Shown piece by piece: positions 1 through 64,000 of a stretch of 64,000 nucleotides of DNA. How positions within the stretch are numbered: position 1 is the stretch's first letter; each line of letters begins with the position of its first letter. The stretch comes from a virus. The translations under genes were made by a program, and so were the position numbers. The DNA lies in IMG/VR virus record IMGVR_UViG_3300049979_000188; one strand, 5' to 3'. The notes beneath the pieces are model-generated. The model ran no database searches. It saw nothing but the letters and a program-made list of their open reading frames with translations, and was not told the origin of the DNA.

Positions 1-861
1 GGGGTAGTGCGCGTGGGACAGGCTGGGTTGGCGGGTAATTTTCGTCTGGCCTCTGAGACCTGGGCGGTGTTACCACGGCGCTACCGCCGTGGCTTCACCG
101 TTGAAATGGCGCTTCACGTAGGAACCGGGTTACTTCAGTCCTTACGGGAAGCGACCCAACCAGGTACTTTTTTCTACTGGGGCACCCGGGCGGCAAATAA
201 ATTTTGGCAAGTAAGTCAGGTTTCGGACCCGCCTTACTACGTCCATACGGGGGTTCCGCTTGAAGAAGTAAATCCGGACGACCCACTCGATGGTCTCCAA
301 TTGCATGCTTTGAGCCTGCTACTGCTACCTACGGGGGCCATTGCGGTGCGCTGGCTTGATGAGTCGGCCAACCTGCAGCAAGTGCAGACCCAGCCCGGCG
401 CAGTGACCACTGGTTGGCAACACGTAGTATTGAGCTGGTGCCCGGCTCAGCTCTACCCCGAGGACCCCGATATTATCGACTGCTGGCCCTTTCGGCGCGG
501 TACCCTTCGCTTGGTGGTTAACGGCAAGCAAGTCTTGGTTCAAGAAGGGGTGCCCGAGCTGCGACACCGTGATTTAGCCGGACCTGCCTTTCAACAGTAC
601 ACCGTGCCTTATTACCTGAGCTGGGGCGCGGGTACGCCTGGTTGGACGCACGCCTATGTGCCGGCCGATGCCCAGGGTACACCCACTCCCTTCGAGTACG
701 AGCCGACTGTACTCGAAGAAGCCTTTGGCGGGCTGCTCTCAGGAGTGGATTTACGCCGCTTACGCGTATATGAGGGGGCGGTTACACCTCTGCAGGCCCG
801 CCAACTCAGTACCCAGTATACGCCCGCCTTAAAATGGGGCCAGCTCGACGTGCTTCTCTAA
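1..861 (+). CDS. LamG/concanavalin-A-like domain virion protein, 5'-truncated by window edge
   Basis: Frame open from base 1. LamG-like pattern WQHVVLSW...LRLVVNG...LRRLRVYEGAVTP..ARQL; lies upstream of the structural cluster. Confidence 0.6.
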   Translation, partial: GVVRVGQAGLAGNFRLASETWAVLPRRYRRGFTVEMALHVGTGLLQSLREATQPGTFFYWGTRAANKFWQVSQVSDPPYYVHTGVPLEEVNPDDPLDGLQLHALSLLLLPTGAIAVRWLDESANLQQVQTQPGAVTTGWQHVVLSWCPAQLYPEDPDIIDCWPFRRGTLRLVVNGKQVLVQEGVPELRHRDLAGPAFQQYTVPYYLSWGAGTPGWTHAYVPADAQGTPTPFEYEPTVLEEAFGGLLSGVDLRRLRVYEGAVTPLQARQLSTQYTPALKWGQLDVLL

Positions 862-880
862 GAGGCCGGCGGCCTCTTAG
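858..880 (+). other. Perfect 10-bp hairpin between co-oriented genes
   Basis: ctaagaggcc-ggc-ggcctcttag; no U-tract; ends 8 nt before ATG 889. Confidence 0.6.
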
Positions 881-888
881 CCAAGTTT

Positions 889-2301
889 ATGAGTAAGGTT
901 ACTACCACCCAGATTCCGCCCTCTACCAGTCGTTGGTTGGGGGCGGAACGCGTTGACGCTAAACTAGATAGTTTAGCTTTAGGGGCCACTGTCCAAGGTT
1001 TACGCGAGACAGATTTGCGGCGGGTACTGAGTCAGTTAACGCAGCAGCAGCAGGAGCGTGCGCGCGCCACCCGTTACCGCCTGCATGGGCAGTTAGCCCC
1101 TTTAACTCAACTCGGTCACGGCTCAGCTCAGTGGACGGATTTACTGGCCCTGACTACCCAGCCTGCGACGAGTGCGGGGTATACGGCGGATTTTTTTCGA
1201 GATTTTTCCTACGAGCTCCTGGTGCCCGTACGGGCGGAAGCCTTGGCTAATCTGCCCTTTCACTACCAGCTCTACTACCAACGCGTCACGGGTCTGGAGC
1301 TCGACGTACTGGCTGGTACGTTGGCCACCGATGCCTGGGGCGGGATACTTTTCCCTTTCACGGCAACGCAACCCCTGCAATTGGCCGGCCGCACGATTAG
1401 TGGTCTGCCCGTTGCCTTGCCCGTTACTCAGGTGCTCGTGCGCTTGGTTGGCCCAAGCGGTCAGCAGCGCTACCACTGGCCTGCTGATTGGTCAGAAAGT
1501 GAGCACACCCCAGCCAGTGGGAGTCAAACCGGGTTTATCCCGGCTAGTGTTGCCGCTAACCAGGCTGCCGTTATGAGCTCATTGCTTAGCGTGTTTAAAC
1601 CTGCAAGTTGGGGTACTTTAAGTGACGGTGCCTTTTCGGCTACTTTACTCGGCCAGTTAGTGCCGCTCTGGGCAGCGTATGATTTGGCCTTCACCCAGGC
1701 CAATGTGGAGCGTAACGTACGCTTCATTGCCCATCATTTAGGCCTGGCTGGTCGCCTTGATACGCTCACTACCGATACGGGTACGGAGGTAGTGGGCCCG
1801 CGTGTACGCTTTGACCCCACCCTTGACGCAGAACTTGTCTACTTAAGCTGGCCGCGCTATAGCGTAAGTAAAGAACTGCTCGTACCCGATACGACGTATA
1901 ACCGCACCTACATTTCTTTGCTTGGCTACGTGCATTACGTACGCACGGGTAACAAGCTCGGTTTGCCGTTTCGTTTCAGTTGGGGGGCTTTCCACGCGCT
2001 TAAGCTAGCTGATTTTGCGGCTGACATCCAGCGAGTTCCGCGTGTACTGGCCCAACCAGTGCCTAGTTGGGCCTGGCTCGATACGACTACGGACGAGTAT
2101 GTTTACCGCGACCTTTTACCCTCCGGCAGCCTCGATGGTGAGCGGGGAGTAGATTTTCCGTTTCTCAATAACGCGCATTACGTATATGAGCGCGTGGCCC
2201 ACTATGTAGGCCCTGACCTTACTGATTTTAACGCTTACCGGGCTTTTGCGCGGGTCTTACCAACGGCCCAACTGCTGGCCACGCCCGTTGCGCGCAACTA
2301 A
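889..2301 (+). CDS. Hypothetical protein, probably structural (470 aa)
   Basis: Long ATG ORF in the tail-gene neighbourhood; no recognised motif. Confidence 0.75.
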   Translation: MSKVTTTQIPPSTSRWLGAERVDAKLDSLALGATVQGLRETDLRRVLSQLTQQQQERARATRYRLHGQLAPLTQLGHGSAQWTDLLALTTQPATSAGYTADFFRDFSYELLVPVRAEALANLPFHYQLYYQRVTGLELDVLAGTLATDAWGGILFPFTATQPLQLAGRTISGLPVALPVTQVLVRLVGPSGQQRYHWPADWSESEHTPASGSQTGFIPASVAANQAAVMSSLLSVFKPASWGTLSDGAFSATLLGQLVPLWAAYDLAFTQANVERNVRFIAHHLGLAGRLDTLTTDTGTEVVGPRVRFDPTLDAELVYLSWPRYSVSKELLVPDTTYNRTYISLLGYVHYVRTGNKLGLPFRFSWGAFHALKLADFAADIQRVPRVLAQPVPSWAWLDTTTDEYVYRDLLPSGSLDGERGVDFPFLNNAHYVYERVAHYVGPDLTDFNAYRAFARVLPTAQLLATPVARN

Positions 2302-2312
2302 TATTCGCTGCT

Positions 2313-3122
2313 ATGATACGACTGCGCACAACGGCTGGAACTGGGTTGAATTTACTGCTGCCCCTTGAGCAAGCCAGTAGTCACGAGCTTAGTTGGGAAG
2401 AACGCGCCGCAGTCTACGCCGACCAGGCCCTGGACAAGGCCGTGGCGGCTCAGCCGCCTACTGACGGGGAGTACGAGCGCTACCACCCCCAGCAGACGTT
2501 GCGTTACGAGGCGGCGCTGCTCAATTCACTCAACACGAGTGGGGCGGCCGTAGCTGACCTGACGCGTATTGGGGTCAGTTCGGCGGAGCTTGTGGCCTCC
2601 GCCCCGGCTGTTGCGCGAAGCTTATGGGTGCTCAGCTACTACGCAGATGCGCAAGGCACGCAGCTGCTAAGCCGTAATTACCTGCGTTTGGGTGCGCCCG
2701 AGGCCAAGCAAGCCCCGGCTTCGTCCAGTGACCACTGGGGCAGTGTTCTTCAGCTGGCTTATCGCCAACCAGCTTTTGAGCACGCGGTACTTTACGTACC
2801 CGCTGGGGTAGATACTTGCTGGTTAGAACTACGTTTAGTAGTGGCCCGTGGCGGGGCGCAACGCGTTTTTACGCTGGACGCAGACGCGGCAACGCGGCAA
2901 CTACTAGCCTTAACGCTTAATCCGCTAACGCACCGCTACGTGCCAAGCTCGGGTGAGCAAACCGTTGCCTTTACGGAGCTACGTGCCGTTACGGCGCGCA
3001 ATACGCTCGCGCCGGTGCTCAACCAGCAGCTACCCGCACTCGCGCGCTACCAAACCCTGGCCGGTGGTGGCTACCTGCCTTTAACGGCCACATCCGACTT
3101 CGGAGCCACTAGTCCTCAATAA
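2313..3122 (+). CDS. Hypothetical protein (269 aa)
   Basis: ATG ORF 11 nt after the previous stop. Confidence 0.75.
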   Translation: MIRLRTTAGTGLNLLLPLEQASSHELSWEERAAVYADQALDKAVAAQPPTDGEYERYHPQQTLRYEAALLNSLNTSGAAVADLTRIGVSSAELVASAPAVARSLWVLSYYADAQGTQLLSRNYLRLGAPEAKQAPASSSDHWGSVLQLAYRQPAFEHAVLYVPAGVDTCWLELRLVVARGGAQRVFTLDADAATRQLLALTLNPLTHRYVPSSGEQTVAFTELRAVTARNTLAPVLNQQLPALARYQTLAGGGYLPLTATSDFGATSPQ

Positions 3123-3131
3123 CAGCTTTTT

Positions 3132-3350
3132 ATGGAATTACTCTTGCACCTACTGGGCAATATTGTCAATTTTCTGCTCCTGTTTTTAGCTTACGCAAGC
3201 TTTTTGTATCTGGCGTTTTTGGGGGGTGTTTTTGCGTACGACCTGCGCACCGAACGCCGGTTTAAGCTTACGCCTGAGCTCTGGTTTTTAGCTGCCATTG
3301 CCTGCGTTTACCTGCTGACCTGCGTTACCTGGAAGTTGTTAGGGTTCTAA
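3132..3350 (+). CDS. Small membrane protein, 2 predicted TM helices
   Basis: Two hydrophobic stretches separated by DLRTERRFK. Confidence 0.7.
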   Translation: MELLLHLLGNIVNFLLLFLAYASFLYLAFLGGVFAYDLRTERRFKLTPELWFLAAIACVYLLTCVTWKLLGF

Positions 3351-3363
3351 CAAGAATTTTCCG

Positions 3364-3371
3364 TATCTTTG
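3364..3371 (+). promoter_or_regulatory. Bacteroidota-type -7 promoter element TATCTTTG
   Basis: Matches TAnnTTTG, preceded by ttttccg, intergenic. Confidence 0.65.
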
Positions 3372-3406
3372 CCACACACCAGGTATCTTCACTTGTTTCC
3401 TTCTGC

Positions 3407-4177
3407 GTGGGCACTTTCTTCCCCTTACCCAAGACCATACCCCTTGACCAGGCCTGCGCAACCATTGAGGGCTATGCGCAGCTGGTGGCACCGAGCACTA
3501 GCTCACCCCCCATTTTCTACGAGTCAGGTTTACGAGCCCGGCTTAGTGGCCTGGCAGGTTGGCTCGACCGCTTGGTTAGTTCCTGGGCTAAACCCTCCCG
3601 CGTAAGTTTGGTTACGGCCTCTCTACGCTTGGGTACTGAGCTTGGGCTACTGCGTAAGCTACTTGCCGCCTCCGAGCGGCCAACCTCCGCTGAGCTTACC
3701 CAGGCGCTCGCTTACTGCGGGCAGCTCTACCGCTACAGCACCATGCTTTACCGCTACCTCATGCGCACGCGGAGTGGGCGCGCTAGTTGGGACTACGAAA
3801 AACAGGTACATGGTCCACTTGAATTTCATGCCACAACGGCCCAGTACACGCTAAGCCAGCGTGTGGAGCAGGTTGGGCACGAGGTCGAGGCATTCCAGCG
3901 GCGGCTCAACCAGCTAGTGTTCCACAACTACCCGCTCCCGGTGAGTACGCTGGCGGCTATGCTGGCCAGCTTTTACGTGGAACTCGATACACTTGTGGTT
4001 CAGCTGGGCTCGACGCCGCCACAGGTACGTCTGCGCAGTATTCGTAGCCTAACCCTACGGCAAGCGCGTGAAGTAGACATAACCCAATTCGATACGCGCA
4101 GTCAGGAGGCTATCCTACTTGATGTGCTTCAACGCAACCCCATTCCAGCCTCCCATGAACCAGTCAGAAACAACTAG
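3407..4177 (+). CDS. Hypothetical helical protein (256 aa)
   Basis: GTG ORF downstream of the TAnnTTTG element. Confidence 0.65.
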   Translation: MGTFFPLPKTIPLDQACATIEGYAQLVAPSTSSPPIFYESGLRARLSGLAGWLDRLVSSWAKPSRVSLVTASLRLGTELGLLRKLLAASERPTSAELTQALAYCGQLYRYSTMLYRYLMRTRSGRASWDYEKQVHGPLEFHATTAQYTLSQRVEQVGHEVEAFQRRLNQLVFHNYPLPVSTLAAMLASFYVELDTLVVQLGSTPPQVRLRSIRSLTLRQAREVDITQFDTRSQEAILLDVLQRNPIPASHEPVRNN

Positions 4178-4793
4178 CTCCTCGCTTGACGCGACTCCCT
4201 TGGACGATGCCTTCCAGGCCTTGACCCCGCATTTTGTCTCCTTGATGCTGGACCCAGAGCTGGAAATGGCGCTGGTGCTGACACTGGCTTGCGCCAGTGA
4301 GTGGGTGTGCTACGCAACGCCGCAGGTGCGTATTATGCCTCCGCATTACGTGGCCGGTGGGGTCCTACTACGACTCGTGGCCATTGCCGAGGCACCAGTT
4401 GACGCGCTACTGGCCCATGGTACGGCGCTTGTGACGCGTAACCGTCAAATTGAGGAGCGCCGGCAGGAAATTCACCGCCTTCAAGTGGAGGCCGAGCAGA
4501 AGCTGCGCGGCGAGATTGCCCAGCTCATGAGTGAGACGGGTGGCTTTGAACTGGCCCCGCCCGCACCCGCGCTTCCTGCTGTGACCCCGCAACAAGCGCC
4601 TGCGCTGCCGCAGCCAGCAGCTGTTGCCCCGACGCCACTGAGTCCTCGACCCGACCAGGGGACTTACCTCTCAGGTCGACCCGACGTGCAGGTCTACGTA
4701 CACGAATTGGCCGACGTGGACCCCACGCCCGGTAGCGGGCGGCACCCCGAGGGGCCGGCTCCTTCACTGGCTCAACTGGCGCAGGGTATTTAG
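4155..4793 (+). CDS. Hypothetical protein with coiled coil and Pro/Ala-rich tail
   Basis: ATG 4155 overlaps the previous stop; coiled segment RQIEERRQEIHRLQVEAEQKLR. Confidence 0.7.
   Translation: MNQSETTSSSLDATPLDDAFQALTPHFVSLMLDPELEMALVLTLACASEWVCYATPQVRIMPPHYVAGGVLLRLVAIAEAPVDALLAHGTALVTRNRQIEERRQEIHRLQVEAEQKLRGEIAQLMSETGGFELAPPAPALPAVTPQQAPALPQPAAVAPTPLSPRPDQGTYLSGRPDVQVYVHELADVDPTPGSGRHPEGPAPSLAQLAQGI
4787..4793 (+). promoter_or_regulatory. TATTTAG putative late-promoter motif
   Basis: Recurrent motif in sense orientation upstream of structural genes; overlaps the upstream stop codon. Confidence 0.55.
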
Positions 4794-4823
4794 CTCATTG
4801 TCTTTCTCTTTTTACTGCCACTC

Positions 4824-6917
4824 ATGGCTTACAACTTAAAAACAGAACAAGCGGCCTACTACGTGAAGCTGACGGCAATTGGTCGTCAGCTTCTTTCCCA
4901 AGGGGCCCTTACTTTCCAGGGGTTTGCCATCGGTGACTCGGAAGTAGACTACCAGGCAACTTCCCGGGGCGGAGCGGACTATACCGCACTGCGCGTGCTG
5001 CGTCCAGTAGATAATCAGGCCGATATTAAGTACCCGGTTTCTCCTACGGCCGGGGTAACGCCGATTGCCCCGCTTACGGGTAAAGTTGCCCAGCAGCACC
5101 GCATTACCAACCAGGCGCCATCCAGGGGCTTTTTCCGGGCCCCTACCCCGCAGAATCCCCCCGCTGACTACTACCTCATTGACGTGACCCTACCCGATGC
5201 CCAGGGTCACGTCACCACCATTCGTGACACATTTGGTGTGCTACCCAATGGGGGTGACACCGTACTTTACGATAGTGGTAACCCGCACTATCAGCTCGGC
5301 GACTGGTTGCTAGTTCATTGGTTTCATCCCGGGTGGGGGTATGTGGCAGAAAACCTGCCCAACCGCTATGCACTTGCCCCTGATGCGCCTGGTGCGTACC
5401 TGCTTTACCGCATCTTGGGGGAAGTGGAGGGTGGCCTGCAGCTGGACCGCCCGGTTCCGCGCTTTGCTTACCCTGATGTCAATTCTGCCCGGTATTCGCC
5501 CGCCTTCGTCATTCCCGGTGGGGATGCTATCGAGGAAGTCTATGGCCTGGCTGACCCCGTGCTCGACTGGGATGAGGACCAGCTGGCCTTCGTGAATACG
5601 TCCCCAGTGGGCAGCGCCCAGGTTGGCCTCTGGAATTGCAATATCGTGTACGGAGAACAGCCAATCGGGGCTCAACTTTTTCCCCTGGCGGCCTATCCCT
5701 CCAATACGTACGCCGGGGCTCGCCGCTACTTGGGGTATCCTTCAGTCGGCTCGCCGATTGCTTTGCTGCACTACTCGAATCACGTTGTTCATAATCTGTA
5801 CGGCGAGGCCCTGGTACCAACAAGCGTGCAGGTAACGCTTTCGACTGTTTTATGGTGGGCCAATACGGATGCCAGGAGTGGGCTCACGGTAAAAGCCACC
5901 TCAACCCGTCACGAGGTAACGGGCGGCGCTTCTACGTTCCAGCTGGCTTTTCATATTTTGGAAGACGAGTTTGGCCACGGGGTAGGGCGTGTTTTCCCAT
6001 CCTTAAAGTTGATAGCGCTCGACGACAAAGAGCTCGTTACGGCTCTCTCGGCCAAGAGCAACCGGAATTGGACCTTGCCGCCCTTTGACTACCTTTCCGT
6101 AACGGGGGCTAATGCGCCCACTGATTTGGGTCAGGGCATTGTCTTTAGTGAGCCGCTGGCCTCAACTGACATAGACCCGACTAAAAAGACGCTCCATATT
6201 ACCTACGCGCTACTTCCCGACGAGACCCAGCCTTGGGACGCGTCCCAAGGCTACGGCTTTCGCCCCAGTATGCCCTGCCAGTACGTTACGCGTACACCCG
6301 TAGCCCTGGCCCAGGCGCAGGCGGTCAACTTGCGACTTTCCACCAGGTACCTACAGCACTTTCAGAGTGCTGATTCACCACTGGGGGCGGGCTACACGGC
6401 CCAGCGCCTGGTGCTGCTTTTCCAGGAGACTATTACCGGCGTGCAGCCGCAGGCTGACCGCTGGATTGTCTACGACATGGTCGATGAAGTGAATGCTAAT
6501 CTACCAGGACGCGGCAGTAGTATCCCGGCTAATGGCCTTGACTACCTTTACCAGGTGGCGGGGGCCAAGCTGCTGGCGGCCCGTCAAAATGCGGTGGCCA
6601 ACAACAAATACTTTATTCTGGATGCGCTTGGCTCAGCGGCGGATGGGCTGACGCTGGGAGAAGAAACTGTGCTGCTGGGTAACGTGGCGACCGATATTGA
6701 GTCCATGGCGTTTCGTACCTCTTTCCTGCTCAACTTGCCGGAAGGTAGCTACGCCACCAGTAGTAATCCTACCTGGCAGCTCGGTCAACCCGTGGCCATT
6801 ACGGAACTTGGCATTTACGATGTCAATAACAGTTTAGTTGCCATTGCCAAGCCAACTGACCCGATTGTCAAAATCGCGCAACAGCCCCTATTTCTCGACA
6901 TCTCACTTGATTTTTAA
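4824..6917 (+). CDS. Tail/baseplate structural protein with tail-collar-like (DUF3751-like) termini (697 aa)
   Basis: N-term VKLTAIGRQLL...FAIGDSE; C-term ITELGIYDVNNSLVAIAKP. Confidence 0.6.
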   Translation: MAYNLKTEQAAYYVKLTAIGRQLLSQGALTFQGFAIGDSEVDYQATSRGGADYTALRVLRPVDNQADIKYPVSPTAGVTPIAPLTGKVAQQHRITNQAPSRGFFRAPTPQNPPADYYLIDVTLPDAQGHVTTIRDTFGVLPNGGDTVLYDSGNPHYQLGDWLLVHWFHPGWGYVAENLPNRYALAPDAPGAYLLYRILGEVEGGLQLDRPVPRFAYPDVNSARYSPAFVIPGGDAIEEVYGLADPVLDWDEDQLAFVNTSPVGSAQVGLWNCNIVYGEQPIGAQLFPLAAYPSNTYAGARRYLGYPSVGSPIALLHYSNHVVHNLYGEALVPTSVQVTLSTVLWWANTDARSGLTVKATSTRHEVTGGASTFQLAFHILEDEFGHGVGRVFPSLKLIALDDKELVTALSAKSNRNWTLPPFDYLSVTGANAPTDLGQGIVFSEPLASTDIDPTKKTLHITYALLPDETQPWDASQGYGFRPSMPCQYVTRTPVALAQAQAVNLRLSTRYLQHFQSADSPLGAGYTAQRLVLLFQETITGVQPQADRWIVYDMVDEVNANLPGRGSSIPANGLDYLYQVAGAKLLAARQNAVANNKYFILDALGSAADGLTLGEETVLLGNVATDIESMAFRTSFLLNLPEGSYATSSNPTWQLGQPVAITELGIYDVNNSLVAIAKPTDPIVKIAQQPLFLDISLDF

Positions 6918-6922
6918 CCGCT

Positions 6923-7702
6923 ATGGGTTTCATTCAGTCCCCCAACGCGAAGGTTTCCCTCGTGGCTTTTCTCACCCAGAAAGGCCGCGAGTACTTAGTC
7001 GGTGGTCAGCCCACCGATTTTCGACCTCGCTACTTTGCCGCCGCGGACCCCGACACCAACTACCTGCAGGCTTCGCAGAATACGAGCCGTGGGGCCAACA
7101 TTTTGCCCGCTGGCTTCGTGCCTGATTTGAGTGGGGACTATACGGGGGCGATTCACTCGCTGGCCGGGGGCGTACGGCAGCGTAGTTTTCTGCGCGGCGG
7201 CTCGGCTATTGCCCAGCTTGGTACCAATGGCAGTCTGGGTGGTAGCATCAGCACGGTTGGCTTTGGTCCATCCCGCTACGAGGCCACCCGGGTTACGGCC
7301 TTGGCACGTCCAGGACTTACGCTTAGCATAGCCGTCCCGCTGCGCCTGACCAGCGGGGCCGTCATTGGGGGGGAGCAGGTGCGTCTGACACTGGCTCCAC
7401 CGGCCCGGGGTACTAGCGCGGCGCTCTACCCGTACCTGAGTTTTGCCAACGCGGGTATCGTTAGTTGGAACGCGGGCGAAGTAGCCGACAAGACGGCGCT
7501 ACTAACGCTGAGTTTACCGGTGTTGCCCGTTCCGACGCTGAGTGAGACAGCCCAGGGAGGGTACCGCTACTACGTCTGCGTACTGGCAACCCCGTATAAA
7601 GCCAGCGTGCTGGTTCCTCAGGAAACGGGTCTTTACGTAGCGGAGATTTTCCTCAACTTTGCCGCTGAAACTGCCACGTTAAGCGGGTTAAGCGCCGCTT
7701 AA
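6923..7702 (+). CDS. Structural protein sharing the N-terminal motif of 4824 (259 aa)
   Basis: AFLTQKGREYL...YFAAADPDTNY resembles the N-terminus of the 697-aa protein. Confidence 0.6.
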   Translation: MGFIQSPNAKVSLVAFLTQKGREYLVGGQPTDFRPRYFAAADPDTNYLQASQNTSRGANILPAGFVPDLSGDYTGAIHSLAGGVRQRSFLRGGSAIAQLGTNGSLGGSISTVGFGPSRYEATRVTALARPGLTLSIAVPLRLTSGAVIGGEQVRLTLAPPARGTSAALYPYLSFANAGIVSWNAGEVADKTALLTLSLPVLPVPTLSETAQGGYRYYVCVLATPYKASVLVPQETGLYVAEIFLNFAAETATLSGLSAA

Positions 7703-7720
7703 CCCGTAAGCTAGATTTTT
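7684..7720 (+). terminator. Hairpin at gene end followed by T-run
   Basis: cgggttaagc-gcc-gcttaacccg; the T-run starts about 9 nt later, so it may not be a canonical terminator. Confidence 0.4.
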
Positions 7721-7739
7721 TTTTATCGCCTTTACCCTT

Positions 7740-9194
7740 ATGGCTGCCACCCAAACTGAACAGCTCCTGGCCGCGCTCCCGGCCGGTATCAGCGCGCCGC
7801 CCTTGCCGGCGCCGCTGCCCTACCTTAAACCCGTCGAAGGTACGGGCTACTTTCAGAAAACCCCCCTGACCCAGACGGCGGAGCCCCTGGTCGGGGAAGA
7901 GCTGCTCTTTACCTACTGTGACGTAACAGATTATGGGATACGTCCCTTTGGTAATCTCTTCAGCTCGCTACGCCTCCCCGTATCCCTTGACGAGCGTACC
8001 CGTTTAGGTACTATTCTGGCTGGTACCGGCCTGGATGGGTTGCAGGATGTAGAGCACGTAGTAGTGGTGGAAGTACCAGCTGACCGGTACGGGGAGATGC
8101 TTGACGGTAAGTCTATTGAGCTACAGCTCCCTTTGCGGGTGGACGGCCAAAATGAAGTGTATACGCTCTACGGTGGCTACTACAATTTCAATACGGAGCT
8201 CAATAACCAGGTCAGCGACAGCAATCCCCTCTCCGGGTACCTCGGGGTGGAGCCGACGCCGGAAAACGATTATAACTCCAATATCGCCTACCTGTTCTGT
8301 AACCAGATTCAACCCCCTAAGGATACGTTGACCGAGGTTCAGCTAACGAGCGCTTCCGTGGTAGTACCTGCCCGCGGCTCAGTCGAGGTACTCGTTCCCT
8401 TAGTGGCCGCCACGACCTACCGCTGCAGTGCCCTCACCCAGGCCGGCATTCGCGTCAAGGCGGAAGTAGCCGGGGCGGGCCTGGTCGAGCTGGCGAGTCT
8501 TACGCTCAATGGAATTGGCCCTACCGGTACGTTTCGCCCGCGTCAAGCCGCTACCAAGCTGCGCTACTTTAACGATGGGTACGCTGATTTAGTCCTTGAT
8601 AACGTGGTGGTGCGGTACGACGTGACTTCTTCGCGTGAGTGGAGCAGCTGGAGCCCTCTTAACCGTTACCCTACCCAGCCCAACGGCGTGGGTAAGTCGA
8701 TTGCGACGCTGCTTGACCCCAATCAACTCGGGTTTGCCGATGAGCCCGTTGGGCTCGTCTACCTGGATAAAGGCTTGCTCGTGCTCACGCACCCGACCCT
8801 GGTGGAAAACCTACGCCGCGATACGCTAAGCGGGGCGCAGTGCCTGGAGGAGCCTGGCTTAGTAGACCTGGTAGATTGCCCCGCTACCGGCGGCTATACC
8901 CGTTTGCGTTATACGGGTGATGACGGAACCCTGGCCCGACTCTCCTATCGTTCGGTCACGACGGAACTTACCCAGACCTTTACCTGTATGGCCGGCATCG
9001 GGGAGTTTAGCCAGACAACGAACCCTACTTACTCTGTCGCCTATCCTGATGCGGCCGCTGACCAGCCCGTCTACATTACGGAGGTTGGCTTGTATAACCA
9101 GGCCGGTGAACTCATTGCCATCGCCAAAACCAGCGAGCCCCTGCTCAAGCAAGCTAACCGCCCCGTACTCTTCACCATCTACCTACGCCTGTAG
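7740..9194 (+). CDS. Structural protein sharing the C-terminal motif of 4824 (484 aa)
   Basis: C-term NPTY...VYITEVGLYNQAGELIAIAKTSEP parallels NPTW...VAITELGIYDVNNSLVAIAKPTDP. Confidence 0.65.
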   Translation: MAATQTEQLLAALPAGISAPPLPAPLPYLKPVEGTGYFQKTPLTQTAEPLVGEELLFTYCDVTDYGIRPFGNLFSSLRLPVSLDERTRLGTILAGTGLDGLQDVEHVVVVEVPADRYGEMLDGKSIELQLPLRVDGQNEVYTLYGGYYNFNTELNNQVSDSNPLSGYLGVEPTPENDYNSNIAYLFCNQIQPPKDTLTEVQLTSASVVVPARGSVEVLVPLVAATTYRCSALTQAGIRVKAEVAGAGLVELASLTLNGIGPTGTFRPRQAATKLRYFNDGYADLVLDNVVVRYDVTSSREWSSWSPLNRYPTQPNGVGKSIATLLDPNQLGFADEPVGLVYLDKGLLVLTHPTLVENLRRDTLSGAQCLEEPGLVDLVDCPATGGYTRLRYTGDDGTLARLSYRSVTTELTQTFTCMAGIGEFSQTTNPTYSVAYPDAAADQPVYITEVGLYNQAGELIAIAKTSEPLLKQANRPVLFTIYLRL

Positions 9195-9196
9195 TT

Positions 9197-9457
9197 ATGC
9201 GCAATCTCAAGGCCCGGGCCCCGCAACCGGTACTCCCACCTAAAAATAAGGCCTTACGCACCGTGGCCCCCGGTCAGGAGGAAGAAGCAGTTGTCTATGG
9301 ACCTGCTAAGCTGCGGGCTGACGTGCTGGCCCACACCAAGGTATTTTGTGCCCTGCATAAACAGCAGATGCAGGATTACCTCTCCGACGTGGTGGAGGAG
9401 CACCTGCGTGCTGTCGGCTACCTGCCACCCGTAGCCACCGCCCCTGACCATGAGTAA
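9197..9457 (+). CDS. Small protein, possible ribbon-helix-helix DNA-binding fold
   Basis: AKLRADVLAHTKVFCALHKQQMQDYLSDVVEEHL has strand-helix-helix spacing. Confidence 0.4.
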   Translation: MRNLKARAPQPVLPPKNKALRTVAPGQEEEAVVYGPAKLRADVLAHTKVFCALHKQQMQDYLSDVVEEHLRAVGYLPPVATAPDHE

Positions 9458-10112
9458 GCCCCGGCTGATGTACTTGAGTCTGGACGTGAGTACGACCAGT
9501 ACTGGCGTAGCTGGCTTTGATGCCCAGGGGGAGCTCATTGGCCTGAGTGCCTATTCCCCGGTAGTCAGTAAAAAAGTCCCCGATTCGGACCACCTGCTGG
9601 TCAAGGCCCAGGGGTTGCGTACGCACTTACTCGACCACTATGACCTGAGTGAGCTCCGGCAAGTCTGGATTGAAGAGCCTATCCAAAAAGGACCCAATCA
9701 ATTCACCGTTATCCTACTGGCGCGCTTCAATGCCGTGGTCACCTACTTTTGCTGGCACCTGGCCGGCCGCCTACCCGAGCACGTAAGCGTGCACGCCTGG
9801 CGCAGCCGCCTCTGCCCGGAATTTCAGAAAACCAAGGTCCTCAAATCAGGTAAAATGGGTAAGAGCACCTGGCAGTTACCCGAGGAGCTGGACCCCAAAA
9901 CCTATATCCACCAAAAAGTCTTAGCCTGGTTTCCGCAGCTTATGGCCGCGGGCGCCGTTCATAAGAAAGACGGCACCCTGCGTTCCCAGACGTTTGATAA
10001 AAGCGACGCTGTGGGGGTGGGTGTAGCCAAGCTTCTGGAACTTGGTGTGCTGAACTGGGTGGAGCTTGAACGCCGACTAAATGTTTCGCGCCGCGTAAAA
10101 CGAGGGGCGTAG
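9450..10112 (+). CDS. RuvC-like Holliday junction resolvase
   Basis: LSLDVSTTSTG (first acidic), VWIEEP (second), DKSDA (third). Confidence 0.8.
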   Translation: MSKPRLMYLSLDVSTTSTGVAGFDAQGELIGLSAYSPVVSKKVPDSDHLLVKAQGLRTHLLDHYDLSELRQVWIEEPIQKGPNQFTVILLARFNAVVTYFCWHLAGRLPEHVSVHAWRSRLCPEFQKTKVLKSGKMGKSTWQLPEELDPKTYIHQKVLAWFPQLMAAGAVHKKDGTLRSQTFDKSDAVGVGVAKLLELGVLNWVELERRLNVSRRVKRGA

Positions 10113-10165
10113 CGTGGGTAATTAACGGAGAAATGCGTGAGCTAGTGCGCTTTCGGATTTTTACG

Positions 10166-10173
10166 TATATTTG
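10166..10173 (+). promoter_or_regulatory. -7 element TATATTTG
   Basis: ttttacgTATATTTGcc, 25 nt upstream of ATG 10199. Confidence 0.7.
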
Positions 10174-10198
10174 CCATAAATCTGATAACCTACATTCT

Positions 10199-11866
10199 AT
10201 GGTTCCCCCTAAATTACCAGCTGGCTACGCCGAGTGCGTGGACGTTCTACGCTACGCGCTGAGCAATCACGTAACCGTTGAGCAGGCTTGTCAGGCGCTC
10301 GCCTACGAGCTGGCCCTTGTGAACCGAACGATACGCGCGATGCGCGAGTACTACCTGGAAGGCTTTATTGACCAGCCAACCTACGAGGCTTTTACGGCCC
10401 TACGTGACGAGGCCACTGGTACCGAGCCCTTGACTGCGCCTCCCAAAAGCAAGGGCCGTAGCCGCCGGGCCGCTTACGAAAAAGAAGCGCAGGTAGAGGC
10501 TGAAATCGAGGAAGAGCGCGTGCATACCGAGGAGCAGCGCGGCGGGGACGGTCGCATTCTGACTTACTATTTCAGCATTAAAAAGCGAGACCACTCCCCG
10601 CTGAACGGGCTTTTCTCTCGCTCTGAAATGGAGAGTATCTACGCCCAGTATCCGCACGTAACGGTCAACCAGCTTACCCAAAGTTTCCCCGCCTACAACA
10701 GCGGCGAGATGCGGCGCATTCTGCGGGCCTTTGGCATTACCAAGGACCAGCGCTTCCCCCCGCACATCGTGGAAGAAAGCACTCCGGATGAGGCGGCTGA
10801 GTTTGCGCTCAATGCCAAGGAACGGGTGGCCTATAAAAAGCTTGACCTCAACCGGGCCGGCCACGTAGAAAAAGAGCTCCGTAAAGCCCAGGATGAGCTC
10901 TGGAGTCTGCAGGAAGAGCAGAATGTAGTCAATCGCCTCACTACGGCCATCCTCGACCGCTACATCGACGAGGGCCGGTTGACGGCGGCCCCGCCAGTAC
11001 CGGCGTACCGCCCGCGCTTTGGGGAGCAGCGTCCAGTGGGAGAGCCTGCCCTGGCTTTTTACGGCGACTGCCACTTCGGTAAACTCTTCGAAACTGAAGA
11101 GCTGATGGGCCGTGGTCGTGGCACGACCCGCGCTATTTTGACTCAGCGTCTGCAGGCCATGGCCCAGGAAGTGGTGGTTACCATGCACCGGCTCAAAACG
11201 CCCGAGCTGCATCTCTTCAACCTGGGTGACGTCTTCGAGTCCTTGCTCCCGCAGGGCATGCACGATAACCACGCCATGGAAATGGAGCTCAAGGCCGAGG
11301 AGCAGCTACGCGCCGCCATCGAGGCCCACCAGCTCATGTTCCAGTACATTCACGACCACGTGAACTTGCCCAAGGGCCAGCAGCTGCGCATCGTGCTTCA
11401 CGGCTTAGGCGGTAACCACGACCGCTTGGGTAAGTCGCGTGACGAGGACAAGCGGCGCACGGGGGCCATGATTTTCTACAACATGCTGGAGCTGGTGCTC
11501 AACTACTCCTTGCCCGGCGTGGTGCAGGTAAAGAGTTACCCCACCGGGGTGTTTAGCGTCGTAGCTGGCTCCACCAACGTCATAGCCTTTCACGGGGATT
11601 CAAGTCTGGGTAAAACCCGTAGCACGGATATTCTCAACCGCTTCCGCTCGGGTGATTCGAGCCTGTATACCGTCATTGCCAATGGGCACTGGCACGCCAC
11701 GGTAGTCGACGAAGGTCACAACTACACCCGCATGACAGTGGGCCCGGTTTGCTCGGCCGATGACTACGTGCAAAATAACCTGGCCAAAGGCAGCCAGCCC
11801 TCGGTCATGTTTGCCGAGGCAGCCCCGGGTTACGGCATCGACCTGCATAAGAAAACACTCTACTAG
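10199..11866 (+). CDS. Calcineurin-like metallophosphoesterase with long N-terminal domain
   Basis: GDCHFG, NLGDVFE, GNHD, FHGD, GHWH motifs. Start moved to ATG 10199 because the ORF-track start overlaps the promoter. Confidence 0.85.
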   Translation: MVPPKLPAGYAECVDVLRYALSNHVTVEQACQALAYELALVNRTIRAMREYYLEGFIDQPTYEAFTALRDEATGTEPLTAPPKSKGRSRRAAYEKEAQVEAEIEEERVHTEEQRGGDGRILTYYFSIKKRDHSPLNGLFSRSEMESIYAQYPHVTVNQLTQSFPAYNSGEMRRILRAFGITKDQRFPPHIVEESTPDEAAEFALNAKERVAYKKLDLNRAGHVEKELRKAQDELWSLQEEQNVVNRLTTAILDRYIDEGRLTAAPPVPAYRPRFGEQRPVGEPALAFYGDCHFGKLFETEELMGRGRGTTRAILTQRLQAMAQEVVVTMHRLKTPELHLFNLGDVFESLLPQGMHDNHAMEMELKAEEQLRAAIEAHQLMFQYIHDHVNLPKGQQLRIVLHGLGGNHDRLGKSRDEDKRRTGAMIFYNMLELVLNYSLPGVVQVKSYPTGVFSVVAGSTNVIAFHGDSSLGKTRSTDILNRFRSGDSSLYTVIANGHWHATVVDEGHNYTRMTVGPVCSADDYVQNNLAKGSQPSVMFAEAAPGYGIDLHKKTLY

Positions 11867-11869
11867 CCC

Positions 11870-12310
11870 GTGGAAACACTTTGTGAGCTTCCCGCGCTAG
11901 GAGCAGAACCGCCCTCAACTTGGCTCGAAGCCGCTCCCCTTTACGAGCAACATGTAGCGAGTAAACTACTCCTGTTCTTCGATGGGCCGGCACTGCTGCT
12001 GGCTAAGTGGCGGCCGTATTTCCGGTACCAATTGTCTGAAACGGGCACCCATACCGTGGAGCAACTCTTGGTAATAGAAGCCTATGTTAGCTGGCTGCAC
12101 GCTAACTCCCTCCAGGAAGGGTTACCTGAAGAGTTCGTTTTTTTACTCTTTGCCCAAATTCTAGCCGACCCCAGTATCGAGCCGCTAGTTGTACGCAATG
12201 CCATTGCCCAGTACCCGGCCTACTACGCGCAGCATCGGGGCGAATATGCGGACGAAGAGGCCAGTTATGAAATCAAGAATCGTTTTTTTACGGAAGTGAT
12301 TTATGTCTAA
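11870..12310 (+). CDS. Hypothetical protein (146 aa)
   Basis: GTG ORF coupled to its neighbours. Confidence 0.65.
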   Translation: METLCELPALGAEPPSTWLEAAPLYEQHVASKLLLFFDGPALLLAKWRPYFRYQLSETGTHTVEQLLVIEAYVSWLHANSLQEGLPEEFVFLLFAQILADPSIEPLVVRNAIAQYPAYYAQHRGEYADEEASYEIKNRFFTEVIYV

Positions 12311-12845
12311 CACCCTCGATTGTACTGCGGCTTCCACTGTGGAGGACTTTCCCTACGGTTACGAGCGTGCCTACTACCACGGCTTAGTGCACATCCCGAG
12401 TGCTGGGCGCATTAAAGCATGGGATGAATTCCTTGACGGTGAATTTCGCCTGGCCCTAACGCGTACAGCTGACCCGTCGGTAGAGTCAGTGGCCCGTAAA
12501 ATGGCGGGTGACTTGCTGCGTAATCGTGGGTGGGTAGACGAGGTGAAGCGCTTTGCTGAGAGTGACGGCGCACTGTTGGAATGGGCACTTGGCGAACCAA
12601 AAAACCCCCTCCTCAATGCGCACATCCAGTTTCTACGAACTTTGCTGCGGCGTGCTCAAAGGTGCTTAACGGTGGAGAATGCGGTGAGCTTTCTACGTGA
12701 TTTTATGCGGGAGCTCGTTCGCGTAGAACCCGTTATTGCCGTGATGGGCGTCTATACTAGTATGGATTCTGCGTTGCGAGAGTGGTTTGCCCACCACTAC
12801 ATGAGTCAATGGTCGCAGAAAACGACTAACCAAGCTGGCGAGTAA
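12303..12845 (+). CDS. Hypothetical protein (180 aa)
   Basis: ATG overlaps the previous stop. Confidence 0.7.
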   Translation: MSNTLDCTAASTVEDFPYGYERAYYHGLVHIPSAGRIKAWDEFLDGEFRLALTRTADPSVESVARKMAGDLLRNRGWVDEVKRFAESDGALLEWALGEPKNPLLNAHIQFLRTLLRRAQRCLTVENAVSFLRDFMRELVRVEPVIAVMGVYTSMDSALREWFAHHYMSQWSQKTTNQAGE

Positions 12846-12867
12846 GTATTTTCGGTAGAGTTTGACC

Positions 12868-13080
12868 ATGCAAGTTTGCCTACAATTACTCACAGCGGGC
12901 GTAATTCTGCTTCATTTTTACAGCACTTTACGCGCCTTCTGGCTATTGGGTAAGGCATTGTGGCGCTTACTGAGTCTTGACTTAGAAACGACCCCTGCCC
13001 TTATCATTGACGCCTCCCTCTGGATAGGGGTGTGCGTGCTTTGCGTGTTGAATGAGTATTTTTTAGTTGACAATAAGTAA
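12868..13080 (+). CDS. Small membrane protein
   Basis: Hydrophobic segments; ATG 3 nt after a TAGAGTTTG element. Confidence 0.6.
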   Translation: MQVCLQLLTAGVILLHFYSTLRAFWLLGKALWRLLSLDLETTPALIIDASLWIGVCVLCVLNEYFLVDNK

Positions 13081-13089
13081 GATAAACCT

Positions 13090-13554
13090 ATGCTGCAGTG
13101 CCCAACCCAGGCTCAGGTCGAGCAGTGGGAAAAACTCGTCGACACGACTTTCCCCGACCAACTAGTAGACGAGCTCTGCCAGGCCGAAGTAGCCCAGGCT
13201 CAGTGGGCCGCCGTGTTAGAACACCTCGGGGCCGCCGCTGACCCAGGACCCCACACGGCCGTGCTGCTCTCGGCCCTGGCTGCCTGGCTGGTGAGTGTGT
13301 GGCCCTTGGTGGATGAACTCTTGCCGGGTCAGCTGGACATGCTTTTTCCGGTGCTGATTGCCGCGCGTCACCAGCTTACGCTGCGTACGGGTCAGGCCGT
13401 TATCAGTGGCTACCCAGCCTTTGTGCGGGCCCAGTGGGGTCAACTCGCCATCGGAGCCGAAGACGCACCGGAAGTAGTCAACCTAAAGCTGGGCATGGGC
13501 TATACCAACCACGTAGCGGAGGCCTGCGCCTGCGAAGCCTACCGGGCCTACTAG
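13090..13554 (+). CDS. Hypothetical protein (154 aa)
   Basis: ATG ORF in operon context. Confidence 0.7.
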   Translation: MLQCPTQAQVEQWEKLVDTTFPDQLVDELCQAEVAQAQWAAVLEHLGAAADPGPHTAVLLSALAAWLVSVWPLVDELLPGQLDMLFPVLIAARHQLTLRTGQAVISGYPAFVRAQWGQLAIGAEDAPEVVNLKLGMGYTNHVAEACACEAYRAY

Positions 13555-13591
13555 GTAACCCCAAGGCTACGTATTACGTAGCTTGTCTTGT

Positions 13592-14083
13592 ATGACTTAC
13601 TGGACTATTCAAGGTATGGAGGCCTGGGAGCAGGCCCAAGCAGTGGGTTATTTGGCCGGCAACAAGGAGTATATCTGTCACCCAAGTTGGTCGCAGCCCT
13701 ACGAGTGGCTCATGGGGCAGATGCGTCAGCGCTTAGGCATGGCCCAGCCGCATTACCCGGTTTGGATGTGGTGTACGCGGCCGGACTTGCGCCAGCGCTG
13801 CCACGTAAGTAAGGGGGAGCATGCCGTACTGCTGCGGGTGGAACTCGATGCCCAGCACGTACTGCTCTCTGATTTCGGGGCCTGGCATTACGTGCTCAAC
13901 GATTGGGTGCTGGAAGCCTACGAGGGGGAAGTCATCGAAAAAGAAAAAAGCTGGGAGCGGATTTTTGATTTCGACTTTTTACGTGCCTACCCCGATTGGT
14001 TTTCCGAGCCCGAGCCCCAGGCCACAACGGGTGCTATCCCCTTGCGAAACCTGAAGCTGGTACGTGAGTTTGTGGGACGGTAA
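13592..14083 (+). CDS. DUF3841-like protein
   Basis: WTIQ...YEWLMGQM...YPVWMW...PDLR...VLLSDFGAWHYVLN pattern. Confidence 0.7.
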   Translation: MTYWTIQGMEAWEQAQAVGYLAGNKEYICHPSWSQPYEWLMGQMRQRLGMAQPHYPVWMWCTRPDLRQRCHVSKGEHAVLLRVELDAQHVLLSDFGAWHYVLNDWVLEAYEGEVIEKEKSWERIFDFDFLRAYPDWFSEPEPQATTGAIPLRNLKLVREFVGR

Positions 14084-14132
14084 CGCGCGAAGGGAGATTT
14101 CCGTATAAAAACAAACTTTACGAGAATTCTCC

Positions 14133-14654
14133 ATGTACCCCACTTACCTCAGCGACAGCTTAGCACGCCTGGCCCGGAACAAGGGCTTTGATTGGGCCTG
14201 CGACCACTTCTACTACGACGATGCGTACGGTGCGTTGCAGTCTTTGACAGGCCATAGTCAGTTCAAAACGCATGCTGCATACAACTATGTAACGCGTTTG
14301 AAAAATTCGGACCTCGTTGCCGATATGACTGGACTACGTCATTTTACGGACATCGAGAGCATGACCACGACACCAGACGATTTGCAAAAATGGCTGCGTC
14401 AGGAACGTGATGTGCACTTTGTCGTAGTACGTCGCCATCCCGCGCGTATCTTGCAAATGGCACCTTTGGCTTATTATGTGCACGCTGGCGTAGGGTTTCC
14501 GGAAGATATGCACGTGCTTTCGGGGCAAGCAGTGGAAGGGTATTCCACTTACGAAAAAGCCCAGGAAGTAGCCTTGACCTTGCTGCTGCTTACGTTGCCC
14601 GATGTTAACTTTGAAACCACCAACACGCTTGTTACTGCCACCCATGGTCACTAA
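14133..14654 (+). CDS. Hypothetical protein resembling a family common in Bacteroidota phages
   Basis: ARLARNKGFD...LQKWLRQE...YSTYEKA pattern; family recalled, not searched. Confidence 0.55.
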   Translation: MYPTYLSDSLARLARNKGFDWACDHFYYDDAYGALQSLTGHSQFKTHAAYNYVTRLKNSDLVADMTGLRHFTDIESMTTTPDDLQKWLRQERDVHFVVVRRHPARILQMAPLAYYVHAGVGFPEDMHVLSGQAVEGYSTYEKAQEVALTLLLLTLPDVNFETTNTLVTATHGH

Positions 14655-16158
14655 AATACAGGTATTCTTAGCTTCGGGGCGTCTCGGCTCGGGCAAGAAT
14701 TTCATCACCGAAAATATTCTGCTGCCAATGCTGCCGCCGCAGCCGACGCTTTTCCTGGCCTTTGCCAACCATTTCAAAATAGAGGCTATCGTCAAGGACC
14801 ACCTCGAACGCGACAAGGTCTTCGGTGAAAAGGATGCGCCCACCCGCCGGGCCCTGCAGCTGCGCGGCACCGAGGAAGGGCGTGATGTCTACGGGGAGGA
14901 CATCTGGTTGGACTTGGGCCTGGAGTGGCTCTACATGTACCTGGGCCAGGGTTATACGCGCTTTATCTTCACGGATGCGCGCTTCCCCAACGAAGTGGAA
15001 AAAGTAATGGCCCTCGATGGCACGCAGCTCACGGTACAGGGTAAAACCTACCAGTTCGAGTGCGTCAGCATTCGGGCCCTGGCACCTTTGCGCTCGCAGC
15101 GCCGTGCGCAGCAGGAAGCGGCCAAGAACAATATCCCAGTGGAAGCCATCACGGGGCATTTGTCGGAAACGGCACTTGATGGGTACACGCGCTTCACCTA
15201 CCAGGTGTGCAATGATTTGACGGACGACGTGTTTCCCGTCATCAAAGGCATTGCCCGCGAGCTCACCCAGCGCTTTGCGCCCGACGTCTGCTACGTGGTA
15301 GACGTGGACGACACGCTGCTGCACTGCGGGCAGTACTACGAAGATGCTATCACCCAGACTCGTACGCTTATCGAAGGTTTTGCGCGCACCTACGAGCAGG
15401 TTTTCGGTAAGCAGCCCGGTAGTATCGTAGGGATGGCCCTGGCCGGCTTCCACGTTTTTCAGCGCGGGATATATGCGCGTCAGCACAAAGGCGTGTTTCG
15501 TCGCGAAACGTTTGCTGAAGATTTGCGTGAAGCCTACCTGAACACCCTCAAAGCCTACGATTTGCTCCCGCTGGCCACTCATACTTTTGCTCATGATGAG
15601 CTAGGTGAAAACGTCTATGAGCTGGGTATGGGCGTTTTTGACCAGGTATATCCTGCCATCGACGGTGCGTTGGATGCCTTGGTCCAGTTGCAAAACTTGG
15701 GGGCCGTTGTGCTCAATACGCATGGTGACCGCATTGAGCAGATGAGCAAGATTGCCCGCGCGGGTTTGAGTCGCTTGCCGGTGCATATTTCCCCGGACAA
15801 GGGTGCCCACACGTTGCGTGAGCTGATGGCCTTGTACCCCGCGCACAGTTACGTCGCGTTCGGTGACAACTACAAACGCGATGCCGAGGCCGCCCTGGCC
15901 AATGACTTTGCGCGTATCTACTGGATTGATTTGGGCCGTAAAGTCCAGCCTACTGGCCCGGCTAAAGGTATTACCCGGGTAGCTTCCTTTCAGGAGGCAG
16001 TGAAACAGGAGTTGAGTAAGCGAGTGGTAACGGTAATAAACGAAGCCAGCGCGCAAATCGCTTCCACCACTCACCAGGATGTTGACAAGTGGGTAATTCA
16101 CCCCTATATCGACTTGGGCGCACCTTATTCAACTCCTACTCCGCCCGATGGGGACTAA
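14644..16158 (+). CDS. Fusion of dNMP-kinase-like P-loop kinase and HAD hydrolase
   Basis: SGRLGSGKN, RRALQLRGTEEGR, FTDARFPNE (kinase); VVDVDDTL, NTHGD, FGDNYKRD (HAD). Confidence 0.8.
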   Translation: MVTKIQVFLASGRLGSGKNFITENILLPMLPPQPTLFLAFANHFKIEAIVKDHLERDKVFGEKDAPTRRALQLRGTEEGRDVYGEDIWLDLGLEWLYMYLGQGYTRFIFTDARFPNEVEKVMALDGTQLTVQGKTYQFECVSIRALAPLRSQRRAQQEAAKNNIPVEAITGHLSETALDGYTRFTYQVCNDLTDDVFPVIKGIARELTQRFAPDVCYVVDVDDTLLHCGQYYEDAITQTRTLIEGFARTYEQVFGKQPGSIVGMALAGFHVFQRGIYARQHKGVFRRETFAEDLREAYLNTLKAYDLLPLATHTFAHDELGENVYELGMGVFDQVYPAIDGALDALVQLQNLGAVVLNTHGDRIEQMSKIARAGLSRLPVHISPDKGAHTLRELMALYPAHSYVAFGDNYKRDAEAALANDFARIYWIDLGRKVQPTGPAKGITRVASFQEAVKQELSKRVVTVINEASAQIASTTHQDVDKWVIHPYIDLGAPYSTPTPPDGD

Positions 16159-16342
16159 CCTAACTGAGTGGAGTGTCGAAGGGACCAAACCTACGATTAC
16201 CTACGAAGAAGCACTCGCTAATTTGCAGGCTTCCTTACCGGCTACGCTGGTTGCCAGTGATTATCTCAAGCCAGACGGGCTCCATGTAGAGCCATTGTTT
16301 CTCGCTTTACTTCAACATCACCTAGATGACGGAGCAAACTAA
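16148..16342 (+). CDS. Hypothetical protein (64 aa)
   Basis: Overlaps both neighbours, suggesting translational coupling. Confidence 0.55.
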   Translation: MGTNLTEWSVEGTKPTITYEEALANLQASLPATLVASDYLKPDGLHVEPLFLALLQHHLDDGAN

Positions 16343-18140
16343 CCAAAATCTACCGGTCGCCGTCACTACGACGGCGACCGTTTTGCGCTATAAGCGCAGC
16401 TACAAAGTCATGTTCGGTAAGAATGCGCACTTAAGCGAAAGCTTCAAGGCGCTCGACAACCGTCAGTTCAACAAGGACGACGAGCTCTGGGGCTGGGTGG
16501 TCAATAAAGAGGGTCTCTACGACGTGATGATGGAGTGGAAGCACCGGGGCGGGGTGCAGTGGGAGTTTAAGCCGGCTGAGCTCCAGGAGCAGTTTCGCCA
16601 GGAAGCGCTGGCCATCCGTGACCTCAAACGCCAGCAGCAGGTGCTGCGCCAGGCCATCACCGACCGCAACGCGGCCGCTGAGCTCTACAAGCAGCAGTTG
16701 CGTGAAGACCGGGATTTTAAATTGGGTTTCTACGACCAGGTTACGCGGCCCGACACCAAGATTTCCTTTTACTACCACCAGCACATTGCCACGGCCTGGC
16801 TTATTCAGCGGGCCGGGGGTATTCTGGCGGCCGAGATGGGCCTGGGTAAGACGTTCGTCTTCTGCCTGGCGTCGCTCATGCTGAGTAAACCCGGCGAAAA
16901 GATACTCATCATTGCCCCCAAGTCCCTTGTGCTCGGTATTATCGCTGATTTGGAGCGTTTACTGCCCCAGTCCTGGTACTTTCTGGGTTACGGCCGTAAG
17001 CAGGCCACGGAGCCGGCGCAGGCGACCTTTTTCTTCGCTTCCTACACGTATTTTAGCCGGGCCAGTTTTGATATTGAAAAATACCTGACCGCCTACGGAA
17101 TTGACAAGCCCGCGGTGGTCGCTATGGACGAGTCACACATGGTTAAAAACCATAGCTCGCTAACCTTTAAGAACATCAACGCGGCCTTCGGCGGGCGGGG
17201 CATACCCATGATATGTTCCTCGGGCACGCCCATCAAGTCTTCTTCGCGGGAAATCTGGACCCAGCTGCACCTGATTGACCCCGTTAGCTTCCCCTCCCGT
17301 TCCAGTTTTGAGAAGGAGTATTGCGGCGCCTTTATGGACCCGCGCTGGAAGCGTATTGTGTACGACCCCACCCTGGAGCGTCGCCAGGAGCTTAATGCCT
17401 TGCTGCAGCCCTACATGTTCCGCGTGCGCAAGGACGACGTCATCAACCTGCCACCTAAAATTTACCGCAAGCTCGTCATCCCGCTCACTCCGGCCGAGCG
17501 CAAAAATTACGAGAGCTTTCGCGACCAGATTCGCGAGGAGCTACTGGCTGAGGGCTCCGAGGCCATTGCCATGACGGTGCTCGGTAAGATGCGCCAGTAC
17601 TGCGCCCAGCAAAAAATAGCCTACGTGCAGGAGCTGGTTGCCCGCCACGTGGAGGAAGGGGAAAAAGTAGTGCTGGTTGACCAGTTCAAGCAAACTATCT
17701 ACGACTTGCAGCGTCACTACGGCCCGCGCGCCGTCGTGCATACCGGTGACCAGGACATTGACGAGCGCCGGGCCGCCGTCAACCTGTTTCAGCAGCACCC
17801 GCGCGCGGGGGACCCAGCCGGAGTCGACGTATTTCTGGGCACGACCGACACGTGCAAATACGGGCTTACCCTCACGGCTGCCTGTATCCTCTACCTGATA
17901 AGCCTGCCCTGGACGCCGGCCGAATGCGACCAGGTCTATGACCGACTCCACCGCATTAGCCAGACCCGTACGGTGCTTATTTTCATTCCTGTACTCGAAG
18001 GTACCGTCGACGAGTATATCTACGATACGGTGGAAGTAAAACGCGCGACCCTGCTGGAAATAATCGACAACCAGGGCTATGCCGGTAACATGAAAACCAG
18101 TATTTTCCAAGACGTCATGGCCTATCTGCTGCGTAAGTGA
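16326..18140 (+). CDS. SNF2/SWI2-family helicase with possible N-terminal HARP-like domain
   Basis: AEMGLGKT, MDESH, SGTPI, GLTLTAA, QVYDRLHRISQ. Confidence 0.9.
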   Translation: MTEQTNQNLPVAVTTTATVLRYKRSYKVMFGKNAHLSESFKALDNRQFNKDDELWGWVVNKEGLYDVMMEWKHRGGVQWEFKPAELQEQFRQEALAIRDLKRQQQVLRQAITDRNAAAELYKQQLREDRDFKLGFYDQVTRPDTKISFYYHQHIATAWLIQRAGGILAAEMGLGKTFVFCLASLMLSKPGEKILIIAPKSLVLGIIADLERLLPQSWYFLGYGRKQATEPAQATFFFASYTYFSRASFDIEKYLTAYGIDKPAVVAMDESHMVKNHSSLTFKNINAAFGGRGIPMICSSGTPIKSSSREIWTQLHLIDPVSFPSRSSFEKEYCGAFMDPRWKRIVYDPTLERRQELNALLQPYMFRVRKDDVINLPPKIYRKLVIPLTPAERKNYESFRDQIREELLAEGSEAIAMTVLGKMRQYCAQQKIAYVQELVARHVEEGEKVVLVDQFKQTIYDLQRHYGPRAVVHTGDQDIDERRAAVNLFQQHPRAGDPAGVDVFLGTTDTCKYGLTLTAACILYLISLPWTPAECDQVYDRLHRISQTRTVLIFIPVLEGTVDEYIYDTVEVKRATLLEIIDNQGYAGNMKTSIFQDVMAYLLRK

Positions 18141-18174
18141 GGGAAGGGATAGTAACGAAGTGACAATTTTTTCG

Positions 18175-18212
18175 TAAACTTGTACCCTGGCTCATCTATG
18201 TGGGCCAGGGTA
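18175..18212 (+). promoter_or_regulatory. Promoter-like TAAACTTG abutting a 12-bp leader hairpin
   Basis: taccctggctca/tgggccagggta (one G-U) starts 1 nt after the motif and ends 7 nt before the polB ATG. Confidence 0.6.
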
Positions 18213-18219
18213 TTCTTTT

Positions 18220-21200
18220 ATGGCAGCAACAACTCAGTTGGTAGCATCTGCGCAGGACCAGGACCTGGTGCACACTACCCCCCCTGTTAAGGAAGCGAAG
18301 ACCCCGGCGCCGATTGACCCCGAAATACAGGCATTCCTGGAGGGGCACAACCCGCTTCAGTACGTGGCCAACGTCGAGGTGCCCTATAATCAGAGTGTGG
18401 GGGAGTTATTTGTGCACGAGCCTGGCAAAGCGCCCCGTATTGAGAAAGTGCGCTACCGGCCCTTTGTCTACATTCGTGACCTTAAAAAGGCGGGTCGCCC
18501 GTTCTACCAAAACGACCCAAAGCGTCGCAGTGATGCGATGGCCAAGCACCGCATTACAATTAAAAAAGTTCGGGTTACCGACGCCAATGGCGCCGTCAAC
18601 GAGCGCCTGGCTAACGGGTATTGCTACCAGGTCTTCTCGGATTCGGGGAACGGGCAGCAGGGCCTAATGAATTTCTTTCGTGAGGGCGGTATTAGCGTGT
18701 GGGATACCAAGCCCCGTACCGCGCGCTTTGAGTTGACTCCCCCCACGGCCGCGCCCACCGAGGACGAGCTCTACACGGGCCTGGCCGGCCAGGATGGCTG
18801 CGAGCTCCTGTTTAACCACGTAACGATGCGCTACGAAGTGCACGTGGAAGCCAAGTTTGTCAACACGCGCTCCCAGCACGACGAGCAAGGCGACGAGGAG
18901 TTCTTTATTCGCCTCAAGGCTGAGGGCAAGGATACGCTCAAGCTGGAACAGGATTTCGACTTTTACTACGACGAGGCCAACGAAAAATACGTCCTGAGCC
19001 TGCTGCCTGAAGCTGAGAAGCCGCGCAAGATTCGCAAACGCAAGGACGGGACCGAGTACGAAGTGCCGACCGTGGCCGAGGAGATTGAGCGACTCAGCGC
19101 CGAGCTGGTTGATGTGACGCGCATTGACCACCCCCTGGTCGTGGCCCGTATGCCGGAAGTCTTTACTCACCCGGAAGGCCCCGTTGCCTGGTGCGAGGAG
19201 TGCGTGGCGCAACTGCGGGCCGAAGGCTTGTGGAGCAAGGTGCAGGACCGCGAGCGGGCTAGCTACGTTAAGGAGCGCAAGCGGCTTACTACGCAAAATA
19301 ACCGGGTCAATAAAAAGCTGCAAACTAATCTGGACAAGCAGAAGGCGGCCCCTTCGCGCAAAGCCAATACGCGCGACCCGCGCTACACCATCAACAAGCT
19401 GGTGGTTGAATACAGCGTTGGCTTTAGTGACTTTTTTTACACCATTAAGCCCGTTGAGCAGCTGCTCATCCAGCACGGCATTCGCCTTTTTAAAGGCTAC
19501 GACCAGTACAAAGACGTTCCCAAGCTCGATTTTGACTTGGAGACCACCGGCTTGTTTCCACAAACCAGCCGCGTATTCTTAATCGGGGCCCGGACCAACA
19601 TGGGCTGGCAAAAGGTTTTTCGCCCCACCAAGCTCGATGACGACCGCGCCGAGGCGGATATGATTCTTGATTTCCTGGCCTACCTGGGCCAGCATCCCCC
19701 GGCGGTTTTCAAGGGTTTCAACTCCGAAAACTTCGATTTCGACTTCCTGCAGGTACGCTGTGAGCTGCTGGGTATCCCCTTTGAAATTCCGGGTTTGTGG
19801 GGTAAGAACGAACAGATTCAGCGCAAGCCCGGTGCCACGCTCAAGCTTGGCGGCGAGGCCGAAGTGTACACGCAAACTATTATCCGCGGTGTCAACGTCA
19901 TCGACATCATGCACGCGGCCCGGCGCGTGAAGGCCGTTACCTCCGACATGGAGCGCTACTCGCTTAAGTACGTGTGCCAGTATGAGAAGATAGCCAAGCC
20001 CAACCGCGTGTACGTGGCCGGTGACCGCATCTATAAACTCTGGGAAGAAAACGCCCTCTACTACGCCAACCGCGAAACCAACGAATACGAGCTCGTCCAA
20101 GGCGAAGCCGCCGGCCTGCTCTACGCCCAGCAGGTAGCCGCGGGCTTTCCGGGGGGCTATGAGGAAGGGGAAAACCCGGTGGACAGCATGGTGAAGGTAC
20201 CCCTCGACTTGGCCCCCTACGGGGAGCTGACTTACCTTACGACGGGACGCGCGCTGGTCTACCAGTATTTGCTCGACGACTTGTGGGAGACCGACCGGGT
20301 GGACGACGCCTACAACGAGGACCGTTTTCAGATGGCCAAGTGGATGCCCACCGGGTTTGCGCGTACGTGCACGATGGGCGGGTCCACGGCCTGGAACCTG
20401 ATGATGACGGCTTGGAGCTACGAAAACGGCCTGGCCGTACCCTACCGCCAGAAGAAATACAAGTTCACCGGTGGCCTCTCGCGTACCTTTCGCCTGGGTA
20501 AATTCGGTCAGGTAAAGAAAGTCGACTTTTCGGGTCTGTATCCTTCGCTTAAGCTCCAGTACGACGTGTTCCCCATGCACGACGTACTCGGCGTGCAGCG
20601 TCGCCTGCTGCATTTCTTTACCCTTACCCGGGGCATTTACAAAAAGATTGCCGGCGACGAGTCCCTGCCCGAGCTGGAGCGTAACCTGGCCAAAGCCCGC
20701 TCGGGGCCGCTCAAGATTAACAACAACTCGGAATTTGGCTCCGGAGGGTCCTTCTTCTACTACTGGAACTTTATGGAAGGGGCCTGGGAAACCACTTGCC
20801 GGGGCCGGCAGTTTTTGCGGGGGATGGTGGCCTACTTCATGCGCTACGGCTGCGTGCCCACCGTACTCGATACGGACGGGGTAAACTTTGAAGTCCCAGA
20901 GTTACTTAGCGTCGACTTGGATGGCCAGCCCGTTCAGACGCCCTACCCGCTCACGCAAGTGCGCTACGTAGACCTGAAAGGGCGCGAGCACGCAGACTTT
21001 GCCGCCTTGGTGGAGAAGTACAACGACGACATTCTGGGTCAGCGTCCCTACATGAAGCTCGACCTGGAAGCTGACTGGCCTTCGGCCATCAACATCTCGC
21101 GTAAAAACTACGCCAACCTCGAAGCACAGAAAGACCCGAAAAAGCCCCCGAAAATCAAGTTTGTCGGCAACTCCATCAAGGATAACAACATGCCGGCCTA

Positions 21201-22260
21201 CATCAAGGAATTTGTCCAAAAGGGGTTGCGTCTGCTGCTCAACGACCAGGGCTATGAATTTGTGGAGGCCTACTACCAGCAGCTCACCAAAATTTACCTG
21301 ATGCAGATTCCCCTGCGCCAGATTGCCAAAAAGGGCAAAGTCAAGATGACGCCGGCGCAGTACCAGAACCGTGGGACCAATAAAAATGGTCAGGTCAAGG
21401 CCCGCCAGGCCCACATGGAACTTGTCATTCAGGAAAAGCTTAAGGTTGACCTTGGGGAAGCAGTTTACTTTGTGTCGACGGGCAAGAAAAAGGCTCATAC
21501 CGAGAGTACCATCGACAAAGTCACCGGCAAGCTCATGGCCTCGGTTTACCGGGAAGAAGATTTGGAACGTGACCCCGACTTGACGGTCGAATACAACGTA
21601 GAGCGCTACATTGACGCCTTTAATGCCAAGGTTAAGCTGCTACTCGTCTGCTTTCCCGAGCACGTGCGCGAGACCTTGCTCAAGGTTAACCCGGCCGACC
21701 GTAACTACTACACGGAGGCTGATTTGGGGCTCATCAACTACGAGAACCCCAAGGACCCACTCAGCGAGTTTTTCACCATGGAAGCCTCCGAAGTGCGTTT
21801 TTGGAACCTCTCCGGGCTTGACCCCTACGAGATGTTTGCCGACTTTACGGCCGATGCCGCCTACGATGGCCACCACTACGCGCGTAAACTAAAGGGCGTG
21901 CAGCAGGTCATGGCCGCTAAGGGCCGTACCGTGCGTTGCTACCGCGAGCGCTACGCAAACGGCGATTTGGTTCTCGGCTTTGAGCGTACGGTGATGGTGG
22001 CGGACCCTGAGACGGGCGAAAAAACGGAGGCCCCGGCCGTTATTCAGCCTTACTTGCTCAACGGCATTAGCACTGATATGGGACTTCCCTTCAATAATCA
22101 GCTCTATGCTCAGCTTCGTAAGTATCGCACGCTCTACGGGCCACACACGCTTATCGAGCCCATCCGTCGCTACCCGCTCTCGGAAGTGCAGCAAGGCGAG
22201 CTCGTGCTCTTGCGTATGCTCTACGACCCAGCCCCCCAGCCGGTAGCCGAGCCCGCTTAG
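18220..22260 (+). CDS. polB: Family B DNA polymerase with 3'-5' exonuclease (1346 aa)
   Basis: Exo DFDLETTG, FNSENFDF, DDLWET; pol DFSGLYPS, KINNNSEFG, LDTDG, KNYA. Confidence 0.93.
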   Translation: MAATTQLVASAQDQDLVHTTPPVKEAKTPAPIDPEIQAFLEGHNPLQYVANVEVPYNQSVGELFVHEPGKAPRIEKVRYRPFVYIRDLKKAGRPFYQNDPKRRSDAMAKHRITIKKVRVTDANGAVNERLANGYCYQVFSDSGNGQQGLMNFFREGGISVWDTKPRTARFELTPPTAAPTEDELYTGLAGQDGCELLFNHVTMRYEVHVEAKFVNTRSQHDEQGDEEFFIRLKAEGKDTLKLEQDFDFYYDEANEKYVLSLLPEAEKPRKIRKRKDGTEYEVPTVAEEIERLSAELVDVTRIDHPLVVARMPEVFTHPEGPVAWCEECVAQLRAEGLWSKVQDRERASYVKERKRLTTQNNRVNKKLQTNLDKQKAAPSRKANTRDPRYTINKLVVEYSVGFSDFFYTIKPVEQLLIQHGIRLFKGYDQYKDVPKLDFDLETTGLFPQTSRVFLIGARTNMGWQKVFRPTKLDDDRAEADMILDFLAYLGQHPPAVFKGFNSENFDFDFLQVRCELLGIPFEIPGLWGKNEQIQRKPGATLKLGGEAEVYTQTIIRGVNVIDIMHAARRVKAVTSDMERYSLKYVCQYEKIAKPNRVYVAGDRIYKLWEENALYYANRETNEYELVQGEAAGLLYAQQVAAGFPGGYEEGENPVDSMVKVPLDLAPYGELTYLTTGRALVYQYLLDDLWETDRVDDAYNEDRFQMAKWMPTGFARTCTMGGSTAWNLMMTAWSYENGLAVPYRQKKYKFTGGLSRTFRLGKFGQVKKVDFSGLYPSLKLQYDVFPMHDVLGVQRRLLHFFTLTRGIYKKIAGDESLPELERNLAKARSGPLKINNNSEFGSGGSFFYYWNFMEGAWETTCRGRQFLRGMVAYFMRYGCVPTVLDTDGVNFEVPELLSVDLDGQPVQTPYPLTQVRYVDLKGREHADFAALVEKYNDDILGQRPYMKLDLEADWPSAINISRKNYANLEAQKDPKKPPKIKFVGNSIKDNNMPAYIKEFVQKGLRLLLNDQGYEFVEAYYQQLTKIYLMQIPLRQIAKKGKVKMTPAQYQNRGTNKNGQVKARQAHMELVIQEKLKVDLGEAVYFVSTGKKKAHTESTIDKVTGKLMASVYREEDLERDPDLTVEYNVERYIDAFNAKVKLLLVCFPEHVRETLLKVNPADRNYYTEADLGLINYENPKDPLSEFFTMEASEVRFWNLSGLDPYEMFADFTADAAYDGHHYARKLKGVQQVMAAKGRTVRCYRERYANGDLVLGFERTVMVADPETGEKTEAPAVIQPYLLNGISTDMGLPFNNQLYAQLRKYRTLYGPHTLIEPIRRYPLSEVQQGELVLLRMLYDPAPQPVAEPA

Positions 22261-22655
22261 CCTTGCTTGCCCTTGCTTAGCTCGGCGGCCATGCGCCGGA
22301 TGTAGGCGCGCTCGTCCTCTGCGATAGCCTGACCTTGGCCGTCCTCGCCCTCTGCGGCGGGGGCGGCCTTTAGGCGTTCCTGCAGCATGACGTAATCGAG
22401 CTGGAGCTTGGTGAGCTCTTTTTTATTGGCCAGCGCATCCTTCATGGTTTTCTGGGCGTTGTTGCGGGCCGTTTCCAAGTTTACCGCATTGGCGGCCCGC
22501 GCCTCGGTGGTCCCTGAGTTGATAAGCAGCTTGATTTCCCGGTAATCGCGTGCGGCGGCTTGGCGCAGGTCCTCGTTTTGGTTGTGGAGCTCTTCGAGCA
22601 TTTTGCGCACGGAATCAGCGCTCATGTCAAGCTTTTGGCGAATCGGACGGGGCAT
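22257..22655 (-). CDS. Coiled-coil hypothetical protein
   Basis: Heptad-rich ORF; TATTTAG upstream on the minus strand; start uncertain (22655 or 22625). Confidence 0.7.
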   Translation of the reverse strand: MPRPIRQKLDMSADSVRKMLEELHNQNEDLRQAAARDYREIKLLINSGTTEARAANAVNLETARNNAQKTMKDALANKKELTKLQLDYVMLQERLKAAPAAEGEDGQGQAIAEDERAYIRRMAAELSKGKQG

Positions 22656-22678
22656 ATACAAAGAAGGGTGAAGCTACC

Positions 22679-22711
22679 CTAAATAGCCTTGCGCGTGGAC
22701 TACGTATTTAG
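22679..22711. promoter_or_regulatory. Divergent pair of TATTTAG motifs
   Basis: CTAAATA at 22679-22685 and TATTTAG at 22705-22711 between divergent genes. Confidence 0.65.
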
Positions 22712-22735
22712 GGGTGTCCCTTTTTCCTTGACCAC

Positions 22736-23002
22736 ATGAGTGAGCTCCTGCTGCGCCTGCGCGCGCTAAGCCCCGATACGCAACCCAATGCCGCTTTGCT
22801 CGAAAGTATTGGGGCCATTGATACCCGTAACCGGGAGCTACTGGCCGCCATGCTCCAGGGTCTGGATGAGCAGGATGAGCTTGCCCATCACTACGAGCGC
22901 CTGATGCGCGCGCTCCTTACCCGCCAGGGAGTGGTTCTACCTCAACCGGAGGCCGCGGAAGTGGCCATCCACAACGTTACCCTGCAGCATGGCTGGAGTT
23001 AA
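22736..23002 (+). CDS. Hypothetical protein (88 aa)
   Basis: ATG ORF after TATTTAG, overlapping the wedge start. Confidence 0.6.
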   Translation: MSELLLRLRALSPDTQPNAALLESIGAIDTRNRELLAAMLQGLDEQDELAHHYERLMRALLTRQGVVLPQPEAAEVAIHNVTLQHGWS

Positions 23003-23354
23003 TTTTGGCGCCCGTAGTTTCGCCGAGCTACGCGAACAGCTCTTCACCTACATTGAGCACTATTACCCCGACCTGATTAGTGATTTCAGCGACGGTGCCA
23101 CTGGCACCATGCTCGTCGAGCTGCTGGCCGGTGCCGTTGAAGGGCTGGAATACCGCCTGGACCGTAATTTTCAGGAAACCCAGCGTTTGCAGGCCCAGCA
23201 GCGGGCCTCGCTCGTGGCCCTGGCCGATAACCTGGGCGTGCGTGTGCCCGGACGGCGCGCGGCCGTGACGGTGGAAGAGTTTAGTGTCACGGTGCCCGTA
23301 GCCGGCGATTCGTACGACGCGGACTATGCGCCCCGCCTGCGGGCGCACGTTTGA
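22989..23354 (+). CDS. Baseplate wedge (T4 gp6/baseplate J-like), N-terminal fragment
   Basis: RSFAELREQL..YI..YYPD..SDFSDGATGTMLVELLA...A.QRASL..LA.NLG; stops prematurely at 23354. Confidence 0.75.
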   Translation: MAGVNFGARSFAELREQLFTYIEHYYPDLISDFSDGATGTMLVELLAGAVEGLEYRLDRNFQETQRLQAQQRASLVALADNLGVRVPGRRAAVTVEEFSVTVPVAGDSYDADYAPRLRAHV

Positions 23355-24786
23355 AACAGTGGCCGACATTGATTTTAATTCCCCGTACTCGGCTACCGGC
23401 GCGGCCAACCAGATACTGATACCAAACTTCGATGCCGGCGGCCGCGTGGCCAGCTATACCATTACCAAACAGGAGATAGTGGTCAATGGGTTGACGCGTA
23501 TTCTGAAAGTGCTCATTCCCACTACCCAGGCCAAACCCTTTTACCGCCTGGTTCTGCCCGACCCGGACGTACTTTCCGTAACCAAGGTGGTCAACGTACC
23601 GGGCCTGGCCAGCGGCAACGACGCCGACTTGCTGCGCAGCCCCCAGGGCAAGGTTTTCCAGGAAGTTGATTTTCTGGCCCAGCCTAAGCTCTTTGTGGAA
23701 GATGCGCTCAAAACAGCTACGCTTGGCCCGGGGCTGGCCGCGGGTCACTGGGTAGAGGTAATCTATAAATTCCTGAGTCGTTACGACGCCTACGGCCGCT
23801 TGGAGCTCACCTTTGGCGGGGGCACCGGTGACGTAGACCAGCTACTTAACGGCCTGGCCGGCTCTGCCCAGCTCGCTGGACTTGCCCCTTACCTGCAGAG
23901 CAATGCCCTGGGGGAAAAAGTGCTGCCGGGTTCTACCCTGCTCGTACAATACCGTACGGGCGGCGGGGTCACCTCCAACGTGGGGCCCGGCATTTTGACC
24001 ACTACCGGCAAAACCCAGTTCACCTTTACCGGCTCCGATGAAATTGTGGCCCAGCGCGTGCGTCGCTCCCTGCGCGTGACCAATCCGCTACCTGCCCTTG
24101 GCGGAGCCGACGAACCGGGTAAGGAAGAGTTGCGGCAGCTCATTGGCTACCAGCACGCGGCCAAATACGCCTGTATTACCTTACTTGACTACCTGGCCGT
24201 CACCTATCAAATGCCGGGTAAGTACGGAGCCCCCGCTAAGGTTTCCTCCTATTTGGAGGATAACGTGGTGATTCTCTCTATTCTGGGTTATGACGGACAG
24301 GGAGCCCTGACGAACCAGAGCACCAATTTACTCAAGGAGAATTTGGGTGAGTACCTCGCCGGCCACAAGGCGGTTAACGACACGGTACAAATACGTGACG
24401 GGCGGCTCTATCACCTGGGCTACGAACTGGAAATACTCAGCGACGGCTCGGCTACGGCAACCGAAATTCTGACCGGGGTAGTGGGGGCTATTGCAGACTT
24501 CCACGCGCCGGCTAAGGCCATTATGGGTGGGACCTTGGTGTTGGCACCTTTACTAGAACAAATCAATAACTTAAACGGGGTGACCAATATTGCGCGCTTC
24601 CGTATTTTTAACCGCACCGGGGCAGGCTATTCCAGTAACCGTACCCAACACCCCTTCTTAGACCCCCTTACCGGCGAATTGGATGTAGCCAAGGGCCTGC
24701 TTACGGCAGGCGTGGATGGCGCCTATGCCGTAAAGGATGTGTTCCACGACGTGCGCGTGACGATTACCAAGTTTACGGGCTTTTAA
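23326..24786 (+). CDS. Baseplate wedge, C-terminal fragment in +1 frame
   Basis: FET..DIDF, LTFGGG, VQYRTGGG..SNV, GGADEP..EELR, ITL.DY, KA.NDTV. Confidence 0.8.
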   Translation: MRPACGRTFETVADIDFNSPYSATGAANQILIPNFDAGGRVASYTITKQEIVVNGLTRILKVLIPTTQAKPFYRLVLPDPDVLSVTKVVNVPGLASGNDADLLRSPQGKVFQEVDFLAQPKLFVEDALKTATLGPGLAAGHWVEVIYKFLSRYDAYGRLELTFGGGTGDVDQLLNGLAGSAQLAGLAPYLQSNALGEKVLPGSTLLVQYRTGGGVTSNVGPGILTTTGKTQFTFTGSDEIVAQRVRRSLRVTNPLPALGGADEPGKEELRQLIGYQHAAKYACITLLDYLAVTYQMPGKYGAPAKVSSYLEDNVVILSILGYDGQGALTNQSTNLLKENLGEYLAGHKAVNDTVQIRDGRLYHLGYELEILSDGSATATEILTGVVGAIADFHAPAKAIMGGTLVLAPLLEQINNLNGVTNIARFRIFNRTGAGYSSNRTQHPFLDPLTGELDVAKGLLTAGVDGAYAVKDVFHDVRVTITKFTGF

Positions 24787-24789
24787 GCA

Positions 24790-26202
24790 ATGGCACAGGT
24801 AAATGTAAGTATGCTCCTAACCCAACTCCAGGCCACGGTAGCCGTGAGCGGGGCCATCGACTCGGCCAGCAACCTGGCCGGCTCGCTGCCCACGGGTCTG
24901 CCCAACGGGCTAAGTAACCCGGCCAAAGACCCCTTTGGGTTTGTCCTGCAGGTGGGTACGCTCTTATTTGGGGCCGAGTTTTTAGAAACAAAGCTCAACG
25001 GCTTGCTGCGCAAGCTTACCGGTACGGTCAACGAGCCAGGCTCGCTGGAAACGCTGCTCAAAGAGCAGCTCTACCGCATGTGCGTGAGTGGCCTGGGCGA
25101 GCAATCCATTCCGTCTGCGTTTGCCAGTACGGGGTATACCTTTCCAGTACGCCTGTTGGATTTATTCGAGCTTTTTCGGCTTGAGCCCGCCAGTGACGAA
25201 GGGCGTGTTGCGCAAAGTGCCTTCGAGCAGGCTCTGGTAACGAACGTGCTACGCCGTCCCGGCACGGCGTATCACTTACCTGACATCCCCTACCTTACGT
25301 TCCGCTCCGACGCCTCAGCCCAGAGCGTTACCATTACCTATGAGCCAACTCTGGGGCCACAGCCGGCTCCTACGCGCCTGGTTGACTTGTTTGCCGACGT
25401 TATCTTCGAGTCCTCTTTTCGCCTGCTGGACCCGGCCCGCATTGCCCTCGATATTCTGGATGTGGTGCTGGGAACTACGGCCCGTGCGCGTGCACCCAAA
25501 GCCCTTGAGCGGGAGCAGTGGCTGGGACAAGTAGTGGATAACTTGAGTGCCGAGACGACCAGTGAAACCTTGTTCGACTTTAGCGCCCCGGCCCTGGCGC
25601 AGCTGCGTACACGCGTGGTGGAACGAACACAGGGCGTAGCCCTCGACCAGGGTTGTGACGGGCCCCAGGGCGTGCAAATTCCCGCCCAGTCCTTGGTGGT
25701 CCCAGTTGTAGGGGGTACCGTGGAGCCGGATTTATACCTAGCTTACCAAACGCTTACTACGACGCACCTTACGCTTAGCTCAACGCCCGGGGCCAAGGCC
25801 GAAGCGCCTGTGCGTGACGCCCTGACCACGGGTCTAGCCAAGGCGCTCGTACTTATTTTGGCCCGTAACACGGTACTGGCCCCGCGCGTATGGTCACTGC
25901 TGGTGCTAAGCAAAGCCATTCAAGGCGGTTACTCGGCCAGTGAGCTCAATCGCTACCTGAGTAAGGGCATAAATGAAGTGGATTTTTCAGCTTTGCTCAC
26001 GGGGGTGCGCCCCTTGCTCGAAGCCGCGGTTCAGGCTATCGTTAGCGCGGGGGTTGCGTATATGGGGGACCAGTTGCTTAAAAAACTCGAAGCCGTTCTA
26101 CGACCCTTGCTGCTCAACATCGCTAGTGAGCAGCAGGCCGCCGCCGAAGCCGTGCTAAGCGGCCTTACCTCAGGATTATCAAAGTCCACTTCTCTTCTCT
26201 AA
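24790..26202 (+). CDS. Hypothetical structural-region protein (470 aa)
   Basis: Long ORF 3 nt after the wedge stop. Confidence 0.75.
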   Translation: MAQVNVSMLLTQLQATVAVSGAIDSASNLAGSLPTGLPNGLSNPAKDPFGFVLQVGTLLFGAEFLETKLNGLLRKLTGTVNEPGSLETLLKEQLYRMCVSGLGEQSIPSAFASTGYTFPVRLLDLFELFRLEPASDEGRVAQSAFEQALVTNVLRRPGTAYHLPDIPYLTFRSDASAQSVTITYEPTLGPQPAPTRLVDLFADVIFESSFRLLDPARIALDILDVVLGTTARARAPKALEREQWLGQVVDNLSAETTSETLFDFSAPALAQLRTRVVERTQGVALDQGCDGPQGVQIPAQSLVVPVVGGTVEPDLYLAYQTLTTTHLTLSSTPGAKAEAPVRDALTTGLAKALVLILARNTVLAPRVWSLLVLSKAIQGGYSASELNRYLSKGINEVDFSALLTGVRPLLEAAVQAIVSAGVAYMGDQLLKKLEAVLRPLLLNIASEQQAAAEAVLSGLTSGLSKSTSLL

Positions 26203-26206
26203 TTTT

Positions 26207-26596
26207 ATGTTAGATGCCTTTCTGGGTAACTTAACTCGTTTGCTCAAGCTGCGCCCTACTACCAATGCCCCTACCATCCCCGTCGTGCTGGTGGAAGCGG
26301 GCGCTGTTGCGCGCCCGGGACTTTCGGCGCAGCGTTCAACGGCAAACGCGCTGGCTGGCTTGCGTAAGCTCAATGTCCCCACGGGGCCCTACCCCGATGG
26401 AACCCCCAACTACAATGACCAGCTCATCTACGTCCTTTACGAGGAGCTCTACCGGGCCCTGCACGAGGATGCCCGCGTGACGGCTGCCGTACCCGCTGGC
26501 ATTAGTTTGCAGGCCCAGGGGGCCTCAGCCATGGGCCCGGTAGTGGTGGCCGGTGCTACCTTGCTTCCGGTTAATGCGTACGGAATCGTGCAGTAG
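26207..26596 (+). CDS. Hypothetical structural-region protein (129 aa)
   Basis: ATG ORF in operon. Confidence 0.7.
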   Translation: MLDAFLGNLTRLLKLRPTTNAPTIPVVLVEAGAVARPGLSAQRSTANALAGLRKLNVPTGPYPDGTPNYNDQLIYVLYEELYRALHEDARVTAAVPAGISLQAQGASAMGPVVVAGATLLPVNAYGIVQ

Positions 26597-26612
26597 TGGG
26601 GTAGATTTTTTT

Positions 26613-26698
26613 TCCGTAAAAGTGGTCGAGTAGGCCTAAAGCGCTTATATTTGTTGCCTATCAGGTCTACTTGTAGTGTGAGGCCTGACTTTAGGCCT
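26613..26698 (+). promoter_or_regulatory. Tandem promoter-like elements with nested leader hairpin upstream of sigma70
   Basis: TAAAAGTG 26617 and TATATTTG 26646; arms 26632-41/26689-98 (perfect 10 bp) and 26661-68/26681-88. Confidence 0.6.
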
Positions 26699-26702
26699 TC
26701 TT

Positions 26703-27572
26703 ATGCGCGCTATTTCTTCCCAGCATATTCGCTATACTGCCCCTGATACGGATACGTTTGCCCTCTACTTACGTGAGATTCGAGCTTACCGTCCCTTGTC
26801 GCGTGAAGAGGAACAGCAGGCCTTTGCCAGGTATAAAACGCCCGCTACCCCGGCCTGGGAGCGGGCGCAGGCCCATAAGAAGCTGATGTTGCATAATCAG
26901 CTCTTTTTAGTTACGGTAGCCAAGCAGTTCCACACGCGGCAAGTGGCCGTGAGTTTGGGTGACCTAGTTCAAGCCGGTAACATCGGCTTACTCGAAGCTA
27001 TCGAGCGCTACGAACCCAGCACTAACCTTAAGTTCATTACCTACGCCGTGTGGTGGTTGCGCAAATACATGAGCGAGGAGCTGGTGCGCTACGACAGCCT
27101 GATTGAGCGTCCCCCGCACCATTTTTTCCGCGAGCAGCGCCAACTTCGTGCCGCCTATCAGGCGGAGCTTACCTCAACGGCCGCCTCGGCGGCCGCCTTA
27201 CCGTTTACCCCGCGTATTGGGGTAGTTAGTTTGGATGCCCCCTTGGGGGAGGACGATTTCGACGGCCATGCCTGTTATCCAAGTCAAAGTCGTCAGGCCC
27301 AGGCCGAAGATGAGCGAGTCGAGCACTTGCAGCAGTATACGCGCCGGGCCCTGGGCCAGTTAAAACCCATTTCGGCTCGGTTACTTACCCTTTTGTTTGG
27401 TCTTGACGGCAGTGAGCCGGCCAGCAAGGAGTACGCCGCCCAGCAGTTGGGGGTATCGGTAGAGACCATGCGTAAGATGCAGCAGCGGGCTCAGCAGGAG
27501 TTAAAGGAGGCCCTGCTCACGCTTACCGGACAATTGGAAGAGAAATTAGCCGAAGAGTTCTTATGTTCTTAA
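26703..27572 (+). CDS. Sigma-70 family (RpoD/RpoH-like) sigma factor
   Basis: YLREIR...LSREEE (1.2), DLVQAGNIGLLEAIERYEP...KFITYAVWW (2), region-4 HTH near the C-terminus. Confidence 0.92.
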   Translation: MRAISSQHIRYTAPDTDTFALYLREIRAYRPLSREEEQQAFARYKTPATPAWERAQAHKKLMLHNQLFLVTVAKQFHTRQVAVSLGDLVQAGNIGLLEAIERYEPSTNLKFITYAVWWLRKYMSEELVRYDSLIERPPHHFFREQRQLRAAYQAELTSTAASAAALPFTPRIGVVSLDAPLGEDDFDGHACYPSQSRQAQAEDERVEHLQQYTRRALGQLKPISARLLTLLFGLDGSEPASKEYAAQQLGVSVETMRKMQQRAQQELKEALLTLTGQLEEKLAEEFLCS

Positions 27573-27748
27573 CTTGCGTCTATGTGCTACTCGGCTTTTG
27601 GGTGCTGAGTAAAATATTTCAATTTGACATTAACCTGCGCGGTAAACGCGTGCGCACCTTTAAATCCCTCACCGCCGAGCAGATACGCCAGAAGCGGGAG
27701 GGCGGCTGTAACTGCGGACCTGGCAAACGCGTAGACTCGGGCAAATGA
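27563..27748 (+). CDS. Small membrane-anchored protein
   Basis: N-terminal hydrophobic helix, CNC near the C-terminus; coupled to both neighbours. Confidence 0.55.
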   Translation: MFLTCVYVLLGFWVLSKIFQFDINLRGKRVRTFKSLTAEQIRQKREGGCNCGPGKRVDSGK

Positions 27749-28821
27749 GCGCAGTAGCAGCAGGCATTCTAACCGCATTCCTCGGGCGCCCAAAGGAAGG
27801 TTCTTACCTTTCGGGCGGCCAATTATCCTACAATTGCCCCCGTTGCCGTGAGCAAAACCACGGCGAGTGGGACAACAAATACAACCTCGACATTACTTTC
27901 CCGGGGGCCCGGGGTCGTCCGCCCCTGGTGGCCAGCTGCTGGAAATGCAGTCTCTCCGTTCCCACGAATCAATTGCTACGTCTCTATGCCCCGGCCAACT
28001 TACTGCAGGCCTGGCGTAGCTATGAACAAACGCTGCCCCCGGGCACGCGCTCAGTGCCGCGTGCCGTGCGTGCAGCTCAGTTACCGGAAGACTTTGAGCG
28101 GGTCCGCGAGCATAGCCAGGACCCCTACATGCAAGCGGCTTGGTTTTACTTGACGGCCCCGGGACCTGAAGGGCGCGGGCTGCCCCCCTTTCTGGTGCAG
28201 GAGCTGGGGTTTGGTATCAGCCGCGAGCCCCGCTGGCTTAACCGGGTCCTGCTGCCCAGTTACGATGCCGAAGGGGAGCTCAACTACGTGATTGGGCGCC
28301 TACTCTGGGACAACGACCCGCAGCAGCCGCCTTATGCCACCACGGCCGGGGTAAAGCGTACCGATATTATCTTCAACGAGCATCGCCTGGACTGGAACCA
28401 GCCCGTTATGCTGGTGGAGGGTATTTTTGATTACGCGGCCTACCCCTACAATACGGTACCCTTGCTAGGTAAAAGTTTGGTTCCTGGCATGCCTTTGGAA
28501 GCGCGGCTGCGCCGCTACCGCCCGCCCGTTATCCTGGGTATCGACATGGATGCCGTGGGTCCGGACCCCTTGGCTCTGGCCCTGCGCGAGGTGGCGCGTG
28601 GCGGCCAGGAGCGGCCACGCGATGTGCTGCGCTCACGCGCGGCCGGGGACCGCGAAGCGCTGCTGCAGCGTTTGGCCGAGCTTGGCATCGAGCAGCGCTA
28701 CTGGCTGGACTTGCCCCGCAACGACATGGGCAAGCTCTTGCAGCACGACGGCTACCGGGCGGTACCGGCGCTGGTGGCGCATGCAATGCGGCCGGACCCG
28801 CCTCGTTTGGCCACTTGGTAA
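27745..28821 (+). CDS. DNA primase (Zn finger + TOPRIM)
   Basis: CPRC...CWKC, RVLLPSY, VMLVEGIFD, GIDMDA. Confidence 0.85.
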   Translation: MSAVAAGILTAFLGRPKEGSYLSGGQLSYNCPRCREQNHGEWDNKYNLDITFPGARGRPPLVASCWKCSLSVPTNQLLRLYAPANLLQAWRSYEQTLPPGTRSVPRAVRAAQLPEDFERVREHSQDPYMQAAWFYLTAPGPEGRGLPPFLVQELGFGISREPRWLNRVLLPSYDAEGELNYVIGRLLWDNDPQQPPYATTAGVKRTDIIFNEHRLDWNQPVMLVEGIFDYAAYPYNTVPLLGKSLVPGMPLEARLRRYRPPVILGIDMDAVGPDPLALALREVARGGQERPRDVLRSRAAGDREALLQRLAELGIEQRYWLDLPRNDMGKLLQHDGYRAVPALVAHAMRPDPPRLATW

Positions 28822-28840
28822 ACGGTGAGAAGAAAACCAG

Positions 28841-28888
28841 TATTTAGGGGTGCCACGCACTAGTCACTCAGACTAGGCTACGTCCCCT
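28841..28888 (+). promoter_or_regulatory. TATTTAG motif overlapping an imperfect leader hairpin
   Basis: agggg...cccct base with inner ctagtc/gactag; ends 3 nt before ATG 28892. Confidence 0.5.
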
Positions 28889-28891
28889 TCT

Positions 28892-30055
28892 ATGAGCGAC
28901 ACGTCCCTTTTACCCACCGGCAAGCTCCCCGAGGCCGCCCCGGCCATGACCCCCGCCCAGCAAGCCCAGCTCTTTAAGCAAGTGCGGGCCACGCTGGGTG
29001 AGCCTGGCCGTCTCTACCCTGAGCTCACCGATGAGGCGCTGCTCACCCAGCTCGAACTAGCCATGGACGATTACTGGTCCATTGTCTACGAGTGGCTTAC
29101 CAGTCAGCAGTGGGGCAACTTGCAGGGCCAGGATGTCAATACGACAAATTTTGTACTGGCCTTTACCAATCGCAGCCTCGATTATACGCACCAATTCACG
29201 GCAGCCTATGGCAAGCAGACCGGCATCGGCAGCTTGTCGACCTGGGAACTCAAGAAAGACTATATCGAAACCGTCGCCGGCCAGCAGGTCTACGAAATAC
29301 CAGCTGGACGTGAGGTGAATGAAGTGCTTTGGCATACCCCCCCAGTTTTAGCTGGTGGTGCAGGCGGGCAGCCCGGCTCGGCCGGGTGGCTGGCGCAGTC
29401 CAACGGCTGGCTCTATGGCAACCAGCCGGCGGCCGCTATTCTACCCACTTACTCGACCCTGCTGGTGGCCCAGGACCGGTTGCAGCGTAACCGGGTTAAC
29501 ATGAGTGAGCACACCTACAAGATTACGGCGGGTCCCGAAGGCACGAAGCACTTGCACCTCTACCCCGTACCGGGCTCCGTGCTGGAGATTCCGGGGCCGA
29601 ATGGCCGCCACGAGGCGGGTAGCTTTGTGTGGTACTGGTACTACGATACCAACGAGCAGGGACGCGACAAATGCGCTGAAGCCAACGCTGATATTATCCA
29701 CCTACCCGACGAGGTACCCTTGCAGCAGTTTAACTGGGGCAAAATGAATGTGGTTTCCCGTACCCGGGTGCGTAAGCTACTCGTACGCAATGCCGTGCGC
29801 TACGTAGGCATTGTGCGTGGTCTGTTCAAGGGTGAAATGCCCTCGCCTTCCAAGGAGGGCAAGACCATTACGGTCGATTACCAGATGCTGCTCGACTTGG
29901 CTAAAACAACGGAAGAAGCGGTCTTGAAGGAAATAGCCGAAAGCCTGGATAAGATAACGACGCTGAGCATGCTCAAGCGCCAGGCCGAGGAAGCCCGCGC
30001 CCTGCACGACACGATTAAATTTCAACCAGCCCGCCAGCCCTTTATCATGGGCTAA
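28892..30055 (+). CDS. Probable neck/head-tail connector protein (T4 gp13-like)
   Basis: LFKQVRATLGEP...ELTDE.L...LELAMDDY N-terminus; late motif upstream. Confidence 0.55.
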   Translation: MSDTSLLPTGKLPEAAPAMTPAQQAQLFKQVRATLGEPGRLYPELTDEALLTQLELAMDDYWSIVYEWLTSQQWGNLQGQDVNTTNFVLAFTNRSLDYTHQFTAAYGKQTGIGSLSTWELKKDYIETVAGQQVYEIPAGREVNEVLWHTPPVLAGGAGGQPGSAGWLAQSNGWLYGNQPAAAILPTYSTLLVAQDRLQRNRVNMSEHTYKITAGPEGTKHLHLYPVPGSVLEIPGPNGRHEAGSFVWYWYYDTNEQGRDKCAEANADIIHLPDEVPLQQFNWGKMNVVSRTRVRKLLVRNAVRYVGIVRGLFKGEMPSPSKEGKTITVDYQMLLDLAKTTEEAVLKEIAESLDKITTLSMLKRQAEEARALHDTIKFQPARQPFIMG

Positions 30056-30058
30056 GTT

Positions 30059-30571
30059 ATGGAACCACAACCTTTCCCCAAGCACCACGCCCATTATACG
30101 GCCCAGGACCTGGACCTGGATTTACGCATCAGCCGCATGTTCTGGGGCTACGATGCCGTGTACAAAGCCAGTATTTTCCGCTTTGACCCCATGCGCTCCC
30201 AGGTGGACGATGTGTACGGGGAGACCCTGGCGGAGGAGAAATTCTTTTTTGCACCCGTTGAAGTCACGGTGGTACCCAATATTGGTGAAGTGACCAATAC
30301 GTTTAAAGTGGCCGGGGGGGTAGCCCATCAGCAGTATACGCTGAGCCTGGGCTTTTACCTGGAAGAGCTGCTCACCAAAGAGTGCCGGCCCCACGCTGGG
30401 GATTTTGTACTCTACAACGCGGGCCAGGGCGACCAGTTCTATGAAATGGCCGTCGTGGATGAGTTGCTGGGTAACAACAGCCACGCCGGTACGCCTTTTT
30501 ACGTGGGGGCGCTCTGCGTGCTTAAAGGTGGCGACGCCATTCCACCAGGCCTGAGTAAGTGGCAGGGGTAA
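30059..30571 (+). CDS. Probable neck/head-completion protein (T4 gp14-like)
   Basis: SQVDDVYGE....KFF.PVE...; GDFV.Y....FYE beta pattern; adjacent to the gp13-like gene. Confidence 0.5.
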   Translation: MEPQPFPKHHAHYTAQDLDLDLRISRMFWGYDAVYKASIFRFDPMRSQVDDVYGETLAEEKFFFAPVEVTVVPNIGEVTNTFKVAGGVAHQQYTLSLGFYLEELLTKECRPHAGDFVLYNAGQGDQFYEMAVVDELLGNNSHAGTPFYVGALCVLKGGDAIPPGLSKWQG

Positions 30572-30601
30572 CGTGCGCGGGCTTGCTTACGTAAACAGGG
30601 C

Positions 30602-31093
30602 ATGAGCACCAAATACCTGTTTCTTGATTTTGATGGTACGCTCTTGCCCCGTAGTTACGAGCAGTACCTGATTGCCATCCATAACCTCTACCCCGAGGTG
30701 CCCGTCAAAGACGAGTTTGGCTACTTTTTCTCCCCTGGCGCTATTTATTTACTCGCTAAGCTCCTTCGCCGTCACCCCCTGGAGGTCGTCATTACCTCGC
30801 GTTGGAACGTCGATTTCTCCTTGGCTGAGCTTCAGCGTATGTGGGCCCAGCGGCGTTACCCCGGTAACGTAGTCGGGGTCACTACGGCTACGGAAGGTGT
30901 TAGTCGCGGCTACGAAATCGAGCAGTGGCTGGTGAGCCGGGGGCGTTTCGCTTCGACGGACTACCTGATTCTTGACGACATGGCGCCGAGCGGGTTTTAC
31001 GCCATTCACCGCGAGCGCCTGGTTGAGGTGAATACGGCACTGGGCTTATCAACAAAAGATTACCAAAAGGCGCTTACGTTACTCGCCGAGTAG
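30602..31093 (+). CDS. HAD phosphatase, Swiss-Army-Knife RNA repair type (HAD_SAK_2-like)
   Basis: LFLDFDGTL, VVITSRW, GVT, RGYEIEQWL, YLILDD. Confidence 0.8.
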   Translation: MSTKYLFLDFDGTLLPRSYEQYLIAIHNLYPEVPVKDEFGYFFSPGAIYLLAKLLRRHPLEVVITSRWNVDFSLAELQRMWAQRRYPGNVVGVTTATEGVSRGYEIEQWLVSRGRFASTDYLILDDMAPSGFYAIHRERLVEVNTALGLSTKDYQKALTLLAE

Positions 31094-31094
31094 C

Positions 31095-31133
31095 TATTTA
31101 AGCCTGGTTTCGCTCCTGTGCGAAACCAGGCTT
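31095..31133 (+). promoter_or_regulatory. TATTTA motif fused to a perfect 14-bp hairpin ending 1 nt before ATG
   Basis: aagcctggtttcgc (31100-13) / gcgaaaccaggctt (31120-33). Confidence 0.65.
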
Positions 31134-31134
31134 T

Positions 31135-31755
31135 ATGGCGTCCACTGACCTTACGCAACTAGCGCAGTCTTACCTAGCGCAACACCCCGAATTCGGTACT
31201 AAACTTACTGGCTCACTTGGTAGTGGGTATAATGGTCAGGTTTGGCAAACCGATAAAGGGGTAGTCGTTAAAGTAACCCGTGACGGGGAAGAATACCAGA
31301 CCACGCGCCGTTTGCTGGGTGCGGCCAATGGTAAATTCACGCCCAAGTATTTTGCCTGTGAGCCTCTGGCTTCCGGGCTTTACGTCGTGGTGATGGAAAA
31401 GGTAACTCCCTTGCAACTCAGTGCCGCACAGAGTCAGCTGCTAAACGTGTTTCGCGACCGCCTGCTCGACATGCTCGAAGACGGAGAAAACGTGCAGTCC
31501 ATTCTGCCGGCTATCGCCAAACTCCCAGACGTAACCATGCGCGGGGTACTCGGTGGCCTGGCCCAGGCGCTCGATGGTTTGCATAAACTCGGCATTGACC
31601 ACGCCGACGTGCAGGAAGATAACCTGGCCTGGCGTGGCCAGCAGCTGGTGCTGCTGGATGTGGTCCACGCGGGTCTGCTCACTGAATCAACCTATCATAC
31701 GCTGCGCCGGGGTATTATGCAAACGCTTGCGTTGCTGCGCGAGCACATTGGTTAA
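31135..31755 (+). CDS. Protein-kinase-like (ePK/APH fold) protein
   Basis: LGSGYNGQV, VVKVT, HADVQEDNL, LLDV. Confidence 0.75.
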   Translation: MASTDLTQLAQSYLAQHPEFGTKLTGSLGSGYNGQVWQTDKGVVVKVTRDGEEYQTTRRLLGAANGKFTPKYFACEPLASGLYVVVMEKVTPLQLSAAQSQLLNVFRDRLLDMLEDGENVQSILPAIAKLPDVTMRGVLGGLAQALDGLHKLGIDHADVQEDNLAWRGQQLVLLDVVHAGLLTESTYHTLRRGIMQTLALLREHIG

Positions 31756-31798
31756 AAAGAAATGACTGGTTTACGTATAAAGGAATGTCGCTGCGGGA

Positions 31799-32272
31799 GT
31801 GGGACGCGTGCTCAACCAAAACCCAAGCCCCCCAAGCCCCCCGTGCGACGCTAAGCGTATGCACCTGTTTCCCCATTTGTTTACCCTGGTGGCTGGGTTT
31901 TTTCTGCTTGGTCTTTGGATGGGTATTGCCCTGCTACTGGCCAAAATTACGGATGGCTTGCTGCTGCTGGTGGACTTTGCCCTCGACGAGGGTCACATAC
32001 TTTCCGGTTGGTACAGCCTAGTTCTACGCCTCAAACCTACGCACCCTAAACTCTACAAAGTACTGGGCGGCTGCATTGTATGCTGTGGTTTCTGGCTCTC
32101 GCTGGCGTGCTACTGCACTTACGTGCGCTACGTGCCTGTGCTGCATTCGATTCCGGTGCTGGTTATCTACCAGAGTTTGGTGGTGGGTAAGTTGGTTAAG
32201 CGCGTGCGCAAAGCCCAGGCGCAGCAACTAAGCCAACCTGCCGAGCAGGAAGAATCCCTGCTGTTGGCTTAG
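31799..32272 (+). CDS. Membrane protein, 3-4 predicted TM segments
   Basis: Several hydrophobic helices; start could be ATG 31859. Confidence 0.65.
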   Translation: MGRVLNQNPSPPSPPCDAKRMHLFPHLFTLVAGFFLLGLWMGIALLLAKITDGLLLLVDFALDEGHILSGWYSLVLRLKPTHPKLYKVLGGCIVCCGFWLSLACYCTYVRYVPVLHSIPVLVIYQSLVVGKLVKRVRKAQAQQLSQPAEQEESLLLA

Positions 32273-33087
32273 GCGTAAATGCGTACCCAGTCCACCTCCA
32301 GCCCCGCCGGATAGCAGGCCGGGTTAAGGCGCTGACCGGCGGCGTGGTCGTTGACCACGTTCGTACCCAGTAAAAGGTAGGCCGGCGCTTGGGGGACGTT
32401 TTCAACTACTTCCTTAACCAGGCGGCCATCCACGTACCAGCGTAGGCGCTCGGCCCGCCAATCCAACTCCCAGGTGTGAAAGGCACGGGCGCTCCAGCCA
32501 GGCAAGTAGACCTGGCTTTGCTGCTGGCTAGTAGTCCCGTAATTCCCGCCTGTCACTACGTCGCAACTAATGGTGTGCCCGCTGCCGGCCACGTTGCGAG
32601 CAATGATTACTTCGGGTAGGACCCCTTCGCTTAAGAGCCACAGGACGCCTTCGCAGCCGGGGGCCTGTGGAAAGCGACACCGAACGCTTACGCGCCCAAA
32701 CTGAAAGCGTAAGAGATTGCCCATGCTTAGCAGGGCCGAAGAAAAGGGGTATGTACGCGGTTCTCCTTCCGGGCCAACCCCACGGGTGGCTTCCTTGCGC
32801 GCTTCCAGGCGCAGGACCGATGCGTCTTTACGTACGAGGTTCTGTCCGCGTGCGCTAAACCACTGCAGCGTATCAGGATTTAGTCGTCGCCGGCCCCAGT
32901 AATACTGGTCCATCCACCGCAGTGGCTCAAAGCTACGGGTGAATTCCTCGGCAAACACGAGTCTGCCTTCCGGGGTACGCGGACTGGCCGCCCAGCCTAC
33001 GAGTTGACAAGCTACGTGGCGTAGCCAGTAAGCGGTATGCGTGAGCCTGGACGTAAGTTGCATAAGCGAGCGAACACTAGCAGGCAT
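32269..33087 (-). CDS. GH16-like beta-jelly-roll protein with degenerate catalytic motif
   Basis: LVFAEEF, LRLEARK, FQFGRVSVRCRFP, FHTWELDW...WYVDG; EIDIxE replaced by EVIIAR. Confidence 0.75.
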   Translation of the reverse strand: MPASVRSLMQLTSRLTHTAYWLRHVACQLVGWAASPRTPEGRLVFAEEFTRSFEPLRWMDQYYWGRRRLNPDTLQWFSARGQNLVRKDASVLRLEARKEATRGVGPEGEPRTYPFSSALLSMGNLLRFQFGRVSVRCRFPQAPGCEGVLWLLSEGVLPEVIIARNVAGSGHTISCDVVTGGNYGTTSQQQSQVYLPGWSARAFHTWELDWRAERLRWYVDGRLVKEVVENVPQAPAYLLLGTNVVNDHAAGQRLNPACYPAGLEVDWVRIYA

Positions 33088-33106
33088 GAGTGGGATAAAT
33101 GGTTAC

Positions 33107-33113
33107 CTAAATA
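33107..33113 (-). promoter_or_regulatory. TATTTAG motif
   Basis: CTAAATA on + strand, 19 nt upstream of the GH16-like start. Confidence 0.6.
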
Positions 33114-33140
33114 GGAAAGGGTAGTAAAAATATTTTTCCG

Positions 33141-33148
33141 TAAAGTTG
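33141..33148 (+). promoter_or_regulatory. Variant -7 element TAAAGTTG
   Basis: tttttccgTAAAGTTG upstream of the ECF sigma gene. Confidence 0.45.
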
Positions 33149-33205
33149 GGGAAGTTTAGAGAAAATACATAGATTGGCTTAACCACCCAGGTTAACACTC
33201 CCCGC

Positions 33206-33787
33206 ATGACTACTTCCACCGCCCTGCCCCTGATTGATACGGCCCGCCGCCGGTTGGAAAATCAACTTTACCGCCAGGTCTATCCCCTCTTTGAGGACTA
33301 TTACTCGGCCAAGCTGCGCAAGCACACGCTGGCAAAAGAGCTGGCGCTCGAAGCGATGGGCAAGGTAATGACCAAGCTCGATGGCTATGACCAGACGCAG
33401 CCGCTGCAGAACTGGGCCATGCGCGTGGCTCGTAATCACTTGTTCGATTACTACCGCCAGCGCGCCTCTCACAAACATCAGTTTGTGCAGCCCCTGGGGG
33501 GCTTGCAGGTTGAGGACGAGCAGGACGGGCGCACCACGCGTTGGTTTGACGACTACGCCCAGACCGAGGCTGAGCAGGAATACCAGTTGCTCGAAGCCGA
33601 GCTGCTGCTTGAGCTACGCGAGTGGCCTGGCCAGGAAGGCGAGGTAGTCCGCCGGCATCTGCTACTAGGGGAAGAGGAGGCCTTTATTGCCCAGCACCTG
33701 ACCCTGAAAACCAAGCACGTGAAGCGTATTGTGTCGGAAGCCAAACAAAAAATTCGCACCCGCTTGCTGGCGGCCGTCTTAGATTAG
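33206..33787 (+). CDS. ECF-type sigma factor
   Basis: ELALEAMGKV...YDQTQPLQNWAMRVARNHLFDYYR; region-4 IAQHLTL...VKRIVSEAKQKIR. Confidence 0.85.
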   Translation: MTTSTALPLIDTARRRLENQLYRQVYPLFEDYYSAKLRKHTLAKELALEAMGKVMTKLDGYDQTQPLQNWAMRVARNHLFDYYRQRASHKHQFVQPLGGLQVEDEQDGRTTRWFDDYAQTEAEQEYQLLEAELLLELREWPGQEGEVVRRHLLLGEEEAFIAQHLTLKTKHVKRIVSEAKQKIRTRLLAAVLD

Positions 33788-33823
33788 CCCTGGTTTACGT
33801 ATTACCCTTAAATAACTTTTCAG

Positions 33824-34720
33824 ATGAGTATCCCCCCTGTTTCCGCCCCTGAGCAACTCGTTATCGGAGTTTGCCTCGACGGCGTTCTACGGGATGTAAG
33901 CGAGCCCTTCCTGCGGGCGTACGCTGAGCGCTTTGGCCCTGAGCCTACGGACGAGGCCCAAACCGTAAGCGTGCCGAAATGGACGCAGTCGGAAGATAAC
34001 CCGGATGTGTACCATGTTAAGGTCGAAACCGAGCAGCTGCCTGAAGGCGTAAAACCCATGGCGCCGCTGCGTATGGGCCAGCGCGGAGCTATGGTCGAAG
34101 TAGACCCAGCACGCGGGAGCACTGAGCAAGCTCTTCCTGATACGGGTCGTCTGGACGGTGTCATCAGCACGGAAGTGCGCCCGGTGCCGGAGCTCTCGGA
34201 AGTTAATCCGTTCAACCTGCTGCAAAAATTCACCTTCAAGGACCAGGAGGAAACCGACGATTTTGTCCAAGGTGACGGCTTTTTCATCTTTGGGCGGGCC
34301 CCACAGGCCGAGGGCGGGTTGCTTATCAGCATGACTCAGCTCTACTACGGGGTAAAGGCCCGGGGCGCCCGGCTCGTGCTGCTGGCCAACGACATACTGA
34401 AGCTGCGCCCGGCGGCGCTGTTTTTCATTGCTAATCTGGGGGCTTGCTTTGACGAGATACGCTTTGTGGAAAGTGCGCAGCAGTACTGGCAAGGCGTGGA
34501 CGTGCTGGTAACGGCCAGTGAGCGCCTGCTGGCGGCTCGTCCCGATGAGAAGCAAGTAGCGTTTCGCCTAACCGAGTACAACCAGCAAACCGGCCGCCAG
34601 GTGGCGGAAAAAAACCGTGAGGGTGCCCCCCTTACCCAACCAGTAACTTACGTGCGGGGCATTGCCCAGCTATTGGAGTATTTCCCTTCCCATCTCACCT
34701 CCTTCGATGAACAAGACTAG
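33824..34720 (+). CDS. NT5C/5'(3')-deoxyribonucleotidase-like HAD protein, degenerate motif I
   Basis: VIGVCLDGVLRD (nucleophile Asp position is Cys); DVLVTA..RLL C-terminal pattern. Confidence 0.5.
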   Translation: MSIPPVSAPEQLVIGVCLDGVLRDVSEPFLRAYAERFGPEPTDEAQTVSVPKWTQSEDNPDVYHVKVETEQLPEGVKPMAPLRMGQRGAMVEVDPARGSTEQALPDTGRLDGVISTEVRPVPELSEVNPFNLLQKFTFKDQEETDDFVQGDGFFIFGRAPQAEGGLLISMTQLYYGVKARGARLVLLANDILKLRPAALFFIANLGACFDEIRFVESAQQYWQGVDVLVTASERLLAARPDEKQVAFRLTEYNQQTGRQVAEKNREGAPLTQPVTYVRGIAQLLEYFPSHLTSFDEQD

Positions 34721-35834
34721 TGCCCCAGCAGTCGAGAAGCCAGTAGAGCTTCAAGGTAAAATTGACCGTCTGGCGGCGGCAAGTACGGCCGTGGCCGAGA
34801 AGAATTTTACCATCTTCTTTTATACCCCTGACGTTAAGCCTACGACTTCCGGGGCCATCATCGAGCTCTACCAGCTCGCCGCCACGTTCCGCCGCGCCGG
34901 CTACGACGCCGTGATGATAACGGAGGAAAAAGAATACGAAGTGCCCGTTTACCTGGACGAAGACCTGCAGGCCTTGCCCCATAAGGCCTCGATTGGGCTG
35001 ACGGTGAAGCCCGAGGACATGCTCATCATCCCCGAGTATTTCACCTCCGTTATCGCCAAGACCAGCAAAATGCCCTGCACGCGCGTTGTCCTGGTACAAG
35101 GTTATGATAACTCACTGGCCACCATGATTCCGGGTAACACCTGGAATAGTCTTGGCATCCGCCACGTGTGGACCATGAGCCAGCCGCTGAGTACGTTCGT
35201 ACGTGAGGTAATCGGGGGCAATTACGCCCTGCAAACCCTACGTATCGGCATTCCGGCCTATTTCAAGCCCGTGCCCGTCAAGGACCCCATTATTGCGGTC
35301 CAGGTACGTAACGCGCTGGATTTACAAAAAATCAGCAGCGAGTTTTACTTGCGTTACCCCGAGCTGCGCTGGGTGGGTTTTGAGCCGCTGACGGCGCTTG
35401 GGCGCACCCGTCGCGAGTACGCCCACCTGCTGGCTAAGGCCTCGGTAGTGCTCTGGGTGGACCGCATTGCGGCCTTCGGGCAGACGGCGGTAGAAGCCAT
35501 GGCCACGCAAACCCCGATGGTGGCTTTGCTACCTGACCACGACCCTGAGTATTACACGGACAGCAACGCTGTCTGGGTGGACCGCCTGCCGCACGTGGCC
35601 ACGCGTCTGGGTCAGCTTTTCAAGCTGCAACTCGAATCGGGCCTCCCTGAGTGGTTGACTCCGGCAATGGCGGAGACGGCGGCGGCTTATACGCCTGAGC
35701 GAGCCGAGCAAACCGCCCTTAGCGTGCTCGATAACACGCTCAAGCTTCGCACGGCCGAGCTCAGTGACCTGATTCTGCAATACAAGGGTAAACTCGATGC
35801 CCTTAACACCCCCACCCCTAAAACGGCCCGCTAA
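34707..35834 (+). CDS. GT-B fold glycosyltransferase (GT4-like)
   Basis: SGAIIELYQLA..F...GY, IIPEY, AAFGQTAVEAMATQTP. Confidence 0.7.
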   Translation: MNKTSAPAVEKPVELQGKIDRLAAASTAVAEKNFTIFFYTPDVKPTTSGAIIELYQLAATFRRAGYDAVMITEEKEYEVPVYLDEDLQALPHKASIGLTVKPEDMLIIPEYFTSVIAKTSKMPCTRVVLVQGYDNSLATMIPGNTWNSLGIRHVWTMSQPLSTFVREVIGGNYALQTLRIGIPAYFKPVPVKDPIIAVQVRNALDLQKISSEFYLRYPELRWVGFEPLTALGRTRREYAHLLAKASVVLWVDRIAAFGQTAVEAMATQTPMVALLPDHDPEYYTDSNAVWVDRLPHVATRLGQLFKLQLESGLPEWLTPAMAETAAAYTPERAEQTALSVLDNTLKLRTAELSDLILQYKGKLDALNTPTPKTAR

Positions 35835-35837
35835 GTA

Positions 35838-36653
35838 ATGAGCACGTTTCCCCTTACCGTTATCATCCCCGTTCACGCACTGGACGCGCAGACAACGCCC
35901 CTGCTAAAAGAGGCCCTTTCCAGCGTAGCGAACCAAAAAGAAGCGCAGGTTGAGCTTACCGTTGTTGTTATCCCAGGTGAGCAGCCCGAGTTGGAAGCTG
36001 CCGTCCAGGCCCTGGTAGCCGAGCAGCCTACGTCGACAAAGTTCGTGGTAGCCCTCAACGACGAAGCGCCCATTCGCGCCGATATTGCCTCGCAGCTCAA
36101 CGCTACGCTTCCCCACGTAACGAGCGAGTACGTAACGATTCTGGAGCTGGATGACCAGCTCGACGAACGCTACGTCTTCGAGATGGCCAAGCACACCCAG
36201 GCCATGCCGGAGGTCGACGGCTGGCTGCCGCTGGCCGTGTGCGTCGACGAGGACCTGCGCCTGCTCAAGTACGGCAACGAAGCCATCTGGGTTCCTAAAA
36301 CGGAAGAAGTTCGCCCTGACGGTACGGTGGATGCCGAAACGACGGAAGTAGCCCCGGATATGCTCCTGAGCGGCGCCATGCTCAAGACGAGCGTATACGC
36401 TGACGGCTACGGCCTTAAAGGCTCAATTACCCTCACGTTTATCAACGAATTCTTCCGGCGTATCGTGGCCCGCGGGGCTGTGCTGCGCGGCATGGGTAAA
36501 GTCCTTTACCTGCACCGCGAGCGCCGCCCCGGCTCCTACCTCTACGAGCTCATGGTAGGGGAAGCCGCCTTGACGCAGCAGGATTCGGCCTACTGGCTCG
36601 ACGTGGCCCGTAAGGAGTCTGCCTTTGAAGTGGAGCGTCCGCTAGCTCGCTAA
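35838..36653 (+). CDS. GT2-family glycosyltransferase
   Basis: LTVIIPVH, EYVTILELDD, LYLHR. Confidence 0.75.
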   Translation: MSTFPLTVIIPVHALDAQTTPLLKEALSSVANQKEAQVELTVVVIPGEQPELEAAVQALVAEQPTSTKFVVALNDEAPIRADIASQLNATLPHVTSEYVTILELDDQLDERYVFEMAKHTQAMPEVDGWLPLAVCVDEDLRLLKYGNEAIWVPKTEEVRPDGTVDAETTEVAPDMLLSGAMLKTSVYADGYGLKGSITLTFINEFFRRIVARGAVLRGMGKVLYLHRERRPGSYLYELMVGEAALTQQDSAYWLDVARKESAFEVERPLAR

Positions 36654-36677
36654 CCCATTCACTGAACTCCAGACGCC

Positions 36678-37472
36678 GTGTCTACGTTTTCCTTACCCAA
36701 AAAGTACTTTACCGAACGGGAAGAAGAAGCCTTTGTGTACTTGATTGACCCCCAGACGGGGACCAAGGCACGTGAAGAAATCTTGCAACAAGTGCTCTAC
36801 CAGCCCTTGTTTCACCTTACGGAGACAGTAGCCTTGCGCTACTGTCCCTGCATAGGCATCCTGGGGGAAGACGAGCTCGTCGCCCAGGCGTACGAGAATG
36901 TCAACAAAAATCTCCACAAGTTTCGCCCCGGTAAGCTCGATAAAGCCGGTAAGAAACCTTTGCGGGCGTACTCTTACCTGAGCGCAGTTGTTAAAAACTT
37001 CTCCTTAGGCTACGGCAAAGACGCGGCCAAATACGACAAGCGCTACCCTTCCTTTGATGCCACGACTCAGGACTACCTCGAACAGGCCGAGACGACGGAG
37101 CTCGAACTTCATGGTGAGCAGCACCGCGAAGTAGCCCGTGACCAACGAATGCAGCGCGTACTACTGGCCATCAAGCGTGAGCTCGCCGAAGGGCGTAACC
37201 TACGTACCAACGAAGCGGCCGTGGGCCGTGCCTTGCTGGTCGTGCTTGAAGTGTCGGTCCATCAGCAGGAAGGCTGGGACGATGATGAGCGTATTACGCG
37301 GCATTACCTGCGTAAAATCTTGATTGCCGGGATTGCCAAGCAAACGGGCCTCAACAACAAGGAAATAAATGCTGGCTTCCGCCGCTTTATGCCCCTCTAC
37401 CTGGAGGTATGCGCCCGGGAGGAAACGGCCGACGGCGAGGAGGCCAATGAAGATGCCTGGAGTCCTTTTTAA
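36678..37472 (+). CDS. Sigma-like protein, possibly late sigma (gp55-like)
   Basis: Region-2-like DELVAQAYENV.KNLHKFRP...AYSYLSAVVKN; C-terminal HTH-like IAKQTGLNNKEI. Confidence 0.5.
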   Translation: MSTFSLPKKYFTEREEEAFVYLIDPQTGTKAREEILQQVLYQPLFHLTETVALRYCPCIGILGEDELVAQAYENVNKNLHKFRPGKLDKAGKKPLRAYSYLSAVVKNFSLGYGKDAAKYDKRYPSFDATTQDYLEQAETTELELHGEQHREVARDQRMQRVLLAIKRELAEGRNLRTNEAAVGRALLVVLEVSVHQQEGWDDDERITRHYLRKILIAGIAKQTGLNNKEINAGFRRFMPLYLEVCAREETADGEEANEDAWSPF

Positions 37473-37493
37473 CCCATATTTTTTTTTCTACCC

Positions 37494-37655
37494 ATGAAAC
37501 TGCCTGTCAAACAAGTAAACGAGGCCGCTAAGGCGCACGCCAAGCTTCAGCTCGGCGAGGCTCAGTTTAGTACCAACAAAAACGCTGCCCGCGCCATTGG
37601 CGACGACTTCAAGGCTGGAGTCCGCTGGGCCCAAGAGGAGCTCGCCCAGGGCTAG
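37494..37655 (+). CDS. Small hypothetical protein (53 aa, not in ORF track)
   Basis: ATG after a pyrimidine-rich leader: MKLPVKQVNEAAKAHA...FKAGVRWAQEELAQG. Confidence 0.6.
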   Translation: MKLPVKQVNEAAKAHAKLQLGEAQFSTNKNAARAIGDDFKAGVRWAQEELAQG

Positions 37656-37663
37656 CTTCCCCC

Positions 37664-38116
37664 ATGAAACCGTTTGAATCGCGTCAGACGGCTACTACCC
37701 TTGACTTCCTGGCCCTGAGTGAAACAGGGCGCCTGGAGCGTTGTAAAGTACGCCTAACGGCGATAATAGGGTTTGGCATTGTCCATGAGCCCGTTATGAC
37801 GCGGCACGCTACTTTCACGCGCTGGCGTACCACAGGTTACTTACTCACCCGGCAGCGGCGCTACCGGGTGAGCGTACGGGTAGTTCGCAGCTGGCAGCGC
37901 GCGTGGCGTTGGCAGCTGCGAAGCAAGGAGTTGCGGGTGGCCTTACGACGTGATGGCCAGGGTTCGGCCCACCGGGCGGTAGATTGGCATTACCTGGTGC
38001 TGGGTTACGTCCGTCGCGGAAGTCTGTGGCCCCGACGGCAGCGTCCAACACAAGTGGCGTCGGGGAGCGTGCGCGTGGTTGAGGACAAAAACAGCATAGT
38101 GGGTAACGAGAAGTGA
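37664..38116 (+). CDS. Arg/Trp-rich hypothetical protein (150 aa)
   Basis: Fills the gap between genes; unusual composition. Confidence 0.5.
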   Translation: MKPFESRQTATTLDFLALSETGRLERCKVRLTAIIGFGIVHEPVMTRHATFTRWRTTGYLLTRQRRYRVSVRVVRSWQRAWRWQLRSKELRVALRRDGQGSAHRAVDWHYLVLGYVRRGSLWPRRQRPTQVASGSVRVVEDKNSIVGNEK

Positions 38117-38126
38117 AAGGGGGACG

Positions 38127-38134
38127 TATATTTG
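38127..38134 (+). promoter_or_regulatory. -7 element TATATTTG
   Basis: acgTATATTTGc, intergenic. Confidence 0.7.
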
Positions 38135-38163
38135 CTTACCTTAACTTAATTCACTTCTCTGCC

Positions 38164-38439
38164 ATGCCTTCCACCACAAGTAGCTTACCTCGCCCTGAGG
38201 CTTTTTTTCACTATGCGTCTATGGTGGAGACACTGTTTGAAAAGGACCCGGTTGCCATGGGCTTGGCCGTTAAAATGCCTGTCGCTTCGCTGCGCGCCTA
38301 TATCCGAAGTTACCACCGCGACCATGTAATTGCCGGCTCAGACGAAGCCTCAGCCGGCGTCCGAGAAACGTACCTGCGTAACCTGGAACACAACGTTGTC
38401 TTGGCCGCCGCTCCGGGCTATAATTTTAGCCTTAACTAA
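38164..38439 (+). CDS. Hypothetical protein (91 aa)
   Basis: ATG downstream of the promoter, followed by a terminator. Confidence 0.65.
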   Translation: MPSTTSSLPRPEAFFHYASMVETLFEKDPVAMGLAVKMPVASLRAYIRSYHRDHVIAGSDEASAGVRETYLRNLEHNVVLAAAPGYNFSLN

Positions 38440-38478
38440 AAAAAAAGCCACTCCTACCGGTAGGAGTGGCTTTTTTTT
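38438..38478. terminator. Bidirectional intrinsic terminator
   Basis: A-run, gccactccta-ccgg-taggagtggc, T-run between convergent genes. Confidence 0.9.
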
Positions 38479-40153
38479 AGGCGGCAGAAGCGACGTACTT
38501 CTTAAAGGGATTCGGCTGACTTTCCCGCAGGCTTTGCAGGGCCTCCTCCGTCAGGCTCGGGTCCGGTTCAAAGCCAGGCTCTGGCGTGGGTTCGTCAACT
38601 GGCAGCGGGGACTCCTCAAATACGGGTACCTGACCCCATTCCCCCTCGTCGAGTTTGCCCCAGCCTTCGGTGAGTACAGCCGGCACCATTTGCCGCGTTT
38701 CCAGTGCCTGGTCCACTGCGTCGTAAAAGCTATTGCCTTTGCTGACGGGAATACCTAACCCCTGAGCGGCTCGTACGTACTGGCCATGGGCCTGTTGGTG
38801 GAAGGTACGTAGCAGTGCGCGGTGCTCTTTGCGCAGGGCATAGCGCTGCTGCTGAATCTGGGCCACGTTTTCTTTGAAGCGGGCCATTTTGTCGGTAAAC
38901 TGCTCCTCGGCTTTGGTACGCTGCTGGGCCAGGCTGCGCAGCTCGCCGCTGGCTGCGCCTATTGAGTAGTCGTTTTGCAGTTTTTCCACCCCTTGCTGCA
39001 CGGCGGTGCGGGCCGTCTGAAACGCGTCAGTTGCGCGGTTGCCTAACTCAGCCGCTTTTTGCTGAACGCCCGTACGGGCTGACTGAACCGCACTGGCCGC
39101 CCGCGAGCCCAATTGGCCGGCTGCTTGCTGTACCGTACTACCGGGGGCGAACAAGCCTTTGATACCGGTTATGATGCCTTCGGCCAGCAGGGCCTGGCTC
39201 ACCTCTTCGTAGACCTGGGCTTCGGTGAGTACGCCGCTGCGTATGTCCGCTTGGTGCTCGCTGCAGTAGCGGGCAATGCTACGCTGCAGGGCCTCTTCGT
39301 TGAGTTGCATGGTTTGTTTGTTATACGTGTTGCCCGGCAGGGCAAACTGGTTATGGTATTGCTGAAAGTTCGCTTTAACCCAATCGGCGCATTGGCCAAT
39401 GCTACCAGAAAAGAGCGCTTTGCGGGTAACCTTGCTCATCACGCTCCAGCTGTGGTCATTCCACATCTTGAGGTGGACGATGCCCTGGGGGTTTACCTGA
39501 TTGCCCTGGAAAATAATTTGCGTCTCCTCATCGGCGTGATGGTAGACTTGCACGCCACTGTTTTGGAACATGACGGCCCCGTTCCCGTAGCGCTCGGTAC
39601 TGGCCGCTTCGAGCATGTCTTGTGAGCCGGCCAGGAAAGCAAAGTTATAGCCCGCGCCTTGTTTTTCAGGAGCCTCTTCCGGGAAATGCATGGTCAACCC
39701 AAGCCGGCGTGGGTCCGAAAAACCTTTTCGGAACCCCTGCACGGCGATGGCTTCGGCCTGGTAGCTGAAGTGCACTAGCCACGTAGTGCGGGGCAGTAGT
39801 TGCTCACGCTCTGCCTTTACGTGCGTGCCCGTCGGGGCTAGATGAGCACCCTGACCGTCGAGGTAGACGGCCAGGTCTTCTTCATAGCCAGTAGTAATCC
39901 AGTCGGGTAGCTTCCGGTAGTGGGTATCTGCTTCGAGGCCACGCAGTAGCTGGCCATCCTCGTCATCCTCGTTCTTAATACCCCACGCGGCCAGCGCGGC
40001 CGTTCTGGCCACTGGGTGGTCTTCGAGCCAGTCGCAGAAGTTTGACCAGTAATCAGCCGGGTCAAACGTAGTCCCATCCCAGCCAGGCTTAAGCAGGTTT
40101 TGCACCTGCTGGTTAGCGCGCGAGTATAATTCGTGGAGTGAAGTGATAGCCAT
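38477..40153 (-). CDS. 558-aa protein with ART-like domain and amphipathic repeats; putative virion-internal protein
   Basis: WLVHFS..AIAVQGF..GAGYNFA..RYGNGAVMF..DEETQIIF; 22-aa repeats; TATTTAG 5 nt upstream. Confidence 0.7.
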   Translation of the reverse strand: MAITSLHELYSRANQQVQNLLKPGWDGTTFDPADYWSNFCDWLEDHPVARTAALAAWGIKNEDDEDGQLLRGLEADTHYRKLPDWITTGYEEDLAVYLDGQGAHLAPTGTHVKAEREQLLPRTTWLVHFSYQAEAIAVQGFRKGFSDPRRLGLTMHFPEEAPEKQGAGYNFAFLAGSQDMLEAASTERYGNGAVMFQNSGVQVYHHADEETQIIFQGNQVNPQGIVHLKMWNDHSWSVMSKVTRKALFSGSIGQCADWVKANFQQYHNQFALPGNTYNKQTMQLNEEALQRSIARYCSEHQADIRSGVLTEAQVYEEVSQALLAEGIITGIKGLFAPGSTVQQAAGQLGSRAASAVQSARTGVQQKAAELGNRATDAFQTARTAVQQGVEKLQNDYSIGAASGELRSLAQQRTKAEEQFTDKMARFKENVAQIQQQRYALRKEHRALLRTFHQQAHGQYVRAAQGLGIPVSKGNSFYDAVDQALETRQMVPAVLTEGWGKLDEGEWGQVPVFEESPLPVDEPTPEPGFEPDPSLTEEALQSLRESQPNPFKKYVASAA

Positions 40154-40158
40154 GTTCC

Positions 40159-40165
40159 CTAAATA
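40159..40165 (-). promoter_or_regulatory. TATTTAG motif
   Basis: CTAAATA on + strand, 5 nt from ATG 40153. Confidence 0.6.
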
Positions 40166-40169
40166 GGGC

Positions 40170-41609
40170 TTAACGTACGCCAGCTAAGGCCGCTAACCGT
40201 GCTATTTTTACTTCCTGCGGTACGCGTTGTCCGTATTTGGGGCACTGCTCATAGTAGTAGCGGCGGCTTGATTCGGTGAGTAGACTCAGCGTAGTTTCAG
40301 GCACCGGGCGGCGGGCTTGCAACTCTTGCAGCAAGTAGGCCCGCTGCGCCGAAGGCTGGGCTTGGTTGATAAGGCCAGGCCCAACGGGCAGACTCGCTTC
40401 CTTGAGCAACGAAGTCGCCGCGGCCGTATTCACGGCTGGCGACTTGGCGCTACCAAACCACGTGGCCACTGCACTGGCCGCTGGTGGCCATACGGACCCG
40501 TTAGGGGTACTTCCTGTTCCGGATTGCGTGGTATCGGTCAGGGGGTAGGCACTCAGCCAGGCGGCGGGGTGCTGCTTGTCGACGCGGTTGTAGCGCCAAA
40601 ATAAAGTGGCCGCGCGCCGGCGCTGGGCTTCGGTACTAACTGCCGCTTGTTCGTCGGTGAGCATGTGGGCACGCGAAATATAGAGGTCTCGTATAGCCGG
40701 GGAGGCCCCCTCGTACTCCGGGTTGCTCAACGAATAGCCTAGCTTTAGGTAGGTGCTTTGCTGAGCTGGGTTCAGACTGGCAAAGGGTACTCGCTTTTCA
40801 GTGGGTACTTCCGGGCTGGCAGCTCGTGCCTGAGCCACATCACTGCTCTCTTGGTCCGTAAGGGGAGTGGGGACAAACAAGTGACGCGCCTTTTCCAGGC
40901 CGGGCTTTGTGGCCAGGAACGCATCCAGGTTGCCCTTGAACTTGCGGGTACGGTAGTCCTCGGCGTTGTTGGCGAAGGTGAAGTCGTAGCCGCCGTCCGC
41001 CCGGGCCGAGATGACGGTGATGTGCGTGGGGTCGTAGGGGGAAACGCCCGTATCGTAAACAAAGAAATAGCTCGCGTTGTGCTTGGCGCGGTAATCGTGG
41101 TAAAAGTTGTTTTCGCGCCGCGAGATGCAAAACCCGTAGCGTTTGTTTTGCCCGTAGCGAATGCAGTCGTTTTCGTTATGGGCGACAAAAACCTTGTAGC
41201 GGCCGTCTTCCCAATCGGCGGGCGTTTCGTTTACGCTAAATTCGTCGCCCGCGCTCTGCGCCTGTTTCTTTTCCGTCTTTGCCGCGTAGGCCTGGGCTGC
41301 CTGCTCCAGGGCGCCGGCGCTCTTACTCTGGGCAATAATGCCGCTGCTATCGAGCCCTTTGCTACTTAAGGCCGCCAGCGCCCCGGCCGCGCGAAGAATG
41401 TCGTCCTGCGCGCTCGGGGATTGGCTGATAAGCGTCGCCAGGGTGCGAATCACTCCGCCCTGCTTGTTGGCCTTGAAATTAGCGGCCACGCCGCGGATGG
41501 CCTCAAATTGAGTCTCGCTCAGGCTGTCGGGACGTAGCCCGTATTTGGAGAGTAGTTCGGGGCTGAAAGCTTCGGAAAGCAGGCTCTCAGAAAAGGTGGT
41601 TGGTTGCAT
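40170..41609 (-). CDS. 479-aa hypothetical protein with C..YG...CIS...F..Y...YFF domain
   Basis: ATG 41609 (MQPTTFSES); the ORF-track start overlaps promoters. Confidence 0.75.
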   Translation of the reverse strand: MQPTTFSESLLSEAFSPELLSKYGLRPDSLSETQFEAIRGVAANFKANKQGGVIRTLATLISQSPSAQDDILRAAGALAALSSKGLDSSGIIAQSKSAGALEQAAQAYAAKTEKKQAQSAGDEFSVNETPADWEDGRYKVFVAHNENDCIRYGQNKRYGFCISRRENNFYHDYRAKHNASYFFVYDTGVSPYDPTHITVISARADGGYDFTFANNAEDYRTRKFKGNLDAFLATKPGLEKARHLFVPTPLTDQESSDVAQARAASPEVPTEKRVPFASLNPAQQSTYLKLGYSLSNPEYEGASPAIRDLYISRAHMLTDEQAAVSTEAQRRRAATLFWRYNRVDKQHPAAWLSAYPLTDTTQSGTGSTPNGSVWPPAASAVATWFGSAKSPAVNTAAATSLLKEASLPVGPGLINQAQPSAQRAYLLQELQARRPVPETTLSLLTESSRRYYYEQCPKYGQRVPQEVKIARLAALAGVR

Positions 41610-41613
41610 GGGG

Positions 41614-41670
41614 CAAATATACAAAGGGTAACGCCAAGTCTGTTTTTTGCGTAAACAGTGCGTATAAATA
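41614..41670 (-). promoter_or_regulatory. TATTTA (41665-70) and TATATTTG (41614-21) motifs for the 479-aa gene
   Basis: Both motifs on the minus strand within 60 nt of the start. Confidence 0.55.
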
Positions 41671-41682
41671 CCCGATAACACC

Positions 41683-44600
41683 TTGAAAAAACGCATTGCG
41701 CACTTAGCCGATATTCACATTGCCCGCAGTCCCTTGCGGCATGCCGAGTACCAGCAGGTCTTCTCCCGAACCGCCCGCCTGCTGCAAAGCGAAGCACCGG
41801 ACGTGATTGTGTTGACCGGAGACTTGTTCAACGACTACATTGCCGCCAGTAACGAGTCGACCCAGCTGGCCGGTAATTTTTTACGCAGCCTCTCGGCCAT
41901 TGCGCCCGTGGTACTCACCCGGGGTAACCATGATTACGACAAGTTTCGGCAAAACCGCATTGACTCGGTCAAGCCCGTGGTCGACTTGCTGGCCACCGAC
42001 CAGCTGCGTTACTTTAACAAGTCCGGTTTTTACCGCGACGATAACCTTATCTGGGTTGTCTGGCACCACGGGGATGAGCTCTCGCCCTGGAACGTGGCCC
42101 TGACCGCCCGTAAACAGGGGTATCCGGCTGATTTTTACGCTGACGACATCGAGCAGCTACTCAACCAATACGGGGATTTTGATGGCGTGCGGGCCGCAGG
42201 CTACACGCTAATCGACCTCTTCCATGACCCGGTGACCGGGGCCAAAGCCAGCAACGGGGAAGTATTTCGGGACGGTGCCTATTTGCGCCAAAGCGATTTG
42301 CAGGGCGATTACGCCCTGCTGGGTGACATTCACCTGCGCCAGTTCTTTACCCGGCCGGGTCAGCATCAGCCCTTTGCCGGCTACCCTGGCTCTTTGATTC
42401 AGCTGCACTTTGGCGAGGCCGAAACCGGACACGGATACTTGCTTTGGGACATTGAGGCCGATACGGTACGGGCGGTCGATGTACCCAACGACGTGTGTTA
42501 CTATACCGTTGTGGTGGAGCCAGGCACCGAGTACGATGCCTTGAGTCTGGTCTTGCCCGAGCCGACGGCCCCGGTGCCCCACGTGCGCATTTACTGGCGG
42601 GATAATTCCCTGCAGCAGACCCAGGCCAATAAAACCAAGCTGCGAAAATACTTCCGCGAGCGCTACGCCGCCGATGTGACGTTCGACCCGCACCCCGTTG
42701 ACCAGCGGCAGCTGCAGGCCGGGCGAGTGGGTACGGACCTGGACCAGCTTGACTTGACGGATGCCGGTTTGCAGCGTACGCTAATTACGGAGTATCTGGA
42801 GAGTAATGCCATCCCCCAGGAGCAGATTGTGTCCCTGCTTGAACTCGACGATACCATTACCGAGCGGTTGCGAATTGCGGATTCAAGCGAAGACGGCAAT
42901 TTACTCAGTGGCGATAGTAACGGGGAAGTGCGTCTGCTTAATCTGCGCATTGATAATTTCCAGTCCGTGGATGAGCTCACCCTCGACTTGCAGGCCCATC
43001 CTGGTCTTTGGCAAATTACGGGGCCTAATGAAACGGGCAAAACAACGGTGCCCATGGCCCTGCTTTACCTTAAATTTGGTAATACGCTGGGCACGGTGGT
43101 ACTTAAAAATGGGGAAATTAAAACACGCCCGGAAAAAAACGGCGATAACCGCTTTATCAACAACAAGCGCGATAAGGACTACTGCCAGGTTTCGGCTGAT
43201 TTTGAGGTAGCGGGTATCCTGGTACGGGCTACCCGTCGCTCGGAGCGCAAGTGGAAGCGTACCAAAGCTGATGAGCCCCGGCAAATAAGTAAAGTCTCCA
43301 CTGATTACCGGCTTGAACTCCTAACGTCTGACTTTCAGGTTGACCAAGATGTGAGCGTGGACAAGCGCCGGCGTACGGAGCGACTGGCCACGCAGGCATT
43401 TGGTACGTTCGACGACTTTCTGCGGCAGTCTTTTTTCTCGGCCGATACGATGAGTGGGCTGCTCTCCTTGGACCGGGCCGTCTTTATTGACACCTTGCTG
43501 CGTGACCTGCGCCTGGACCAGTACGAGCGCAAACTTAAAGTTTTCCGGGAGTGGAAAACCGAAGTCGGTAAGCGTCAGACCCGGCTGGTGCTTGACCAGG
43601 CAATCGAGGAAGGGAAGCTTCGGGCTACGGAAGCCAGCTTGGTGGAAGCCCGCGCGCAGCTACTCACCTTGCAGCAGCGTCAGCTCGCCCTTACCAGTGC
43701 GCTAAGTCGGGGCCAGCAGCAGCAAGCTAGCCTACACCAACAGTTTCAGCCCATGCCGGTCGAAGTAGGTGATACGCCCGAGCAAGTACTTCGTCAGCAG
43801 GTGCACGATGCCCTTGCCAGCGTGCATGCCCACGGCACTAAGGAGCAGGACTTACTGGTGCGTTGCCAGCAATTGCCCGCCACCTACGACGAAGTGCGCT
43901 ACCAGTCCCTACGAGCTCAAGTAGATGATTCTCAGGGTTGGGTTCGGAGCCAGGAGCTCGAAATCGAGCGCTTGGGTAATCAAGTCGACGCGCACCTCAA
44001 CAGCATTGTCCACCTCAAGGGCATGCTTGCCTTGACTAAGGAGAAGGCCGATGCCGTTAAGAAACGCTACGAGCGGGACGTGCAGGCCCTGGAAGCGGAG
44101 CTGCTGCGTCAGGACCGCGAGATTAGTCAGCTCGAACAAAGCACCGTCTGTCCTACCTGCCAGCAGCCCAAGTCTGCCGCCGCCGTAGCCGCCATCGAAC
44201 AGGAAGTAAGTCGTCGCCGTACCGCTCGGGGGTTGCACGAGCAGCGGCAACGAGCGGAGCTGCTCGCCGCGCGTGACCAGGAACTCGACGGTATGCGCGA
44301 GTCTTATCGCAGCTACCAGCAGCAGCTTACGGTCCAGCAGGAGCCCAAACAGCAGCTGGTAGACCAGCAGCAGGCCTTGCGAGCCGGTATTACGGCCCGT
44401 CAGCTTGAGTACGCTGACATGGGCCAGGAATTGGCTAGTCTGGACAAAGTGCGCCTTGACGTGGAACGTCGTCGAGAACTGGAGCTAAGTGGAGCGCGCT
44501 TTCCGCTTATTCGCGAGGAGCTCGAATTGCTGGTGCGTCAGAGTCGCGAACGGTTGGCCATTTTTGAGCAAGCGGAGAAAGTTCGCAAGGATAATCAGAA

Positions 44601-45255
44601 AGTGCGTGAGCAGCTTGCCCAGCTTGCCCAGCGGCAGCAGGAGCAGCAAAGCGAGCTGCGTCAGGTAGAAACCGAGTGCATTCGCCTGGAGCAGGCCTTC
44701 ATCCCTCGCCAGGAGCAGGAGCAAACCCAGCTTACGGACCGTTTGCTTAAGTACGGTGAGCAGCAGCAGCGCGAGCACGTGTGGAGCATTTACGAAAAAT
44801 GCATGAGCCGCGAGGGCTTGCCCATGCAGCTGCTTCGCCGGGCCCTGGGTCCCATCAATGAGCAAATGGCGGAGCTGCTTGAGGGACTTTGCTTTACCAT
44901 CTACCTGGACGAGGACCTGGAGTTCCGCATGCTCGACCACCGGGTAGCGGGTGTTGACCAGCACATTCTGCAGGGCTCGGGTATGGAACGCACCTTTGCT
45001 TCCCTGGTTCTGCGCCTGGGCCTGCGCCGGCTCAATCACCGTGCCCGCTGGAATATTCTTATTATGGACGAACTGCTGGGCAAGCTCGATGCCGAGGCGA
45101 CGGTGCGTTACGCCGAGCTGCTGCGTACGGCTACCATGAGCATTGAGCACGTCTTCGTTATCGAGCACCACGGCGAAGGGATTCTACGACCGGACCACCT
45201 GCTCAAAGTGCATGCTTATAAGGGGGTGAGCAAGTACCAGCTGAGTCTCAATTAG
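41683..45255 (+). CDS. Fused SbcD(Mre11/gp47)-SbcC(Rad50/gp46) recombination nuclease-ATPase (1190 aa)
   Basis: HLADIH, GDLF, GNHD, LGDIH, YPGS; then GPNETGKT, coiled coil with CPTC hook, GSGME signature, IMDE Walker B. Confidence 0.92.
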   Translation: MKKRIAHLADIHIARSPLRHAEYQQVFSRTARLLQSEAPDVIVLTGDLFNDYIAASNESTQLAGNFLRSLSAIAPVVLTRGNHDYDKFRQNRIDSVKPVVDLLATDQLRYFNKSGFYRDDNLIWVVWHHGDELSPWNVALTARKQGYPADFYADDIEQLLNQYGDFDGVRAAGYTLIDLFHDPVTGAKASNGEVFRDGAYLRQSDLQGDYALLGDIHLRQFFTRPGQHQPFAGYPGSLIQLHFGEAETGHGYLLWDIEADTVRAVDVPNDVCYYTVVVEPGTEYDALSLVLPEPTAPVPHVRIYWRDNSLQQTQANKTKLRKYFRERYAADVTFDPHPVDQRQLQAGRVGTDLDQLDLTDAGLQRTLITEYLESNAIPQEQIVSLLELDDTITERLRIADSSEDGNLLSGDSNGEVRLLNLRIDNFQSVDELTLDLQAHPGLWQITGPNETGKTTVPMALLYLKFGNTLGTVVLKNGEIKTRPEKNGDNRFINNKRDKDYCQVSADFEVAGILVRATRRSERKWKRTKADEPRQISKVSTDYRLELLTSDFQVDQDVSVDKRRRTERLATQAFGTFDDFLRQSFFSADTMSGLLSLDRAVFIDTLLRDLRLDQYERKLKVFREWKTEVGKRQTRLVLDQAIEEGKLRATEASLVEARAQLLTLQQRQLALTSALSRGQQQQASLHQQFQPMPVEVGDTPEQVLRQQVHDALASVHAHGTKEQDLLVRCQQLPATYDEVRYQSLRAQVDDSQGWVRSQELEIERLGNQVDAHLNSIVHLKGMLALTKEKADAVKKRYERDVQALEAELLRQDREISQLEQSTVCPTCQQPKSAAAVAAIEQEVSRRRTARGLHEQRQRAELLAARDQELDGMRESYRSYQQQLTVQQEPKQQLVDQQQALRAGITARQLEYADMGQELASLDKVRLDVERRRELELSGARFPLIREELELLVRQSRERLAIFEQAEKVRKDNQKVREQLAQLAQRQQEQQSELRQVETECIRLEQAFIPRQEQEQTQLTDRLLKYGEQQQREHVWSIYEKCMSREGLPMQLLRRALGPINEQMAELLEGLCFTIYLDEDLEFRMLDHRVAGVDQHILQGSGMERTFASLVLRLGLRRLNHRARWNILIMDELLGKLDAEATVRYAELLRTATMSIEHVFVIEHHGEGILRPDHLLKVHAYKGVSKYQLSLN

Positions 45256-45305
45256 GGTAACGTAGCCCCTGAAAAACCCGTAAACCGAGTATATCCACGT
45301 ACTTT

Positions 45306-45923
45306 ATGCGAGAACGCCGCGAAATTATCAAACTGGCCGGTCAGCTGCAGCAGGGAAGCCCGCTGCAGCCTAGCGCCCTGGCCAAATTCATCGAAGACCA
45401 CCAGCTCAGCAGTGAGGAAGTAGCCATGCTTCAAGGGGAGCTTATTAGCAACATTGTCGTCTTGTTCAGTACCCAGCAAGCCACGACGGCCCTGCTGCGT
45501 CAACATAAGCCCGTAGCCGTTACTGCGCCAAGCCCCAGTGTGCCTAGCTTGGCGCAGTTACCCGACGAGTTGCTCAGCGAGGCCATTGGCCAGCCGCTCT
45601 ACCAGGCCGGTGACCCCGTGCCTTGGTACGGAACTTACCAGCGTCGACTCGGCACCGGCCTGTATGTGAAGCGTAGTGACGGCTCAGGGCCCATGGATGC
45701 GCAACTCGAAAGCCTCTACTCGTTTCCCTATGACCCGCAGGCCTACAAGCAGGCCCGGGCCGGAGGCTTCGTGCGCTACTACTACCCCAGCAAGGGCCTG
45801 GACTTGGTTCACGTAGACCAAATCGCCCTTATCGACGCCAATACCGGCTCCTTGCAGCTCAGCAATGGCAAACTTATTCCGCTTACCTACATCACGGGTA
45901 TTTTCGACAAGAACCTCTCATGA
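45306..45923 (+). CDS. Hypothetical protein (205 aa)
   Basis: ATG ORF whose stop overlaps the start of the Prs-like gene. Confidence 0.7.
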   Translation: MRERREIIKLAGQLQQGSPLQPSALAKFIEDHQLSSEEVAMLQGELISNIVVLFSTQQATTALLRQHKPVAVTAPSPSVPSLAQLPDELLSEAIGQPLYQAGDPVPWYGTYQRRLGTGLYVKRSDGSGPMDAQLESLYSFPYDPQAYKQARAGGFVRYYYPSKGLDLVHVDQIALIDANTGSLQLSNGKLIPLTYITGIFDKNLS

Positions 45924-46849
45924 GTCAACCTAAAGAACCCACGCCGCTGCTCATGCTGCTGCTCGGTACGCCTGGCTACGTAACGGAGCCTGAAACCAAA
46001 CCATACCGTATCCTGCCCCTGCGCTACCAACGCGGTAACTTTCCCGGGGGAGAAGTATTTTTTCGACTCGACCACCCCGATTACGTAACGGGTAAACCCG
46101 TACTCGTAACGGCCCGTTTGCGCAGTAGTGACGACGTAATGGCTTTGCTTATGGCCACCGATGCCCTGCGCCGGCTTTACCCGGCTAGTCTCACCCTTAA
46201 ACTCTTTTACCTGCCCTATGGGCGCCAGGACCGGGTTGCCGTGGAAGGCGAATCGCTCTCGGTTGCCGTGATGGGGGAACTGCTTAAAAACTTGCCCTAC
46301 GAAAGCATCTTCGTGCTCGAACCCCATAGCGACGGGTCGGCCATTGCCTTGGGGCCCAAGGCTACCATGCTTACCAATAACAGCGTAGGCTACGCCCAGT
46401 TCGTGCGCCACAGCCTCCTGGAGCAAGGCCTTACCCCCGATAAGGTTGTCTTGGTAAGTCCGGACGCGGGGGCCGCCAAACGCCAGGTTCGCATGAGCCA
46501 GGATTTGCAGCTCTTTGACGTAGCCGAAGGCAAAAAGCACCGCGATTTGGAAACTAACCGGTTAACGGGCTTTGGCGTTGACCGGGAAGACTTCCAGGGT
46601 AAAGTTGCCCTTATTGTCGATGACCTCTGCGACGGGGGAGGCACATTTGTGGGCCTGGCTAAGGTTTTGCGCGAACGGGGGGCTTCGGCCGTGCACCTGA
46701 TGGTCACGCACGGGCTTTTCCCCAAAGGACTCGCTATTTTTCAGGGCCTCATCGACGTGGTGTACTCCACCAACTCCTACCGTGATTTTGACGACTTAGC
46801 CCCGGTAGAGGGCGTGCGCTTTCTGGCGTACAAGCTCCAACTATTCTAA
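45920..46849 (+). CDS. PRPP-synthetase-like enzyme, likely ADPR-PP synthetase (Adps, NARP1)
   Basis: FPGGE, YLPYGRQDR, LEPHS, VSPDAGA.KR, LIVDDLCDGGGTF, VTHGLF; adjacent to a Nampt-like gene. Confidence 0.85.
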   Translation: MSQPKEPTPLLMLLLGTPGYVTEPETKPYRILPLRYQRGNFPGGEVFFRLDHPDYVTGKPVLVTARLRSSDDVMALLMATDALRRLYPASLTLKLFYLPYGRQDRVAVEGESLSVAVMGELLKNLPYESIFVLEPHSDGSAIALGPKATMLTNNSVGYAQFVRHSLLEQGLTPDKVVLVSPDAGAAKRQVRMSQDLQLFDVAEGKKHRDLETNRLTGFGVDREDFQGKVALIVDDLCDGGGTFVGLAKVLRERGASAVHLMVTHGLFPKGLAIFQGLIDVVYSTNSYRDFDDLAPVEGVRFLAYKLQLF

Positions 46850-46873
46850 TTTTTCACTTTTTCAGCCCTTACT

Positions 46874-47704
46874 ATGTGGTTAGGCTCCCTGCTTCACACC
46901 GACGTCTATAAAGTCGGCCACGAAGCCCAATACCCGGAAGACATCACCAAAATCTACTCGACGCTGGTGGCCCGGTCCGGGAAAACCTACCCGGCCTCCG
47001 TTCAATTCGGCGACAGCTTCTACTTGAAGGAATACCTGATGAACGGCATCAAGCGCGGCGACGTGCAGCAATTTATGCTGCTGGCTGACGCCATCCTGGG
47101 CCCGGGTAAAGTTAAACCCGCCGACTTCTACAAACTTCAGGAGCTAGGTTACTGGCCAGTGGAAATCAAGAGCTTACCCGAGGGCTCGCTGGTACGCACC
47201 GGGAACGTACTCACGAGCTACGAGAGCACCAACAAGGACTTGCCCTGGGTGGGTGGCTTTTTGGAAGGCCTTACCCTTAAAGTGTGGAACTCCTCGACGG
47301 TGGCCACTAATTCGTTCCGCTTGCGTAAGGTGGTGGAGCTCTTTGCCGAGCGCACTGCTGAGACAATGGACCACGTGGACTACCAGATTCACGATTTCGG
47401 CTACCGCGGCTGCTCTTCGGAGGAAACGGCCGCCATTGGCGGGGCTGCCCACTTGCTGTCTTTCCGGGGCACGGACACGATTCCCGGGGTGGCCCTGCTC
47501 GATACGTTCTACAACGTGGATAACTCGACGCCGCTCTCGGCCATCGGTAACTCCGTACCGGCTTCTGAGCACAGTGTAGCTTGCGCCTGGTCGGGCACTC
47601 AGGCTAAGTACGTAGACAGCGTGGAAGAAATCTTTGACGAAGTCACTGGTCGCTGGCTTGTGAGTCACTATCTGAAAGATGGTAAAGTCGTGTCGAACGT
47701 GTAA
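46874..47704 (+). CDS. Nampt-like enzyme (Namat), N-terminal part
   Basis: TDVYKVGH, IKSLPEG, FLEG...VWNSSTVAT, HDFGYRG, SVPASEHS; stops at 47704. Confidence 0.88.
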   Translation: MWLGSLLHTDVYKVGHEAQYPEDITKIYSTLVARSGKTYPASVQFGDSFYLKEYLMNGIKRGDVQQFMLLADAILGPGKVKPADFYKLQELGYWPVEIKSLPEGSLVRTGNVLTSYESTNKDLPWVGGFLEGLTLKVWNSSTVATNSFRLRKVVELFAERTAETMDHVDYQIHDFGYRGCSSEETAAIGGAAHLLSFRGTDTIPGVALLDTFYNVDNSTPLSAIGNSVPASEHSVACAWSGTQAKYVDSVEEIFDEVTGRWLVSHYLKDGKVVSNV

Positions 47705-48347
47705 GCAGGAAAAACCATTAACTGAGTTTTCTCGCTATGCGCAAGCTGCTGATGGCTTACGTCCTGTGTGCAAGTGTTGCATTAATGCGTACAACAGACA
47801 AAAACGTGCTGAGCACCTCCACCAATACCAAACAGGTCAACGGAAACGCTATCAACTAAATCCCCAAAAATTTCGAGCTGAGAAACTGGTTTATGAGGCC
47901 GAGCACAAAGCTGAAAAAGCAGCCTACGATAAAGTTTATCGTCAACGAAACGCTCTTAAACAGGCACAAGCTAAACGAGAGTGGACTGAACGGAATCGCA
48001 CCAATCCACTTGTAAAGCTTAAACGGAATTTACGTCGCCGATTACATCATGTACTCGCTGGCACCAATAAGGCCGCCAGCACCATGGAATTAATTGGCTG
48101 TACAATTGACGAACTACGAAGCCACCTTGAAGGGCAGTTTACCGCGCTAATGAGTTGGGATAACTACGGGCCATACGGCTGGCATGTCGACCATCGACAA
48201 CCTTGTTACACATTTGATTTAACAGACCCTGACCAACAACGCGTCTGTTTCCATTTTAGTAATTTACGACCGCTTTGGTGGTTAGAAAACGTTTCTCGGC
48301 CTCGGCCTAAACACTATGCATCAAACTCGCATCCGTCTACTCAGTGA
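47679..48347 (+). CDS. HNH homing-type endonuclease inserted in Namat
   Basis: Zn ribbon CRTC...CKCC; GCTIDELRSHLE.QF...MSWDNYG...WHVDH..P...CFHFSNLRPLW..EN. Lower GC (25/60 at 47821-80 versus 41/60 at 47401-60). Confidence 0.85.
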   Translation: MVKSCRTCKQEKPLTEFSRYAQAADGLRPVCKCCINAYNRQKRAEHLHQYQTGQRKRYQLNPQKFRAEKLVYEAEHKAEKAAYDKVYRQRNALKQAQAKREWTERNRTNPLVKLKRNLRRRLHHVLAGTNKAASTMELIGCTIDELRSHLEGQFTALMSWDNYGPYGWHVDHRQPCYTFDLTDPDQQRVCFHFSNLRPLWWLENVSRPRPKHYASNSHPSTQ

Positions 48348-49350
48348 GCGTGAAACGCTCCAGTATGGAGAGTACCGTTATTTCGAGAACATGCTTGACC
48401 TTTACCCCACCGGTATTGTTAGCGTGGTATCCGATACGTATGACCTCTGGCATGTCATAACGAATTACCTGCCGCGGCTAAAATCGCGCATTCTAGCTCG
48501 CGATGGTAAGCTTGTTCTTCGCCCTGATTCAGGGGACCCTGAGCTGATTCTGCTCGGTGACCCGAATGCGCTTGAAGGCTCACCAGCTAACCTCGGGGTA
48601 CTTGAACTACTCTGGAATGAATTCGGTGGTACCATTAATACCAAGGGCTACCGCGTACTTGACCCGCGTATCGGCGTTATCTACGGCGATGGCATCTACT
48701 ACGAGCGCCTGGTGCGCATTCTAGTGGGCATGGAACGCAAGGGCTATGCTACGGTTATCCCGTTCGGCATCGGCGGGCTGCTGCTCCAGCAGTTTAGTCG
48801 CGATACGCTCGCCTTTGCTATCAAGGCTACCTACGTGGAGGCGAATGGTGAGGGGCGTGACATCATGAAGGACCCCATTACCGACCACGCTAAAAAGTCC
48901 TTCAAAGGCCGCGTAGTCGTCACGCGTGACCCCATTACGCAAGAGTACGTAACGCGTGACCAGGTAAGTCAGGAAGAAGCGGCCGGTGGGTTGCTGCAGC
49001 TTATCTACCGCAACGGGGTGCTCTACAACAGCCCCAGCCTGGCTGAAATTCGGACCCGACTGGCCGCTGAACCCCTGCCGGCCGGCTTCGTGCCAACGAT
49101 GGAGGAGCTCTATGCCCTGGCCGACGCTACTCCGCTCTCGCGCTACCAGACAAAATCGGATACCGCGCCGCTGAGTTTTGAAACAGTTCGCAACTGGCTG
49201 GCTACGCAAGGTGCCGACTTTACGCAAGCGCAGGTAGCGGAAGTGCTGATGGCATTGGGCGTAGCTGAAACTACGACTGAGGAGGCTGATTCGGCGCTTA
49301 ACCCGGCCCCGGAAGGGAAACCGGGTTCGCAGAAAGCTCGTCGTAAGTAG
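48316..49350 (+). CDS. Nampt-like enzyme (Namat), C-terminal part
   Basis: Own ATG; YPTGIVSVVSDTYD, LRPDSGDP, IYGDGI, FGIGG, FAIKAT, KDPITD..KKS.KG. Confidence 0.88.
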   Translation: MHQTRIRLLSERETLQYGEYRYFENMLDLYPTGIVSVVSDTYDLWHVITNYLPRLKSRILARDGKLVLRPDSGDPELILLGDPNALEGSPANLGVLELLWNEFGGTINTKGYRVLDPRIGVIYGDGIYYERLVRILVGMERKGYATVIPFGIGGLLLQQFSRDTLAFAIKATYVEANGEGRDIMKDPITDHAKKSFKGRVVVTRDPITQEYVTRDQVSQEEAAGGLLQLIYRNGVLYNSPSLAEIRTRLAAEPLPAGFVPTMEELYALADATPLSRYQTKSDTAPLSFETVRNWLATQGADFTQAQVAEVLMALGVAETTTEEADSALNPAPEGKPGSQKARRK

Positions 49351-49359
49351 TACCTCATC

Positions 49360-49397
49360 ACCTACTCAGGTAGCCAAACCTGCCTGGGTAGGTTTTT
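49360..49397 (+). terminator. Intrinsic terminator after the NARP1 genes
   Basis: acctactcaggtag/ctgcctgggtaggt (two G-U) followed by tttt. Confidence 0.75.
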
Positions 49398-49408
49398 ACT
49401 TGTTCGTC

Positions 49409-49591
49409 ATGAAAAAAGATACCATTGTTTTGCCCCCCGCGCCTGTAACTTCCGCCGTTCAGTGTGACAATGCTGTTTTTACGATTCGTAACACGGGCCA
49501 TTGGGATGGACGCTACCTTATAAGCCAAGCTGTTGTGGAAGACGGCCAGCTTCTCTCCTTCCAGGCCCAGCGCTTACCTGCGCTGGTGTAA
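49409..49591 (+). CDS. Hypothetical protein (60 aa)
   Basis: ATG 49409. Confidence 0.5.
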   Translation: MKKDTIVLPPAPVTSAVQCDNAVFTIRNTGHWDGRYLISQAVVEDGQLLSFQAQRLPALV

Positions 49592-49604
49592 ATTCACCAA
49601 GCAC

Positions 49605-50054
49605 ATGGATAAGACGTTGAATGAAACCACAGCCCCCGTATTTGAGGCCCAGCCCCAGTGGATGACCTTTAATTGCCAGACGCATCGGCATACTCAAGAC
49701 CCAGCTGTGGGTTATCTGGTGGCCCGCAACGGCCATACCGACGATAAGTCACTGCGTCGCACTAAGCTTCTCTTTATCGGTTACGCCAGCCCCGGCGTTA
49801 TTACCCCGCAAAAAGTAGCTAGTTGGCTCCGCCAACTAGGGTATTGGCCCACGCACGTGCACGTAGACCTGGGCCCGTATTTTATCCCGCACTGGCCTGG
49901 TCACTATTACCAGTTTGACGCCGAAGGCTTGTTTTTAACCCACGTCAGCGGGGCTCCCATCAGTCATGTAAATGACGAACCTGTTACCGATTATCAACCC
50001 GAGGTGGACCGCAGCCAAGTGGCCCGGCTCATTAGCTTAATTCAAGCCCCATGA
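49605..50054 (+). CDS. Hypothetical protein (149 aa)
   Basis: ATG 49605; stop overlaps the next start (ATGA). Confidence 0.65.
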   Translation: MDKTLNETTAPVFEAQPQWMTFNCQTHRHTQDPAVGYLVARNGHTDDKSLRRTKLLFIGYASPGVITPQKVASWLRQLGYWPTHVHVDLGPYFIPHWPGHYYQFDAEGLFLTHVSGAPISHVNDEPVTDYQPEVDRSQVARLISLIQAP

Positions 50055-50338
50055 TTACCGCCCAAACCTTAACGGGTGCCACCGTAGAAGTGCTACCCAA
50101 TTTGCCGGCTGAGCTCAAGCGCCTGGCCTTTGAGGACCCCCACCAGCTTGACGAGCTAATCGGTACCACTCAGTACGTTTACAATGCTTTCCCAGCTACG
50201 CACGAAGGAGTCTGGCCCCCCGCCATGGACGGGCAGTATACCCAGTGGGAAGACGAAGCGGGCAATGGCGTTTTCCTGGCTGAAGTTGACCTGGGTTGCG
50301 TTATTCCCTCCACGAGTCTACGCATTGTTACGACGTGA
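50051..50338 (+). CDS. Hypothetical protein (95 aa)
   Basis: ATGA/GTGA coupling on both sides. Confidence 0.65.
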   Translation: MITAQTLTGATVEVLPNLPAELKRLAFEDPHQLDELIGTTQYVYNAFPATHEGVWPPAMDGQYTQWEDEAGNGVFLAEVDLGCVIPSTSLRIVTT

Positions 50339-50706
50339 TTCATGTCGTGAGCAAGCACTGGTACGTAAGTCAGAACCCCGCCCAGGAATTTTACATCGGG
50401 CGGGGTTCTGTGCTGGGTAACCGGGCTACCAGCATTCAAAATGGGTCGACCAAAGCCGAGGTAATCTGTCAGACCCCCGAAGAGAGCATCACCTGGTTTA
50501 GCCAGTGGCTACACGTACAGTTAGCCGAGAAAGACCCGTCCGTTTGTCAGCAGCTCAACCGTATCTACCAGGCAGCCAAGCAAGGGGATGTTTACCTGAT
50601 ATGCTTTTGTAAAAAAGCGCCTCAGGCCAAGCCACCGCAAAAACCCTGTCACGGAGACGTGATAAAAGAACTGATAGAAAGTAAATTAAGAGTTCATGCA
50701 CCCTAA
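50335..50706 (+). CDS. DUF4326-like protein
   Basis: YIGRGSVLGN...WL...LICFC...PCHGDVI. Confidence 0.8.
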   Translation: MIHVVSKHWYVSQNPAQEFYIGRGSVLGNRATSIQNGSTKAEVICQTPEESITWFSQWLHVQLAEKDPSVCQQLNRIYQAAKQGDVYLICFCKKAPQAKPPQKPCHGDVIKELIESKLRVHAP

Positions 50707-50887
50707 ATCAACACTCACCGCGCGTCAAGGTCGGGCCTTACTACTGCAGGCCCTGGTACGCACTCGTTCGGGCACCAGTAAGGTTATGGTGCCGGCCAAG
50801 GACGTGAACCAACTCCTGCTTTTACTCGAAGACCTGGAAGACCAGCTTGCCGCGCAGCCTAGTCCTGAGCAACCCCATGAGCGCTAA
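50696..50887 (+). CDS. Hypothetical protein (63 aa)
   Basis: Coupled to neighbours. Confidence 0.55.
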   Translation: MHPKSTLTARQGRALLLQALVRTRSGTSKVMVPAKDVNQLLLLLEDLEDQLAAQPSPEQPHER

Positions 50888-51179
50888 GAAAAACCCTGCC
50901 TGCTGGTACGCCATTCTCTGGACCCCGCACCCGGAGTACCAGACCAAGGATTGGCCGGACGGTATCTGGACGAAGATGTCGTGCAGTAAAAAATACGCTT
51001 CTTTTCGGCGGGCCATGCAGGCTCTCGATGCTTTGCGGCCGCAGGCGCCAAGCTGGGGCTACCGCATTGTCAGCTGCGAGCCGCCCACGCCCATGCAAGT
51101 GCGTACGCAGCTCGAATCCTGGCAGCACCGGGCGCCTCTTTACTCGACTCACCCCGTGCGCGTATGGCCAGCATTTTAG
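50877..51179 (+). CDS. Hypothetical protein (100 aa)
   Basis: ATG 50877; ends at the IS left boundary. Confidence 0.6.
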   Translation: MSAKKNPACWYAILWTPHPEYQTKDWPDGIWTKMSCSKKYASFRRAMQALDALRPQAPSWGYRIVSCEPPTPMQVRTQLESWQHRAPLYSTHPVRVWPAF

Positions 51180-52465
51180 CAAGATTATGAAATAATTTTA
51201 CAGAAAAATGTTGGTTTCTGTAAAATTATGGGTATATTTGCGGTAGATGTTGAAAGCGTATCAATACAGGTTGTACCCAACCGCTGCCCAAACCGAGTTG
51301 TTGAATCAGCACATCGGCGCAGCGCGTTTTGTGTACAACCTTGCCTTGGATACCAAGCAGCAAGCCTACACTCGGTTTGGTAAAACGCTTACTTGCGTTG
51401 ACTTGATTAACCAACTTCCCGACCTCAAAACGGAGTGTCCGTGGTTAAAATTGGTCAACTCGCAATCGTTGCAAATGGCGTTGCGTAATCTGGATAATGC
51501 CTTTACCAACTTCTTCAAAGGTCGTGCGGATTATCCAAATTTCCGCAAGAAAACCAATGGCGGCTCGTTTCAAGTGCCTGCCAACGGGCAAGTAGACTTC
51601 GGCAACAGTACTATCAGTTTGCCTAAATTCAAGTCCGGTATTAAGTCGGTATTGCACAGTAGTTTTCGTGGTACGGTTAAGACCGTCACGATTTGTAGAA
51701 CCCCAACGGGCAAATTCTTCGCGTCTGTGTTGGTCGATACCAACTACCAAGCCGAAACGCTGGTAGCACTCAACCCTGAAAAGGTAGTTGGAGTAGACTT
51801 GGGTATTAAGGACTTCGCTGTGTTGAGTACGGGCGAAGCCATAGCCAATCCTAAGCACCTGCGGAAGAATCTGGCGCGGTTAAAGGTCTTACAACGTCGG
51901 GCATCTCGGAAGGTGAAACGTAGTGCCAATCGGCGCAAAGCCAACCTGAAAGTAGCGAAGCAACACGAACGGATTGCCAATTGCAGAAAGAATTTCTTGC
52001 ATCAACTCAGTAGCAAGCTCGTCAAGAACCACGACGGAATTGCTATTGAGGATTTGGCTGTCAAGAACTTACTCAAAAATCATAAATTGGCACAAGCCAT
52101 ATCGGATGTGAGTTGGGCAGAGTTTAGAAGGCAGTTGGAATACAAATGCGAATGGCAGGGCAAGCACCTGCTCGTCATTGGACGATATGAGCCTTCCACG
52201 AAGCTCTGTTCAACGTGTGGCTATACGAACCACACACTGACCTTAGCTGACCGGGAATGGAATTGTCCGTCCTGTGGTTCGCATCACGACCGCGACCATA
52301 ACGCTGCTATTAATATCAAGCAGATGGCATTGGTCAAGAATAATACAGGGGTGGAACGCCCCGGTGAGCCTGTGGAGACGCTGACATTGGTCAGGTCATT
52401 GAAGCAGGAAAAACGAGCTACTCTTGTATCGAAGCCCCTCTCCCTTTAGGGGAGGGGTTGTTCAC
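51180..52465 (+). mobile_element. Non-autonomous IS200/IS605-family (IS1341-like) element, tnpB only
   Basis: Left-end perfect 15-bp hairpin 51192-51229; right end GAAG-hairpin-TTCAC ending 52465; about 40% GC in a sampled line; no tnpA. Left boundary after TTTAG is inferred. Confidence 0.85.
51247..52449 (+). CDS. tnpB: RNA-guided endonuclease TnpB
   Basis: KAYQYRLYPT..Q (HTH), VGVDLG, IAIEDL, CSTCG..CPSCG, HDRDHNAAINI; own TATATTTG at 51233-40. Confidence 0.95.
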   Translation: MLKAYQYRLYPTAAQTELLNQHIGAARFVYNLALDTKQQAYTRFGKTLTCVDLINQLPDLKTECPWLKLVNSQSLQMALRNLDNAFTNFFKGRADYPNFRKKTNGGSFQVPANGQVDFGNSTISLPKFKSGIKSVLHSSFRGTVKTVTICRTPTGKFFASVLVDTNYQAETLVALNPEKVVGVDLGIKDFAVLSTGEAIANPKHLRKNLARLKVLQRRASRKVKRSANRRKANLKVAKQHERIANCRKNFLHQLSSKLVKNHDGIAIEDLAVKNLLKNHKLAQAISDVSWAEFRRQLEYKCEWQGKHLLVIGRYEPSTKLCSTCGYTNHTLTLADREWNCPSCGSHHDRDHNAAINIKQMALVKNNTGVERPGEPVETLTLVRSLKQEKRATLVSKPLSL

Positions 52466-52485
52466 ATTTAGACCTGGCGCGTCAG
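52300..52485 (+). ncRNA. Predicted omega/reRNA of TnpB with flanking guide
   Basis: TnpB guide RNAs derive from the right end plus flank. Guide predicted to start ATTTAGACCTGGCGCG at 52466; the 5' limit is a guess. Confidence 0.55.
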
Positions 52486-52548
52486 CGCTGGCACGAGCTG
52501 CTAGGCGTAGACGCATAAGTTTTTTACGTATTTCTCCTTTTAAGCCCC

Positions 52549-53319
52549 ATGTTACCTCTTTCTGAGATTCCCAAGCAAGTGCTTACCGAAGCTTCCTTTA
52601 ACCGCTTCCTCAACTACCATACCCCCAAGGGCTACATTGCGATGTCGGCCTGCATTGGGGCGAAGGTTATGTTTGGCGTCGACGAGCCCACGGCGCAGCA
52701 GGTAGAGCAGGTCAAGCGCTACAATAACCAGAAAACCCAGCAGCTCAAGCAGGAGTTGGCCCAGCGTGGCATGACTTTTTTCCCCGTTTACGGCTCTTAC
52801 AAGGAAGTCGTTCAGGACCCAGCTACCGGGCAAACGTATGAGGAACTGGTCAACGAGGCCAGCTTCCTGTTGTTTCCCCGACGCAAGTCAACCGATACGG
52901 ATGAGCGCGTGGCCGCTCAGCTTATGGCGATAGGCAAGGAACTGGCCACTAAATACAAGCAACAGAGCTTTTTGTTTAAAGCTCCGGGCTTGCAGCAGGA
53001 TGCCCACTACGTGACCCCTACAGGCAACGTGGACATGAGCTTCAACGGCATTAAGCTCAACGACCTCTCGCAGGAGTACGCTACGCGCTTTGCGGGTAAG
53101 ACCGGTAAACAACACCAGTTTACCTACGTCAATACCCCCGAACAGGGACAACCAGCGGAAGAGGAGACCTACTCGCTCAACGAGGAACCTGCCCCGCCGC
53201 CCTTTTTGCAGGAGCAGTACGAGCCCCAGCAGGCTGTAGGGACCTTTTGGTGCCACCAGCACCCAGGTTCAATGAACGAGGCGATGCAGCGCTACGGGGA
53301 AGTTTTTTGGCGCGAATAA
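52549..53319 (+). CDS. DUF3293-like phage protein
   Basis: YIAMSA...NNQKTQQLKQEL...FPVYGSYKE...EASFL...KYKQQSFL. Confidence 0.5.
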   Translation: MLPLSEIPKQVLTEASFNRFLNYHTPKGYIAMSACIGAKVMFGVDEPTAQQVEQVKRYNNQKTQQLKQELAQRGMTFFPVYGSYKEVVQDPATGQTYEELVNEASFLLFPRRKSTDTDERVAAQLMAIGKELATKYKQQSFLFKAPGLQQDAHYVTPTGNVDMSFNGIKLNDLSQEYATRFAGKTGKQHQFTYVNTPEQGQPAEEETYSLNEEPAPPPFLQEQYEPQQAVGTFWCHQHPGSMNEAMQRYGEVFWRE

Positions 53320-53341
53320 GCTCGTACGCTACCGCCGGCAG

Positions 53342-53385
53342 TATTTAGACGCGAGCGCTCGCAAGAAGGGAGCGCTCGCGTTTTT
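53342..53385 (+). terminator. Terminator hairpin whose 5' arm abuts a TATTTAG motif
   Basis: TATTTAG 53342-48; acgcgagcgctc/gagcgctcgcgt perfect 12 bp plus T-run. Confidence 0.7.
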
Positions 53386-53395
53386 ACTGTTTGTG

Positions 53396-54265
53396 ATGTC
53401 TTATTTTTACGGATTACCGCGCCCCAAAGACTTTAAGGCACGTGATGTGCAGCAAGCACTTTTGCTGGCTCAGCGTAAGCAGGAAGTGCAATTAATAACG
53501 CGCTATCAGCTCGAAGGAGAACCTCAAAAACACTGTAATATAAACCTGACGCTCTTCAAAGTGCTGTACGCCCAGTCAGGCCTAACCCATAGCGGGGAGC
53601 AAGTACTGGAAGAAGGGGAGGAAACCACCACAATTGGGCGCCGTCCGCGCCTAGTTACTCTGGTCGAAGATGCTCGACTTCGGTACGATTACTATACGTT
53701 TACCGAGTACGGGAAGGATATTTTGGAGTACTACCACTTAATTTTTCTCTCCCAGGAAGAAGGCGTGGAAATGGTGCACGAACGGGCCCAGTCGGCGCGC
53801 TATACGAAAGCGGCGTTACTACAAAGTATCACGCCCGTACCAGCCAGTGGGTCCCCGCTGCTTAGCGAGGAATTTACCGGGGCTGAGAATGGACCCGACG
53901 GGGCCCTGGCCGAGCAGGAGCAGCTGCTTAGGCAAACCTGGGGAAGTCTGGCCGAAGGCCTGCAGCTACGCCGTCACCCTGTTGAGTTTAGCTTGGTGGG
54001 CCTCTACCATGAGCGGCTTGATTTTGGCTTCACCCTGCGCCAGACCCAGGTAAGCGGTTCCCTCTACTTGCTGCACAAAGTAGACGGCAACGAAGCTGGT
54101 TTTGTGCCCTACGTCCAGGTAAAAGCGCGCGGGACGCAGACCTATACGTTCGCGGCCTTACTCGATGACGACCAGGATGTAGACCTTGGGCTCGACGAGT
54201 TTATCGGTCTTGCGATGGAAGCGGCTGAAGGGGGGGAAGTGGCCGCTGAATTTGTTTTAACGTAA
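53396..54265 (+). CDS. Hypothetical protein (289 aa), putative late
   Basis: ATG after TATTTAG; LLSEE motif. Confidence 0.7.
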   Translation: MSYFYGLPRPKDFKARDVQQALLLAQRKQEVQLITRYQLEGEPQKHCNINLTLFKVLYAQSGLTHSGEQVLEEGEETTTIGRRPRLVTLVEDARLRYDYYTFTEYGKDILEYYHLIFLSQEEGVEMVHERAQSARYTKAALLQSITPVPASGSPLLSEEFTGAENGPDGALAEQEQLLRQTWGSLAEGLQLRRHPVEFSLVGLYHERLDFGFTLRQTQVSGSLYLLHKVDGNEAGFVPYVQVKARGTQTYTFAALLDDDQDVDLGLDEFIGLAMEAAEGGEVAAEFVLT

Positions 54266-54270
54266 ATTTG
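54263..54270 (+). promoter_or_regulatory. -7 element TAAATTTG, 4 nt before ATG
   Basis: acgTAAATTTGacctATG. Confidence 0.65.
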
Positions 54271-54274
54271 ACCT

Positions 54275-55084
54275 ATGTATTCTTTACTCGACCAGAAAAC
54301 CCTCACCATTGAGCAGGTGCGCGAGCGCCTACGCGTCTTCACGCACGAGCCGGATTTCAAGTTTGACCCGGTACCGCACGAATACCGCTTACGCAAGCGC
54401 TTGCTTACCTCGGCCACGAGTTTAGTTAAAAAATACCACAAGCCCTTTATTAAGGAAAAGCAAGCCCCGCTTACGGCCCGTAAAACGGGGCAGACCGTGG
54501 CCGAGGTGCTGGCTGAATGGGAGTACGCCGGCGTGATGGGCTCCATTACCCACGATTATATTGAGCACGAATACCCGCTGTGGTACAACCGCCAAAACGA
54601 CCTGATTAACCCCTACCCTGAGGACCAGGAAGCCACTCGTCGCATCCGTAAGTTTCAGCTACTGCGCGAGCAGCGCCTGCTCGATATGGAGCCTGTCGGA
54701 CAGGAAATCCGCATGTTCTACACTCCTCCGGGGTGGGAGTTGGACTTGGAGCACCCAGGGGGGCTCTCGGGTACGCTTGACTTACTCTGCTGGCACCATC
54801 CTACCCGTCGCTTGTACGTGGGTGATTATAAAACCAGTAAAGTCATTCGACGGGACGAAGACGAGCACTGGGACATGTTTTACCCGCCTTTTCAGCGCTT
54901 GAAGGTAAACCAACACAACGAGTACAGCTTGCAAATCTGCGTTTACCGCCTCTTTTTGGAAAGCATCGGCATTCCCACGGCCGGCGGCTTTATCATGCAC
55001 CTGCCGCCGGGGACCAAGCCAGCCGAAATCATTCAGGCCAAAGACTTTCGCCAGGATTTGCGCTTCCTGTTTTCGAAAAATTAA
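54275..55084 (+). CDS. PD-(D/E)XK (RecB/Cas4-like) exonuclease
   Basis: GSITHDYIE, GTLDLL, VGDYKTS, YSLQICVY. Confidence 0.85.
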   Translation: MYSLLDQKTLTIEQVRERLRVFTHEPDFKFDPVPHEYRLRKRLLTSATSLVKKYHKPFIKEKQAPLTARKTGQTVAEVLAEWEYAGVMGSITHDYIEHEYPLWYNRQNDLINPYPEDQEATRRIRKFQLLREQRLLDMEPVGQEIRMFYTPPGWELDLEHPGGLSGTLDLLCWHHPTRRLYVGDYKTSKVIRRDEDEHWDMFYPPFQRLKVNQHNEYSLQICVYRLFLESIGIPTAGGFIMHLPPGTKPAEIIQAKDFRQDLRFLFSKN

Positions 55085-55121
55085 GCCGTAACGTCGCGCC
55101 CCTGTTCCGCGTAGACTTGGC

Positions 55122-55364
55122 ATGACGACCGCAGATAATATGGTGGCTCAGGCACGGATTGACCCGGCCACCTACATTGGCAAGCAATGCCGTAAGACGA
55201 CCCATGGAGCCAAGAGTAAGCCCTTTAAATCGGGTTTGCAGGTCAATACCATTCGGGCCCTGACCACGCATCCTACCCTGCAGCTACCTGCCTTTCTCTT
55301 TGAAGAGGACGACTCCTGCGTGGAGATGCGTCGTTGCCACGTTTTGGAAACTAGCCATGCGTGA
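55122..55364 (+). CDS. Hypothetical protein (80 aa)
   Basis: ATG 2 nt after TAGACTTG; GKQCRK..KPFKSG..VNTI pattern. Confidence 0.65.
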   Translation: MTTADNMVAQARIDPATYIGKQCRKTTHGAKSKPFKSGLQVNTIRALTTHPTLQLPAFLFEEDDSCVEMRRCHVLETSHA

Positions 55365-55809
55365 GTACCTTAAAAAGGTAGAGTCCGGCCAGGTTTACCG
55401 CCACTACAAAGAAGACTACCTGGTCTACGTCACGGCAACCAGTCGCTACCGTAATACGGATTTTCGACGCCTCAATACGGGGCAGGAAAAACCGGTGCTC
55501 TTAAAGCCACGCAGCAAGTTTACCCACTATTTCGAAACCGAGATGGTGGAAGTAGACCCAGCAGAGGCCCGAGTAGCCCGTCAAATTGATTTGGCCCTCA
55601 CCCAGGGCTATCGCTGGTTTCTCTACCATGCCTACGTTGCCGGCATGCGTAGCGGGGAAATGGTGCGCGTACTAGTTTCCCCGGCTGACCAGCTACGACC
55701 CGAAATACTGGATGAGCTTGATGCCTACGACCCCAAAGAAGACGGCCTCTTAAGTGAGTACCGTTACGCGGCAACTAGCCCACATACTTCCGCCTTACCC
55801 ATGCTTTAA
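55357..55809 (+). CDS. Hypothetical protein with DUF1653-like N-terminus
   Basis: GQVYRHYK..Y.V.V. Confidence 0.55.
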   Translation: MREYLKKVESGQVYRHYKEDYLVYVTATSRYRNTDFRRLNTGQEKPVLLKPRSKFTHYFETEMVEVDPAEARVARQIDLALTQGYRWFLYHAYVAGMRSGEMVRVLVSPADQLRPEILDELDAYDPKEDGLLSEYRYAATSPHTSALPML

Positions 55810-55821
55810 GCCCCTGCTTTC

Positions 55822-56103
55822 GTGAAGAAAAAAGCTGTCGAACTTACTATCACCAGTCAGCACTGGATTTTTCGGGCCAACGATTTGGCCCATAAACAAG
55901 AGCTCTTCGATTTTGCCCTCAGTTGCGGGGTTCCCATGGAGTCGGCTAACTACTTGGCCGCTACGCCTTACCGGGATGACGAAGACATGTATCTCAGCTA
56001 CTGGGAAGGCCTGATGTCGGTTGTCGGCACTCGGGAGGAAGTCAATATTACGGAAGAGCAGTTCCGTACCATGTGCCGCCAGTACGCCACTAAACACGCT
56101 TAA
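55822..56103 (+). CDS. Hypothetical protein (93 aa)
   Basis: GTG ORF in operon. Confidence 0.6.
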   Translation: MKKKAVELTITSQHWIFRANDLAHKQELFDFALSCGVPMESANYLAATPYRDDEDMYLSYWEGLMSVVGTREEVNITEEQFRTMCRQYATKHA

Positions 56104-56117
56104 CCTTTTCTTTTCTC

Positions 56118-56528
56118 ATGACTACGTCCAAAACTCCCACCGAGCGTTTGCTCCAGATTACCCCCGGTACCTTTGCGTTCGGGTCTTACCGGGCTACCGA
56201 CACGTTTATCGAGCGCTTGCGCGAAGAACCCCAAGCGGCCGTCATGCTCTACCGTCCGGGTATGGTAGAAGGGGAGAGCGGCATGCTCATGGCCGTCTGC
56301 GGTGACCTCTCAGACCCGGTTTCTAACCGCGAAGCCGTCTTGTACGCCGCGGCGCCTGAACTCTTCGATGTGGCTGTTAATTTGGTAGATTATTTTGCCG
56401 ACCTGGCTAATGCCCACATCCTGCTCACCAACCCAGTGCTGCGGGAGCTAGTGGCGGCCGCCAAAAAGGCCTCCATGAAGGCTATCATCGACGTGCAGAC
56501 CCCTGAGGAAGCCCTCGCTCGTTTTTAA
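56118..56528 (+). CDS. Hypothetical protein (136 aa)
   Basis: Contains the common phage motif A.LYAAAPEL. Confidence 0.7.
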   Translation: MTTSKTPTERLLQITPGTFAFGSYRATDTFIERLREEPQAAVMLYRPGMVEGESGMLMAVCGDLSDPVSNREAVLYAAAPELFDVAVNLVDYFADLANAHILLTNPVLRELVAAAKKASMKAIIDVQTPEEALARF

Positions 56529-56530
56529 GG

Positions 56531-56564
56531 AAAAGGCCCTCGGTAACGAGGGCCTTTGTTTTTT
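56531..56564 (+). terminator. Intrinsic terminator
   Basis: aaaggccctcg-gtaa-cgagggccttt plus T-run. Confidence 0.85.
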
Positions 56565-56599
56565 CGTAGACTGGGCTTTCTACTCTTTAGTTTCCCTTT

Positions 56600-57244
56600 A
56601 TGGCCATTAGCAAAGGCAATGTTACCGTAGCGCTGCCAGCTTATCTCTATCGTCGCCTCACCCAGTACGACAAGGCCCTTTACCGGCGTATGCTGCCCCT
56701 GGTACTACTGGCCTTGCATCACCCTGCGGGTAGCTACCAGCGCAAGGTACTTGATGCCCTCTGCGATAACAAACTCCAGGTATACCTGGAAGAGCTGGCG
56801 GCGGGCAAAGTACTGACTGGAACAACCACCCACCAGGGTGCCATTACGCTTCGACTCTGGCCCGTGCGGGGAGGTCAAGTAGGCGAGCGTACGTTCGGCA
56901 TTCAAATGAGTGAGGCTAAAGTTAAGGAGGTCGAGGCTCTTAATGGGGAACGTATTCCGCTCTGGTCAGCTACGACTAGTGTTAAGTCCCTTGCCGCCAA
57001 GCCCCTTGCTGCACCAGTAGTTACGTCGGCTAGTACAGCGGCCATGCCGAGCGCCGAATTTCACATCGGCACCAAGGAAGGCCTTTTGCAGCGGGAGGGA
57101 AATCTAGTGGCCCTACCCTTGGCCCAGGCCCGGCAAGTGGCCCAGACCCAGGCTTACCTGGAACAGAGGCCCTATTACCTGTATCAGGTGAAAATGGTAG
57201 AGGTCGAAGTTATCGACCCCGAAAAACTTTTTGAGACCCGTTAG
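56600..57244 (+). CDS. Hypothetical protein (214 aa)
   Basis: ATG after cgTAGACTGG. Confidence 0.7.
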   Translation: MAISKGNVTVALPAYLYRRLTQYDKALYRRMLPLVLLALHHPAGSYQRKVLDALCDNKLQVYLEELAAGKVLTGTTTHQGAITLRLWPVRGGQVGERTFGIQMSEAKVKEVEALNGERIPLWSATTSVKSLAAKPLAAPVVTSASTAAMPSAEFHIGTKEGLLQREGNLVALPLAQARQVAQTQAYLEQRPYYLYQVKMVEVEVIDPEKLFETR

Positions 57245-57247
57245 CCC

Positions 57248-57622
57248 GTGAAGGAAGCCCCCCAATCCACTAGTCGCGGCACGGTCGTCGTGGACAGCAA
57301 AGGCAAGCGAGAAGAGCTCGAAGTAGTCGATTTCCTTAAAGCCAGCTACCGTGATAACCGTCTTATCACAGTAGCTGGCGTCGAGGATGGTTCCTTTGTG
57401 CTGCTGGTGGAAAATCCACCCTCCTCAGGTCGCTCCAACGATAATAAAATGTGGCTTAGCGAAGAGAGCCTGCTCGGGGTTGCGCAAACCATTCTACTCT
57501 ACCTGGGAGCCAAGGGAGAAGACTTGCATGCCCTGGCCCTCAAGAGTGTGGGTAACGCCGATATTCGCTATTCGTATTCCGACAACCTGCACCCGCTTAA
57601 GCCCGATACGACATCTTTATGA
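57248..57622 (+). CDS. Hypothetical protein (124 aa)
   Basis: GTG ORF; stop overlaps the next ATG. Confidence 0.7.
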   Translation: MKEAPQSTSRGTVVVDSKGKREELEVVDFLKASYRDNRLITVAGVEDGSFVLLVENPPSSGRSNDNKMWLSEESLLGVAQTILLYLGAKGEDLHALALKSVGNADIRYSYSDNLHPLKPDTTSL

Positions 57623-57960
57623 TACTGGCCATTATTGGTTCGCGAACCTTTACTGATTATGCGCGCCTGTGTCGGGTACTGGCCAACGTGCGTACCCCCA
57701 TTACGGAGATTGTCAGTGGGGGCGCACCCGGGGCGGACCGGCTCGGGGCAAACTACGCGCGGCGGCAGGGCATTTGGCTGCGTGAGTTGTTCGCTCTTTG
57801 GGACCTTTACGGCAAGAAGGCGGGACATTTGCGTAACAGCGACATCATTGACACGGCCGAAGCAGTGCTTGCTTTTTGGGATGGTATTTCCCCCGGCACC
57901 GAAGACAGTATCAAGAAAGCCCGGGCCCGGGGTATCCCTGTGCACGTTATTAATTTTTGA
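57619..57960 (+). CDS. SLOG superfamily protein (DUF2493/YspA-like)
   Basis: IIGSRTF.DY, IVSGGAPGAD.LG, YGKKAG.LRN, AFWDG.S.GT. Confidence 0.85.
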   Translation: MILAIIGSRTFTDYARLCRVLANVRTPITEIVSGGAPGADRLGANYARRQGIWLRELFALWDLYGKKAGHLRNSDIIDTAEAVLAFWDGISPGTEDSIKKARARGIPVHVINF

Positions 57961-57962
57961 GG

Positions 57963-58005
57963 TATTTAGCGGGAAAGCGAAGTTGGCTATTTTTACGTAA
58001 ATTTG
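57963..58005 (+). promoter_or_regulatory. TATTTAG (57963) and TAAATTTG (57998) motifs
   Basis: Both classes in one intergenic region. Confidence 0.55.
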
Positions 58006-58026
58006 CCATAGCTTTGTTTACTCGCC

Positions 58027-58407
58027 ATGGATATTCTCGATTTTTACCGCAATAAGTTAACTTCGCCTGAGTTTGAGCGTACCAGCTCGGCAAAAGGGTG
58101 GCATCGCTTTACTGACCAAGCGGTTGGCTTGGTCCCTGGATGCTGTTATATGGCGTTGGCTTTATGCGAATTAACGGGAGAAATTCTCAAAGGGGGCGGG
58201 ATTTACGAACCCCACGCCCGGTGGGTTCATACGGACTTAGATACGGGAGAACCCCGCAAAAAAGCCGGTACGGGCTGGTCCTTTTTAGACAATGGTCTCG
58301 GGGTAGTTTTATCCGACAAGCAGGTCTTTTATTATAAGCCGGTACCGGAATCATTCCAAGCGCAACAATTTAAATACGAATGGCTCACCTTTGCTCCTCG
58401 TTCCTGA
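58027..58407 (+). CDS. Hypothetical protein (126 aa)
   Basis: ATG after promoter. Confidence 0.7.
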   Translation: MDILDFYRNKLTSPEFERTSSAKGWHRFTDQAVGLVPGCCYMALALCELTGEILKGGGIYEPHARWVHTDLDTGEPRKKAGTGWSFLDNGLGVVLSDKQVFYYKPVPESFQAQQFKYEWLTFAPRS

Positions 58408-58586
58408 TGGCTGACAGGCTCCTCGATTACGAGCAGCTACCAGTTGAGTGTCAAGCGCAATTAGTTGCCTTAGGGGTCAATCCGCCCTATTTAGTTACCT
58501 TATCACTGGGTCGGCAGGAGACGCTTGCCGAGACGGCCCAGTGGCTGGTGTGTCGTTACGCTGAAATGCTTACCCCCACAACTTGA
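58407..58586 (+). CDS. Hypothetical protein (59 aa)
   Basis: TGATG coupling. Confidence 0.55.
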   Translation: MADRLLDYEQLPVECQAQLVALGVNPPYLVTLSLGRQETLAETAQWLVCRYAEMLTPTT

Positions 58587-58589
58587 CTT

Positions 58590-59054
58590 ATGCAACTGGT
58601 TTCATTTGGCTACCTCTTTAATCGACTTCGTAGTTCCCCGGTCTGGGTACGCTTTGTCTTCTACTGGCTGCTGAAGTTTATTTTCGTCTGCCTGCTGGTT
58701 AACATGAGCAGCGTACTGGTTAATTACTTGTACGGTTTCAAGTTTTTTTCTGCGCACAGTATCCTGTTCCCAGGTTTCCCGCCCGGGCCGTTAACTAATT
58801 GGACAGATGTGGGCCTGCTGCTGGCCGCCCGCGGCGCCGTCGGTCTGCTACTGGCCTTGGCCAGTTACTGGGTGCTGCGCCTGCTCGACGCCGATTACCT
58901 TTTTGGGTTACTTGGCGCCTGCGCCTACCACCGCCAGCCTGCTCAGCGCCGTCATTGGCGGCAGGACCTGGCTACCACCTGCGTCGTAGTGCTTGTGTTT
59001 CGGGCCTGCTGGGACGTGCTACTCTACCTCGGGGCCTACGGGCTTACCGGTTAA
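58590..59054 (+). CDS. Membrane protein, about 3 TM segments
   Basis: Three hydrophobic helices. Confidence 0.65.
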   Translation: MQLVSFGYLFNRLRSSPVWVRFVFYWLLKFIFVCLLVNMSSVLVNYLYGFKFFSAHSILFPGFPPGPLTNWTDVGLLLAARGAVGLLLALASYWVLRLLDADYLFGLLGACAYHRQPAQRRHWRQDLATTCVVVLVFRACWDVLLYLGAYGLTG

Positions 59055-59066
59055 GCTACTATTCAA

Positions 59067-60128
59067 ATGTCCACGCTACTCCCCGACCCCATTGCCCTAC
59101 TACGGGCCTCTGAGCCAGCAGCGGCAATTAGCTACAGCGCCTTGGTACTCGACCAGGCAAGCAGGGTAACGTTAGGTAAGCTTTGGGAGGAGTTGCCGGT
59201 CAGTTTTTCGGCTATCATTGAGCAGCCTGCTCAGTGGCGACTGGCGGCTGACCACGTCACACTGGTCCTTGGCCCGCTGCCAGTAGGTAGTGCCTTGGCC
59301 CGCTTAAAAGGGCAGCGCCAGATTATTCACGCCGATGCCATTGGCTTTAACGCCGCTAACACCGTTGTGGCCCTGCGCGTCCAAGACGTGGCGCGTCCTG
59401 ATGGCAAGCAGGCGCACCTTACGCTGGCCGTCAAAGGCAGTACCCCGCCAGCCGAAAGCAATACCATACAGCACTGGCAGCCGCTGCCCGCTTCTTTACG
59501 CTTACAAGGCACACTAGCTGAAGTTCCGTCTACCCATGAGTTACCGGACCCGACTGCCGGGGTTACGCACCTCTGCTTTTTAGACTTTGACGGGACCCTG
59601 GTCGATACACCGGAGCCTGAGGCGGGCAAGGCCGCTTGGGCTACTCGCTACGGACAACCCTACCCCACCGAAGGATGGTGGGGGCGAGCCGAAAGTCTGG
59701 ACCCGGCTATTTGGCCCATGAAACGTGTCTACCAGGGCTATCAGCTCTACCGCCAGCAGCGCGCACTGCCCCATACTAAACTCGTGCTGCTTACCAACCG
59801 CGTGCAGAAGCTGGCCGCGCCCGTTAAGCACTTGCTCGATAAGCACGGCTACCGGCTTGATGCGCTTACGTTTCGCCAGGGCAGTGAAGATAAAGCTACG
59901 CGCATTGCCCACTGGCTACGGGCCATGCCCGAGGTGAGCAGCGTCCTCGTGGCCGACGATATGCCGGCTTACCTGGCTCCGATTGAGGCCATGCGGCCGC
60001 AGTTTCCCCACGTCACCATCCAGACGGTGCTCATCGACCGAACGTACGCTCACCCCGGTGCCACTGCCATACCAGCCCCGCTGCAGGAAGCCCTGCGGCA
60101 AGTAGGCCGCCTTTTAGGAACTCCTTAA
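59067..60128 (+). CDS. 2H phosphoesterase-HAD phosphatase fusion (RNA end-healing)
   Basis: DHVTL and HLTL (paired HxT); LDFDGTL, GWWGR.ESLD, LLTNR, VADD. Confidence 0.8.
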   Translation: MSTLLPDPIALLRASEPAAAISYSALVLDQASRVTLGKLWEELPVSFSAIIEQPAQWRLAADHVTLVLGPLPVGSALARLKGQRQIIHADAIGFNAANTVVALRVQDVARPDGKQAHLTLAVKGSTPPAESNTIQHWQPLPASLRLQGTLAEVPSTHELPDPTAGVTHLCFLDFDGTLVDTPEPEAGKAAWATRYGQPYPTEGWWGRAESLDPAIWPMKRVYQGYQLYRQQRALPHTKLVLLTNRVQKLAAPVKHLLDKHGYRLDALTFRQGSEDKATRIAHWLRAMPEVSSVLVADDMPAYLAPIEAMRPQFPHVTIQTVLIDRTYAHPGATAIPAPLQEALRQVGRLLGTP

Positions 60129-60139
60129 CCAACTTCCCC

Positions 60140-60394
60140 ATGCCCACGCATTTTCTTCTACTGCAGGCCCTACTCAGTGTCTGCCTTTACGTACTGGTGG
60201 GGGGCTTGCTCACGTACGTTTTTTTCGGCGATTTCTGCCGGCGTCGCGACCAGTGCGCGGACGACTATATCCGCAGCTTTACCAGCGGACAGGAACAGAG
60301 AATACTGCTGGTTGATTATTTCTGGGTAGTCAGGCTTTATTTCTACACGATGGTCGTGCTCTACTGGCCTCTGACGCTGCGACGCTGGCTTTAA
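60140..60394 (+). CDS. Small membrane protein
   Basis: Two hydrophobic segments. Confidence 0.6.
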   Translation: MPTHFLLLQALLSVCLYVLVGGLLTYVFFGDFCRRRDQCADDYIRSFTSGQEQRILLVDYFWVVRLYFYTMVVLYWPLTLRRWL

Positions 60395-61065
60395 CGCCGG
60401 CGAACGGGACGCGGGTCCCGCTGCTTGATGTGCCTGCCCTTTTGACGAGGGGCAGGCGCTTCTGTTTGTGGGCGTAGCGTTCTAGTAGGCGCTGGTACGG
60501 GAGCCGGGGCCGGGGGTGCGGGCGGCAGGGTAACGGGTGTTGTGGCCTCGCCGCCGCGGTTGGCAAAGGTGGTGCGCGAGCACCCGTACAAGTATTTTTG
60601 CGTCAGGTTATGGGTAATACGCGCTAAAATAAACGTGTCCGCCGGGTGGGTGTGTACAACGGGGGCAAGTCGCTTTACGTCCACCTGGCCGCTGCTGCTT
60701 ACCCAGACAAGTCCGGCATAAGCCGGCAGGTCAGCCGGGTAGAGCAAGCCCGGGGGGCAGGCGTAGGTGAAGAAGGAGCAGCATAAGAACAGGTGCTGTA
60801 GCTGCTTGCCACGCCGGCGTGCTACCAGGCCCTGGCCGGCATCAAGGCAGGTATGCTTGAAGGTCTTTTTTCCGTCAGCTTTAAAGTCAGCCCGCGTGAG
60901 CTTAATTTCCCATTCGCAGAGGTAGCCTTTTGGGTCAACCGAGATAAGGTCACACTCGGGCAGGGTCGTTGTTTGGAAATTGCCGCAAATATGACTGTGG
61001 CCCTGGTCAAATAAATGACGCCCCAGCAGCTGTTGCATGGTGGCCTCGTTGAGGAGATGACTCAT
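60391..61065 (-). CDS. MmcB-like PD-(D/E)XK nuclease
   Basis: ECDLI...EWEIKLTRADFKAD.KK...FTYACP.GL...LP.YAGL. Confidence 0.7.
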   Translation of the reverse strand: MSHLLNEATMQQLLGRHLFDQGHSHICGNFQTTTLPECDLISVDPKGYLCEWEIKLTRADFKADGKKTFKHTCLDAGQGLVARRRGKQLQHLFLCCSFFTYACPPGLLYPADLPAYAGLVWVSSSGQVDVKRLAPVVHTHPADTFILARITHNLTQKYLYGCSRTTFANRGGEATTPVTLPPAPPAPAPVPAPTRTLRPQTEAPAPRQKGRHIKQRDPRPVRRR

Positions 61066-61071
61066 GTGGTC

Positions 61072-61078
61072 TATTTAG
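61072..61078 (+). promoter_or_regulatory. TATTTAG motif
   Basis: Upstream of the IPT/TIG gene. Confidence 0.6.
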
Positions 61079-61112
61079 CTTTGTTCAGTACTTCACTCAT
61101 CTTTTTTCTCCG

Positions 61113-61892
61113 ATGCCTAACACTAGTATCCCCCTTCCGCACGTCACGCTGCTGCGGCACATCGCCAAAACAGTTGTTTTTGACATGGACTCCTTGCAAA
61201 AGGAGGATAGTTTGGTAATTTTAGTCAATAAGCTCAGCCAACTTGGGTTGATTCGGCAAATAAATTTGCTCGGCTATGCGTACGTGCAAATCACCGAGCT
61301 TGGTGTCCACGAACTCTTCGTTCTTGATACGCTGGGTCAGCTCAATTCCACCAATGATATTGGGACCGAGGGCTTAACCCGCATTCAGCATAACCTTAAA
61401 TACCCTCTTCTTACCAGCATGAGCCCTATCTCGGCTCGGGAGGGGGAGACGGTACATCTTTACGGCGTAAACTTAAGCGAAGTGCAGATGGTACTCATTG
61501 GCGGCAAACTCACCTACTTCACCATTGAGTCTCCCACCCACATTAGCTTTGAGCTTGCCCCTGGCTATGAGACTGGGCGGGTTAGCGTGGCCGTACCGGG
61601 TACTGGTGTGGCGGCGACTACCGATAGCCTAACGGTATTAGCCCCGGCTTCTTACGCGGTGAGCGGCGTGCAGTATGAAGCCCTGAGCAACAATGCCCTC
61701 GACAAGTATGTGGCTAAAGTAGTTTTTTCGCCGCCTGTTCCTGCTCCTTACTTGGGGTATCAGGATTTCTCCGGTTCCGGTAAGGCCCCCGCTCCCATTC
61801 AGGTTGGTATGACGTACGAGCAGCTGCAACTAGCTGGTTGGATGCCCACCCTAATTAACGAAGAAGACTACCGTATTACGCGTACCTTCTAA
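61113..61892 (+). CDS. IPT/TIG (Ig-like) domain protein, probable virion decoration
   Basis: LTSMSPISAREGETVHLYGVNL...V.IGG...F...SPT.I...P. Confidence 0.65.
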   Translation: MPNTSIPLPHVTLLRHIAKTVVFDMDSLQKEDSLVILVNKLSQLGLIRQINLLGYAYVQITELGVHELFVLDTLGQLNSTNDIGTEGLTRIQHNLKYPLLTSMSPISAREGETVHLYGVNLSEVQMVLIGGKLTYFTIESPTHISFELAPGYETGRVSVAVPGTGVAATTDSLTVLAPASYAVSGVQYEALSNNALDKYVAKVVFSPPVPAPYLGYQDFSGSGKAPAPIQVGMTYEQLQLAGWMPTLINEEDYRITRTF

Positions 61893-61893
61893 C

Positions 61894-61931
61894 AAAAAAC
61901 CCCTCTCTGGTCGACCAGAGAGGGGTTTTTT
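61894..61931. terminator. Bidirectional intrinsic terminator
   Basis: aaaaaacccctctctgg-tcga-ccagagaggggtttttt. Confidence 0.9.
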
Positions 61932-61941
61932 GTGGTGTTAC

Positions 61942-62277
61942 TTAGTCAATGTCTTTCCAAACCAGGGTGCCTTGCCCGTTATCGACCGTACGGGCAATCA
62001 TTTCTCCGTCGGCGAATAAGAGAATGCCGGTAAAAGAATGACGGCCGAACTCGTAGATTAAAACATACGCTGGTTGCTGCTGCCACGTGTCAACTAGCTC
62101 GCTGACTGTGTAATAAGGATAGTTGGTCAAGGCCCACAATTTAAGGGCCTCTATGTCTGGAAACCCAAGTAGACCATTTGAGCTCGAACTATCACATACA
62201 GGACAATCGTGGTAAAAGCGGGTAGCCGCGACGTACCGATTCTGGGCCGCTATTGCCGGAACTGATGTAGTGTCCAT
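61942..62277 (-). CDS. Hypothetical protein (111 aa) with CxxC
   Basis: ATG ORF downstream of the RNA ligase gene. Confidence 0.65.
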   Translation of the reverse strand: MDTTSVPAIAAQNRYVAATRFYHDCPVCDSSSSNGLLGFPDIEALKLWALTNYPYYTVSELVDTWQQQPAYVLIYEFGRHSFTGILLFADGEMIARTVDNGQGTLVWKDID

Positions 62278-62282
62278 CGCAC

Positions 62283-63212
62283 TTACGAACCTTTGGGCGT
62301 TTTGCCGCGCAAGGTGCGCTGGTAGTCTTCGTAGCGCACCTTGACCCGTATCTCTCGGTCGGCCGAGGCCAGAACCAAGCCTTCCGGTTGGCCTTTAGCA
62401 TCTGGGTGCAAGGTGGCCAGGCTATGGGGAATACTTGTGGTCAAGAAAGCCAGTACGTCCTCGTGCGTAAGCCCGGGGAAGAAATCGGCCGGCGTAGCGA
62501 TGATTTCGGGTACTAGTTCGATACCCCTTAATTGGGCGAAAGCCAGTAGCTTTTCTCGGTTGAGAAAGGGTTGGCCGTAGCAAAGCCCCCCCTCGGGATT
62601 CGTGCTTTCGCGCCAGAGGCTGATGTCCTCGGGCGTGCGGTGGAGTAGCTCATCGAGTGACCAGGCGGAATCGTAGACGGCTACGTCGAAGAGGCGGAAA
62701 CCAAATTGGTCAGTGCCATATTGCTTGTGGTCGTTGATGCGTCCCCCGTAAATCTCGCCGTAGAGCACGGTGAGTGGGGCAAAAGGGTAACGGGGCGGAT
62801 GTTGCAGGTCACTGCCTACGGTCGCACGCAAATAGCCCACTCTCGCCTTGTTGTCATTCTGCAAACTGGTGGTATGGTCAAAAGGTAACCAGTGCGCCAG
62901 CAAGCCTTTGACAATACCGTTACTCGGGTCAAAGAGAAAGTCGCCCCCCAGGTGCAAAAATGCTCCGCGGTCGCCTATCAGGTAAGACCCGTCGGCAAAG
63001 ACAAGGATGCGGGTGTTGGTGCCGTGGATTTTCTCCGTTCCGTAGAGTGGCGTTTGCCCGACGGCTGGCGTGGTAAAGGTGTCGAGTAGTCGGCCCTTCT
63101 CACCCAGTTCGTGGAGCGTGAGAATAGAGGGATATTTGGTAAGACTGTTGAGGTGGCCCAGACCGTAGTGCTCGGCGTAGGAGCGGGCTATGTTTTGGCT
63201 ATCTTCGAACAT
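62283..63212 (-). CDS. ATP-dependent RNA ligase, Rnl2-like
   Basis: TEKIHGTN (I), YGEIYG (III), FRLFDV (IIIa), EGLVL (IV), RVKV (V). Confidence 0.8.
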   Translation of the reverse strand: MFEDSQNIARSYAEHYGLGHLNSLTKYPSILTLHELGEKGRLLDTFTTPAVGQTPLYGTEKIHGTNTRILVFADGSYLIGDRGAFLHLGGDFLFDPSNGIVKGLLAHWLPFDHTTSLQNDNKARVGYLRATVGSDLQHPPRYPFAPLTVLYGEIYGGRINDHKQYGTDQFGFRLFDVAVYDSAWSLDELLHRTPEDISLWRESTNPEGGLCYGQPFLNREKLLAFAQLRGIELVPEIIATPADFFPGLTHEDVLAFLTTSIPHSLATLHPDAKGQPEGLVLASADREIRVKVRYEDYQRTLRGKTPKGS

Positions 63213-63234
63213 GAGCAGGGGAAAGGTAAAACAA

Positions 63235-63270
63235 CAAAAGAGGGAGCGCCTATTCGGACCCCCTCTTTTG
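63235..63270 (-). terminator. Hairpin with T-run on minus strand
   Basis: caaaagaggg...ccctcttttg between co-oriented genes. Confidence 0.55.
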
Positions 63271-63278
63271 GGTTAGTA

Positions 63279-63656
63279 TTAGAGCTTGCCGAGTTCTTCG
63301 CGCAGCTCGTTCAGGCTTTTGCCTTCGAGTTCGGCATCGGTTTTGCGGGCCATGATGTCGAGAATATGCTTGCGCCGCTTCTCTTTGTCGGCCGCTGATT
63401 TACGCGCAATATCTTCCTCGTGCTTGACCTTGCCCACGTGCACGACCAGCTCAAAGGCGAGCTTGGAATCCGCATCTTCGGGCGGTTTTACGCCGAAGTA
63501 GTTGGTGGAAGTGCTGGCTTGTACGCGTTTGTCGAGCGTTTCGGCCAACGCCTGGAGCTCCGGGAGTTTAAGCGCCCACAGGTCCTCGACGGAAACGAGG
63601 CCTTTGGAGGTTGCGAAGCGCATTTTACGCCGTGAGGCCTCTTCAAAAATGTTCAT
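63279..63656 (-). CDS. Conserved phage hypothetical protein (125 aa)
   Basis: IFEEASRRKMRF...G..SVEDLW.L pattern recalled from other phages. Confidence 0.7.
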   Translation of the reverse strand: MNIFEEASRRKMRFATSKGLVSVEDLWALKLPELQALAETLDKRVQASTSTNYFGVKPPEDADSKLAFELVVHVGKVKHEEDIARKSAADKEKRRKHILDIMARKTDAELEGKSLNELREELGKL

Positions 63657-63672
63657 GGTGGTGAAAAAAAAG

Positions 63673-64000
63673 TTAAATGACTACTTTAAGGATGCGTTTG
63701 AATTTGCCGCTTACCCGGACGTAAAACGCGTTACGCTGGGTGGTGGAAAAGCCCAGGCCGCTGAATTCCTCCGCGCTCGGGGCCACCCGCAGCTTGCCGG
63801 CCAGGGTTTCGAAGACCTTGCCGTGCTTGGCCAGCTCGGGCTTTAGGTACTCATTAAAGAAGCCCCGCACCAGGCCCGTGTTGCGGGCACCTTCGAGCAT
63901 GAAGAAGAAGTGCTTGTTGCCCTTGCCTTGCTCGCCCCAGTAATTGGGGGAAGGCAGGATGGCCTTTACCTTTTGGAAGGTATTGGTTTTGAGCCCCCAG
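63673..64000 (-). CDS. Conserved phage protein, C-terminal part (5'-truncated by window edge)
   Basis: Frame open to the edge: SPNYW...GNKHFFF.L...RGFFNEYL...H.KVFE.L...SGLGFSTT. Confidence 0.7.
   Translation of the reverse strand, partial: WGLKTNTFQKVKAILPSPNYWGEQGKGNKHFFFMLEGARNTGLVRGFFNEYLKPELAKHGKVFETLAGKLRVAPSAEEFSGLGFSTTQRNAFYVRVSGKFKRILKVVI

Follow-up and report, generated by a model that had tools for sequence, protein, structure and literature searches.

So far, the ribonucleotide reductase of Aeh1 is the only case worked out in which a free-standing homing endonuclease has divided an enzyme. Phage HNH endonucleases can also be intron encoded, as is I-HmuI of SPO1, and endonucleases of this type sit at conserved positions within conserved enzyme genes, which they interrupt. 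In Aeh1 the gene order is nrdA-a/mobE/nrdA-b, and the tails derived from the insertion were shown experimentally to be essential (PMC3045599); the passage of a 2023 paper that takes up this split cites Friedrich et al. 2007 for it and speaks of 'at least one instance' (PMC10448857). In the fractured genes of metagenomic phage loci, a free-standing endonuclease gene separates the two halves of a phage enzyme gene, which are joined through a split intein (PMC2677866). For the enzyme itself, the closest described system is NARP1, consisting of Adps and Namat, in phages SPbetaL1 and Bas63 (bioRxiv 10.1101/2024.02.11.579819; PMC12774641; PMC13586617).

Here we describe a split Nampt/Namat-like gene from a ~200-kb phage, found in a stretch of 64,000 nucleotides (the window), in which two genes share the enzyme and an HNH endonuclease gene lies between them (Table 1). 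As in Aeh1, a free-standing endonuclease gene of the HNH family interrupts the part of an enzyme gene that encodes the active-site alpha/beta barrel, separating elements of that barrel, and overlaps the downstream half, and the GC content of the insert is deviant. An earlier interpretation drawn from the DNA by itself (the sequence-only reading) had named Aeh1 nrdA/mobE as the precedent, and the literature bears this out, essential tails included. In contrast to Aeh1, where the split enzyme is essential for replication, the window enzyme belongs to NAD+ reconstitution and is a candidate counter-defence gene. With a different enzyme and a different HNH lineage, the split Nampt/Namat-like gene represents a second, independent system. 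Our literature searches found no described split Nampt/Namat, in keeping with the earlier statement that no case was known in NARP genes.

Table 1. Features of the split locus, in window coordinates.
Feature	Coordinates	Strand	Size and frame	Remarks
PRPS-like gene	45920..46849	+		Adps candidate or genuine PRPP synthetase; 24-nt gap to a
N-half ORF (named Namat-a; a)	46874-47704	+	276 aa, frame 2	
Native part of a	46874..47590	+	residues 1-239	Namat/Nampt-like N-half
a-tail	47591..47704	+	37 extra residues	without counterpart in unsplit enzymes; last 26 nt overlap the HNH start
HNH ORF	47679-48347	+	222 aa, frame 0	
C-half ORF (named Namat-b; b)	48316-49350	+	344 aa, frame 1	
b-head	48316..48363	+		MHQTRIRLL (basic) + SERETLQ; extra N-terminal residues; overlaps the HNH 3' end by its first 32 nt
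Native part of b	48364..49065	+		Namat/Nampt-like C-half
C-terminal extension of b	49066..49350	+	~95 aa	clade-specific

The boundaries, frames and overlaps of the three ORFs are, to the base, those of the sequence-only reading, which also placed the break correctly, in the loop after ASEHS; the split point is 5 residues past the catalytic-His motif. In-frame stops at 47670-47672 (HNH) and 48282-48284 (b) mean that neither ORF can be extended upstream. The segment 47620-48470 has a GC content of 0.463, the lowest of any 850-nt stretch in the 64-kb window (mean 0.566, sd 0.027), and the dip takes in the a-tail and ~150 nt of b, running to about 48470. GC3 is 0.76 in the core of a, 0.54 in the a-tail, 0.39 in the HNH gene and 0.63 in the remainder of b. 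The insert is compositionally foreign. Its flanks hold no meaningful repeats, and megablast of the locus against cultured phages gave no match. The C-terminal extension of b is common only to the relatives P0122, P0123 and P0124, at ~35% identity.

Together the halves make up one member of the Nampt/Namat (NAPRTase-fold) family, each supplying the part that the other lacks, as coverage of the family models shows. For Pfam NAPRTase (PF04095), a matches positions 1-64, together with NAMPT_N, and b matches positions 72-231 of 239; the corresponding ranges are 16-275 and 262-495 of 500 for PHROG 448, and 7-251 and 240-463 of 465 for NCBIfam PRK09198. The scores of a and b sum to 479 bits, over the cut-off of 405 bits, with either half alone below it. 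Using residue roles mapped from the structure paper on SPbetaL1 Namat (PMC12774641), we located D10 and Y12 (TDVYK), F175 and R178 (HDFGYRG), D201 (GTDT), and A230 and H233, the catalytic His (PASEHS), in a. The b half carries SDTYD, R69 and D71 (RPDSG), G124-D125-G126 (YGDG) and, at the clamp-helix position, G153-G154...S161-R162-D163 (GIGGLLLQQFSRD). The division of motifs between the halves proposed earlier is thus the one we find, extended by TDVYK and GTDT in a and GIGG...SRD in b, and the whole Nampt/Namat catalytic core is present over a and b: the nicotinamide-stacking Tyr/Phe, the Asp, the phospho-His (xEHS) and the Arg and Asp of RPDSG.

Assigning the enzyme specifically to Namat, as the sequence-only reading did, goes further than the evidence. 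The clamp helix (SCH) of Namat has the signature GS-X-Phi-X-Phi-X-Phi-TRD, with an aromatic X stacking on adenine (PMC12774641). This signature is absent from the window: where NARP1 has GS-aromatic-x-aromatic...TRD, residues 153-163 of b read GGLLLQQFSRD, as in Nampt. However, sequence similarity puts the transferase nearer the solved Namat than Nampt, the best PDB matches of b being 9W5X and 9W5W (SPbetaL1 Namat) at 184.8 bits, versus ~110 bits for Nampt, and like NARP1 Namat it conserves the catalytic core. Among relatives, 31 have a GG clamp and 41 a GS-aromatic clamp. The window falls within the large GG sister clade, which keeps the PRPS-like gene next to the transferase, and the published signature misses this PRPS-linked clade.

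Gene neighborhood offers a second view of the enzyme. Namat has been recognized operationally by an adps (PRPS-like) gene within 10 genes (PMC12774641), and in the window, as in NARP1, a PRPS-like gene lies immediately 5' of the Nampt-like transferase; it encodes either Adps or a true PRPS. Most relatives, in either clade, likewise have a PRPS-like gene directly 5' of the transferase. Its product matches Pfam Pribosyltran_N, Pribosyltran and Pribosyl_synth, PHROG 619 (2.9e-68) and NCBIfam ribP_PPkin (123 bits, over the cut-off of 113), and its best PDB matches are PRPS enzymes, with no Adps chain among the PDB matches. Adps has the PRPS fold without the C-terminal alpha11-alpha12 module (PMC13586617). 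At the level of a sequence comparison, the window protein stops ~20 residues before human and E. coli PRPS, past the aligned core. Both ADPR-PP and PRPP would be candidate substrates of the transferase. Against a firm assignment of the enzyme to a pathway, tblastn found no NMNAT or NadR-like gene in the 64-kb window.

In the ORF between the halves, a zinc module (CxxC...CxxC) at the N-terminus is followed by a long helical hairpin and, at the C-terminus, by a beta-beta-alpha-metal motif, WHVDH(168-172)...SNLRPLWWLEN(194-204). It matches PHROG 1035, 'endonuclease VII', at 1e-18, and searches for an HNH family in Pfam (E<=10) and NCBIfam (E<=1) found none. In an alignment of 14 HNH sequences C5, C8, C31, C34, H169, D171, H172, N195 and N204 are invariant. 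The AF2 model (pLDDT 87.5) places strands at 168-172 and 196-200 and helices at 184-190 and 201-205, and 37 BFVD entries match it at E<=1e-3, many of them named HNH endonuclease or HNHc. Against the PDB, a profile search returned nothing relevant and Foldseek nothing significant (E>1); a wide structure search (VIA) was dominated by coiled coils that match the helical hairpin, and the best relevant structural match, the PacI HNH, is weak (Z 4.2, rmsd 2.9 A, 75 aligned). As judged from the predicted fold together with the His general base, the structural Asn and the metal-ligand Asn, the insert ORF is an HNH (beta-beta-alpha-metal) endonuclease. Its lineage, with the zinc module and helical hairpin, is unrelated to that of the Aeh1 endonuclease.

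The window is not the only place where this enzyme is cut. At least eight other contigs (c291, c12, L005, L006, L097, L098, L179 and L183) carry a split in the same loop, and because the split recurs in independent assemblies, the arrangement does not arise by chance. In c291 (291,614 bp), a has 275 aa and b 398 aa, with 62% and 57% identity to the window, and no HNH homologue was found for c291; c12 contributes a b-type half. Each of the other six loci has a, HNH and b, with the HNH gene antisense between the halves, leaving the window as the only sense case. The HNH sequences of all seven split loci with DNA fall within one clade (14 of 114 tips, support 0.97). The Namat clamp signature is present in L005, L006, L097, L098, L183 and c12, and c291 has GG; the b half of L179 is cut by the end of the locus. 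Unlike the single Aeh1 case, the split and its tails thus span two deep enzyme clades, in at least nine contigs including the window, and the endonuclease gene occurs in both orientations. The contrast between a sense HNH in the window and antisense HNHs in six loci is not explained by a rigid tail-HEG-tail cassette.

Where both parts are present in a metagenome relative, the enzyme is continuous (74 of 74), as it is in all 60 sampled cultured-phage records, and exact-peptide scans of IMG/VR for close relatives of b returned only one locus, distant and unsplit. In an enzyme tree built from a quick search, the window pairs with the unsplit P0122 as its sister, and c291 branches outside this pair (99-100 SH-aLRT). 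The split state requires at least three changes on this tree, as expected for a mobile cassette. P0122 also supplies what the homing model of the sequence-only reading needed, an intact allele. With its own ORF, a foreign composition, a patchy presence at one site and an uninterrupted allele in close relatives, the insert is a free-standing, putatively homing endonuclease gene.

The sequence-only reading passed over two features of the locus, the recurrence of the split and the conserved tails. The a-tail, with the conserved core VDSVEEIFDEVTGRWLVS and an acidic net charge, is absent from unsplit enzymes in the junction alignment, and the motif EE.[FY][DN]E.[TS][GQ].W occurs in split loci only, among 1.35 Mb searched. 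In this motif part 19 of 25 residues are identical to c291, versus 61% for the core. The a-tail is predicted to fold as a three-stranded beta-meander, with strands at 249-255, 260-268 and 271-275 in the AF2 monomer at moderate confidence (pLDDT 64-78). The b-head motif M.{1,3}R.R.L[ST]E.E is common to the window, c291, L097, L098 and L183; the c12 head (MKRVRLLEGDE) has the R.RLL core only and lies outside the pattern. In 7/7 loci the first nine residues of the head have a net charge of +2 to +5, and in 7/7 the charges are complementary to those of the a-tails. The acidic C-tail of a and basic N-head of b parallel the tails of Aeh1 NrdA-a/mobE/NrdA-b, though here they are known from sequence. 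Homologous tails occur in clades that share just 30-37% identity in their cores. Strict DNA patterns for the a-tail and b-head had no match in IMG/VR or JGI metagenomes, a relaxed a-tail pattern gave seven IMG/VR matches (four in split loci and three by chance), and of its 14 matches in 185,579 prokaryote genomes none came with a Namat, PRPS-like or HNH gene.

Altogether, we consider it likely that a homing HNH gene of a site-dedicated clade inserted into an NAD+-reconstitution gene, leaving a two-chain enzyme whose assembly is aided by the tails. Insertion into the active-site barrel, just beyond the catalytic-histidine motif, would have produced two separately translated genes, the HNH gene probably being copied in along with its flanking tails by co-conversion. 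Most likely the enzyme continues to be made, in the form of an (a/b)2 assembly in which each active site would draw its nicotinamide pocket and catalytic His from a, and its ribose-phosphate and clamp-helix positions from b. By analogy with Aeh1, reassembly is probably aided by the acidic C-terminal beta-meander of a and the basic N-terminal head of b. The HNH endonucleases of this clade probably cut uninterrupted alleles in co-infecting phages. The sequence-only reading had further proposed translational coupling of the halves. The overlaps of 26 and 32 nt in the window suggest this, but coupling cannot be a general solution because the HNH gene is antisense in six related loci.

A broader reading, which we hold only tentatively, is that the site-specific HNH lineage and the charge-complementary tails together form a mobile gene-splitting module, which may invade NAD+-reconstitution (counter-defence) genes in widely differing phages, of both Namat-signature and clamp-less clades, without destroying the genes. 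Within this module the tails would stay fixed while the endonuclease between them might flip or be replaced. The tails would in that case be a natural, portable tag for split-protein reassembly.

The main alternative to a working two-chain enzyme is a recent kill, in which insertion of the endonuclease left decaying, nonfunctional ORFs. Genes can be inactivated by HEG insertions, counter-defence genes are dispensable in many hosts, and the L005/L006 a-tail has drifted and its evolution is close to neutral (dN/dS about 0.8 over 31 codons), so that those two loci may be able to do without the tails. However, the halves are intact and keep all catalytic-core residues in nine contigs down to 30% identity, the start codons of b are conserved beside the R.R.L motif, and the tails are conserved across clades. 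The sequence-only reading, which had judged the halves intact and functional-looking, called for a dN/dS comparison of both. We ran it on the related pair L005/L006 rather than on the window's own lineage, where comparison with c291 is by protein identity alone; with dS about 1, near saturation, dN/dS comes to 0.15 in both a and the HNH gene and to 0.20 in b. Both halves and the HNH gene are under purifying selection in this pair, and we regard a recent kill as unlikely. Because the cut and the tails on both halves recur in at least eight other contigs, the split enzyme most likely still works as two chains.

It is less probable still that one half, or each separately, serves another role, such as a ligand-binding decoy, with no joint enzyme. 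The solved Namat needs residues of both parts plus a second protomer for its active site (PMC12774641). In the split loci the two halves always come together, side by side and in the right order downstream of a PRPS-like gene, and the catalytic residues of both are kept; nothing speaks directly for separate roles.

Very improbable, too, is a self-splicing group I or II intron that carries the HNH ORF and yields, from spliced mRNA, a single full-length enzyme. HNH ORFs occur commonly in the group I introns of phages, and the a and b matches of L005 happen to share a frame. Against this, no Rfam match was found at E<=10 in 46500-49700, or at E<=1 on either strand of four related loci; between the last homologous residue of a and the first of b, all but ~70 nt at most belong to the HNH ORF; and the RNA fold of 47590-48370 is no better than that of shuffles (z -0.31). 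An intron would also have to include the a-tail and b-head as RNA, yet both are conserved at the protein level. In contrast to I-HmuI-type genes, the window has no ribozyme, and the ORF overlaps both halves or, in six related loci, is antisense. The earlier view that the insert has no room for a ribozyme core, and that the HNH gene is free-standing, neither intron nor intein, therefore stands, given its own ORF, the three frames, the empty Rfam search and the antisense relatives. An in-frame intein was rejected separately, the ORFs being in three frames with no intein motifs or Pfam domain. Hardly credible at all is a fractured gene whose tails ligate the halves by protein trans-splicing: the arrangement of two halves around a free-standing endonuclease gene is shared, but a HINT domain is a fold of ~130 residues or more and the extras, at ~37 plus 9-16 residues, fall far short of this and contain no intein motifs, the b-head has no C-terminal His-Asn before Cys, Ser or Thr, the Cys after EHSV is also found in unsplit enzymes, and Pfam finds no intein domain.

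The preferred reading, a two-chain enzyme created by a homing endonuclease, adds to both bodies of earlier work. Unlike the transferase of NARP1, that of the window is in two pieces, and selfish endonucleases would here be colonizing NAD+-reconstitution genes, which are important in phage escape from NAD+-depleting defences. The sense and antisense endonucleases, the two enzyme clades and the uninterrupted sister allele are natural replicates, and with so many of them the claim from Aeh1, that insertion-derived tails neutralize gene fragmentation, becomes testable by comparison.

Two minor observations concern the sequences on either side of the cut. MAFFT aligns the a-tail with the native helix and strand at the present start of b, and the tail may be a degenerate duplicate of these elements, a similarity too weak to claim. 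Over a stretch with too few residues for significance, b also gives a mosaic signal: residues 17-50 are 71% identical to c12, versus 61% to the sister P0122.

The Nampt/Namat-like gene of the window is divided into an N-terminal half (a) and a C-terminal half (b), with an HNH endonuclease gene (HEG) between them. The sequence-only reading of a free-standing HEG with genes in pieces is right in its core, and this split is a further case of the type known from Aeromonas phage Aeh1, where mobE lies between nrdA-a and nrdA-b. It gains in interest because it recurs, because its tails are conserved, and because the HEG occurs in either orientation; the literature searched contained no account of a split Nampt/Namat. 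An ORF listing and three-frame read bore out the coordinates of all three ORFs and their overlaps: a and the HNH share 26 nt, and the HNH and b share 32 nt. In-frame stops just upstream allow no earlier start for the HNH or for b, which fixes both start codons. In profile searches a and b cover complementary stretches of a single family: Pfam places NAPRTase 1-64 and NAMPT_N in a and NAPRTase 72-231/239 in b, PHROG 448 (500 positions) divides into 16-275 and 262-495, and NCBIfam PRK09198 (465 positions) into 7-251 and 240-463.

Features of the split loci and their surroundings; dN/dS values, also in the window rows, are those of the corresponding genes in the single pair L005 and L006 (Nei-Gojobori)
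Feature	Sequence	Coordinates	Length	Frame	dN/dS	Remark
Mre11-like/Rad50-like ORF	window	41683-45255	1190 aa
PRPS-like gene	window	45920-46849				ends 24 nt before Namat-a
Namat-a	window	46874-47704	276 aa	2	0.15 (core 0.12)
HNH	window	47679-48347	222 aa	0	0.15
Namat-b	window	48316-49350	344 aa	1	0.20
Clamp helix	window	48766-48804				GGLLLQQFSRD
b C-terminal extension	window	49066-49350	~95 aa			PAGFVPTMEELYALAD...
TnpB-like ORF	window	51247-52449	400 aa			1.9 kb downstream of split gene
LAGLIDADG-type ORF	L005	6525-7433	302 aa		0.09	directly upstream of Namat-a, opposite strand
LAGLIDADG-type ORF	L006	3099-4007	302 aa		0.09	directly upstream of Namat-a, opposite strand
Extra ORF	L097	3573-3941	122 aa			Namat strand; ends 4 nt into b
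b part	L059	871-1866				two same-frame tblastn pieces ~260 nt apart

Alignment with uninterrupted enzymes puts the break in the loop that follows the catalytic-His motif. Where unsplit enzymes have ...SVPA[ST]EHSVMCSYGKDNELEAF..YPTGIVSIVSD, chain a has ...SVPASEHSVACAW and continues with 37 extra residues (the a-tail), and chain b opens with ~9-16 extra residues (the b-head) before GEYRYFENMLDLYPTGIVSVVSD. Residue roles transferred from the solved SPbetaL1 Namat (PMC12774641) assign D10/Y12, F175/R178, D201, and A230/H233 to chain a, and R69/D71, G124-D125-G126, and the clamp-helix position 153-163 to chain b. With catalytic residues divided in this way, each active site would need both chains, plus the second protomer. 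A dN/dS comparison of the halves, proposed in the sequence-only reading, was run on L005 versus L006 and gave the values in the table. For this pair pN (0.09-0.18) is far below pS (0.51-0.59, near saturation; dS 0.9-1.1). Selection has therefore maintained the two halves and the endonuclease from the time of the split onward. Judged from sequence, the two-chain enzyme is probably functional. At the L005/L006 split locus, the LAGLIDADG-type ORF adds another endonuclease-like gene to the HNH.

The split recurs. Protein searches found both an a-type half of 275 aa (P0002, 62% identity) and a b-type half of 398 aa (P0124, 57%) on one Logan contig of 291,614 bp (c291), and a 261-aa b-type half (P0131) on another (c12). 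IMG/VR loci retrieved through the HNH, and then by the DNA pattern of the a-tail, include six contigs (L005, L006, L097, L098, L179, and L183) in which the HNH lies between a and b; in most of them a PRPS-like gene precedes a. The HNH of each of the six is antisense, meeting a tail-to-tail and b head-to-head. Translational coupling therefore cannot be the general arrangement, and the sequence-only reading was over-specific in proposing it; among split loci with DNA sequence, the window alone has a sense HNH. Elsewhere the split is rare: the a-tail pattern found no such split locus in 185,579 prokaryote genomes, and the gene was continuous in all 74 metagenome relatives that have both parts and in 60 of 60 cultured-phage records sampled. 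The closest relative, P0122, is an uninterrupted 584-aa protein with 66% identity to b and the same C-terminal extension; the window has this extension in common with P0122, P0123, and P0124 alone (~35% identity), and it matched no known domain in Pfam. Several other arrangements were seen. L097 has an extra ORF between its antisense HNH and Namat-b, and the b part of L059 may carry an in-frame insert. The Nampt-like gene of Mycobacterium phage Gabriela (MN703406.1) is unsplit and has an "endonuclease VII" gene directly beside it. In Felix-O1-like coliphages (e.g., MN850633.1), the Nampt-like gene gives two tblastn pieces over ~1746 nt, both within a single annotated CDS; this indicates that sequence has been inserted in frame and that the gene is not split.

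The tails are shared by split loci whose enzyme cores are only 30-37% identical. The a-tail motif ..SVEE.F[DN]E.T[GQ].W..V[RS].. is common to the window, c291, L097, L098/L179, and L183, and the b-head motif M.{1,3}R.R.L[ST]E.E to the window, c291, L097, L098, and L183; the c12 b-head (MKRVRLLEGDE) keeps only the R.RLL core. Between the window and c291, 19 of 25 residues in the motif part of the a-tail are identical (core, 61%). The L005/L006 a-tail has drifted (31 codons at dN/dS ~0.8). Nothing in unsplit enzymes corresponds to either tail in the junction alignment, and a six-frame translation of 1.35 Mb contained no tail motifs outside split loci. Net charge is acidic in each of the seven a-tails (-2 to -7) and basic over residues 1-9 of each of the seven b-heads (+2 to +5). 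In an AF2 monomer model of a, built from an alignment that included seven tailed sequences, the a-tail is predicted as a three-stranded beta-meander (pLDDT 64-78). In Aeh1, the split NrdA requires for its activity the tails that arose through the mobE insertion, and mobE overlaps nrdA-b (PMC3045599). The window's tails closely parallel these mobE-derived tails, and its HNH/b overlap parallels that of mobE and nrdA-b.

The HNH matches PHROG 1035 "endonuclease VII" (1e-18), with no match in Pfam or NCBIfam, and CxxC...CxxC, WH[VI]DH, and N...N are kept in 14 homologs. Its model (pLDDT 87.5) has a zinc-ribbon-like N terminus, a long helical hairpin, and a beta-beta-alpha unit; BFVD gave 37 matches at E<=1e-3, many called HNH or HNHc, and PDB matches were weak, the best relevant one being PacI (Z 4.2). 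In a FastTree phylogeny of 114 family members, all seven split-locus HNHs fall in one 14-tip clade (support 0.97), with the window's sense HNH nested among antisense ones; the remaining ~100 members come from unrelated contexts.

A quick IQ-TREE of the enzyme separates "GG" and "GS" clades, named for residues in the clamp helix, at 100. The window groups with unsplit P0122 (99), with c291 outside them (100); within the GS clade, L098, L005, and L006 form a split-only group (98). The branch of L097 is long. At least three changes of the split state are required on this tree. The insert is the window's lowest-GC 850-nt stretch (0.463 versus 0.566 +/- 0.027), GC3 is 0.39 in the HNH versus 0.76 in the a core, and the dip extends back into the 3' end of a and onward over ~150 nt at the start of b. 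No repeats flanking the insert were found. These sequences favor spread of the split by homing with co-conversion, because homologous tails occur in both clades, the HEG clade is site specific, the foreign-GC tract includes the tails, and the sister allele is empty. Reversion by recombination with intact alleles is the alternative to such homing spread.

A chimeric contig is excluded because independent assemblies carry the same arrangement. The absence of an intron or intein, claimed from sequence alone, held up. Rfam gave no intron model at E<=10 in 46500-49700, and four related loci gave no match at E<=1; at most ~70 nt of the insert lie outside the HNH ORF, and the predicted fold of the 781-nt insert RNA is no more stable than that of shuffled sequences (z -0.31). 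Three ORFs in three frames rule out an intein, and the extra residues are far too short, and without intein motifs, for a split intein.

The label Namat proved over-specific. Chain b scores 184.8 bits to the solved Namat (9W5X/9W5W) versus ~110 bits to Nampt, and the PRPS-like synteny is NARP1-like. However, GGLLLQQFSRD replaces the published clamp-helix signature, GS-aromatic-x-aromatic...TRD (PMC12774641), which is present in six other split loci (L005, L006, L097, L098, L183, and c12); c291 is of GG type, and the L179 b half is cut by the locus end. The GG type occurs in 31 relatives, mostly with a PRPS-like gene directly before the transferase where upstream DNA suffices. A large clade of phage Nampt-like enzymes (L017-L053 and the window) has a GG[IL]LLQ or GG-ILR clamp helix, yet a PRPS-like gene directly upstream; therefore, the published signature does not cover all PRPS-linked transferases. 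No NMNAT gene was found in the 64-kb window. The candidate substrates of the enzyme are ADPR-PP and PRPP.

The window's parent contig is 202,851 bp in the protein index, and no close relative was found among cultured phages. Across all gene starts, Shine-Dalgarno sequences are nearly absent and upstream regions are T/C/A-rich, which fits a host with Bacteroidota-like translation initiation; since window genes almost never have one, its absence before b is uninformative. In a single ORF at 41683-45255, an Mre11-like calcineurin-type phosphoesterase is fused to a Rad50/SMC-type ATPase. The TnpB-like ORF has HTH_OrfB_IS605, OrfB_IS605, and Cas12f-like TNB domains. It falls in the second low-GC patch of the window (~0.47) and looks like a second mobile element of the phage.
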